This document shows, piece by piece, positions 1 to 64,000 of a stretch of DNA of 64,000 nt. A program made the position numbers and the translations under genes. Every line of letters begins with the position of its first letter. The stretch's first letter is position 1. The notes below the pieces were generated by a model. The model ran no database searches, was not told the origin of the DNA, and saw only the letters and a list, made by a program, of their open reading frames with translations. The stretch spans positions 248,001 to 312,000 of the forward strand of contig MCFH01000013.1 in NCBI GenBank assembly GCA_002104945.1, in the 5' to 3' direction. The DNA comes from Piromyces finnis finn (taxonomy: Eukaryota; Fungi; Neocallimastigomycota).

Positions 1-1915
1 ACATTGAATTCAGTCAAAGTCAATTATTAGGAGATGATATTACTACTGAAGATTTAATTAATGTCATTATGGAAGGTTCATCTTCAGCTCCAGTTGCTGC
101 ACCAGTTGCTGCACCAGTTGTCGCTCCAGTTGTTGCTCAATCATTTGTTGCTCCAGCTCCAGTTTCTGTTCCAGTTTCTGCCCCAGTTGCTGTTCAACCA
201 AGATCATTCCAACCAACCCCAGTTGCTTCTGTTCAACCAAGAGTTGCTCCAGTTCCAGTTACTGCTTCAGCTCCAGTTGCCCCAGTTGCTGCTGCTAAGC
301 CATCTAGTGGTCTCAACAAGGGTAAATTAACTAAGGATATCTCTGAAAAGCTACAAAGTATGTTAGGTTTAATTGATGAAGAAATTGATGTTACTATTCC
401 ACTTCGTGTCTATGGTTTAGATTCCTTAACTGCTATGGAATTAACCAAATGGATTGAAAGTGAAATGAATATTGAATTCAGTCAAAGTCAATTATTAGGA
501 GATGATATTACTACTGAAGATTTAATTAATGTTATTATGGAAGGTTCATCTTCAGCTCCAGTTGCTGCACCAGTTGCTGCACCAGTTGTCGCTCAATCAT
601 TTGTTGCTCCAGCTCCAGTTTCTGTTCCAGTTTCTGCCCCAGTTGCTGTTCAACCAAGATCATTCCAACCAACTCCAGTTGCCTCTGTTCAACCAAGAGC
701 TGCTCCAGTTCCAGTTGCTGCTTCAGCTCCAGTTGCCCCAGTTGCTGCTGCTAAGCCATCTAGTGGTCTCAACAAGGATAAATTAACTAAGGATATCTCT
801 GAAAAGTTACAAAGTATGTTAGGTTTAATTGATGAAGAAATTGATGTTACTATTCCACTTCGTGTCTACGGTTTAGATTCCTTAACTGCTATGGAATTAA
901 CCAAATGGATTGAAAGTGAAATGAACATTGAATTCAGTCAAAGTCAATTATTAGGAGATGATATTACTACTGAAGATTTAATTAATGTCATTATGGAAGG
1001 TTCATCTTCAGCTCCAGTTGCTGCACCAGTTGCCGCTCCAGTTGTTGCTCAATCATTTGTTGCTCCAGCTCCAGTTTCTGTTCCAGTTTCTGCCCCAGTT
1101 GCTGTTCAACCAAGATCATTCCAACCAACTCCAGTTGCCTCTGTTCAACCAAGAGCTGCTCCAGTTCCAGTTACTGCTTCAGCTCCAGTTGTCCCAGTTG
1201 CTGCTGCTAAGCCATCTAGTGGTCTCAACAAGGATAAATTAACTAAGGATATTTCTGAAAAGTTACAAAGTATGTTAGGTTTAATTGATGAAGAAATTGA
1301 TGTTACTATTCCACTTCGTGTCTACGGTTTAGATTCCTTAACTGCTATGGAATTAACCAAATGGATTGAAAGTGAAATGAACATTGAATTCAGTCAAAGT
1401 CAATTATTAGGAGATGATATTACTACTGAAGATTTAATTAATGTCATTATGGAAGGTTCATCTTCAGCTCCAGTTGCTGTTCCAGCTGTTGCTCCAGCAC
1501 CAGTTGCTGCCCCAGTTGCTGTTCAACCAAGATCATTCCAACCAACTCCAGTTGCCGCTCCAATAACTGTAGTATCTGCTCCTGTAGTTGCTCCAACCCC
1601 AATTAGATCAATCCAACCAACTCCAGTCGTTGCTCCAGTCGTTGCCCCAGTTGCCGCTGCTAAGCCATCTAGTGATCTCAACAAGGATAAATTAACTAAG
1701 GATATCTCTGAAAAGTTACAAAGCATGTTAGGTTTAATTGATGAAGAAATTGATGTTACTATTCCACTTCGTGTCTACGGTTTAGATTCCTTAACTGCTA
1801 TGGAATTAACCAAATGGATTGAAAGTGAAATGAATATTGAATTCAGTCAAAGTCAATTATTAGGAGATGATATTACTACTGAAGATTTAATTAATGTTAT
1901 TATGGAAGGTTCATC
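1..1915 (+). repeat. Coding tandem repeat, about 453-468 bp unit (ACP + linker)
   Basis: The ATGGAAGGTTCATCTTCAGCTCCAG anchor recurs at 69, 537, 993, 1449 and 1902. The ACP-coding parts are nearly identical at nucleotide level. Confidence 0.95.
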
Positions 1916-2471
1916 TTCAGCTCCAGCTGCTGTTTCAGTTGCTTCCCCAATTCAATCAAAATCATTTCAACCAGTAAGTGCAATGAATAGTATATTATCT
2001 AATAACGAAGTTATTAATACTTATTATAATGCTGCACCAATTAATAAGCCAACTACAAGTATTGCTGATAGTGACAGTACAGTTGATGCATCTATCGGCA
2101 GCCAATATAATGAAACCATTATTACTGACAATTTAAATAAAACTCAAGTTGTCACTGGAAATAAACAAGAAATTATAAAAAATTTAAAGAATGAAGTTAT
2201 TACCAAATTACAAGATTTATTAGGATTAGTAGATGAAGAAATAGATGTTAACGTTCCATTACAAGTTTATGGTTTAGATTCTTTAACTTCAATGGAAATT
2301 GTTAAATGGATTGAAAATGATAAGAATGTTGATCTTCCACAAACTGCATTATTAAATAGTGAAATCACAACAGAAGAACTTATTAATATGATTGCAACTA
2401 AGATTGTTGGTGAAGATACCATTAAAGCACCATCCTACGATCAATATATGGGCAATGAATTATTTATTTAA
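1..2471 (+). CDS. 3' end of a polyketide synthase/FAS-type megasynthase with tandem acyl carrier protein (ACP) domains; 5' part lies outside the window
   Basis: The reading frame is open from the left edge (frame of nt 3, IEFSQSQLLGDDITTEDLINVIM) to TAA at 2469-2471. The ACP motif YGLDSL, containing the phosphopantetheine Ser, has Ser codons at 423, 879, 1335, 1788 and 2280. The C-terminal end of one more ACP copy occupies about 1-70. Copies are separated by Ala/Pro/Val-rich linkers. Confidence 0.88.
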   Translation, partial: IEFSQSQLLGDDITTEDLINVIMEGSSSAPVAAPVAAPVVAPVVAQSFVAPAPVSVPVSAPVAVQPRSFQPTPVASVQPRVAPVPVTASAPVAPVAAAKPSSGLNKGKLTKDISEKLQSMLGLIDEEIDVTIPLRVYGLDSLTAMELTKWIESEMNIEFSQSQLLGDDITTEDLINVIMEGSSSAPVAAPVAAPVVAQSFVAPAPVSVPVSAPVAVQPRSFQPTPVASVQPRAAPVPVAASAPVAPVAAAKPSSGLNKDKLTKDISEKLQSMLGLIDEEIDVTIPLRVYGLDSLTAMELTKWIESEMNIEFSQSQLLGDDITTEDLINVIMEGSSSAPVAAPVAAPVVAQSFVAPAPVSVPVSAPVAVQPRSFQPTPVASVQPRAAPVPVTASAPVVPVAAAKPSSGLNKDKLTKDISEKLQSMLGLIDEEIDVTIPLRVYGLDSLTAMELTKWIESEMNIEFSQSQLLGDDITTEDLINVIMEGSSSAPVAVPAVAPAPVAAPVAVQPRSFQPTPVAAPITVVSAPVVAPTPIRSIQPTPVVAPVVAPVAAAKPSSDLNKDKLTKDISEKLQSMLGLIDEEIDVTIPLRVYGLDSLTAMELTKWIESEMNIEFSQSQLLGDDITTEDLINVIMEGSSSAPAAVSVASPIQSKSFQPVSAMNSILSNNEVINTYYNAAPINKPTTSIADSDSTVDASIGSQYNETIITDNLNKTQVVTGNKQEIIKNLKNEVITKLQDLLGLVDEEIDVNVPLQVYGLDSLTSMEIVKWIENDKNVDLPQTALLNSEITTEELINMIATKIVGEDTIKAPSYDQYMGNELFI

Positions 2472-3828
2472 GACCAATGCTTTTCTAAAGATATTTAATA
2501 TATAATAGAATATATTTCAAAAATTTTAAACATATCCAACAAAAAAAAAATAATAAAAGTAAAAAAAAAATATTTCATATATTTAATACCCAATTTAAAA
2601 TTAATATACAAAATAATCTATAGAACAACATATCAATTTTATTAAAAAGAAAAGATAAATTCCACAAAAGAAAAATTAATTATCAAAGTTAACAATCAAA
2701 AAGCAAATGATTCTAATTTTATTATTATTTATTTTAATTCTTTTTTGATGATCATTTTTACATATTATCAGGGGAAAAAAAGTTTTTTTTTTTTTTTTTT
2801 AAACGATAAAAGAAAATTTACAAAAGAAATCCCAATAAATTCTAGCCATTATTTTTTAATAAACTTTACAAAATAGAAGGAAAAAAATTATTTATATATT
2901 ATAATAGTATCGAAATATTATGTATAGTGTATAAATAAATTTTTTATATTTATAGAAATGGATTATATCATATAAGTTAAAGAATAAACTATTATATTAA
3001 ATGATATATACTTGTTATTATATATATATTAAAGAAAAAGAATAACCAAAAAAAAAAAAAAGTTTTAAAAAATTACGAAAATATCAAAAATAGAAAAATG
3101 AATATAAAGTGAAAAAAAAAAAAAGGAAACTATTATTACAAAAAAAGCACATAATTTATAAAAAAAAAAAAGAAAAAAGGAACAAACATCTATCATATTA
3201 CAACAACAAAATATTTAAACAACCTATATATTATAGAAAATGAAAATAGAGATTTAAATTATTATTAAAACATAAGATTTTATTATGTTTTTCATTATTT
3301 ATAAAATAATTTATAAAAAAGATTTTTTTTTTTTTTTAGATTTTTGTTTAAAAATATTATGTTTATATTAGAAAAAAAAAAAAAAAAAGATAAAAAATTT
3401 GATGAGTTGATAAAAGTATAATATAAAAAATAGTATTTTTAATGAAATTTAAAAAAAAAAAAAGAAATATTAGTAAAAAATAAAAAATATAAAAAAAAAA
3501 AAAAATTACAATTTTATTTTTGTGTGTTCAATAGCTAAAAAAAATTAATTTAGAAAAAAAAAAAGTGAAACTTTTTGTTTCAAAATAAGTAGGCATTATT
3601 AAAGTAGGCATTTAATTTTTTTTATTTTTTTTTAAAAAAAATGTTATCTTTTTTTGGTCTAATTATTTTTTTTTTTAATTTAAATTTTTTTTTATTTAAT
3701 TTTTTTAAAGATTAATTTTGATAGATTTTTAGTTTTAAAAAAACTATTTTTTTTTTTTTTTTTAAATTGATTGTAATTATTTTATTAATATCTTTTTTTT
3801 ATTTATTTTTGATAGAATTGGTAAGGTG

Positions 3829-3860
<32 letters not shown>

Positions 3861-4280
3861 TATATAAAATATATTGGGTTATTCTATAAAAGATATTATG
3901 AAAAAAAAAAAAAAAACTTTTTTTTTTCAATTTTAATATTTCTAATTTTTTTTTTTTTTTTTTTATTAATTTATATTTATAAATATATATGTATAAAATT
4001 AAATTGTTATATTATTTTAATAATTTTGAATATGAAAAATTTTGTACTTGAAATAGTAATGAAAAAAAAAAAAAGTAGAAAATGAAATAAAAAAAGAAAA
4101 AAAAAATGGTAACTTTAATTTATATATAAATATTCTTTTCTTTTCTTCATTCTACTTTTTTTTTTTTTTCTTCCTTTAAATAAAAAATATCTGTTACACA
4201 ATAATATATTACAGGATATTATTGTATACTACAATAAAAGAAACATTAATGTTTTTTAAATGTTTTTTTGTTTTCTGTTT

Positions 4281-6187
4281 TTACATTACTATACAACATC
4301 CAGCTTCACTGTTCTTCTTTGAACTATGCTTTGAACTTTCTCTTGGAACAACTGGTCTTTGTTTTGGTAAATTTAAATCTTTAAGTTCAATATTATTATT
4401 TCTAAGTTGATTATCTTCTGATTTATTATCTGATTCTGATTCAGGTTCAGGTTCAGGTTCAGTTCTATGAAGATTTTCTTCAGCATCTAAAATATAGAAT
4501 AAATAGGTGGGTGTTTTGACAATTAATTATATATTATCTTGATAATTATTAGATAAATAATACAAATATATTAAATACATTACCATTATAACGATTAAAG
4601 AATTCAGACCAATCATTATCATGTTCAATTTTTGCCATATCATCGAGGAAACCTTTCTTTGGTGGAAGAGGTGTTCTTTCTTTTGGTGATTCTTCTGGGT
4701 GAGTTATACGTTGTTCAGCTAAATAAGCACGACGAATTATAATTTTTTCTTCTTCAATCTTTCTTCTACGAGTATCGATTTCTTGTTGTTGCTTTAGTAT
4801 TTCCATAGCTTCTTCTAATTCTTTTTGCTCTTGTTCTAACTTTTTTCTTTCTTCCATAAGTTTTCTTCTTTCAGCTTCAACATCAAATGACATTTTCTTA
4901 TATTCTTCATTATTTATATTATTGATTTGTCCATTTTCTCCATAAAGTTGTTGAAGTTGTTCTTCCTTTTGTAAGAGAAGGGTTCTTCTTTTTTCGTTAT
5001 TTTTATTTCTTTCTTTAACATCTTGTGATCTTCTCATTAATTGTTGACGTTGTTGTTCCCAATTTTGAATTTCTTCAGCTTCGGCCTTTAATCTTTCTTG
5101 TCTTTCATATTCAGCTTGTTTTTCTTTTCTTTCTCTTTCTTCCTTTTCTCTACGAATCTTTTCTAATCTTTGGTTTTCTAATTCCATTTGTTTTCTGGCC
5201 TTTTGTTCTCTTTCTGCTTCACGTCTATGCTGTCTTTCTCTTTCTCTAGCTTCTTCTTCTTCTCTTTCTCTTTGTAATTGAAGTTGACGTTGTCTTTCTC
5301 TTTCTCTAGCTTCTTCTTCTTCTTTTTCTTTTTGTAATTGAATTTGACGTTGTCTTTCTCTTTCTTCTTCTTCTTCTTTTCTTCTCTTTTCTTCTGCTTC
5401 ACGTCTAGCCTTAGCTTCTAAATATTCTTCTCTTTGAGCTGGAGTCATACGTCTAATTTTTCTTTCTTCTTCTAATTGTTCAAATCTCATTTTTTGAATC
5501 TTCCATTTTTCAGCCTTTTCTTTTTCTCTTCTTTCTTCTTCTAATCTACGTTCTTCTTCTTCTCTTTGCTTTTGTAATTTTTTATCTTCTTCAATCTTCT
5601 TTTTAACTAATAAAGCTTTTTCAAAAGCTTGTTGTTCACTTCTTGCCAATTCTCTTAATCTTTCTTCTTCCTTTTGCTTTAATGTTTCTTTCTTTTGTTT
5701 TTCAAAATCATCCATATGTTGTTTTTGTTCTTTTGATTGTTCCAAATACATTTCATTTTGCATTTTTATACGACGTTGTTCTTCTAATAATTTTTCATTT
5801 TGACTTTGCATTAATTTTTCTTTAAGAATATGAGCTTTTTCATATACTTCATTTTCTCTATCTTGAATTTTTAATTGTTGTTCTCTTTCATTTTGTAAAC
5901 GTTGTTTTTTAACATTATCTTCAAAAGCTGTTAAAGCGTTAATTCTATCACTGTTACCAGCTTCTCTGAGTTTTTGACGTTCGTTTTCGACGTTAACTGG
6001 AGAATCTGGTCTCATCATAACTAAAGGTGAAGCTGGTCTACTATTATTACTTGGTGAAAACTTTTATTAAAATAAAATAAATATATATATATTAAAATAA
6101 TTTATTAATTAATCCTTTGCTCATTATAATTAAGGTAATTTATTAATTAATTTTTTCTTATTATAATGTAATTTAAATCTTTACCAT
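4281..6187 (-). CDS. Glu/Arg/Lys-rich helical (coiled-coil/SAH-like) protein with C-terminal CaaX box, about 561 aa
   Basis: Extends ORF 4549..6018. The proposed exons are ATG only at 6187-6185, then 6060-4584, then 4486-4281, with GT-AG introns in consistent phase. The last exon reads ...KKNSEAGCCIVM*. The ATG-only first exon is inferred. Confidence 0.75.
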
Positions 6188-8059
6188 TTTATTATAATAT
6201 AAAAATTTCTATTTTTTTTTTAAATTGAATAATTTATATAATTGATTAATTCGAATTTATTTCAATTAATAATTATTAAAAATAAAAAATTGTTATTGTT
6301 TGCTAAAAATATAAATAATATATATTCTGGGATTTATATTATAAAATATATGTTAGAATTTCTATATTTAATGTTAAGAATTTAACAATTATTTTATATA
6401 TTATATAAAGAATAGCAATTACTTACTTTTAAATTTTTTAAAGACTTTCAATTCTTTTAATTTTATAATATATTTCAATATACTTACAATTTAATTCTTT
6501 ATTTTTATTTTATTGTTTTATTATTTTGTTGCTTTGTGTATATTATGTTTTTATTAACTTTGGTAAATATTTTGTATTTTGTTATTATTATTATTTTTAT
6601 TTATTGTAGCTTATATTGAATTATATTTTGTTTATTATTGTTTTATTTCTATTATTACTTTTCTTTTCCCTCTTTTTTTTTTTTTTTTTTTTTTTTTATT
6701 GTGCGAATTCAAAAAAAAAAGAAAGAAAAGAAAATCCTTTGTATATTAAAGTTTAAAAAACGAATAAAAAAAGAAGTTTTTTTATGTTAAAAAAGTTTCT
6801 TTTTTTTTTTTTTAAATTTTAAATTTGTATTATTTTTTTTCTTTTAGCTTTTTATTATTATTATTTTATTTCTATAGCTTTTTTTTATTATTTTTATTAT
6901 TATTTTTTGTAATTTATTATTAATAACTAATTAAAAAAAAGAAAGATATTTCTTTTTTTAATTATTTATAAATTATTTAATCTTTAAATTACTACTTTTT
7001 TTATTTAATTTTATGTTTAAATTTTAAAAAAAAAAAAAAAAAAAAAAAAGAAAAAATTTTCTTTATATTTTTTTATATAATATTTTTAATACTAAAATTT
7101 AATTATAAAATTTTAAATATAGAGAGACAAACAACCAGAATTATTAGCCAGCAGTAATTTTTTTGTTCCTATCTATTTAGATAGAAAGTAATAATAATAA
7201 AAAAAAAAAGGTTACTCAATAAATAATATTATGTTGTGCTTCTATATAATTAAATATATTATAATATATCTATAATATATTTCATTATATTAATGTATTC
7301 TGTTAAAAAGTTAATATATAATAATTTTAAATAAAAAAATTATCATTCTATATTATAATATATTCTTATATATTATAAATATATATTATGAATATATTTA
7401 GGATAAAAATAATAATTATGTACAAATTATATTTTGTATTACATTGATCAGTTATATTAATAAATTAAAATTTAAAAAAGATTTTATAAAAAATATTTAT
7501 AGAAAATTAATATATAACAATATATTATTATTATAAAAAGTATGACTTTTCAATTAAAATATAGTTAAAAATTTCAATGATTAATATATTATAATATATA
7601 TTATTAATATAATCTAATAAAATACGTTATAAAAATAATCTATTAAAAATTATATTAAATGAGATGTAAAAATATTTTTAAAAAATTCGTGTAACACTTT
7701 AAAATATTAATAAATATTATATTATATATATAATATAATATAATTATTATAATTAAGATGAATTGAAAAATATATTGAGAAGTATATAAAAAATTAATAT
7801 AAATAAGGTTTTTGTACTATCAACTCATTTAAAATATTATTTAATAAAGTTTTTAATTACTGGTCCTTTGTTATACGTTTTAATTAAAAAAAAAATTGTG
7901 GTAAAAACTTCAAAATTTCCACATTTTGAAGGAACAAATAAAATAATTAGAATTAGAAAATTGTTCCTTAAGTTTTACTAGTGTAACGTATGTGATTATG
8001 GTAAATTATTGATAAATAATAATTTTTATACTTAATATTCATAATGTAATAGTAATCGG

Positions 8060-8210
8060 TAATAGTAATAGTAATAGTAATAGTAATAGTAATAGTAATA
8101 GTAATAGTAATAGTAATAGTAATAGTAATAGTAATAGTAATAGTAATAGTAATAGTAATAGTAATAGTAATAGTAATAGTAATAGTAATAGTAATAGTAA
8201 TAGTAATAGT
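8060..8210 (+). repeat. (AGTAAT)n hexanucleotide microsatellite
   Basis: Perfect array of about 25 units; it explains the spurious poly-Leu ORF 8039..8266. Confidence 0.95.
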
Positions 8211-8654
8211 ATTTTTTTTGCTAAAAGATTTGTTGTTAAAGTTATCCTTAGTATTTTATTCTTCAATTCTATAATAAACGAAAGATGATCTCTATATAAA
8301 CAATAAAATAGATAATAAAGGAAAAAAAAGTATTTTTTTCTTATTTTTATTTTAGTAAATTAATATGTTTAACATTATTATGCTATAAAAAAAAGAATAT
8401 CTATTTTATATAGAACTTCTTTGAGAATATCTTAAGAGTAATATTAAATATTAAAATAGAAAAATTTATTAAGAAAACAACTTTTCATATTATGAATGAA
8501 TAACCCAATTCTATTGATCTTTCTATTAATTTATTTTTATTCTTTATAATATATATAAAATCTTAAAATATGAGCTCTTTTTTTTTTTTTTTTTTTTTGA
8601 TTATTAACATTTATAAATATTATTATATAATAAGAATAATCATGAAAGTAAAAT

Positions 8655-8655
8655 A

Positions 8656-8754
<99 letters not shown>

Positions 8755-8755
8755 A
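8655..8755 (+). repeat. (TAAA)n microsatellite
   Basis: Perfect array of about 25 units. Confidence 0.95.
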
Positions 8756-9099
8756 TTAAATTTTTGTTAAAAATTTCCGTGTGTTTTAATTACTTTATAA
8801 AATAAAATTATTATCTTTTACTTTTTTAAGTCAATTATATATCTATTAATTATTTATTAAAAAAACTTTAATTAGATAGTTTGAATTTCTTTGAATTTTT
8901 ACTTTTTTAATTGCTATGTTACTATGGATTGTATACATTGAAGATAAAAAAAATATTGAGAGAAAGATAGACAGGATATTTAATTAATACCTTTTTTTCT
9001 TTTCTTTTTTATTTTTTTTTTTTAAAAATATGTAAATTATTTTTCAATATAGAAAATTCTAAGAATAAATAAAAATTCAAAAAGGAAACACCTCAAAAA

Positions 9100-13045
<3,946 letters not shown>

Positions 13046-13597
13046 ATGCTTAAAGTACTATTTTATTATTATTTATGCCATTTTTTTCTTTTCTTTTTTT
13101 TTTTTTTTTTTTTTTTCTTTTTTAAATTTTAATTATTTAATATTTAATAAAATAGAGTAAAGGTATTTTTACCAATTATTAAAATCAACATACCACTATT
13201 ATATCAAAAACTTTTTATTTATTCAACCCGATATATATCTATATATAATACATTATGAAAAATAGAATAGAAAATTAAACAAAAAACTTTATAACAAATT
13301 TAAATTTTTAAAAAAATATATTTTAAACAGTTCATTATTATTAGGCTTTTTAGTATTCATTACTATTGAAAAATAAATTAGAGCAATGGAAGACCGAAAA
13401 TTACTTAAAAAATTATAAATTAATTAATACATATTACAAGTTCATTAAAACTAATTGTAATTACAAAAAATCTATTATAATGATATTTATTGTTATTAAA
13501 ATTAGCAATATTTCTTCCAAGAAATTATATTTCATATAAATAAAAAAATAGACAAAGTTAATACATTTTAAATACAATTTATTATCCATATGTATTA

Positions 13598-13646
<49 letters not shown>

Positions 13647-14226
13647 GACTTTTAAAAAACTCTAATTTAATTCCTATTCTTTTATACATTTTACCCACAT
13701 AATTCATAATAATTATTGAAAAGTAATTATAGAAATGAATATAATTAAAGTTTTAGAGAAATCCTTCTTATTTTTTTAAAACTTAAAACTTTTAAAAATT
13801 ATTTAAAAATAAACTTTTGAAAATTTATATATTTATATAAAGTTTGTTAAATGTACATGTAAATTTGAAAAAGAAATAAGAGATAGAGTTATAAGGTGAA
13901 TAATTTTATGCATATATTTTATAAATTGACATTGAAATAAATAATAATAATAAGGTTAAAAAATGATATTTGAATTATATATTCTAGTAAAAACGAAATA
14001 ATATTAATATTAAATAATAATAATAATGTCTTTATTATTATTAATAAGTATAATACTAATCATAATCATAATAATGATAATAATATAAAAGATAATTTTA
14101 ATACTTTTAGGTTATGAAAAATTTATTATTAATAGAATATTATATTTATTATAAGAAAAAAAAACCTTTTTTTTTCTTATAAAATTAGAAATAAAATAAA
14201 TTAATATTAATAATAAAAAAAAAAAC

Positions 14227-14257
<31 letters not shown>

Positions 14258-14954
14258 ATATATATGTTAAAAGTAATGAAATTGTACTTCTAATCAATAT
14301 TGAATGTAATAAAGACTTTTCATATATTAACATTTATAAGGCATTTTTTTCATTTTTACTTTTATCAAATAATTTCAATAAAATATTGTAATATTAACTA
14401 TTTTATTATATTTCTTTGCAAAATAATTTTATAAAAACGAACATGCTAAACCATTATAATTAATACAATATTATAAAGAAATCTGGAATAAGATTTTATT
14501 ATGAAAACGAATATAAATAAAACTATATCATAATAAATTCAATAATTGAATTTTAATTTTAATTTATATACAAATATCATATTTTTGTATATATTTAATA
14601 TTGGTGAAGATAAATAATACTATTTAGTCTAGATTTTTGAAAGTTAGTTGGTACTATGAATATATATATATTCATATATAAAGCATATTATATTAGACAA
14701 ATAAAATAATATAAGATGATGATAATTCTTATTTATTATTAATATAATATTTTCATCAATCAATTTTATAATTAATTAATAATAATTAAAAAGTAAAACT
14801 CAAAAACCCTTAAACTTCTATATTCAACAATATCATCAAAGTTTACATATTATTTATATTCTATATATATATATTATACTTAATCTGCAATATATAAAAA
14901 GTTTAAAAGAAATTTAAAAAAGAAAAGAAAAATAATTAATTATCAATATATAAC

Positions 14955-17900
14955 ATGGCATCAAATGGAAATGGAAAATGTTGTATATGTTCAAAAACGG
15001 TGTAAGTAAATAGATTTGTAGATATGCGAAACATAATACAAACAAAATATGAGAATCTCAAAAAACATATATATTGATAATATACAACATATAAATAAAT
15101 ATATTGATAGATATGCTACCGAATTAATGGTGGTAGATGAAAGAGAATATCATAAAGGAGTAATTATAATTAATATAAGAAATTCATAAATGCAGTATAT
15201 ATAATTAAACATTTAACATTATTAAATATTAATATCAATAATAATAATAAAAGTGTTTTCGATGTTGTGTTTGTAAAAGGCCTATAACAATCACTTCATA
15301 TACTGTAAAATATAAAATATTAATTATATATATATTTTAAAAAAAAATTATAAAATAATATTAAATGATAAAATATATTTTTAATTTTTTTTTATTAGTC
15401 ATATAATGGTGATATATATTGTAAAGCGCATAAACCATCAATAGGTATTATTTTTTTATTATAATAATATTTTATAAAATCATACGTTATTTGAAAATAA
15501 AATATTATAATAAAGAGTAATATAATGAAAAAGAATTTTATGGGATGATTTTTAAGATGGGAAAAAAAAATTCTTTATAGAGAAAAAGTAGAAAAAAAAA
15601 AGTAAAAAAAAAAAAAAGATAGAATAGAATTAGGATAAAATGTGAAAGTAGTAAATAAATTTTAAAAAATTAACTAATGGTAAATTTTAACAAGATTCTA
15701 AAAATCCAGAACAATTAAGATTATATGGTAATCATGATAGTTCACCCTCTTTAAAACATACAAGAAACCAGACTGCTCCGCCATTGGTATTTAATAAATC
15801 ACCTTCAAAACTTCATAATGAAGGAGAAACAAAATGTAAGAATTTAATTTTATATATAACTATACTAAAAACTAAAATTATTTTCTTTATTAATGATGAA
15901 TATTTAAAATATAAATACATTTAATATGAAAAAATATTTTTATGTAAATAAAAAATATATACATATTATGAAAACACACACACACAATAAATCATTTTAA
16001 AAAAAATTTTTTTTTCTTTAAAAAAGTACCAGTATCAGAAAATGTAAATTCATTAAAAAATATATTTGAAAAAAATGATTTTACAGTATCAGCACCAACA
16101 ACTCCTCAGTCACCATCTTTCTCAACATCACCATCAACTTGTGAAAGAATAGAATCATTAAAAAAAGAAATTAATCAATATAATAATAGTGCTTCTGAAA
16201 TAAAATATAGATCACTTAGGATAAAACAGAGAAGTTCATTGAATTCAGAAAATTTAAATCAAGAAGAAAAAATAGAAAAAATTAATAAGATGTTGGATGA
16301 AATTGATGAAAATTGGAATGAATTTGAAAAATCCAATACAGAATATATTAAAAGTAATCAAATATCAAGAAATCCAAGTAGTAATAGTTTAAAAGAAAAT
16401 CCTTGTGAAAAAGAAGATAATAAAAATAATAATAATGAAAATTGTATAAAAGAGGAAAATCAAGATGAGGAAAAACGGAAAAAAGAAAATGAAGAATGTG
16501 AAGATAAAGGAAATATATGTGAAGAACAAGCAAATGAAAACTTTAATAGATGTTTAAAAGAAATGGATGATGTAATACGTAATATTGATTCTTATATTTC
16601 GAATTATTATGAAAAGAAAAATGAATCTAGTAGTACAGAAAATTCAATTGAATCCTTTTTGGAAGAATACTCGATAGATTCATCTATTAAACCATCAACA
16701 ATAAAAGAAGTAATATATATCTTTTATAATATATAATTTATTTAATTAAAATAAAAAACTATTTTTTTATGAAATATTACTTTAATGCCTGTTAAAAAAA
16801 ATATTATATATATATACATAAATATAATTAATTAAATAATAAATTAAAAATATATAAAATATTTTATATTTTTTTAAAGAATAATACAAATACAAATATT
16901 ATGGGTGGTATAAATAATATTTTTAAAAAGAATTCAGAAAAAAGTAACAATAGTCCTTACAACAATAACAGTAACAATAACAGTAATAAATCGAATATAT
17001 TATGGATTAGATCATCGGTAATTTTTATTAAGTGTTTATATAATAAAAAAAGGAAAAAACAAATTTCTTAATTATGAAGAATAAATTACATTTTATTATT
17101 ATTGTTGTTAATTTAAAAATTGTATTATTATAAATTATTATTAACGATATACATAGAGTGGATATAAATATGAAAAAGTGAGTTCAAAGAAGCAAAATGA
17201 TAATTATGTAAAATATTTAACATCATCTACATTACAGGATTACCTCAATCTTGCGTTTGAAACAAAAATAGAAGATAATAGAAATTTAGAAGAAATATGT
17301 GGAAGTATAGAACAATATACTAGTGAGCTTAAGCATGGATGTGAACAACCATTAACATCAAATAATAGTAGACCATTAATTGAAGTAGTGGCATCACCTA
17401 TAAAATTTTTAATTGCAACTTTAAATTCATTCTATATGAAAATAAGAGGAATTATTCATACTTCAAAATTAAAGAAATTTATTAATTTAATGGGTTCTAT
17501 TGAAGATATATTAATAAAAGAAGGTCTTCAACATTCAGTTGAAATTCAAACACAAGTAGAATTAAGTGAATTATTAATAAATGCGGTAATGTTTCCTTTT
17601 TTTTTTTTTATTTTTCAAAAAAAAAAATTTAATATTATTTATTAATAATTAATTCTCCCCTTTTTTATATTATCATTAAAGTGTGAAACATTAAATAATT
17701 ATTCACAAGTTGTATTAATCAAGTATAATTTATTAAGACAAAAGGTAATATTTATTTTTTAATTATAATGGAAAGAGAATGTATAGTAAAAACTAAAGAA
17801 ATTATCTTTTTTTTTTATTTTAATTGTAATAGATGAATGTTTATGTAAGAGATACATTCAGAGAAGAAATTATATCGAATGATGATGATGTATCATATTC

Positions 17901-20301
17901 TTATACAGATTGTTTCCTAGATAGAGTTAATACAGATGCAAAGGTTTATAGAAATTCATTTGTTGATCAAGGTAATTATAATAATTCATATTATTTTTTT
18001 TAATAATTAAAACAACATAATATATATATAGAATAAAAATGACTTTTCATATTTACTCATTAATATGAAACTATATATAGAACACAGAAATTATGTTGGT
18101 AATCAACAATGTGTTGGAGGACCATTTATTATATCGATAAAAAAACTAAAAAAGAGTCAATCCATTGATCCAAAAACAGAAGATGCAGCATATCAAGCTA
18201 TAGTTAGAATTAAAGATGTAAGGAATAAAATTAAGGCATAATTATATTTTATAAAATAAATATTATTAATAAAAACAATTTATTATTTTTTTTTTTTTAA
18301 AAAAAAAAGGTCCCAGAAATAATTGTATTAATACCATCAGTAACAGTTCGAGTTCAAGCAAAATTAAGATCATCAACATCATGGAAATCTGTAATACAAG
18401 CAATTCACCCTGAAATAAATATTAATAATGTTTGTAAAATAAAAGAAAAAGATAAAGGTTTCCAAAAAAAATTAATGGATTTAGATGAATTCCAAGTAAT
18501 TAATTTGAGAAAAAAGAATTTTTTTTATTTAATATTAAATATATATATTATATTATGAAAATAAATTAATAATATTTATATTTTTTTTAGTGTGTATCAA
18601 AATATAAGTTTGGGATATTATATGCTAAAGAAGGTCAAACATCAGAAGAAGAAATGTTCAATAATGGTAATAATTATTTTAAGTTTTATAAATCATAATA
18701 AAACGAATATCAATTATTTATCTATTGACCTATTTATTATTTATAACTTTAAGAAAATGGAAGTCCAGCATTTGATGAATTTCTATCGATTCTTGGTGAG
18801 ACGGTACCTTTAAAAAATTATACTGGATTTTCTGCTGGTTTAGATGTTCAATATGGTAATACTGGTGATACAACTGTAGTAACGAAGGTAACTTATAAAA
18901 ATGTTTTTTTTTTTTTTTTTAAATTAATAAAATTATATATTAACAATTTTTTACATATTAAAAATTATCAATTATAGTGGAGAGATTATGAAGTTACATA
19001 TCATGTATCTACAATGTTACCTTATGTTAAAGATGATATACAACAGATTCAAAGAAAAAGACATATAGGAAATGGTAATAATAATAATAATAATAATAGA
19101 AAAAAGATTGATATTTAATATATAATTTTATATAAATTTTAAAATAACTCTATACTCTATGTATACAATATATTAAATAAAATAAAAATATTATCCATTT
19201 TTATTTTAAATCTATATTTTCTGTCCTTTATAAATATATTCTTCAAAAAAAAATTTATAGATATTGTATGCTTCATATTTTTGGATGGAAAATCAAAATT
19301 TGATCCTAGTACCATAGTATCACAATTTTTACATGTATTTATAGTTGTTCAACCTTTACAACCAGAGGAAAGTTTAGGTATAGGCTATAGAGTAACAATA
19401 GTATCAAAAACTGATGTACCAATATTTGGACCACCATTACCACCATCCGGTATTTTCCATAATATTTCATCTTTAAGAGACTTTTTATTAGCTAAAAGTA
19501 TTAATGGTGAAAATGCTGCCTATTTAGCTCCAAAATTCTATAAACCACAGTTAAGAACTCGTGGTGCTTTAATTGAAGATTTAGTTAAAGATTATTATGA
19601 AGTTACATCCAATATTAACTCCTCATTATCTTTAAATAATATGGCAAGCCTTGGAACAACCTCAACTATATCTCAATCACCGACAAATGGTACAATACGA
19701 TCTCTTGATGAAAATTGTTTTAAAGAAAAGAAAAATAATGCAGCGACACCCTCAATAACAATATTAGAAGAAGAAGATAAATATAATGATGATGAAATTT
19801 TACCAATTAAGAAAACACGTAGCATAAATAACCTAAATGATAACGCTATGGAAATGAGTGAATCAAGACTAAGTCGGTATGATTCATTTGATTCCTTAAC
19901 TGTCAAAAATCAAAACTCAAAAAATAATTGTAAATAATTTTTTAACAATTTTTTTTTTTTATATTAATATTTATATAATATTATAAATGAAAACAATATT
20001 AATAATATATTAATATATTATTAATATCTTTATATATATTATCCTTTCCTTTTGAAAAAAAAAAAAAAAAATAGTAATGCATAGATCACAAAATTCTATT
20101 GCATCAGATAATGGTAAGAAAAATATATTATAAATATTAAATATAATTTGTTATTAAAAAAATTTTTTTTTTCTATTTTTTATTTTATATATATATATAT
20201 ATAAAGGTGACAAAAAGAAATCGATAAGTTCTTTATTTTCATCAATTAGTAACTTAGGAAAAAGTAAACCTCATGGAGCTTCAACAGCTCAAACTAAATA
20301 A
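14955..20301 (+). CDS. LIM-domain + Rap/Ran-GAP domain protein, multi-exon
   Basis: Four short 5' exons splice to [62 protein letters not shown], a LIM zinc pattern. Later exons give [68 protein letters not shown] and [11 protein letters not shown], which are Rap1GAP-family motifs including the Asn thumb. Stop at 20299-20301. Confidence 0.85.
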
Positions 20302-20343
20302 AATATTATTATCAATTATAAATAATAATTTTTAAGTAAATAA

Positions 20344-20380
<37 letters not shown>

Positions 20381-20896
20381 TAAAAAAAAGAAATGAAAAA
20401 AAAAAAAAAAAAATTAAAAAAAAATTATATTTTATATTATTATTATTTATATTATATAAATAAATATCTTTATAACCTTTTTTTTTTACATGTTATAGAA
20501 ACAAACATTTATAAAAGTATTTTTAAAAATAATAAAAGTATATCAAAAATTATTCAAAATAATAATCATTCAATTTTCAATTATATTTATTAATGTTGTA
20601 AAAATTTTTAAAAAACTTTATATTAAATAGAATATTAAAATGAATAATTATAATCTAAATATTAAAAATATTTAAATACCAAAATCTTGAAATTTTATGA
20701 AGAAATAGATATCTATATATTATTATATTTTTATTTTATTAATAGAAAGATGTCTAGTGAAAAATAAGAGTGTATTTTAATTTTTTAAAATTACATAAGC
20801 AAAAATATTAACTATATATATAATTTTCCCCTTTTGTTATTTACTTTTAATAACATTTGAGATGCTTTAAATTTTCATGTATTATTCATAAAATAT

Positions 20897-23327
20897 TTAT
20901 GCTTGATATTCATATTTTGGATAATTGTATCCGTCACCCAAACTAAATTAATATTTATGAAAAAAGTAAATATATTTAAAATTAAATATTAATACTATTA
21001 AAAAAAATAATAAATCAATAATTTGATAATATATTTTATTTACCTTGAAGGTACAGGGATTAACCAAAGTTTTGGATTCTTTCCAAAAACTTGATAAAAG
21101 TTTTCTAATTTTCCAAGGTCATATGGATTATGTAAAACACTTTTTGGTATATTTTTAGTACTTGCTGATACAAATCTTGGTGAACGATTGCTTGGATAAT
21201 TAAATTCTTTAATTTTTTTATCTAATAGGGATTTTTTCATAGAAAGTTCCTTTTTTATTTCTTCAATATTTGGTGAATCTAAGGATGAATTAACCTCTTG
21301 TTCTAATTCCTTAACTTCAGTTTCTAATTTTTCTATTTCTTTCTTTCTATGTTCTCTTATAATCTTGAAACGATAGTTACGAATTTCATCTTGTTTACCA
21401 AATAATTCTAATGTAGTTCGATTTCCAAGTAAATTTTGGAAAACATGTGATAAAAATAAAATTAAAATAGAACATCCCAATACAAAAGAGAAGAAAAGAT
21501 GAATAATCCATAATTTTTTATTTCCTGGTATAATTACTAAATTTTCTATAAACTTTTATATGTAATTTTTATATAATATATAGTAGAAGTTAGGATATTA
21601 TCATATAATTAATAATAAACAAAATTAGTTATTTTTATAAATATATAAAAAATAGAAAAAATCTTTTGATATTAATAATTATTCTTATAAATATATAGAA
21701 AATAGAAAAAAACTTGATATTAATGATCTTACATCAATGCTAAAATCTACAGTAGAAATAAATGTTATTAATATTGTAATAAATTGGAATGGAATGTATA
21801 TTGAACCATATAATAAGAATAACATGAAATATTTATAATTATAAAACCCAACACAATTACTTATCCTTTAAAATTATATATTATTGATTATAGATAAATA
21901 ATATTACAAACAATGTTTTATGTAGAGTTTATTTTTATATTATTATAATACTTTAATACTTACCATGGACAATGACTATTTTTTTTTTTTTTTTTTTTTT
22001 GAAAATCATATTTAAATAGATAATATTTTATGTATATTATAGAGTTAGCTATATATTTAATTTGATAAAGTATATTTTATATTTATATATTAAAGAATTC
22101 TTACTGATCCATCTTTAATACACATCTATATAAATAGAATGGAAAAATGAGGTTAATGAAAAAAGTTATATTTTTATAGCAAACTTATTTAGTGTATATA
22201 TTGTATATATTACCTTTTACAAACAGAACAATGATGAGTTCTTTCTGGTTTAAATCCTAAACATTTTTTACAAATTAAATTATTGATTTCTTCATTATCT
22301 TCTTTAGGTGATCTTTTTTCATTATTATTTTCATCATGTAATTCTTCACTAGAATTATTGTTATTTAATTTTTTAATGTTTCTTTCTAATATCATATCAT
22401 TATCAATATCAATACTAATTTGATCTTTTTTCCCACTACGGTTAAATATAGCATTTCCTGATGTTTGAGATTCTCTAAACATTAGTGAATTCATATTAAT
22501 AATAGTTTCTTTTTGTGGTAATAGTGGGTTATTTTCTGAAGATTTTGAAAATCTTTCATCTGAGGATGAGGATATAATATCATTTAATGGTATATCATTT
22601 TTATACTCGTTATTTTGATTATTATTAGTTAATGAAGATAAAGATATATTTTTATTTTGCATTTTTTCATTTTGTAATAATGCACCTGTTGATTGATGTG
22701 AAGCGTCTGAAGAAGCAGATTCAGTCATCTTTTTATATTCTGGAAGTTCTTCAAGTGTTGTATAAAATGATGCTAATTCATCTCCTGATAATACATTTAC
22801 TACATCCTATATTTTATAAATCATTACAGAAATCAGAAATAATAAAATTTATATATATTATTATTGGAAAAACAAATATATATATATACGCTTATTTATT
22901 TGTTTCGTTTTATTTTGTTTTTTAATAAACACTTATAATTTACCTTTGTTGGAGAGCCAGGATCTGAAAATGTTACCATTATATAACTATAAGTGAAAAA
23001 TACTAATATTACATTATATATTACAACATATATTATTCCTTGAACTATATAACCATCAGAAAATAAACCCCCTGTTTATTATTATTATCATATATAAGAA
23101 TTTTTAAGAAAATTAATTAATGTTTATTCAATTTTTTTATAGTAATAGATTTAAACTTTGAGCTATTCAATATATATAATAATTTTAATTCTAATGTAAA
23201 TTTTAATTATTAAAAATGTACAACACTTACGACAATAATTAAAATTATAATCAATAAAAGAAGCTATTATCAATCCAAAAACAAGAAGGACAGGAAAGTA
23301 CTGACCTATATTCCTTCTCATATACAT
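20897..23327 (-). CDS. DHHC palmitoyl-acyltransferase (Pfa3/ZDHHC2-15-20-like), multi-exon
   Basis: Spliced [48 protein letters not shown], with hydrophobic TM segments, NRTTLE (TTxE motif) and NPYDLG..NFYQVFG..WLIP (PaCCT-like). The last exon reads SLGDGYNYPKYEYQA*. Confidence 0.92.
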
Positions 23328-24433
23328 TTTAGTGTTAAACTTTTTTTTATCACCAAAATTATAAATATTTATGCTGATATTTTTAAGTATTTAAGTAACT
23401 GAAAAATTAATAATTAAAAGAATTTTATAAATTTTAAAATATTTTAAATATGAAAATGAGATTATTTATATGAGTTTTTAATAGATAGCTTTGTATTTTC
23501 TTTCTTTCTTTTTTTTTTTTTAATTGAAATAATTAATATAATTTTCAAGTTTAGTTGTTAAATTATATCGTTTAATAAAAATAATCTTTTTATATTAAAC
23601 TTTATAATTTTTTTTTATAATGCTTTAAATATTCAAATTGATTTAAATTATTTTCATTTACAAATTGAATAGCAAAAATAAAGAAATCTTGAGAAGATTT
23701 TTATTGTATTAATAATTTGTAACCGTAAATAAATAAAAATCAAATATATATATTTGCTTGTTTTGGTATAGTTTTATATATTTTATTATTGTGCTTTCAA
23801 ATATGAAAATAGTTTTATATATTTAAATAATTTTTTTTTTTTACTTTTTTATTTTATTAATTTAACATTCTCTTAATTTTCAATTTGATGTGCTTTTTTT
23901 TGTTTGTCTTTTTAAGAAAAAAAAAAAAATCTTTTTTATATAATTTTTAACTTTATAAATTAATATTTAAAATTAATATATAATAATATATTATTGATTA
24001 TAAATTAATATATATAACTTAATTATTTAAAATAAAAAGGAATTTTTCAAAAACAAATGAAATAATATTTTGAAAAAGTGCTTTTAGTATTTCCTGAAAA
24101 TTTCAACTTTGTATGAAATAAAAATCCTAGAATCTACTACGGAAGAATATGGTAAATATGATCATTGATTCTTAGAGAACATTATTATAAATGCCCCAAT
24201 AATTTATGCGTTATTCTGATTGAAATAATGAGTATAAAATAAAATATTTATATTTTTATTGATATATCAATTATAATTAGCTTAAATATACAACGTTTAA
24301 TATTTCTTAATAATCTATAAAATAAATTAAATTGAAAGATGATTAATTCCATTTTAATGATATTAAATTTTAAACCTATTTTATATATTTTACATTATCT
24401 ATACTACATAATTCAAAAATATTTTATTAGAAT

Positions 24434-24764
24434 TGTTCTTGTTCTTGTTCTTGTTCTTGTTCTTGTTCTTGTTCTTGTTCTTGTTCTTGTTCTTGTTCTT
24501 GTTCTTGTTCTTGTTCTTGTTCTTGTTCTTGTTCTTGTTCTTGTTCTTGTTCTTGTTCTTGTTCTTGTTCTTGTTCTTGTTCTTGTTCTTGTTCTTGTTC
24601 TTGTTCTTGTTCTTGTTCTTGTTCTTGTTCTTGTTCTTGTTCTTGTTCTTGTTCTTGTTCTTGTTCTTGTTCTTGTTCTTGTTCTTGTTCTTGTTCTTGT
24701 TCTTGTTCTTGTTCTTGTTCTTGTTCTTGTTCTTGTTCTTGTTCTTGTTCTTGTTCTTGTTCTT
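24434..24764 (+). repeat. (TTGTTC)n hexanucleotide microsatellite
   Basis: Perfect array of about 55 units; it explains the spurious LV/FL ORFs 24339..24788 and 24433..24780. Confidence 0.97.
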
Positions 24765-26109
24765 ATCCTTTTTTCATTGAACTTTTAAAATTCTAATTTA
24801 AAGTTATTAATTTTTATGATAAAATGTTGTGTAACATTATATTTATATAAATTATATTAAATAAATTTGTGTAACATTTGAATTTGCATGGTTTTTAATA
24901 ACTTTTTTTTAAAAAAAAAGCGAAAAAAATTGATATTGAAAAAGTGATAATATTCTTTGTATTTTTTATAATATTTCAAAAAAAGTATTATGTATATGTG
25001 TGTGTGTGTGTTTACATATTATACTTTATAATGAGTAGTAATGAATATTTCAATAGTAAAATAAAAATACTCAATAAAAATTAAAAAAAAAAAGTATTGA
25101 TATTCATATTAGTTTAATTTAATAATAAACAATTGTTTTAAATTTCATTGTGTTGTGTATATATTAAAATTTGTCCTATTTTTTTTTAATAATAAGATAT
25201 TAAATATATTTCAGTTAAATATCATAGAAAATATTTAATAGGAAAAGAAAAAATAATAATATTTATTATTATAAAACTTTTTTTTTTTTACTCTTTCATA
25301 AAAATTTTATTATATTAATGATTAATTATTATTTAGTTTTACTACCCTAATTTTTTATTATTTCTTTGAATTTTGTTTTCCTTGATCTTTCTTGATCTCT
25401 GCCTAATTTTTACCTATTTTTTTTTAATATATAAAAAATAAATATTTAATTAATTTATATTTAAAAAATAAATTAATATATTTTTATTATATATTATTAT
25501 GTAATTAATGAAAATTAATATATTTAAAATAATACCAAAAGATTGCATGATAATGTTAAGCTTTTATTTTAAAAATTATATATAAATTTATATATATTTA
25601 AAAGGAAAAGAAACAGTCCATTTAAAAGTTTTAAGATTTCAAAAAAAAAAAAAAAAAAAAGGATAATAATAAAAGAAATAAAAATATATAAATAAATACA
25701 TTTTATTTCAATACTATCATATTATAACCTTAATCTTTTTAAAATTGGATATAGAAAATTTTGACATTTTAATTTGAAATATATATCAAAAATAAAAATA
25801 TATATATATCAAAAAAATAAATTAATATTTTTAAAAATAATTTATATTGTAGTTTCTTTAATTCTTATAAAATAGCCTCATTAATATATATCATATTTAC
25901 TCTTTATACAAAAAAATATTTATTTCATAATAATAATAGAAGTAATAGAAAATAATATATATATATCATTAATCATAATAAAATAGAGAAATTTCATTGA
26001 ATATTTAAAATATATAAAATTATATAAAATAAAAATATATATAAAAAGAATTGTTTATACACAAAATATTAAATTTATAATTAATTATTAGAAGTAATAG
26101 TTTAAATAA

Positions 26110-29100
26110 ATGAATACAATAACAAAAAAAAGAATATTATCACCAATTGTAGAAGTCATCTCTGAATTAATTATATTGAATGAAGAAGTTACAGAAAATG
26201 ATTCAGATTTTCCTGATATAACTAATTTTGCCAATGCGGTATCAAAGCAAATTAAACAAGTTGTAAATGTTTGTTATACATACATGAATAGTCTTAAGGA
26301 AGATGAAGAATTACAAAAAAGTATGCCAATAGGATGCGAAGAAGGTATGGTTTAATTACAATAAATTAAAACAAATTAAATATACTGCTTCTGTTATTAT
26401 TATTATTATTATTATTATAATTAAAAACTTGAATGCAAAAAGATATTATTATACCCTATTGGAATCATATTTATTTTTTCTATTTTATTTTCATACTCAG
26501 GATTAGAAATATATATAAAATCATAATGAATAGAAATTCAAATTTAATTAATATGTAATTATTATAAAATATATAAAAATTTTTATGTATAATATATATT
26601 AGTATTGGGAGCATCTGAATTATTAATTCACTCAGCCGAACTATTAAAGGAAAATTCAAAAAGTAAGGAAGGACGAGATAACTTGGTTGAATCTATTCAA
26701 AATATACTTTCAGGAATAACAAAAGTATTAGATATTTATGATGAAGCTGAAATTCGTAAAATAAAAACAATTTGTAAGCATATTCATGAACTTATTGATG
26801 ATTCAAATCAAGAAAAGTCAGTTCAGGAATCTATTGGTACATTACGTCAATTATCACAGTGTTCAATGGCATTGGCAACACAAATAAAAAATAGAATACC
26901 AGAATTATTATCTGAACAATCACAATTACATTTACGCATATCCATTGAAACAATATCAAAAATTACACCATTACTTTTAAATTCATATAAAGCTATGCTT
27001 AAAGATTCCAAATCAGGAAATGTATTATCTTCAAAAGATCTTATATGTAACATTTTGCAAAATACCTGTAATGATGTTGACAATATAGTAAGTGATACCT
27101 CAACAAAAACCATAGAAACTTCAAAGGTAAATTTTATAATTTTAAAAAAAATTATAAAATATTTATTGATATTTATTTATTTTTTCATTTATAAAACAAA
27201 AACTTCTTTAACACTATTATACTACTTTTTTATATATTTTAAATGAAATAATAATCCTTATTGAAATTAAAATTATAATTCAATATTCAATATAATAATA
27301 TTTAAAAGGGTGGAGCAATAACTCAAAAATTAGAGGAAGTTCAAAATCAACAATTCATATTTCAACAATTTTATTCTAAAAAACAATACAAAGAAGCTTT
27401 TGATATATTGAAAAAGTATCTATCCAGTTATAATATTGTATTGGATTATATATATGGTATTTAATTATTTTTTATTTTTTTATTTTTATATATATATTTA
27501 GTTTATATAAAGTATCAGATTGAAATATTCGCTATAATTATTAAACCAAATTTTTTTAACTCTATTTTTTTTTTTATAAAATAATAAAATAGATCACCTT
27601 CCATCCATTTATGACTCTTATCAAAAACAAAATATCAATTCAACGATTGGATTATTAAAAAGAAAGGAAGTTGATTTCAAAGCACTTATGAATAATTGTG
27701 AAAAGAGTAATTATCCATATTCATTAAGAAATCAATTAAGTGCTGAATTAGAATATAGAACCGAATATTTATTGTATATTAAGGAACAATTTAATAAATC
27801 GGTCATATCATCTATTGTAACTATCTCAGAAGAAATTGCGAATCATAAGGATGAAAATTCTATTCTTGGTGTATACGTTCAACATACTAAAACTGGGGAC
27901 TTGGGTAATATAAATTTACAACAATATCACGAACAGCAAGTTAGCTATTTCATTGATAGTCAAAATAAAATGAATCAACTGAAAAAATATCAAGAAATTG
28001 AAAAAGAATTAAATAATAGCAATGATGAAATAAAGCAATCAATGTTAGATAAAGTTGAAGGTGTCAATGATTGCGTAATAAATGCATTGAACATTTATAA
28101 AAATGAATTTGTATTTATTTTAAAACGTGTAGTTAATTTACTTTCTACGGATAACTTACAAATACATAAGGATGTTATCCTTAGAAAGATCAATACCATT
28201 GACCAATTCTATCCATTAATAATAAAAATTGGTAATGCTGTAAATAATAATAAAGATGAAACCAATGTTAATTTATTTTATGATAATGTCATTAATACAT
28301 GGGAATATCTTGTCAATGATGTAAAATCTTATATTATTAATCAAGAAGGTGTCTTTTCAATGAAAGATCTTTTGGATAGTTCAAGTAAGTAATAATACTA
28401 ATCATTTCAAATATTTCTGAAAAATTGAGAATTAAATAAAATAAACATTTTAATCGATACTAAAGATAATGGCAATAATAATAATTAATAATAATAAAAA
28501 AAATTTTTTTTATTTAAAAAATGATTTCCTCCCATAACTAGGTCTTAATATTAATGGGCATATCAAAGCTCTTTGTCGAAAGGATGATCATAACATTGAT
28601 GATTTTTCAACGGAATATAAATCAATTTTAGCAACAGTAAATCAATTAGTTGATATTTCAAAAAATGAATGTAATAATACAGAGGATCTTTCCTATCGCG
28701 ACAAATTGAAAAAATCAATAAAAGAAATTAAAAATGGTAATTTTTTTTTTTATTTTTATTTTTATTTTATCTTTTATTATTTATTTATTTAATTAGAGTT
28801 ATAGGATTATATACTTATGTATTTTAATATATAGAAATGAAATATATTAGTAAAAATGTAAATAATCATGAAATAAAAGATTCCACCAGAGAAACCTTTG
28901 AAAAATTGAATGAAGCATTAAGTGCTGAAGATACTTCAATATTAATTTCTGATATGACCTTTGCTGATCTTAGTCAAGCACCACTTCAACAAAGAGAAGA
29001 GTTAGGAAGACTAAAATTCATTGATATTAAAAGTCATTTAACTCAATTAAAAGAAAAAGTCGAAACCTTAGACCAAATCATTCGTATTAATCATCGATAC

Positions 29101-30210
29101 TCTATATCAAGAGAATTACCACCAACACCGCCAGCCGCCATGAAAAAAAGTGATAAAGCTGATTATCTCCATCATTTATCTCCACTTTCCCTTAATAATA
29201 GTAAAAATGGTGGCTTGAATTCACCACTATCACCACTTTCTCAACGTCCTCTCCTCTCCCCGGCTACACCCACTCGTCCAAATCTTAGATCACAACAAAA
29301 TTTCACCACCAATAGTGCTGTTGGTAATACAAGTTTTAATGCAGGAAATCAAAGCTTTTATTATCAATCTCCCTTGGCCGATAAAAATGCCATTATTCAG
29401 CCAATGAATAAGGAGGATGCTATAAAGAATCCAATTAGAGCAGTAGCATGTGATTTAAAAATGGCTGCCTCTAAATGGAATCATAAAGATAATCTCATTA
29501 TTGATAAAGCAGACATTATTGCGCAAAAATTAGATGAACTATCGTATTACAATCAAGTGATTCGTAGTAATCCTTCAGCAAAAAAGATGTTAATTCGAAC
29601 AGCACAAGATATGATGAATCATTGCACCAGTATATTAAACTATGCCAAAGAGATATGTGAAACTTGTACCGATAAACGATTAAAGCTTCAACTTCTTAAT
29701 ACAGTAGAACGTATTCATACCATTGGACAACAGTTAAAGGTTGTAGTTGCCGTCAAATCTGGAAGTCGATTTGATATGGATGGAGATAAACAACTTGTGA
29801 CCTGTGCCAGCAATTTAGTTGAAGCCGTGAAAAGTTTATTAAGTGATTCTGAGGCTGCCTGTCTTCGATCAAACTTTATGCAGCAAAAATTGGAAGAAGA
29901 AGAAGAAGAAAAAGAAAAAAAAAGAAAAGAAGCAGATATTAATCAACATGAACAAAATAAGTTGAATAAAGAGCAAGAAATAAAAGAAGCTATTCAACAT
30001 CAACGTCAACAACACCACCAACAGGAAGAAGAAAAGACAGAAATTCAATATTCTCAGGAACAACAACAGCAAGAAGAAGAAGATACCAATGCATCTCTTC
30101 ATGAAGTCATTGAAGCATCACCATCAATATCAACAAAAGAAAATAACATTTCCCTATCCAAATCTGAAGATTTTATTCTACCTCAAGATATTTATGATAA
30201 TATTTCATAA
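26110..30210 (+). CDS. Vinculin/alpha-catenin family protein, multi-exon
   Basis: The N-terminus RILSPIVEVISELIILNEE..FPDITNFANAVSKQIKQVV resembles the vinculin head. A Pro-rich hinge ELPPTPPA follows. The C-terminal NPIRAVACDLKMAASKWNHKDN..AKEICETCTDKRLKLQLLNTVERIHTIGQQLKVV..LVTCASNLVEAVK matches the vinculin tail helical bundle (KWSSKGND, CTDKRIR, ERIPTISTQLK). Confidence 0.85.
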
Positions 30211-30900
30211 AAAGAAATATATATGTATGATCATCCATATGATGCTAATAGTATTATCAATGATAAAAATAGGAATTCAAAAAAAAAAAAAAAGTAGGGA
30301 TAACAATTTACCATTATTAAAAAAAAATAAATATATGTATTTATTTTTTGTATAAATACAATATAAATTATTAAAAATAGTAATATAAACATGATAAACA
30401 TTCTATTATTATTACTTTTAAATAATAATAATAATAAATTGTAAAAGATTACAAAAAAAAAAAAAAAGTAAAAAAAAAATTAAATAAAAAAAAAATTAAA
30501 AAATAAAAACATTTTTTATCCTTTATAATTTGTAAGATTATAATTATTAATACGCATAATGCATAGAATCGAATGATAAATTTTATGAAATAAACTTTAA
30601 AATTTTATTAATAATTCTAAAACATAAAATAAATAGGTAGATTTATCTCTACCTGTTTATTTAAAAATACCCTTTGTAAAGGAATATTTTTTTTTTTTTA
30701 TTATTATTATTTTAGATTTTAGTTATTTAAAGTTATATATAATTAAATTAAAAAAAAAAAATAAAATTTTTTAAAAAGGATAGATAAAATAAAAAAAGGA
30801 TTTCTTATTATAAATATCATAGAAATGTGAATTAAAAAATAAAACAATATTATATTTTTTAATAGGAATACATTTTAATGGTAGTCACAATCTTATCTCT

Positions 30901-31932
30901 TTACCAATTATCATAATTGTATAAACGACGAAATCTAGCATTATTTTCAAGGTTTCGATAATCAACTATTTTTTTTTTAAAAAAATAGTAATAAATATAT
31001 AAAAAAAAAAAAAAAAAGTATTAACATAATAATAATAATAATAATATATATATTTAAAAAAATAATCTTGTAGAATGAAAATAAAAAAAAAGTAAATAGT
31101 ATATATATTCATACATGCAACAATATCCGATGGAATAGGATAATTTAATATATTTTGATATTTTCTTTCTGATATATCAAAATTATCAAGGAAATAAAGG
31201 AAATATTTCATGGTATAGTAAGCATCATTACCTATATATTAGAATTTAATTCATTAAAAATAAAAAATTTAAATGTTATTTTAATTAATTATTAAAAAAA
31301 TTATTATTATTTAAGTAGATAAAGAAATTAAAGTAATTTACCAGCATTATGTAAACAACGATAGTTAATATTACAACGTTTTAATCCATCTTCCAATCCA
31401 TGAGGAGAATCTAAGAAAAAAGCGGTATACACATCTCTAATTTCAATAATACCCTTACCATTAGGGTTAAAATATTGGAAATCATATCCAGTCATAAATC
31501 TAAATTGAAAGTTATTAACTTTACTTTTAAAATAATCAACATCATAGTTAATACTCTGACCCACAATAAACTAACCGTTTTTAAATCATTGACAAATTCT
31601 TTTTCAATTTCATCTAAAGACTGATGATCTGAAGAAAAGATGCAATTATCCTTATTATCAGGAACATTATCTTTATTACGTAAAGAATAATATTCCTTTA
31701 CAATCCCATGTTTTTGTTTAATAATTTCACCATTCTTTTTGAAAATAACCCATCCCAATTCAGTAAGTTTAGTTTTATCTTTTTCATAGGCTTCTGTATC
31801 AAAAGACATAAATAATGTATCATTACCAACGACAGTTTTAATTTTATTAACAAATTTAATATTGTATTGTAAGGTTTTAATTTTTGCCTTTCTAATTCTG
31901 TCTGTTTTTCCACGGATTAATGAACTGTTCAT
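30901..31932 (-). pseudogene. DEDDh exonuclease-like protein (Gfd2/YDR514C-like) with a 1-nt frameshift; either a pseudogene or a sequencing error
   Basis: ExoI-like SFDTEAYE and TELGW lie in ORF 31492..31992. FIVGQSINYD and the spliced LHNAGNDAYYT lie in a different frame (31328..31564 plus the exon from about 31231). The frames join by adding one base at about 31568-31572. The last exon ends ...RRLYNYDNW* at 30901. Confidence 0.7.
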
Positions 31933-34900
31933 TTTAATATATAATAATTTTTCTTTAATAGTTGTAACAAAAAAAAAAAAGGAAATATTCAATTATTTAT
32001 ATATTTTTATAAAAAATAATAATTTAATTAATACTAATAATTAAATAATAAAGCAATAACGTTATATGTTTATTCTGTTATAAATAGATATGGTCATAAT
32101 AATAATTTATTAATGTCCAAGTCCTTTTTTTTAATATTATAAATTAATAATAATTAAAATTTTCATTGCTACGTCCATACCTAAAATAACCTTAAATAAC
32201 CTACCATTAAACTTTTTTAAAAAATTAATTTAATTTTTTAATGTTCTAAATGGTGACATTAATTATTAATAAATTATGGATAATTGTGTATAATAAATAA
32301 ATATATAAAAAAAACAAGTAAAACGACCATTTTCATTAAACTTTAATTACTACTACTTTTTTTTTTATTGTTATTATGATATGGCTAAATAGAGAACAAT
32401 TATACTAATTGAAAATTACTTTTTTTTTATATTCAATGTCAATAGTCTATTAAAAGTAACAATAATATTTTTTTTTTATTTTTAAAATATTATTAATATT
32501 AAATAGACCTAATACTCCATTAAGGATTTAGGCTCGTAATATATTGATATTAATCAAGATGAAGAATATTTACAAATAAAAATAATAACATTTTAATTCA
32601 GTACTTTTGATCATTATTGTTGCTCTAATTATTTTATATTTCATGGATATTAATAAAATAAAAAACTGATGTAATTAAAGTATATTAATAAGCCTAGTAA
32701 ATACAACAAATTTAGTTTAAAAATTTAGTTTTAAAAACACCAAAAGTTAAAACTTTGAATAATTAAAAAAAAAAAAGCATTATTTAAAGAAATTACTCCT
32801 TTTTATAAATATTGAATTTATAAAGTATTTTAATCATTTTTATTCTCGCATAAATTATTTTCAAATTTTAGTTAATGAAAGTCTTTAATTATATAAATAT
32901 AATATTATAACATTTATAATATTTCCATTCCACTTTGTATTAGTATTATTTACTATTATTATTACTTACTATTATTATTATGATATATTAATTATTGCTG
33001 TTAACCTCTATTATTACTTACTATTATTATTATGATATATTAATTATTGCTATTAAATACTATTATTAACCCGTTGTTCAATTTTTTCATTCTTCAATCC
33101 ATTTATTACATTTCTAACAATGCAATACATACGTATACATGTATGTAATATGAAATGTATTTCAATTTCAATAATGTTAAATTTAAAAAAAGGTAACTTC
33201 TGTATATGAAATTTTTTTAAAAAAAAATATTTTTAAAATTTCCATATTATTATATAAATGAATTTCTAACTTTATTTCATATTATTTTTTCAATTTTTAA
33301 TTCATTTGATCATCTGTTAATTAATTTAAATAATTTATATTTAATTGTAACACTTTGCATAAATTAATATAAATAAAACATATATTACAGTATATTGAAA
33401 AAATAGAAAAATAAATCGAGACATATATTTGTACCACTTTGAAATTTTTGGTTGAATCTATGATCCACTAAGCCTTTCAATTCTAATATAGGATAACAAT
33501 ATATTAAGGGATGGATGTTTGGATGTTAGCCACCTTTTTTCATATTGTTTGTGTAACAATTGTTGCTTTTTATGATTAAAAAATTAATATATATAAAATT
33601 AAAATGATAATATAATTTAATTAAAATAAATATATTGATGTATAATATTTAATTTATATTGAATTAATTTTTATAAGGTTTGATGTAACATTTTCCAAAA
33701 AAAGAAAAAAATATATTAATTAAAAAAAGATTAAAATAGTTTTTTTTAAATAAAATGGAAAAAAAAAAAAACTTGTCAATTATAATAGTTGACTTTTACT
33801 ATCCTCACATCCATTATTATCATAACAAAGGGAGTATTTTGTTGACATGAGGATAATAAAGAATTTTATCAAAAGTATATTTTAATTATATTCAATGTGG
33901 AAATATTTTATTTCATAGTGCTCTTTATTGTCATCACCACATACAAATTATATAATGATGCATGCCTATTTCCTATTTTATTACATTAATAACAATAAAA
34001 ATAAAAATAATAATGAATATATTAAGTTATTATAAATCCAAAATAGTAAAATAATAATAATTTTAGTTCTGAATAATAATAATATTATTAAAAAAACTTT
34101 AATTATTATAAAAAAAAGTATTTCATTAGGTATATGTTAATAAAAAAAAAAGTTAGATTTTTAATTAATATTTGTCATAATGATGATGTTAATGTTGAAA
34201 ATGAATAAACTTTTTATTATGTAAATATAAACAGTAAAAATCATAAAGTTTTTGTATATGTTGTAGAATAAAATGAGATATATATAAAGGTATTTTTTTT
34301 CTTTACCTTTAGGTAGTACTGTTTATATACTAATATTTTTTTTTAAAAAAATCTCTTAAAATTTCTATTTTATAAACCATTATAATAATTTTAATACTAT
34401 TAAGAGTGATAAGTAAATGTCAATTATTTAAAATTTATTGTCTCTAAAGATTTCTGTCATTTTGATGTTTTTTTTTTCAAACATCTACTTTTTAATAAAT
34501 TATTAAAATAAAATAAAAAAAATATAAAATAATTTAACTCATCTCTATTTATTTATAAAAAAAATGATTTATTCTGTCTCTAATACAATGTAACTAGAAG
34601 TTTTTTTTTTAAAAAAAAAAAAGAAAAAGAAAAAACAACTTTTATAAAGTTAATGCAAAGAGTAATTGTTATCCAATCATCTCAAAGTATTTCCTTTTTT
34701 ATTATAATTAAAACTTTAGGTTTTCCAAATAAAATGGTAGGAAGGAACAAGCTAAAAAGTTTTCATTTAGCATTAATGAATTGGTATTGTTTTTTTTTTT
34801 TTTTTTTTTTTTTCTAATTATTCACATTCTTTTAATTTTCTTTTCTCATTTAGTTCTCTTATCATTATTCTTTTTGTAAAGGCGAGTTTCTATATTAATA

Positions 34901-36535
34901 AAGGATTAAAAATTTATTTATTATAATTTAGAATTTCTCTCGATTTTATTGGTTTTTATTTTAAGAATAATAATAAAAATTGTAAAAGTTTTTTTTTAAT
35001 TAAATTAATGGTTTTTTTAATAATAAAACTTTTTTAAAAAAAGAAAAGATTCTAAGAAAAAAAGATGATTTCTTTTGTATGTAAAATTATAAAAGTGTTT
35101 TTATATATATTTAACAAGCATTTTAAATATGTTAACTACTCTTTATGCGAAAAAAGAATTCCTGTAAAAAAAAAAAAAAAGAGAGAGAAAAATTTACATT
35201 TTAAAAAATATAATAAATAAGGTTTGTTTTTTCAATTATTATTTAAAACATTTTATTTAAAAAAAAAATAAATAAAATGAAATACCTTTTTTTCATAATA
35301 TAAGAAATTTTTAATTAAATAACTTTATTTAAATTGTTGGTTAGAAGAAGTTAAAAAAAAAAATATCAAAATGACTTACCAAGATGAATTATCAAAACTA
35401 AACTAATGATTTTTATAATTAAAAAGAATATTTATTATATTAGTACTGCTAATAAATATTTAATGGTAAGAGTATTAAATAAAGAGTAATTGTTGGTTAA
35501 TATTTAATGCATTAAAAAAAAAAACTTTTTCTATATTCCTCTTTTGATTTTTAAAATCCTTGTCATAAAAAGTGTAATGAATAATAAAAAATTATATATA
35601 ATAATAATTATAATATTTATTAATAAATGTTGAATAATTTTATTTTATAATAAATAATATTTATCTATGAGTATTTATTATTATTTATATTATTAATTAA
35701 TTAATTATTTATTTATTAATTATTTATTTATTTATTAATTATTTATTTATTTATTTACTTTTTAATAATTTTAATTTAATTTTGAACCCTCATTTTATTA
35801 TTATTAAAACTTTAAAAAAATTGACAAAAAATATAAATAAACTTTGTCACACCAAAATTTTAATAGTTAACGTTTTATTTTTTGATGTTATTGTACTCCT
35901 ATCTATTTTATATTAAAAATCACTTTTTAATATAATTATTTGTATTAAATATGCTATTTATAATATATTACAAGTCTATTTTAATTTTAATATAAAAAAA
36001 CAAAAAACTTTAAAAATATTAATTTATATATAACATCAAGTTTGTTTCAAAATATATTACATTTTATTACATTTTTAATGTAAATAGTATATTAAATATA
36101 TTAAAATAGACTATTTTTCTCTCATTTAATTTATTTAATATATGTAAAAAAATTCTATTGATGATTGAAATTCTTTTAAAAATTTAATAAAATTTTAAAT
36201 TAAATGAATATAAATCTACTTTATTAAAAATATATTATAAACTATGTATAATAAATATATTAATTTAATAATATCCATAGATTTATGATAAAGAATAAAA
36301 AGTGATAATAATAAATTTTATCATCGCTACACTATTTTATATATATTATATTAGAAATTATTTATATATTTAATTATAAAATCTAATATAATAATTACAA
36401 CAGTCCAATAATAAGAAATCAAAGGAATAATACTAATAAAAAAATAGTATATAAGCAAAAAAAAAAACTTTTTTTTTTTAAAATTAAATTATAAAATAAT
36501 TTTGTTTTTTAAATTAATAATAAAGAATAATCAAC

Positions 36536-37125
36536 ATGCAATTCAAGTACGTTTTATTAGCTGCTGCCGCTGCCGTCGCCGTTAGTGCTGAAACCAGCCA
36601 AGGTAAATTATTTATTAAAGATATAGAGTCATTTAAAAAGGATTTTAATGGATATTAACGATAAAAATAAAATATACATTATAAAATAAATTAGAATGTA
36701 TTGTTAACAACAAGTGTGACAGTGATGTCGCTTGTATTGCCAAGTGCTTCAACGTTCCAGCTCCAACTTATAAGCAAGTTAACGAAGCTACTTCTTGTAT
36801 TGAAGATTGTAAGGGTAACGCTGCTTGCTACACTGACTGTATCAACACTTACTTCATGGGTAACAACGGTAACACTTACACCGATGGTTCCGCTAATGCC
36901 CCAGAAAACACTAATGCTTCTGCCACCACTGAAGCTGCTGCTACCGCTACTGCTACTGATGCTGCTGCTTCTGCCACTGCTACTGGTGCTCTTAGCAACG
37001 TTGTTGCCGGTAACAGTACCGTTGCTGCTAACAACACTACCACTACCACCACTAGTGGTGCTGGTCGTACCGTCGCTGCCTCTCTTAGTGCTCTTGTTCT
37101 CTCCGCTGCTTACTTATTACTTTAA
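36536..37125 (+). CDS. Small secreted, probably GPI-anchored, 8-Cys protein with Ala/Thr-rich stalk, about 165 aa
   Basis: Exon 1 (36536-36602) encodes the signal peptide MQFKYVLLAAAAAVAVSA. Exon 2 (36695-37125) encodes ECIVNNKCDSDVACIAKCFNVPAP..SCIEDCKGNAACYTDCINTYF, a T/A-rich stalk and the hydrophobic C-terminus SGAGRTVAASLSALVLSAAYLLL*. Codon usage is strongly GCT/GCC/AAC biased. Confidence 0.85.
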
Positions 37126-39191
37126 GTAAATTATATATTTAACAAAATAGATATATATATAATAAATATTATATATATACTTAGAAAGTATCATCTTGTA
37201 AATAAGTATGACACATTAATTAAATAACCAAATGGTTGATTATTTTTTATTAACTAATAGAGTATACAATAAATAGAACTCTAAAAAAATATATTTATAT
37301 ATAATGATTATAAAATATAACCATACGCCTTAAAAATCTAAAGGTTAAAAAAAAAAAAAAGAATTTGAAAATTATTAATTTAAAAAAAAAATAAATTAAA
37401 TAAATTATAAAAAAAATTAAATAATAATTAAAAAAAATACTTATTGTAATGAATATAATTGTGTGTGAAAGCTTTATTATAAAGAAGTAATTATATAAAA
37501 TTTTAATAGTTATATTGTGGTATATGTTCCTTTGCTATTTTTAGCACGATATACCTTTTGTGTAGTTCAAAAGTTGAAATTCCATTCAAGAACTAACATA
37601 GTTTTATTCAATAAATTTAAACTGGCCAAATACAAAAAAAGTATGAATATTATGGTAAGCAATACTTAAAGTTTCGTTGCCATTTTGGTACGATATATCT
37701 TTATTTGGACGAAACATTCATAATGTTTCGTACGACTCCATATTAATATAAAATTTCTTGAAAATGAAAAAATATAAAGAATTTACTGAACGACATCTCA
37801 CTCTTTGATATTACTTTTATTATTTCATTTAATTTATTAGGTGGAGTACAAATGGTAGAGTTCATCGAACTATTGTGCCTCTATAATAATTTTTATATTT
37901 CATTTAATATTTTTTTTTTTTAAAAGAAATTAAAAAAAAAATATAAAATCATGGAATTATCAAGGAATTTAATATTCCTTTTATACCAAAATAGGTAACT
38001 TTTAACAAAGAATTAAAGTTTTATTATTAAGTTTAATATAAAATTATTAATGTTGAATTGTTTGTGTGTTGAATTCCATCCTTTCCATTGCAATTGAATA
38101 TAAAAAAATTAGATATATAATTTACATTATATTTTAAAAAGATATTTGTTAATAACTATGACAAATCTTGGTACCAATTATATGATTATTTATTTAAATG
38201 ATAAATATTAAACCCTTAATATAGAGTATATCATTATAAAAATTATTTATTCTTTAGAATTAAATAATAAATTAATTTATACTTAATATTACTGTTTTTT
38301 TTTTTTTCTTTTTTTTTTTGGTTTTTGTTAATAAACTTCGTTAAAGTACACACACAAAATGTTTAAGATTAAAATAAAAATCTACACAAGATGGAAGTAT
38401 TGAAAATTAAAAAAAAAAAAAAAGTTTAATCCTGGGTTGAAGTAAATTGTAATGTTTTTTCTTGAATTACAATTTTCATTCTTATAAATGTACTTATGAT
38501 TCATAATAACTAACTAATAAATATATTGATGGTCTTATCCTCAACTGAATTTTGTACTGATATTTATAAATTGTCATTTATTTTTTGGTAGACATTCATA
38601 TATGCATTGTGTAGTAAAACAATAAGTGATACTATGTAAAAGTCGGTAATGAATATAGATTAATAAAAAAAGAGATGAAAAAACTTGGGATATAGAAAAT
38701 TTTTGTGGTACGATAGAATTTATTATTTTTACCGTTTTCAAGTATTATTATAATTTTTATCATCTAATGTTATTTTAGTTACGTTTATTCAAAACATAAA
38801 AATGTAAAAAAGGAAGATATATTTGCTTTTTAAATTTATCATTATTTTCTTTATTTTTTTTTTTTTTTGTTGTGTGCTTGGTTATCCCTTTAATAAAGGT
38901 TATTTAAAAATTAAAAGTCATGAAAAAAAAAATAAAAATAAATAACTAAACAGGACATTTATTGAAAATTAAAATTAATTAATATATTTAATGAAAATTA
39001 AAATAGGAATAATATAAATATAATATAAATATAGGTTAATTATTTAATATAAAAGTGTTATTAATTTTTATTTATATTTTTTTAAAAAAAAAAAAAAAAA
39101 GATTAAAGTATAATTAAAATACAATGATTATGTTTTAGTAAAATCCTAGCCTTTTTACTTTTAACTAAAAATGCCTAGAATATAAGTTACC

Positions 39192-39226
<35 letters not shown>

Positions 39227-40065
39227 ATAGTCATTTTTATTTATTATTTAAAATTTTAAATATCATAATAAAGATTTTAACAGCCTTTAAAAAATAAAAA
39301 CTTTCGATTTTTTTTCCCATATCTCTTACGTTGTGAGACTTTTGAAAACCGAAACGATAATAATATTCCACAAGAAATTATTATCGACTTCCTACTCTGC
39401 AATTTTTAATGAACCTTTGTTAAAAATAATACTATTTGCAATAATTCTAATAATGAAAAGTTTAATTCCTTAAATTTGAATAATTCTGTTAGTTTAAATA
39501 GTAATTTAGTTCATAATAGTTCTAAACATTCAATAAATATTAATGTGTATAATTATTTTAGTTTGACATTCAAATATATATATATATAAATTTCTTTTTG
39601 AAGAAAGTTTTAATAATAAGGATAATTCGAGAGAATGAAAAAAACTTAAAGTGTCAAATTATACTAGATACTTTGAAAAGTATCTCTATTTTTGATGTTC
39701 CCTACAAAAATATATTAATCAAAAACTCACCATGTTTTTAACCTATATAAAATGAAAAGGCCACTTTTTATTTTTTTCACACAATAAAATTATGAAAAAC
39801 AAAAGATGATAGGAAAAAAAAAAAAAAAAAATCAATTTATTTTTATAATTTATTTTAATAGATAGTTTATTTTCTTTTAAATATAAATATATAGGTTTAT
39901 TTTAATCAAAATTTACAATTCTTAAATACAATAAATAAATACGGTATATACAATATTCATATATTAAAAATATGATTTGGGTATGATTTAATTTTTTTTT
40001 TTTTCTTAAAAAAAAATTAAAAGTTAGATGGTTGGAAAGGTTGTAAGGGGTAGAGATGGGAAATA

Positions 40066-41427
40066 TTAAAATAATGAAATGGTAACAATTAATGCCACAA
40101 TAAACATGAGACTAAAACGTTCTGAATGGCCTTTTCCTTCATATCCAGTATTCTTTTCATTATAGATATCTTTTCCTAAAAATTCCATAGTATTTGTTAT
40201 TTTGAATGAATAAAAATGATCCTTTTCGTAAAAACTATAATTATCCAATATTTCACTTATATTTTCCGGGGTAAAGTAAGAAAGAGGTTCTTCTTCTTCT
40301 TCTTCTTCAAAATCACAGTTTGATTGAAAATCTTTAACAAATCTATAGCTAAAGAATGGATATTTATATATGTCTCTATTATGTCTATGCTGTTTACACA
40401 ATATATATTTGGCATCCTGTCCCTTAAGATTTTTAATGGATAAATCAATATTTTTACTGTGGCCTAATACATAATGTAAAGAATAATAATCTTTAACAAT
40501 AATGAAAATCATAATAGCTGTATTACCATCATCATCAATTGGTATATTGAAATCGCAATCTAATTTCACTAATTCAATAATGGTACGATAATAATTTTCA
40601 CAATACTCTTCCTTTCCTTCGGTATATAAATTTTTAAGGAGAAGAGATAAAACCGATTCATGATATGGATTGATATAGTTTATCCTACAATTTCTTTTCC
40701 CTATATAATGAATACCTTTATAGTCTCCATTTTCAGCTAAATACATCGCAGCCGTTTTTTCTTGAGTATCCCTAACATTCACATTTATATTTCTAACTCT
40801 GCTTAAATATTTGATTGGCTTTAATAAATGATTCTTACAACAGTAGATAAGTACAGATTCATTATTGTAATTTAAATGATTGATATCAATATCTGAATCT
40901 AATAATTCCTTGAAACTTGACATAGTATTGACAGCATGAAATAATGCCGTTTCTCCATTATTATCCGACATATTTAATGAGTTACCATCAGAAATGAAAT
41001 ATTTAACGGCAAATAATAATTTCGGATCTTGAACGGCATACATTAAAGCCGTCATTCCATATTCATCTTGAACACAAGAGTTTATATTCAAAGGTAATAA
41101 CCATTTTATAGCGTATTTATTTCCAATTCTACAAGCTCTAATTAATATATCACTATTTTTTAAAGTTTCTAAAACATTAGCAAAGGCTTCATGCATTAAA
41201 ATTTTCCTTATAACACAAAGTTTTTTGTTATTGGAAGTTTTTGTTTCAATAACAATACGATATATTTCATATATAAAATTTTGTATAGCTTGAATGTTTC
41301 TTTTTTCATTGAAAAAGGTTTTAATTAAAACCTTATTGGCGTTAATTGATTTTACCGCTTTCTTGGTGGAAGAATTGTTAAAATCAATAACATGTTCTAT
41401 TTTAAAATTTTCAAATTCCATTTTCAT
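40066..41427 (-). CDS. Ankyrin-repeat protein, single exon, with a possible C-terminal transmembrane anchor
   Basis: 453-aa ORF with ANK motifs DEYGMTALMYA, DNNGETALFHA, KTAAMYLA and DDDGNTAIM. It ends FSLMFIVALIVTISLF. Confidence 0.85.
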   Translation of the reverse strand: MKMEFENFKIEHVIDFNNSSTKKAVKSINANKVLIKTFFNEKRNIQAIQNFIYEIYRIVIETKTSNNKKLCVIRKILMHEAFANVLETLKNSDILIRACRIGNKYAIKWLLPLNINSCVQDEYGMTALMYAVQDPKLLFAVKYFISDGNSLNMSDNNGETALFHAVNTMSSFKELLDSDIDINHLNYNNESVLIYCCKNHLLKPIKYLSRVRNINVNVRDTQEKTAAMYLAENGDYKGIHYIGKRNCRINYINPYHESVLSLLLKNLYTEGKEEYCENYYRTIIELVKLDCDFNIPIDDDGNTAIMIFIIVKDYYSLHYVLGHSKNIDLSIKNLKGQDAKYILCKQHRHNRDIYKYPFFSYRFVKDFQSNCDFEEEEEEEPLSYFTPENISEILDNYSFYEKDHFYSFKITNTMEFLGKDIYNEKNTGYEGKGHSERFSLMFIVALIVTISLF

Positions 41428-43730
41428 TTAATTTATATATCTAATTTTTTTTTATTTGGTTAAAGTTTTGCTTTAATGATAATATAATTTTTTATTTATT
41501 TATTTTTTTTATTTTTACTTTGACAGTTTTTTCTTTTTTTAAAATATATAAAATATCAATGGTTAGCTTACTTTTAATAATTTTTTTTTCTTTTATATTT
41601 GATTCAGTTTTTTTTTTCGTTTTTATTTAAAAATCTTTCAAAGTATTATTAAAATTTTTAAAATAAAATGAGTGGTATTTATACTACCAGAAAAAAATAT
41701 TTTTTTACTAATGATCCATACTATTTTTAAAATTCTTTTTTTTTTTTTAACTGAATTTTTTCAATTTAAATAGTTTCGATTTTTCCAAAAAATTTAAATA
41801 AAAAAAAAAAACTGAACCAAAAATTTTAATTTATATTAAAATCTTTAATTAAAAAAAAAAATATTTTTGGATCAATTTTTATTAAAAATTTAATTTCAAT
41901 ATATTGCAATAAATTTCAATATATTATGATTATATATATAAAAAGTGAATGAAAATTTCTGTAAATTTTTAGAATTCTTCTTATCAACAAAAAATAAGGA
42001 TAAACTTGGGGGAAAATAACCACAATTAAAAAAAAAAAAACAATGGAATTTTCCTCTAATGAAAATAGAAAAAAAAAAGCTTTTAAAAGAATATTATAAA
42101 AAAATAGTATTAAAATAGAATACGACTTTGAGTAATAGTATAGTAATAACTATCTATTTAAAATAGAAAGTATATAAAAGCATTTATTAATGCATTGCAT
42201 GAAGCATCTTATCTTTTTTAAAAAAAAAATAGATGTAACCCTACGCAGAATTGATTATTTTATCAATTATTCATTTGATAAGAATTATTTGAATTTTAAA
42301 AGATAATATGAAATTTATATTAAAAAATATTAATATATAATGTTCAATATATTGCAATATATTCCAATTAAATTATTAAAGAAATAAAATTTTTAAAAAT
42401 GTGGATTTATCATTTTATTACATGGATACTCCTACTACTTCACCACTACCACTACACCACTACCACTACCACTACTACCACTACTATTACTACTAATAAT
42501 AATAATATTGATAGTAATAGAAAGTCATATAAAGTAATGATAAAAGATTCCTATGATAACAACAAAATGTCATAGTTTATTTTAGTTCATAATAATATTA
42601 AAGAGATATTTAAAGTTGTCAATTTAATCTATTGTGGCTTATTAAAGATTTATAGTAATGATATTGAATATAATAAAATCATGTGAAAATCAAAAATTAA
42701 CTGCCCAGGACATAAATAAATGTAATATTAATAGATTTATTTATAAAACTATCTAATAATAAATAACAAAAAAAAAACAAGGCCACGAAAGAAAATAAAA
42801 AAGAGGAGTTTATTGATGTTAATTCTTGTTAATAAACATTATTATTGTATTTATCATAAACAAGTCTCTTGAAATACTTAAAATCGACAAAATTATAAAA
42901 TTATAGTAATAATGGTGTATTTTAAATTCTAAATTTACACTTTAGAAAAAGTGAAGAAAATAGGTATTTCCTATTTCATTTGGAAAAGACAATTAAGATC
43001 TTAAAAGTGAAAATATATATATAGAATATAATTCCCACTTATACACTTTGAAATTAATCTTTTCAATTAAATATTAATTATTAATAATAATGACATATAT
43101 ATATAATATTAAATATAAAATATATTATATTACATTATTCTTTTTAATCATGTTTAATTAAAAAAAAAAAAAAAACAAAGTCATGTCAATGCATTCTTTT
43201 GTTTAGATTCCATATTATAATAATATACTATATTTTTGGATAAAAGAATTTTTCTGTAATTTTTTCTGTAAAATATTTAATTTTCTGTAAATTTAAAAAA
43301 ATTTTTTTTTTTTATTATTGATAAAAATAATCTATCCTACTTTAACCTTTGTACCATAAATGACAAAATCCTTTTATATTCCATTTTACATTCATAAGTA
43401 AAACTTTTATAATTTTATATAAAAAATAATTATATTTATTAAATTTATACTCTTTTAAAAAAAAAGAATATATACATGTTTTTTAGGTTTTTCCTTTATT
43501 GCTATTAATACCTTTATCTAATTTTATATCTGAAATTTTGTAAACTTTTTTTATATTTTTCATCAATTTATTTATTGAATTGGTTATTCATATTTTTTTT
43601 TTAAAAAATATACTATTTATTATAGATAGACTAGGAGCATAAAGTACAATTATATCAAAAATAAAAAGAACTAACTTTCTTTTTAATTATTAAGGTAGAT
43701 AACTAATTTACTAGAAAAAATAACAATACA

Positions 43731-44509
43731 AATGAAAAAAAAGTCTTATCTTTTGGTATTGATTTAGATACTACTGATTTTTACATAGGTATTTGATAAA
43801 ATGATTGCGTTGAAATTATTTTAAACGATCAAAATAATTGCAGTTTTATTACTATTTCTTATGCTACTTTTCACATATTCTTAGTACGTTTATTTGATGC
43901 TTTTGTAAAGAATCAACAAATCCAATAAACACTTTTTTTTGATACCAGGTTAGATAAATCTTTTATTCATGTAATTAGTTTTGATTTCACTCATACCCCA
44001 AAGATTTAAAAATTTAGTTTTTCAATTAAAAAATTACCAAACCCATTCAATGATAGTAATGCTCTTGAAAAGACTACTAGTAAAGCTAATAAAAATTACC
44101 ACTACCAATGATAAAGGTATATTATCAAAAAAAAAAAAAAAAAAAAAAAGAAATTAATACCGAAATATTCAAATAAAAAGATGTTTAGATTGTTTAATAG
44201 AGTTTTAATTAAAAATAACCTTGAATCTTTTGTATATCAATTTTGTAATACAATATGAAATGAAGAAAGTGCTAATCCTATCAATGTTACTGATAAGAAA
44301 AAAGTTAAAGTTATTGAAGCTTTTAAATAATCATAGCCATAAAATTACCAAGAAAGAATATGAAAATGGTAGAAAAAATTAATATATATTAATAAGCTAA
44401 TCATGAAAAAAATATATCAATAAACAAGGTACAATTCAAAGTCACTTTCCTAAATATCATATCAAATATTAGTTCTAGTAATGGATTAACTATTAAAGAA
44501 ATTGATTAA
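43731..44509 (+). pseudogene. HSP70: Degenerate, internally deleted cytosolic HSP70 (SSA-type) pseudogene
   Basis: FGIDLDTTDFYIGI**NDCVEIILNDQNN corresponds to [43 protein letters not shown] corresponds to [34 protein letters not shown] corresponds to ITITNDKGRLSK, and KNNLESFVY and IMKKIYQ also match. The terminus GLTIKEID* corresponds to GPTIEEVD*, with TAA at 44507-44509. There are multiple stops and frameshifts. Confidence 0.85.
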
Positions 44510-45086
44510 ACAGATTACTATCAAAGGTTTATAAATTAATTTTACTAATATTCTTATTAAAATAGTAAAGTGTAAATTATTCTAGTGTTCTCTGAAGGAG
44601 AAAACAATATGGACTATTTAAAGTTTTAATTATAATATATATATAAAAATAAAAAAAAAAAAAAAAGGAATATTTTGTCCATCTATTATTTTTAAATATT
44701 TCAATAAATATAGTGATATAGTAAATAAATTAAAATAAAAAGTATTATATAATTGTATGAATTAATGTTTAGTGTTGGAATATTTTATGGATTATATTGA
44801 TATCTTGGAACTCCAAAAAAAAAAACCTCTATTAAAGTATTAAAAAGATGTATACAATTTATAAAAATGCTTATTCAATGTAATGTATTATTATGTAATA
44901 TAAATTAAATTTTTTTAATGTAAATAAAAACATTTATGTATGATAAAATTTCTATAATATTAAAATATATATATATCTATAATATTTTAAAAAATTTTTA
45001 AAAAAAAAAAAAATAAAAGAAATTTGCAATTAAGATTTTATCTGCATGTCAAAATTGATTATTTAAATTAAAAAATTGTAATAAAT

Positions 45087-48000
45087 ATGTCAACAACAGA
45101 AGAACCTTTACAAGGAAATACCTTTCAACAATTACAACAACAGCAACTCCGTAAAGGAATTGCTACTCCATACCCAGTACCATCTTCAAGAATGGTATTT
45201 GATGGTAAGAGAATGAGAAAAGCAATTCAAAGAAGAACAGTTGATTATAATACACCAACAATTCATTGGCTAAAAGTAATTTTCCAAAATACATCTATAT
45301 AATTTAATTAAGATAAAAAAAAAAGCATAAAATAAATACTATATTTATAATTAAATTTATTATGATTTATTTAAAGATAAAAGAATCTAAAATTATTTAA
45401 TAACCCCAATTAAAATGTATACTTTTTTTTTTAAAATATATATATATATATATATATATACAATAAATAATATTATTTATATATAAAAATAATAATAAAA
45501 GAATCGTATGTGGCATCTTGATAAAAGAAGATATTTTAGTTTACAACCAGATTCCAAATTTATTATCAATGTAATTATTATAAATTTAAAAAACTATATA
45601 TATATATACATTTCGAATGTTAAAATTTCAATTTATTCAAAAATAAATTTAAATTTAATTAATAATAATTTTCATAATATTATCTACTTTAAAATTATTT
45701 TGATATAAAACAATTTAAAATTTAAAAGCTTCCTTCACCAGTAGAATTATCAAGTAATCCTGTTTCTTCAATTACAACAAAGTTTGTCCATACATCAACT
45801 AATAAAATACGTTGTCCTGTTAATGTTGTTCGGGTATTTAAATATAATGATTCTTATTATAAAATAAAAATAAAAATTCCTTTTTTAAAGTATACAATAT
45901 TTTACATTTCAAAATAAAAATGTTAATTGAAATTTCTTTAAATCATTGGTTATAAAAATATATATTTTAATTTTAAAAGTGGACACCTGATGGAAGAAGA
46001 TTAATTACAGGTTCATCAAGTGGAGAATTTACACTTTGGAATGGTTTAACCTTTAATTTCGAAACAATTTTACAAGTAACTTTTTTTTTTTTTTTTTCCT
46101 CTCATTTTTTATTCTAATTATAATTCATTAAAAAAAAAAAAAAAAAAAAAAATGGAATAATAATAATGACAATTAAAATTATTGCTTAAAAAAAAAAAAA
46201 AATAATATCTATACATTTAATAATATTTTATCATTTAAAATTAATTATAAAGGCACACGATACTGCTGTTCGTTCAATGATTTGGAGTCATAATGACAAT
46301 TGGATGGTAACAGCTGATCACTCAGGAACAATTAAATATTGGCAATCAAATATGAATAATTTAAAAGCTTTTCAAGGACATAAGGAAGCTGTTAGAGATT
46401 TATCGTAAATGTTTTTTTTTTTTTTTTTTAAAAAAAATAGAATAAAAAAATGAAATTTTTAATAAAAAAAAAAAAAAGTTTTATATATAAACAAGTCTAT
46501 TAAATAAATATTATATAAAAATATATTTATTATTTTAATTTTTATAATATAATTAGATTTTCTCCATCTGATACTAAATTTGCTTCTTGTTCAGATGATG
46601 GTTCTATTAAAGTATGGAGTTTTGCTGATGCCCAAGAAGAAAGAGTTTTAACTGGTAAATTTAAACATAAAATATATAATATATATACATAATGAGAGTA
46701 TTTTCATAATAACTTTTTTTTTTCTTTATATATATATAATTATTTATATAAACAAATAAAAATAGGTCACGGTTGGGATGTAAAATGTTTAGACTGGCAT
46801 CCTTTTAAAGGTTTATTAGCCTCCGGTAGTAAGGATAATTTAGTAAAGCTATGGGACCCAAAAACAGGAAAATCATTAACAACATTGTAAGTGTTTTTCG
46901 TTTTTTTTTATTATTTTAATTGAAAATATAAATGCGGATTAAATTGATGGTAAATAATAATATTAATAATAAATATGTTAAAATAAAAAGACACGGTCAT
47001 AAAAACACAATTTTAGGTTTAAAATGGAATAAAAATGGTAATTGGTTAATTACAGCCTCAAGAGATCAAGTATTAAGAATTTACGATATTAGAACTATGA
47101 AAGAATTCCAAAACTTTAGAGGTCATAAAAAAGAAGTTACTGGTATGTTGAGAATTTATATAAATAAAATATAATAAAAAAAAAAAAAATACAGTAGGAA
47201 TAGTATTATCTTATAAATTGATATCATCATATAAATATATAAAAGCTGTTCAATGGCACCCAATTCATGAAGATTTAGTTGTTAGTGGTGGTTCTGATGG
47301 TTCAATCATGTTTTGGAGAGTTGGGTAATAGATATACTATTGATATTCTAATTAATACAAAAAATTAAAAAAATATATATTATTATTATTATTATTTTTT
47401 TTTTTGTTTTTGGTAAAACTAAACAATATTAAATATACATTTGATATCTTTAAATTAAATCTTTATTCTAGTGTGGATCATTATTTAAGTGATATGGAAG
47501 CCGCCCATGATAGTAATATTTGGTCACTTGATTGGCATCCAATTGGTCATATTTTAGTTAGTGGTTCCAATGATCATACTACCCGTTTCTGGACAAGAAA
47601 TAGACCAGGAGATACAATGCATGATAGATTTAATGTATCAAGAAAAGAAGCTGAAGAACTTGGTCTTAAAGCAGAAGGTGATGAAGGAGAAGGAGAAGGT
47701 CAGTATCATTATCATAATAAAAACATTAAAATTTTATTGTTGTCAAACGCCATTACTATAAAAATTATATACAAGCTAAAAAAGAAAAAAATGTTAATAT
47801 ATATATATATGAAAAATAAAATATTTATATTAAACAGAAGATGACTATCAATTACCAGGTCTTGGTTCTAGCCCAGCCTTTATGCATCATCAAAATAATA
47901 ATTTACCAGGTATGGGTAGTAATCTTTCAAAGATACATATGTCAAATAATGATGATAGTGAAACCTTTACTCCTCCAGGAACAGGAAGAAACTTTAATTA

Positions 48001-48823
48001 TCATAATAACAATAACAATAATAATGACAAAAATGACAGGAAAGACAAACCAAATATGATGATGAATTCTTCTAAATTTGGAATGAATAATGACAATAAT
48101 AAAAATAACAACTATAATAATCATAATAATCATAACAATCATAATAATAACCATAATAATAATAATCATATGAATAATTATAATAATAACAATAATATCA
48201 ATATTAATAATAATAATCATATGAATAGTCATAATAATAATAACAACAATAACAGCAGCAGCAGCAACAACAACAACAACAATAATAATAATAGCAATAA
48301 TAATAATAATAGTAATAATAATAACAATATAAAATCCAATATGGGCATGAATATGAATCCTAATATGAACTCCAACAACATGAATAATATGAATCCAAAT
48401 ATGAGCCCTAACATGAATCTTAACATGAATAATATGAATCCAAATATGAATATGAATGGAATGAATCCAAACATGAATGGTATGAATGGTATGAATATGA
48501 ATAATATGAACATGAATATGGGTATGGGCATGGGTATGAATCAAAATAGAAGAATGAATAGAAACATGAACAGAGGCATGAATAGAAATAGAATGAATTA
48601 TAATAAGAGAAATGACCGAAATATGAATATGAATATGGGTATGAACAATATGGGAATGAATAACATGAACAATATGGGTATGAACAACATGGGTATGAAT
48701 AACATGGGTATGAATAACATGGGTATGAACAATATGGGTATGAACAATATGGGCATGAATAATATGGGAATGAATAATATGAATATGCCAATGGGTATGA
48801 ACAGAAGAAGACAAAATAGATAA
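45087..48823 (+). CDS. PFS2: Polyadenylation factor subunit 2 (Pfs2/WDR33), WD40 protein with a low-complexity N/M/G-rich C-terminus, multi-exon
   Basis: Motifs [89 protein letters not shown] and [37 protein letters not shown]. The last exon starts at 47838 and is in frame with ORF 47882..48823. Confidence 0.95.
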
Positions 48824-50009
48824 ATATTTAACATTCATAAAGTATATATATCTACCTATATTATAAGAAATAACCATAGATTCCCTAGGTATTCATAGAA
48901 AATAGCATTTAATATTTATATGTATATTATATCATAGTCCAGAATAACGTCTAAATTAAATATATTATATGATTTTTTTTTAATCCTTGTTTATTTTTTT
49001 TTAAAATATATATATATATAAATTTTAAAGGTATATATTTATTATATATAACTAATTTGTATATTATTAATAAAATTTTTTATTTAGAATATATAATTTT
49101 TATTAAATTATAATACCATCTATAATATACCAATTTTTATTTTTTTAAATCTATAATTTCTTTATCTCTTAATTTTAATCGTTTAATTGTAAAAAAAAAA
49201 AAAAAAAAATAAAAAATAAAAAATTAAAATGATACTGAAGTGTTAATCGTTCTTTTTTTTTTTTTTAACTCTAATTGTTATTATAATAAAGTGTAAACTA
49301 TAATAAAAGATAGTTTATTTTTTGGTGATAAAGTATATTATAATTTGAATATACTAACCTTTATTCAATTATTTCTCTATATTAAAATTTTTAAGTATTA
49401 CTTTATCTCATTTTACCTAAATTAACTTTTTAAATATATTATAGTTCTTTAAAAGTGAATTATATTTTTTTTTTTCATAAATCAATACATCAAAGTGTCA
49501 TTAATCAAATTATTATAATTTAACACGTTGAATCTATAGTTTTATTAATGGTGGATGATTTTACTTTATAAAAATAAATACTACTAATTCTAGTAATTTT
49601 ATCAAAATAAAACCCTTTATTAAATAATTTTTTTTTCTTTCCATTCCTTATTTTTTTTATATACTTCTTTCTTCACTTTTTTTTTAAAAAAAAAGTGTCC
49701 TTTTTTAAATTTGAAACAAATTTTCATCTATTTTAATTTAATTTTGTTTTATCTGATTTAAATTAATTAAAAATAAGAAATATACAATATTAAAAAATGT
49801 GACACAAAAAAAAATGCCTCAAAATGAAACCACAAAAATTTTTTTATCCTATTTGAATTTTAGGTGTAAAAAATTTTAATTCTATTTTGTAGGGAAGGAA
49901 ATTGCTTAACTTTTAATAAAAATAGTTTATTAACTATGGAAATGGAAATGGAAATAATTAAAAAAAAAAAAAAAAAACGTGTTTAAAGTTCAATTTAAAT
50001 ATATGAAAA

Positions 50010-50044
<35 letters not shown>

Positions 50045-50705
50045 TAGAAAGACTCAAACTTAAATGAGTTTATTAAAATTTATGGCAGTTCATCGCTTAA
50101 AATACTTTATTATAATAAAAATTAAAAAGTTTTTTTTTTTAAACAAAAATAAAAACAAAAAAAATTCAATTAAAATAAAAAAAAAAAAAAAAAAAAGATA
50201 CATAAGTATCTATTACTGTATTAACAGGAAAAGAAAAAATATTTAAATGAATAAAAATAATTAATTATTAAATAGTATAATAATAATAATTAATAACAGT
50301 TAATAACTAACCTATATAAAGAATATTAAATATCAAAAATATCTATATTTAATATAAAAAATACCACCATAATAATATTATTAATACACTTCAAAACACA
50401 CCCCCCCCCCCTACTTTTATCTTTGTACTTTATTCAACCTGGTATTAATAATGTACCAAAAGTTTAATAATTAAACTCTATGTTCAAATAAATTAAACTC
50501 AAAGGTCTCAAAAAAAAAAAAAAAAATTAGTATTGTTTAAAGGTAATTCATGTTCAAATAATATAATGAATTGAAATTTTTAAAAAAAAAAAAAAAAGTT
50601 TAAAAGGTATAATAAAAACAATAATATTTTCAAAAAAATAAAGATAACATTAAAAAAAAAAATTATCAAAACAAAAACTACAACAACAACAGCAATAATA
50701 ATAAA

Positions 50706-53000
50706 ATGAATAGAGAAAAACATTTTGTAAAAGTATTAATAGAAGAAAATTCTGTAAAGGATTTTAAAACATTTTACTTTTTCAATAATATAAATATTAA
50801 TAATTTGAATAGCAAGTCTTTTGACTTATTAATATATTCAATTGAACATAATGCTAAACAAGAAATAATAAATCTCATAATTAATCAATATGAAAATTTA
50901 AATTATGAATTGGAAAGTAAAAAGAACCCGTTATTTTTATCTTTAGAAAATAATAATTTTATTATTGCTGATACCTTAATGAAGAAAGGTGCCGATATTA
51001 ATTTTCGTAATAGTAATGGTGAAAATGTTCTTCATTACCTTTACAAAAATAAAACGTTGAATAAAAAAATATTATATTATGCCATACAAAAAGGTATTAA
51101 TATTAATTTCAGAAATAACGAGGGTCGTGGTATTTTAGATTATATTATTGAAGATGAAAATGTAGAATTTTTAAAAATAATATTCCATGGTTATTCCTTT
51201 ACCAAAAACTTTATATTAGAATGTTTAATTGCTTATCATTATCAAAAAGGTATTACTTCTCAAGAAATAAGTTTCAAAGTCAATAAAAATAAACGTCAAA
51301 TAAAATTATCAGAATATATGTTAAAGTCCGCTATTGAACATTGGAATGTAGATATTATGAGTGAAATAATTTTATACGATTTTAATTTGAGTACGCTTCT
51401 TCAACTTTATAATAAATACAATGTACTTTTAAGAATTACCGAGTCAAATAGGTATGACGTAGTAAAATTTCTTATAAATAAAGGTGTCTATATTAATAAA
51501 ATAGATAAAAATGGTGACTCCTCGTTAAGTATTGCGGTAAAACATGGTTACGATAAAATAGCAAAATTTTTAGTGGATAAAAAAGCAAAGTTGAACGTAC
51601 CAAATAATAAAGGTTATACTCCTTTAATGTACGCCTCTCAAAATGGCACTCTATCTCTTGTCCATTATTTAATAGATCATGGTGCAGATGTTAATTATAA
51701 AAGTAAAAAAAAATTGGATAGTGATTGTCCTTCAACACCAAGATTATTTTACTTTATCAAATCTCATTTTAACAAATTTAAAAGTCATCAAGCGTATGGA
51801 TGGTCTGTTTTGATGTGTGCTGCGCAAAACGGCCATTTAGACGTAATTAAATGTCTCTATGAACATCATGCTAAAATTTCGGAAAAAAATAACCAAGGCA
51901 ATAATGCATTAATGATTGCAGCCGAGAATGGTCATTTAGAAGTACTTCAATTTCTTCATCATAAAGGATTAAGTATTCATGATAAAAATAAAAAACAAAT
52001 GACCCCATTAATTTTAGCAAGTCAACATGGACATATTCACTGTGTTAAATATTTGGTGGAACACGGCGGAAAGATATGTCAAATGGATTCTTTTGGCAAA
52101 AATGCTTTTATGTACGCTTGCCAAAAGGGATATCAAGATATCATAAACTATTTTTATGAAAATGAAAAGTCAAAGAAATTGGTTCAATCCTCATTAAAGA
52201 TAGGCGAAACGGCATTATTATTAGCAGCTCAGAATGGCCATTTGGATATTGTCAAATGGCTTCATGATAAAAAAGTAAAATTAAATATTAAAAATAAAGA
52301 GGGTGAAAATCCATTAATATTAGCTAGTCTTAATGGACACTTGGACGTTGTAAAATTTTTGTATACCCATGGTGTAAGTGTTCATGATCAATGTAAAAAG
52401 AAAAAGACAGCAATTATGGGTGCATGTAAAAATGGACATATTGAAATTGCTCAATATTTATATAAGCATGGAGCCTCTCTTCAACCTCAAGGTTGTCAAC
52501 ATCATCGTTATTGTTATTATCATCAACATCAATATAATAGAAAAAATGTATTGCAACTGGCATGTAAATATGGTCATTTAAAAATAGTTAAATTTTTAAT
52601 AGAATGTGGAGAATTTCATCTCAATGAAAAAAATAGTATTGAAAATAGTCCTCTTCATTTAGCCATTAAACATGGACATTTAGAGATAGTAAAATATTTA
52701 ATTGATCAAGGAGCAAATATTCATCAAAGAGATATGGATGGTAATTCCTCATTAATTCTAGCGGCTAAACGAAATCATAAAGAAATTTTATACTATTTAT
52801 TGTCCAAAGGAGCAAGGATTAATGAACAAAATAAAATGAAATTTACTTCATTAATGTATGCATCCCAAAATGGACATCTTGATATTGTAGTTTATTTAGT
52901 TCATCATGGAGCAAATTCTAGAGTTTATAATAGAAATGGTGAAACTGCAAAAACCTTGGCCTTTAAATACAATCATATGGATGTTTTTAGATTTTTATAG
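50706..53000 (+). CDS. Multi-ankyrin-repeat protein, single exon, 764 aa
   Basis: Many canonical ANK units, for example GYTPLMYASQNGTLSLVHYLIDHGADVN, MTPLILASQHGHIHCVKYLVEHG and NSPLHLAIKHGHLEIVKYLIDQGANIH. Confidence 0.93.
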   Translation: MNREKHFVKVLIEENSVKDFKTFYFFNNININNLNSKSFDLLIYSIEHNAKQEIINLIINQYENLNYELESKKNPLFLSLENNNFIIADTLMKKGADINFRNSNGENVLHYLYKNKTLNKKILYYAIQKGININFRNNEGRGILDYIIEDENVEFLKIIFHGYSFTKNFILECLIAYHYQKGITSQEISFKVNKNKRQIKLSEYMLKSAIEHWNVDIMSEIILYDFNLSTLLQLYNKYNVLLRITESNRYDVVKFLINKGVYINKIDKNGDSSLSIAVKHGYDKIAKFLVDKKAKLNVPNNKGYTPLMYASQNGTLSLVHYLIDHGADVNYKSKKKLDSDCPSTPRLFYFIKSHFNKFKSHQAYGWSVLMCAAQNGHLDVIKCLYEHHAKISEKNNQGNNALMIAAENGHLEVLQFLHHKGLSIHDKNKKQMTPLILASQHGHIHCVKYLVEHGGKICQMDSFGKNAFMYACQKGYQDIINYFYENEKSKKLVQSSLKIGETALLLAAQNGHLDIVKWLHDKKVKLNIKNKEGENPLILASLNGHLDVVKFLYTHGVSVHDQCKKKKTAIMGACKNGHIEIAQYLYKHGASLQPQGCQHHRYCYYHQHQYNRKNVLQLACKYGHLKIVKFLIECGEFHLNEKNSIENSPLHLAIKHGHLEIVKYLIDQGANIHQRDMDGNSSLILAAKRNHKEILYYLLSKGARINEQNKMKFTSLMYASQNGHLDIVVYLVHHGANSRVYNRNGETAKTLAFKYNHMDVFRFL

Positions 53001-53134
53001 ACTTAAAAATTTTAACTATTTTTAAAGCAATATTTTTTTTTTATCTTTGATTTGTATGGATCATCTTTTACAAAGTTAAAATACCAAAAAAAAAGAAAAA
53101 AAAAGGGGGGACCTATAAATCATACTCTTATCAA

Positions 53135-53165
<31 letters not shown>

Positions 53166-55112
53166 CCATTAATAAAAAATAAAAGATATTTAAATCAATT
53201 TTTTATAAATTGATTTAAATATCAGAATATATAATAACTAGGAATAAATGGGGGCAAATCAAGAAGGTTAAATCAAGAATCAAAAAGAAGAATAATATAA
53301 AAAAAAAAAAAAAGGAAATTAACTATATAATTTATACCTATACCAAATAGAAAACTATCTAAAACTAAGATCTAATATATAAATTTTCATTCTTATTTTA
53401 TTAGACCTTATATCATTTTATTTTATGTGAAACTAACTTTTTATGTTTATTTCATTTACTGAATATATATATTTCATGAAAAAAAAAAAAGTTCAATTAT
53501 ATTTCATTCATTTATAATAATTTTTGGAATTTTTACCTTTACTATTTCATTTTTTTTTTATTATTTATTATATGAAATTATTCAAATTATTCAAATCTCT
53601 CTCTCTATATCTACTACTATTTGTATTTTATTTTTCATTCTATTATTAATCTTAAATAATTTTGGTGATATCAATTTATTATTAAAATTATAATTCTTAA
53701 AATAATAACATTAATTTATCTCATTTTCTTTCTTTTTTTTTTTTTTTATTTTTTAATATTCTTATAGTTTATAAACTATTTTATAATATTTTATATCTAT
53801 TAATTTGATAGTTTATTTAAATAACATTTTTATCATTTAAATAATCATTTATATATTTTAAATACCAAAGTTTTTTTTTTAAAAAAAAAATATTCATTTG
53901 TAAAGCTTTTTTCTAATTTTATATAATTTTGTATAATTTTATATTTTTGCATTATAAAATCAAATTATAAATAAATAAATTTTGCTTAGCTTTACTACTA
54001 CTATTTATTATTAAAAATCTAATTATATAATTTAATATTTTTTTTCTCCAAGTATAATGTGTTGTCAAACGTAACTCAATTTTTTTTTTTTACCCTAAAA
54101 AAATAGTAATATTCTTTTTCTATGTTTTTTAAGACTGGCCGGCCGGTTTCTTTTTTACTATTAAAATTTATATTAGAAGGGATTTTATTGGTAAAGTTTT
54201 TTTTCAATAAAATTTATTATAATTTTAAAAAATACTATTTATAATTTATAATTAATAAAATTAAAATTAATTTAAATTAAAAAAAAAGTAAATGAATAAT
54301 TAAATAAATTATTATTCATTTTAAATGACGATTTAAATAAATTCTTTTCAAAATGATGTAGTTTATAAATGTGTATGGATAGGATTAGAAATGCATATGT
54401 TTTATAAAGAAGTAATTTATTATTACATTCCTTATTACTGTTACTACCATTTTTATTATTATTTTATTTTTTTATCTATCTATTTTTTTTTTTATAACTA
54501 TTCACAATATTAAAATTTTTAATCTATTCCATTAATTTTTTTTATAAATTTAAAACAAGTTTAATATCAAGGCAATTCATGCATTTTATATTTAATTCTA
54601 TTTAAAAAATATAATAAATAAACTTTTATTAATTAAATAGAATCAATAATAATATTAAAAAAAAAAAAAAAAAAAAAACGAGGAAAATCAGCATTTTTAA
54701 ATAAAAAAAAAAAAAAAAGAATTAATTTTTTATTTTTAAATATTATAAAAAAAAAAAAAAAAGTAGAAAATTAAACGAGATAAAACGCACCTTTGAACTA
54801 TTTTTGTTATTTAATTTACTTATAAATAAATATAAACATTATTATTATAATATACTATTTATTAAAATAATAAAATCAAAATAAACAATAAACCATATAA
54901 AAAACAAAAATTGAAATTCAAAAAAAAAAGAAAAAATAGAAATTTTAATTTTTTATTCTTATTTTTTATTATTAAAACATTAAACATTATCAAAGAAAAA
55001 AGAAATATATTTTCCTATATATACAAGATATGCTTTTTTTTGTTTTTGTTTTTGTTTTTGTTTTTGATATATAGCAAAATTTTCTTTCAAAGGAAATCTC
55101 AATAAAATAATA

Positions 55113-55148
<36 letters not shown>

Positions 55149-55342
55149 TAATAAAAAGAAATCAGAAATATATAAAACAATATCTATAATAATAAATTTA
55201 TTTATCAAAAATTCATTGGTATATAGACCACAACAAAATAATATAGTAAAACAAGTAATCCTATAATAATTATTTAATATTCAACAAAGAGAAAAAAAAA
55301 AAAAAGAGTAATACTATAACAATTATTTAATATCAAAAGTCA

Positions 55343-58656
<3,314 letters not shown>

Positions 58657-59612
58657 ATACCCTCTTCCCCTTCTAAATTTACCAACACACCCAACTTTAT
58701 TAAAAATAAATCTGTATTTGCCATTCCCATTCCTTCAACATTTTTTTTTAAAAAAAAAATATATATATATATATACCTCTCTTTTTATTTATTATGTATT
58801 TATTATCAGCGTATAAAATATATACTTACCCCCCCCCCCTCAAAAAAAAAGGGAAAAATCATACTTATCTACCTACGAATATTAAATGGTACACCTATAA
58901 AAACTCTTTTTAAGTTTTTAAAAAAAATACATAGATTCATATACATATACATACATACATAAATATTCACTTTAAAACTGAAAAAAAAATAATATACATC
59001 TATCATCATCTGTATTTACAATAGAAAAAAAAAAAGTGATTATTTATATCTATCTATAATGAATAAAAAATAAAAAAATAAAAAATAAAAAAAAAAAAAT
59101 CAATAGAAAAAATTTATAAAACATTAGCAATAACCATTAAAAACAAATCAATTTATAGTTAATGTTAATCGTTAAAACTAATCCTATCTGATAACTATTT
59201 AAAAGAAAACAACAACAACAGAAAAAAAAAAAAAAAAAAATTAAATTAAATTAAAAAGCAAAACTAAATAAAAAATAAAAATAAAAAAAATTAAAAATAA
59301 ATCATTTTAATATTATTATTAATATTTTTTATTGTGTGTGTGTGTGTGTATTTTTTATTTGTTTGTTTATTCATAATACAATTTCTATAGGCATCGTTAA
59401 ATATTGAAATATATATATATATATTTCCCACCCCATCATACACTATCTTTTATTATTTATATTACCCATTTTTATAGCTGTAATTTTTTCAGTAATAGGT
59501 TTTGGTTTAATTCTCCATAAAGCTTATATATATATTAATAATAAAAAAAAAAAAAATTAATTTAAAATTTATGAAATTTAATTTTACAATATTAAAAAGG
59601 TTAAATTATAAA

Positions 59613-59667
<55 letters not shown>

Positions 59668-59692
59668 TATATATATATATATATATATATTT

Positions 59693-61670
59693 TCATGATA
59701 GTATGGTGTAATCCCCTTTACCATGATAATTTGTATTGACTAGAGGTGGAGGTGAAGGTGGTCTTGATTTACAAGTATTTTTTTGATTTTTATCTAAATC
59801 TTTGAATAGTGTCATTGGTATATTCTTTTTTATCATGGAGATAGGTATATTATTTAAAAAAAAAAAAAAAATTAAGGATATAATAAATAGAATAGAATAA
59901 TTTAATATATATACACATTATATATGAAAATAAAAAAAAAAAAAAAGTTAAAATAAAAAGGATATCAAAAGGATCTGTAATAGGTTGATGTTTTTTTAAA
60001 TCTGAATAATACGTTATTCTTTCAAATTTCTTTTCAGAATTTTGGGTATAAGAAGATTTTGAAGAAGTTGAAGAGATGGAGAGTTGAGAAGGTGAACGAG
60101 AAGGAGGAGGTGAAGGAAGATGACTGGTATTTAGATGAATTAAATTTTTTTGTGATGATTTAGAAGAAGAAGTAGAGGTAGAAGAGAATTGGGAAGGAGA
60201 ACGAGAATGTCTAATATTCATTCCATCATAAGAATTTATTGATTTCTTGGTAGGTATTGGTAAAGAATGACCATTATACCTATTAATATCATAAGATTTG
60301 AATTCATAATCCATGGGTATGAATGACCTAGTTATTTTATGGATATTTTTTTTTTCATTTTCTAATTTATTCGTTATTTTTTCTTTAATTTCTTTAGGTA
60401 TTTCACCAATAATATATTCAGGATAGTCTCTTACGATAGCTACAATACCTTTTAAAATATTCATCATAGATATAGTAGATAGGTAGGTTAGCATAAAAAT
60501 TTGAATGATTAATCCCTATTAAAAATTTAAAAACTAAAATAGTATAATAAATTATAAATTACCACCAGAAAGCATAAAACAATTTTGAATATTTCTTTCT
60601 AATAAACCTTGAGCAACTTTTTGTGCTAATCTATATAATAATATGGAATAATAATAAAAAAAAAAAAAAAAAAAGAAAACCAAAAAAGAATATGAATAAA
60701 AAACCTCAAAGTCTACTATATGTATATATATATTTACAAGTGTAAAAACTTTTATATAAAAACTTTTTTACCTTTCATTTTCATCATATATTATTATTAA
60801 TCTATCCTTTTTATTTTTATATTTTAAAATTTCATTAGAATATTGATTTGCTCCACGAAATAAAAAAGTATGAGGATAATTAATGGCTATTATTTATTGA
60901 TAATAATATTTTTTTATATTTTTATTCCATTCCTATTAAAAACTTTTTTTTTAATAATAATAATTGAATTAATATTTAAACCCTTACCTCCTTTTATATG
61001 ACTAATATTTGTATATATAAAAAAAAGATTATTGAAAATTTTTTTTATAATAAAAAATATATAATATTTTTAGTAACCAACTTCTTTTTAAAAAAAATTT
61101 TTTATAGCTACGGTAACATAGCCTTTTTTTTTTTTTTTGAAGAAACATACCACAATTTGTATTCTTGATAACCTCTAACGTCTAAGAGTAATATAGGATT
61201 TTCAAAATTTTCTTTATTTATGGTATCTTTAGTCATATAACTATTTAATTGCTCAATGACTAAATGAATATCTTCCATTATTGAAATTAATGATTTTACT
61301 TTAATTCTTTTAAAACCCTCATTCTCCTTAATTAACATATCTTTATATATATACATATAAATTTTAATATTTTAACTGCTTTTTTTTATTTTTGTGTTTA
61401 AATTTAATATTCTTATTATATATATATGTCTTTTTTTTTTACCTTTAAATTTTTCTCTTAGGTATATTGCATAGTTACTTTTAGAACAGCCTGTATCTAT
61501 CACTGGCCTAAAGTATCATTAAAATAATAATAGTTTTTTTTTTTTTTAGAAATTCCATTTATCTATTGTCTTTTGTTAATCGTATTATCAATTCAATTAT
61601 TAGAAAGAAAATTAACCTATAAAAAAGTAATACCATAATACCTTATATTTTTATATTTGTTCTTTAACAT
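59693..61670 (-). CDS. CEP41: Centrosomal protein 41 (CEP41/TSGA14) homolog, rhodanese-like domain, multi-exon; both ends uncertain
   Basis: Spliced NKYKNIRPVIDTG, EGFKRIKVKSL, PILLLDVRGYQEYKLCHIKGAINYP..NQYSNEILKYKNKKDRLIIIYDDENERLAQKVAQGLLERNIQNCFMLSGG follow CEP41 (YQHIKSRLDTG; FKRLKV; FLLLDVRD..CHIVGAYSYP..NPYSNDILEYKN..IILYDDDER..FENLFMLSGG). The 3' splicing beyond about 60010 and the true ATG are not resolved. Confidence 0.85.
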
Positions 61671-62909
61671 TGATTTTTGTGGATGATTTAACTTTTTTTG
61701 ATATTTTAAAGTTTCAATATAGTTGAAATTGTTATTTTTTATATTTATTGAATAGAAAGCAACAAAGAATAAAGATATTCTTTTTTATCTATATTTAAGC
61801 TAATGCTCAACAATTTAAAGTTTCAATATTTTTGGCACTCTATTCATACCTAATAAAAATTAATTTTCTTTGTGAGTTAATTTTTTATTAATTTATTTCT
61901 ACTTTTTTTTATATATAATTTTTTTTTAATTAATTATAAAGTTTAATTTATTTTATATTTTTTTGTGTGTAAAAAAAAAAAAAATATTAAATTTTAAATT
62001 TAATAAAAAAAAAAAAACTCATTATAGATAAATGGATATTAAAAGAAAATAAATGCCTTTTTTTCATTTTCATCCTTTATGAATTGTTAAAAGAGATAAT
62101 AAAAAAATTTTTTTATTTTCTTTTGATAAGGAATGCAATTATGTTGTCTTTTTTTTTAAATATACAACATTGAAAAGGAGAGATCATTGGTGTATTCTAC
62201 ACAATATCTATTTAAAACTACATTTTTTAAACTTTTTTTTAAATATATATTTATTAACTTTTATAATAAAATGAATATATTCCAATTAATTTAATATTAT
62301 TTCTCTTATTACGAAAAAAAAAAAAACTTAAACTACTCTATATCCTTAGCCTAAATACTTTTCTCTAATTTTATTTTATCATTCAGGATACGTAAGATGC
62401 ATAGAATTAATGTTAAATAAAAAATTAAAAAATGAAATCTACTGGAATGAAATTAATTCTTTACATCAAAAGAAATAAATAAAAAAAAAAGGCATCATCA
62501 CCTTTTTTTTTATCTATATAAATAAAAGTATAGAATATAATTTTAATATTTAATTAATGCATTGGTATGGTGTTGAAGAAAATCTTGTCAATGCATGCAT
62601 GCATCTTATTATTTTTTTTAATCTATTCACTTTAAAAAAAATACGCCATTTTGTTATTATTATAAAAAAAATTTTTTTAAAAATGTTTTTTTTTTTTTCT
62701 TATTTTCAGGGTGATGGGCCAGTGAAAATGAAAAAAAATTCAATTCTAATTTAGGAAGTTGCGGTATTTTTTTTAAAAGAAAAATAGCAAAAAAAATTTT
62801 TATTTTCTGTTTAAAAAAATATTGCCGCTAAATGACAATAATAATAAGAGGTAGAAAAAAAAATATAATAATAACATAATAGTAGTAGTATAACATATAA
62901 TACTAATAC

Positions 62910-62979
<70 letters not shown>

Positions 62980-62980
62980 T
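62910..62980 (+). repeat. (AAT)n microsatellite
   Basis: Perfect trinucleotide run; source of the poly-Tyr ORF 62909..63136. Confidence 0.9.
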
Positions 62981-64000
62981 AGAGTAATAATAACATAGTA
63001 GTATTAGTACGAAATAATATAAAAATAATAGAAAGCAAATAAAAACATCTTCAAAACATAGTTTTATATTGTAATACATTGTAATTAAATGTATACAAGT
63101 CGCATGGATAATTTGTTTGTTTTTTTCTGTTTTCATTTTTTGTTATGAGAATAAATTTAATAAGAATTAAAGTTTTAATCTAATATTGTATATTTTAATA
63201 TATTATTAATATATCATTAATTTATTTATAATATTACTCATCTATTTATTATTCATTTGTTGTGTCACATTAAAAATTAGAATTCGCACCAAGAGAAATT
63301 TTATTTATATTTACTACCAGTCAGCATTGCTATCACAAAAGAATCATTGGTGGTTATGAATAGTGGTAGGTAAATAAGAATAAAATAAAATAGAAGAACC
63401 TGACATGGCATTCTAATAATTTTTATTTTTCTTTCCATTAATCAAAATCTTTTGTATTTCTGCTTGAAAATAAAAAAATGAATTCTTTTTCTAGATATCA
63501 ATTGTTGATGAAAATTATCTTTTAATGTATTACAAATGAGTTTAAAAGATTTACCTTTTGACAAAAGTAATGATTCATCATTAATAAAATTACTTTTATT
63601 TCTCTTATCCTTTTTTATTTTAGATTTCTTAAAATAAACCAGTCATTTTAAATACTTAACTACATTATGTATTACATTTTATTACATATAGAAATTAAAT
63701 GTAGAACAAGAAAAAGGAATTGGTTTTTATATTAATTAAATTAATACGACAGAATTAATACAATTTATCACAACACCACCACCACCACCACCAACAACAA
63801 TAATAAATGATCTTTTATAACAGAATATAATATTATTCATATTAAATATTTATGTTTTTTTTTATTTAAATAGATTATTATTCATTTTAATATTAATTAT
63901 GTTTATTACTTCTAAAAAATAAAGCGGCGGTCATTTTTTTAATATTACATGTTACTTATTTGATCCATTCGTATTATGAATAGGAATAAAAATGTAATCT

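Follow-up and report, generated by a model that had tools for sequence, protein, structure and literature searches.

The 64,000-nucleotide stretch of Piromyces finnis DNA analyzed here (the window) opens with the 3' end of a gene encoding a reducing polyketide synthase (PKS) with an alpha-oxoamine synthase (AONS) domain at its N terminus and eight acyl carrier proteins (ACPs) at its C terminus. The intact AONS head is likely to be an in-cis off-loading domain that acts in the manner of Fum8, and the product predicted from the domain content is a sphingoid-like amino-ketone lipid.

Gene structure and catalytic domains

Window positions 1 to 2471 on the plus strand are the 3' end of exon 5 of a single gene and run from the tail of ACP3 to the stop codon. 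From window base 3 to the stop codon, frame 3 of this strand is uninterrupted, and it continues an open frame of 3,600 codons that enters the window from upstream. The whole gene occupies G000:C35:238270-250471 on the plus strand, which corresponds to window positions -9730 to 2471, and consists of five exons (238270-238470, 238645-238846, 238944-239177, 239285-239377, and 239676-250471). Exons 1 to 4 were placed by mapping against the orthologue P0001 (84 to 95% identity, GT-AG introns). The spliced sum of 3,841 codons equals the length of the public MycoCosm model, Pirfi3 411080.

Pfam and NCBIfam analysis of the open frame and of orthologue P0001 gave the domain order AONS(PLP)-KS-AT-DH-ER-KR-ACPx8. 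The original prediction, made from the window, was of a gut-fungal megasynthase, and the upstream sequence bears this out: Pfam identified both a KS and an AT there together with a full reducing loop, MT was absent, and the AONS domain lay at the front. The KS (PF00109/PF02801, E values of 2e-72 and 8e-30) contains the TACSAS, HGTGT, and NTGH motifs and so has an intact Cys-His-His triad. The AT, which is present in cis (PF00698, E value of 5e-50), carries GHSMG and QAFHS motifs and is malonyl-like. The DH-ER-KR loop is complete, with Pfam matches to PS-DH, ADH_zinc_N, and KR. The DH has the His/Pro and DxxxQ motifs, with Lys replacing the Gly of the textbook HxxxGxxxxP; the GGVG motif is present in the ER, as are the glycine loop and Tyr in the KR. 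With its KS, cis AT, DH-ER-KR, and carriers, the P. finnis synthase is a type I highly reducing PKS. The single KS-AT-DH-ER-KR set suggests that the module is used iteratively.

A KS tree was built on a 175-residue segment encoded by a single exon in all rows; the C161 PKS, whose KS is split there, was omitted. The KS of the synthase was not near those of the other fungal PKSs of the same genome. Across genera, identity was 93 to 95% for the AONS domain, 93 to 94% for the KS, and 85 to 92% for the other catalytic domains, the AONS head being the best-conserved part of the protein.

The AONS head and its carrier-less paralogues

The AONS head was examined exon by exon and via orthologue P0001. 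In P0001, a full AONS domain at residues 39 to 418 matched the KBL, BioF, and SPT models end to end, with E values of 2e-93 for glycine C-acetyltransferase, 1e-87 for BioF, and 2e-84 for bacterial SPT. Exons 2 to 5 of the P. finnis gene matched NF047600. The scores were below every equivalog cut-off, and the head therefore belongs to no named subfamily. Further inspection revealed that the catalytic residues are intact: GTLVKSL contains the PLP lysine, which aligns with that of KBL structures, ELNHTT supplies the PLP-stacking His, and DECH provides the Asp and His of the DxxH motif. As judged from its fold-type I domain and these catalytic residues, the head is a member of the alpha-oxoamine synthase (AONS/KBL/SPT/ALAS) family.

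The closest solved relatives of the head are KBL enzymes that use acetyl-CoA, and the PKS heads are nearer to KBL and bacterial SPT. In a library of 1.84 billion proteins, the best AONS match outside the gut fungi was 40% identical, and many multidomain proteins in the library end in an AONS domain. The domain is N-terminal in the P. finnis synthase; in all other AONS fusions examined, it was either C-terminal or followed by unrelated domains.

The genome also contains a separate LCB2-like gene (C171; E value of 5e-49 to human SPTLC2) and a separate LCB1-like gene (C189). We rejected the head as a canonical eukaryotic serine palmitoyltransferase on account of these separate genes and of its better match to KBL than to SPTLC2. 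A role as the sole sphingoid-base synthase was likewise rejected, since the canonical pair means that the AONS-PKS is not the only sphingoid route. TLC-domain matches were found in the genome as well and could be ceramide synthases.

Three paralogous AONS-headed synthases that lack an ACP are encoded in the same genome. C112 (PKS6) has the order AONS-KS-AT-DH-ER-KR-ECH-ECH-HMGS, with catalytic residues lost in the AONS and the AT. C113 is AONS-KS-AT-ECH-ECH, with catalytic residues lost in the AONS. C165 has a divergent AONS-like head followed by KS-AT-DH-KR, with catalytic residues lost in the AT. The PLP lysine is replaced in the C112 and C113 heads (Lys to Tyr and Lys to Gly, respectively) and kept at that column in C165; among the four paralogous heads, only that of the ACP-bearing gene retains the full catalytic residue set. 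No hidden or degenerate ACPs were found near the three paralogues, either by Pfam across the whole genome or with a family-specific profile used at maximum sensitivity on the 20 kb around each. A metagenomic eukaryote contig, L019, has a single gene that combines a live AONS with a reducing PKS, two ACPs, and a pair of ECH domains. A live AONS tracks the carriers: the PLP lysine is kept in the ACP-bearing P. finnis gene and in L019 and has been lost from carrier-less C112 and C113.

Proposed release mechanism and alternatives

In the mechanism that we propose, a phosphopantetheinyl transferase would arm the eight ACPs, the malonyl-type AT would load them, and the KS, KR, DH, and ER would assemble saturated, unmethylated acyl chains in parallel on the carriers. 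The PLP-dependent head would then bind a small amino acid, with Gly, Ser, and Ala as candidates, and would attack the thioester of the acyl-S-ACP with it, in a Claisen condensation that is decarboxylative. The product set free would be a sphingoid-base-like amino lipid, namely a long-chain 2-amino-3-ketone. Release by the head would make a TE or R domain unnecessary. The numerous ACPs, on flexible tethers of 74 to 87 residues, would allow more chains to be in progress, and the array probably would also serve the three carrier-less paralogous synthases. A CoA-linked side reaction may be possible for the head, by analogy with the acetyl-CoA-using KBL enzymes.

The carrier-less paralogues and the all-in-one L019 gene suggest that the ACP array may be a carrier platform common to a split system. 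More tentatively, and with the odds in our estimate against it, the gene could be the hub of a split megasynthase, in which it would hold the only ACPs for the four paralogues, with the partners acting in trans. The heads then might pair in the manner of LCB1/LCB2, and a beta-branched amino lipid would result. If so, the L019 gene would be the undivided ancestral form, and the near invariance of the type A ACP (defined below) across genera would be due to docking with about 15 or more catalytic domains.

The original prediction held that the synthase needs a trans-acting release enzyme. This is probably wrong, given the intact AONS head in the same polypeptide and its conservation across genera. 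It is unlikely that the head is instead a structural, docking, or CoA-ester-acting domain and that the chain leaves via a trans hydrolase or acyltransferase or by direct transfer. The absence of TE and R domains at the C terminus and the use of acetyl-CoA by the closest solved relatives would fit such an arrangement, and the C112 and C113 heads, which turned non-catalytic yet were retained, indicate that a structural role exists in the family. However, all PLP-site residues of the P. finnis head are intact, no other part of the protein is as well conserved, and heads decay exactly in the copies without ACPs.

The neighborhood of the gene also argues against release in trans. The neighbors encode Rap-GAP, DHHC, vinculin, and PIG-X proteins and a retroelement, and the locus is one of conserved synteny rather than a gene cluster. 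No TE, reductase, or acyltransferase, and no other candidate release enzyme, was found within approximately 30 kb on either side; the stand-alone TE or acyltransferase for which a search of the upstream neighborhood had been proposed is thus lacking from that interval. A PKS flanked by AONS and tailoring genes, as in a sphinganine-analogue-type cluster, was not found at the locus.

The ACP array

The gene encodes eight ACPs, seven of them near-identical (type A) and one divergent and terminal (type C). Pfam analysis revealed eight PP-binding stretches (E value of 3e-80) within the last 1,322 residues, each with a GLDSL motif. Five of the motifs start in the window, at positions 414, 870, 1326, 1779, and 2271, and belong to five complete ACPs. 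All features in the window are on the plus strand. The C-terminal part of ACP3 (type A) occupies positions 1 to 77, its GLDSL motif lying 54 bases upstream of the window, and is followed by a Pro/Ala/Val-rich linker of 79 residues (78 to 314). ACP4 (315 to 545), ACP5 (771 to 1001), ACP6 (1227 to 1457), and ACP7 (1680 to 1910) are all type A, with phosphopantetheine Ser codons at 423-425, 879-881, 1335-1337, and 1788-1790, respectively. The linkers from ACP1 to ACP7 are 74 to 83 amino acids long. That preceding ACP8 (1911 to 2171) is 87 residues long, is Ser/Asn/Thr-rich, and has a make-up unlike that of the other linkers. ACP8 (2172 to 2402; Ser codon 2280-2282) is of type C and approximately 53% identical to type A. 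The remainder (2403 to 2471) comprises a C-terminal tail of 22 residues, which is conserved among orthologues, and the stop codon at 2469-2471. No TE, R, or other domain was detected by Pfam between ACP8 and the end of the open frame.

The frame, motif, and Pfam positions confirm the five complete ACPs, the partial one at the window edge, and the stop that the original prediction had described, as well as its statements that there is no TE or R release domain at the C terminus and that the ACPs are of PKS rather than PfaA type. Its long tandem array also stands, with the number of ACPs revised from at least six to eight. A Trp position, weighed as a flag of beta-branching on the ACPs, also occurs in an ACP of Dictyostelium PKS16.

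An array of this kind could also belong to a PfaA-like primary lipid synthase making polyunsaturated (PUFA) or other fatty acids. The ACP number would then only scale flux, and the fatty acid produced would be free or bound to CoA. We consider this improbable. In its favor, PfaA proteins typically carry at least five near-identical ACPs joined by Ala/Pro-rich linkers, TIGR02813 was partially matched, and conservation is high enough to suggest a housekeeping-like role. The TIGR02813 match, however, scored 247 bits where the cut-off is 1010, and it covered only KS-AT, and membership in the PfaA-type PUFA synthases was rejected on this basis. The ACPs are of the iterative-PKS type, and the array is C-terminal, after the full DH-ER-KR loop, rather than central between AT and KR as in PfaA. 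In addition, the genome contains two giant fungal-type FAS frames, each with its own PPT domain, and a PfaA-like function would leave the live AONS head without a role.

Tandem Repeats Finder gave a period of 456, 4.2 copies, 92% matches, and a score of 3069. The repeat cores are 97 to 100% identical in DNA, a classic assembler problem, but an artefactual copy number is scarcely credible, because the units are told apart by synonymous changes and linker length, the orthologues in three independent assemblies of other gut-fungal genera carry 7, 8, and 10 ACPs, and the gene length matches the public model. As far as sequence can show, the ACP array is not an assembly artefact.

Distribution and significance

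The original prediction considered the synthase the best candidate in the window for an undescribed system. The family itself had already been listed among the PKSs of anaerobic fungi, as "PKS family 1," with this gene as Pirfi3 411080, on an antiSMASH model that cut off the AONS head (Swift et al. 2021). All family 1 PKSs are stated to be expressed in the part of that work that deals with proteomics (SI Appendix, Table S5). The AONS head, the ACP array, and the product are not discussed by Swift et al. (2021), and to this extent the claim stands. No functional work on PKS family 1 was found in the literature. Word-based searches for the same architecture elsewhere, with the AONS head or the ECH-HMGS tail as the query, returned gut-fungal proteins only, and an exhaustive search of 1.84 billion representatives added one further AONS-KS fusion, fragment P0123 on contig L019.

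The AONS-PKS is the most conserved PKS family of the anaerobic gut fungi and, on the proteomics account above, is produced as protein in culture. These fungi are important fiber degraders, and their natural products are almost unknown. Recognition of the head turns a PKS without a release domain into a testable prediction, a nitrogen-containing sphingoid-like lipid, which could be sought in existing LC-MS data. If this is true, PLP-dependent release would here be fused in cis to the front of a reducing PKS, an arrangement of which no earlier case was found. If the array is common to the three carrier-less paralogues, four catalogued "PKS genes" would be parts of one machine, an example from eukaryotes of a megasynthase divided through complementary loss of domains. 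Sphingoid analogues often are bioactive in gut ecosystems, and the product therefore may mediate fungus-bacterium or fungus-host interactions.

Comparison with known systems

In fumonisin biosynthesis, a stand-alone AONS, Fum8, releases the polyketide in a PLP-dependent manner (Gerber et al. 2009, cited in PMC3870968 and PMC12821873). Like fumonisin Fum1 plus Fum8 and the AAL toxin, sphingofungin, and myriocin systems, the P. finnis protein is a highly reducing, probably iterative PKS without a TE; PLP-dependent AONS release, in which the chain is condensed with an amino acid, is established there (PMC3870968, PMC12821873, PMC13612406) and predicted here. In the sphinganine-analogue pathways of ascomycetes, the AONS is a separate protein, the tailoring enzymes are clustered, and the PKS carries a methyltransferase and a single ACP, whereas P. 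finnis has an N-terminally fused AONS and eight ACPs but neither an MT nor a cluster.

Prodiginine RedL/PigH and saxitoxin SxtA are bacterial examples of AONS-bearing PKS/NRPS systems. Bacterial PKS/NRPS proteins with an embedded or terminal AONS (Aminotran_1_2) have this domain fused in cis to a carrier-dependent assembly line (PMC3870968), as in P. finnis. The P. finnis domain differs in being N-terminal rather than C-terminal, in belonging to an intron-bearing eukaryote, and in being joined to a reducing, probably iterative PKS that bears an array of ACPs.

With PfaA-type PUFA synthases, in which the number of ACPs scales output, the P. finnis synthase shares a long series of near-identical ACPs with Ala/Pro-rich linkers between them; its ACP motif, array position, full reducing loop, and AONS head set it apart. 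In the beta-branching modules of mupirocin, virginiamycin, and curacin, tandem ACPs are way-stations for trans-acting HMGS, ECH1, and ECH2 (PMC10006238). The gut fungus likewise has repeated ACPs and, on a carrier-less paralogue, ECH-ECH-HMGS, but the ACPs number 7 to 10 compared with 2 to 3, and the cassette is fused to a second PKS-like protein. Finally, in the LCB1/LCB2 heterodimer the PLP lysine is retained in one partner and lost from the other, as with the live head of the ACP-bearing synthase and the dead heads of C112 and C113, although canonical LCB2 and LCB1 are separate in this genome and the PKS heads are nearer to KBL and bacterial SPT.

Gene structure of the synthase

The 3' end of the gene lies in frame 3 of the plus strand, which stays open from window base 3 until the stop codon (2469-2471). 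In the Piromyces finnis assembly (56.46 Mb in 232 contigs, approximately 18% G+C outside genes), a single open frame of 3,600 codons runs across the upstream DNA and the window (C35:239669-250468, C35 being contig MCFH01000013.1, of which the window is 248001-312000). The original prediction had read the window edge as the end of a megasynthase, and Pfam domain analysis of this frame agreed, revealing, in order, the C-terminal half of Aminotran_1_2, KS, AT, DH, ER, KR, and eight PP-binding domains. The N-terminal half of the aminotransferase-fold domain is encoded by four short plus-strand exons upstream of the large frame (C35:238270-238470, C35:238645-238846, C35:238944-239177, and C35:239285-239377), which share 84 to 95% identity with P0001, the orthologue from Anaeromyces robustus, and are bounded by canonical GT-AG introns. 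With the open frame as exon 5 (C35:239676-250471, plus strand), the five exons total 3,841 codons, the exact length implied for the MycoCosm model Pirfi3 411080.

The gene family corresponds to PKS1 of Swift et al. 2021 (PMC8106346). In the supplementary BLAST table of that study, the antiSMASH gene (3,586 amino acids) aligns to residues 256 to 3841 of Pirfi3 411080, which indicates that the antiSMASH model starts at a Met within exon 5 and thereby loses the greater part of the first domain, the probable reason for the main text never mentioning an aminotransferase. We studied the head of the protein exon by exon and via P0001.

The ACP array

Within the window, the repeat unit is approximately 152 residues long and consists of a GLDSL-containing ACP core of approximately 77 residues and then a linker rich in Pro, Ala, and Val; Tandem Repeats Finder returned a period of 456, with 4.2 copies and 92% matches. 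The GLDSL motifs start at 414, 870, 1326, 1779, and 2271, and positions 1-77 (plus strand) hold the end of a further ACP, the motif of which is upstream of the window. Pfam analysis of the translated frame found no TE or R domain after the last ACP, only a 22-residue tail. The predicted arrangement of five complete ACPs, the tail of another, and a stop with no TE or R domain was thus borne out, as was the description of the ACPs as PKS-like: they are similar to those of eukaryotic iterative PKSs (fungal CTB1 and Dictyostelium PKS16) and unlike PfaA ACPs.

Seven of the eight ACPs ("type A") have 231-nt cores that are 97.4 to 100% identical, with almost all differences synonymous. The terminal ACP ("type C") is approximately 53% identical to type A. 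A word-based protein search recovered full-length orthologues that share the Pfam set of this gene: P0001 (3,733 amino acids, 7 ACPs), P0002 from Neocallimastix californiae (4,276 amino acids, 10 ACPs), and P0003, a JGI model (3,596 amino acids, 8 ACPs). These carry 5, 8, and 6 type A ACPs, respectively, each with one type C and one type B; the latter is penultimate, placed after the last type A ACP and before the terminal one, and is missing from P. finnis. The type A protein sequence is nearly invariant, both within arrays and between genera. The repeats are homogenized at the DNA level within a genome and the protein is frozen across genera, a combination for which recent expansion alone is an insufficient explanation. 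The linkers from ACP1 to ACP7 are 74 to 83 residues long, and that ahead of the terminal ACP is 87; these linkers vary from unit to unit, which argues against an assembly artefact as the origin of the array.

Elsewhere in the genome, there is a single candidate for a stand-alone PPTase, at C146:687095-687286. Two giant frames of 4,147 and 3,837 residues, at approximately C160:499968-502022 and C154:518498-520573 (both minus strand), resemble fatty acid synthases of the single-chain fungal type, in that their KS domains are weak and ACPS (PPT) domains are built in.

The first domain is an alpha-oxoamine synthase

Residues 39 to 418 of P0001 matched alpha-oxoamine synthase (AONS)-type models end to end: glycine C-acetyltransferase (KBL; E value, 2e-93), BioF (1e-87), the BioF/Kbl subfamily (8e-85), and bacterial serine palmitoyltransferase (SPT; 2e-84). 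Since all scores were below the equivalog cutoffs, the domain is assigned by these models to the AONSs but to no named subfamily. Among solved structures, those closest to the exon 5 half are KBLs (3e-25) and Sphingobacterium SPT (5e-20), and the PLP lysine aligns with that of both. In P. finnis, this lysine lies in GTLVKSL and the His in ELNHTT, and DECH is likewise present.

The remaining domains carry the KS Cys-His-His, an AT with GHSMG and a malonyl-like QAFHS, a DH His...Pro motif with Lys replacing Gly and with DxxxQ present, the ER GGVG, and the KR glycine loop and Tyr. Domain and motif inspection found no methyltransferase domain. Identity to P. finnis among the orthologues is 93 to 95% for AONS, 93 to 94% for KS, 86 to 88% for AT, 85 to 88% for DH, 89 to 92% for ER, and 87 to 90% for KR, compared with values down to 62% for the interdomain linkers, which points to strong purifying selection on every catalytic domain, AONS included. 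Swift et al. found the PKS genes to be transcribed, and their proteomics passage describes all family 1 copies as expressed, with PKS1 and PKS6 both expressed in P. finnis cultures. Their Dataset S8 lists 411080 among core genes with methylated promoters.

Identity of the gene as LCB2 or LCB1 was ruled out, as separate genes exist: a canonical LCB2 on C171 (5e-49 to human SPTLC2 for one exon) and an LCB1-like gene on C189. Together with the TLC-domain genes present in the genome, these indicate that the synthase is not the sole sphingoid route of the cell. Eight near-identical aminotransferase class I/II frames of 503 to 508 residues (approximately 174 bits each), a multicopy family in head-to-head or tandem groups, were also seen (C1:1090936-1095785, C90:458081-470141, and C90:690125-695294).

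Paralogues and release of the chain

Four AONS-headed PKS genes emerged from genome searches with the AONS half, a KS model, and an SPT model; they form one clade in a KS tree (support, 100/99), apart from other P. finnis PKSs. The C112 paralogue (C112:705860-716284, plus strand; BCR36DRAFT_316229, the PKS6 of Swift et al.) is AONS-KS-AT-DH-ER-KR-ECH-ECH-HMGS, with the AONS Lys changed to Tyr, the His lost, and no GHSxG in its AT. That on C113 (C113:686172-692258, minus strand) is AONS-KS-AT-ECH-ECH, with Lys changed to Gly and an intact AT. The third (C165:263005-272329, plus strand) has a divergent AONS, which keeps lysine at the aligned column, followed by KS-AT-DH-KR, with no GHSxG in the AT. 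All three retain the KS Cys-His-His. ACPs are lacking from all of them: a PF00550 scan of the whole genome with all 17 candidates scored found only the C35 gene and unrelated genes, a family-specific ACP profile at maximum sensitivity found none within 20 kb around each paralogue, and PF00550 was absent from C112 orthologues in other assemblies. Just downstream of the C165 gene, a 229-residue frame (C165:274069-274755, plus strand) has motifs resembling the endonuclease/exonuclease/phosphatase (neutral sphingomyelinase-like) family.

An exhaustive protein search found one additional AONS-KS fusion, the only one outside gut fungi: fragment P0123 (40% identity), on contig L019 (Ga0620600_0006472, JGI metagenome 3300071636; 40% G+C). 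The intron-split eukaryotic gene there (L019:990-11734) reads AONS-KS-AT-DH-ER-KR-ACP-ACP-ECH-ECH in one frame series, with an AONS that is live by its residues; the contig stops before any HMGS. In the KS tree, this gene groups as sister to the clade of gut-fungal genes (support, 91/84).

AONSs join an amino acid to an acyl thioester with loss of CO2, yielding a 2-amino-3-ketone and a free thiol. AONS is the terminal domain in many multidomain proteins of a 1.84-billion-protein library. An intact AONS in the same polypeptide would off-load the chain by condensing an amino acid, for which Gly, Ser, and Ala are candidates, with the ACP-bound acyl thioester. The accepted release of the fumonisin polyketide, as related in passages of PMC3870968 and PMC12821873 citing Gerber et al. 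2009, is by the stand-alone AONS Fum8. The PLP lysine is lost from the ACP-less C112 and C113 proteins and kept in both ACP-bearing relatives (the C35 and L019 genes), a pattern expected of an AONS acting on ACP-bound chains. On these grounds, we consider the C35 enzyme to be, somewhat probably, a self-contained amino-lipid synthase. The original prediction that a trans-acting release enzyme is required is the less likely rival, and an improbable one, given the intact catalytic motifs in cis and the same lysine pattern.

The simplest history for this family would be an undivided ancestor, followed by duplication and complementary loss in the Neocallimastigomycota; one copy would have retained the carriers and a live AONS and the others the domains for branching or extra processing. 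Such a history suggests, tentatively, that the carrier-less C112, C113, and C165 proteins may work on the eight-ACP array of the C35 gene, which would account for the extreme type A conservation and the long tethers.

Gene neighborhood

No tailoring gene cluster was found around the gene. The flanking Rap-GAP (exons in window 19281-19937, plus strand), DHHC palmitoyltransferase (exons in 22210-22728, minus strand), vinculin/catenin (exons in 26605-30210, plus strand), and PIG-X genes match the synteny listed by Swift et al. for the PKS1 "cluster," the first three in the same order as in A. robustus; this is conserved synteny, not biosynthetic clustering. The PKS is directly followed by a frame of 489 residues with no Pfam match (4549-6018, minus strand), Glu/Arg/Lys-rich and coiled-coil-like, which may be their "conserved uncharacterized protein." A 1,512-residue frame with a reverse transcriptase match (PF00078; 1e-35), located 22 to 27 kb before the window (C35:221159-225694, plus strand), is a retroelement adjoining the synteny block.

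Comparison with known systems

The gene itself is already public and catalogued. We found in the literature no functional study of the family, nor any account of a reducing PKS with 7 to 10 ACPs that has an AONS fused at its N terminus. The carrier array recalls PfaA, membership of which was rejected as the gene fails the PfaA model, and also the tandem ACPs of beta-branching modules served in trans (PMC10006238). The chemistry proposed for the synthase is the same as that of the Fum1/Fum8-type sphinganine-analogue pathways.
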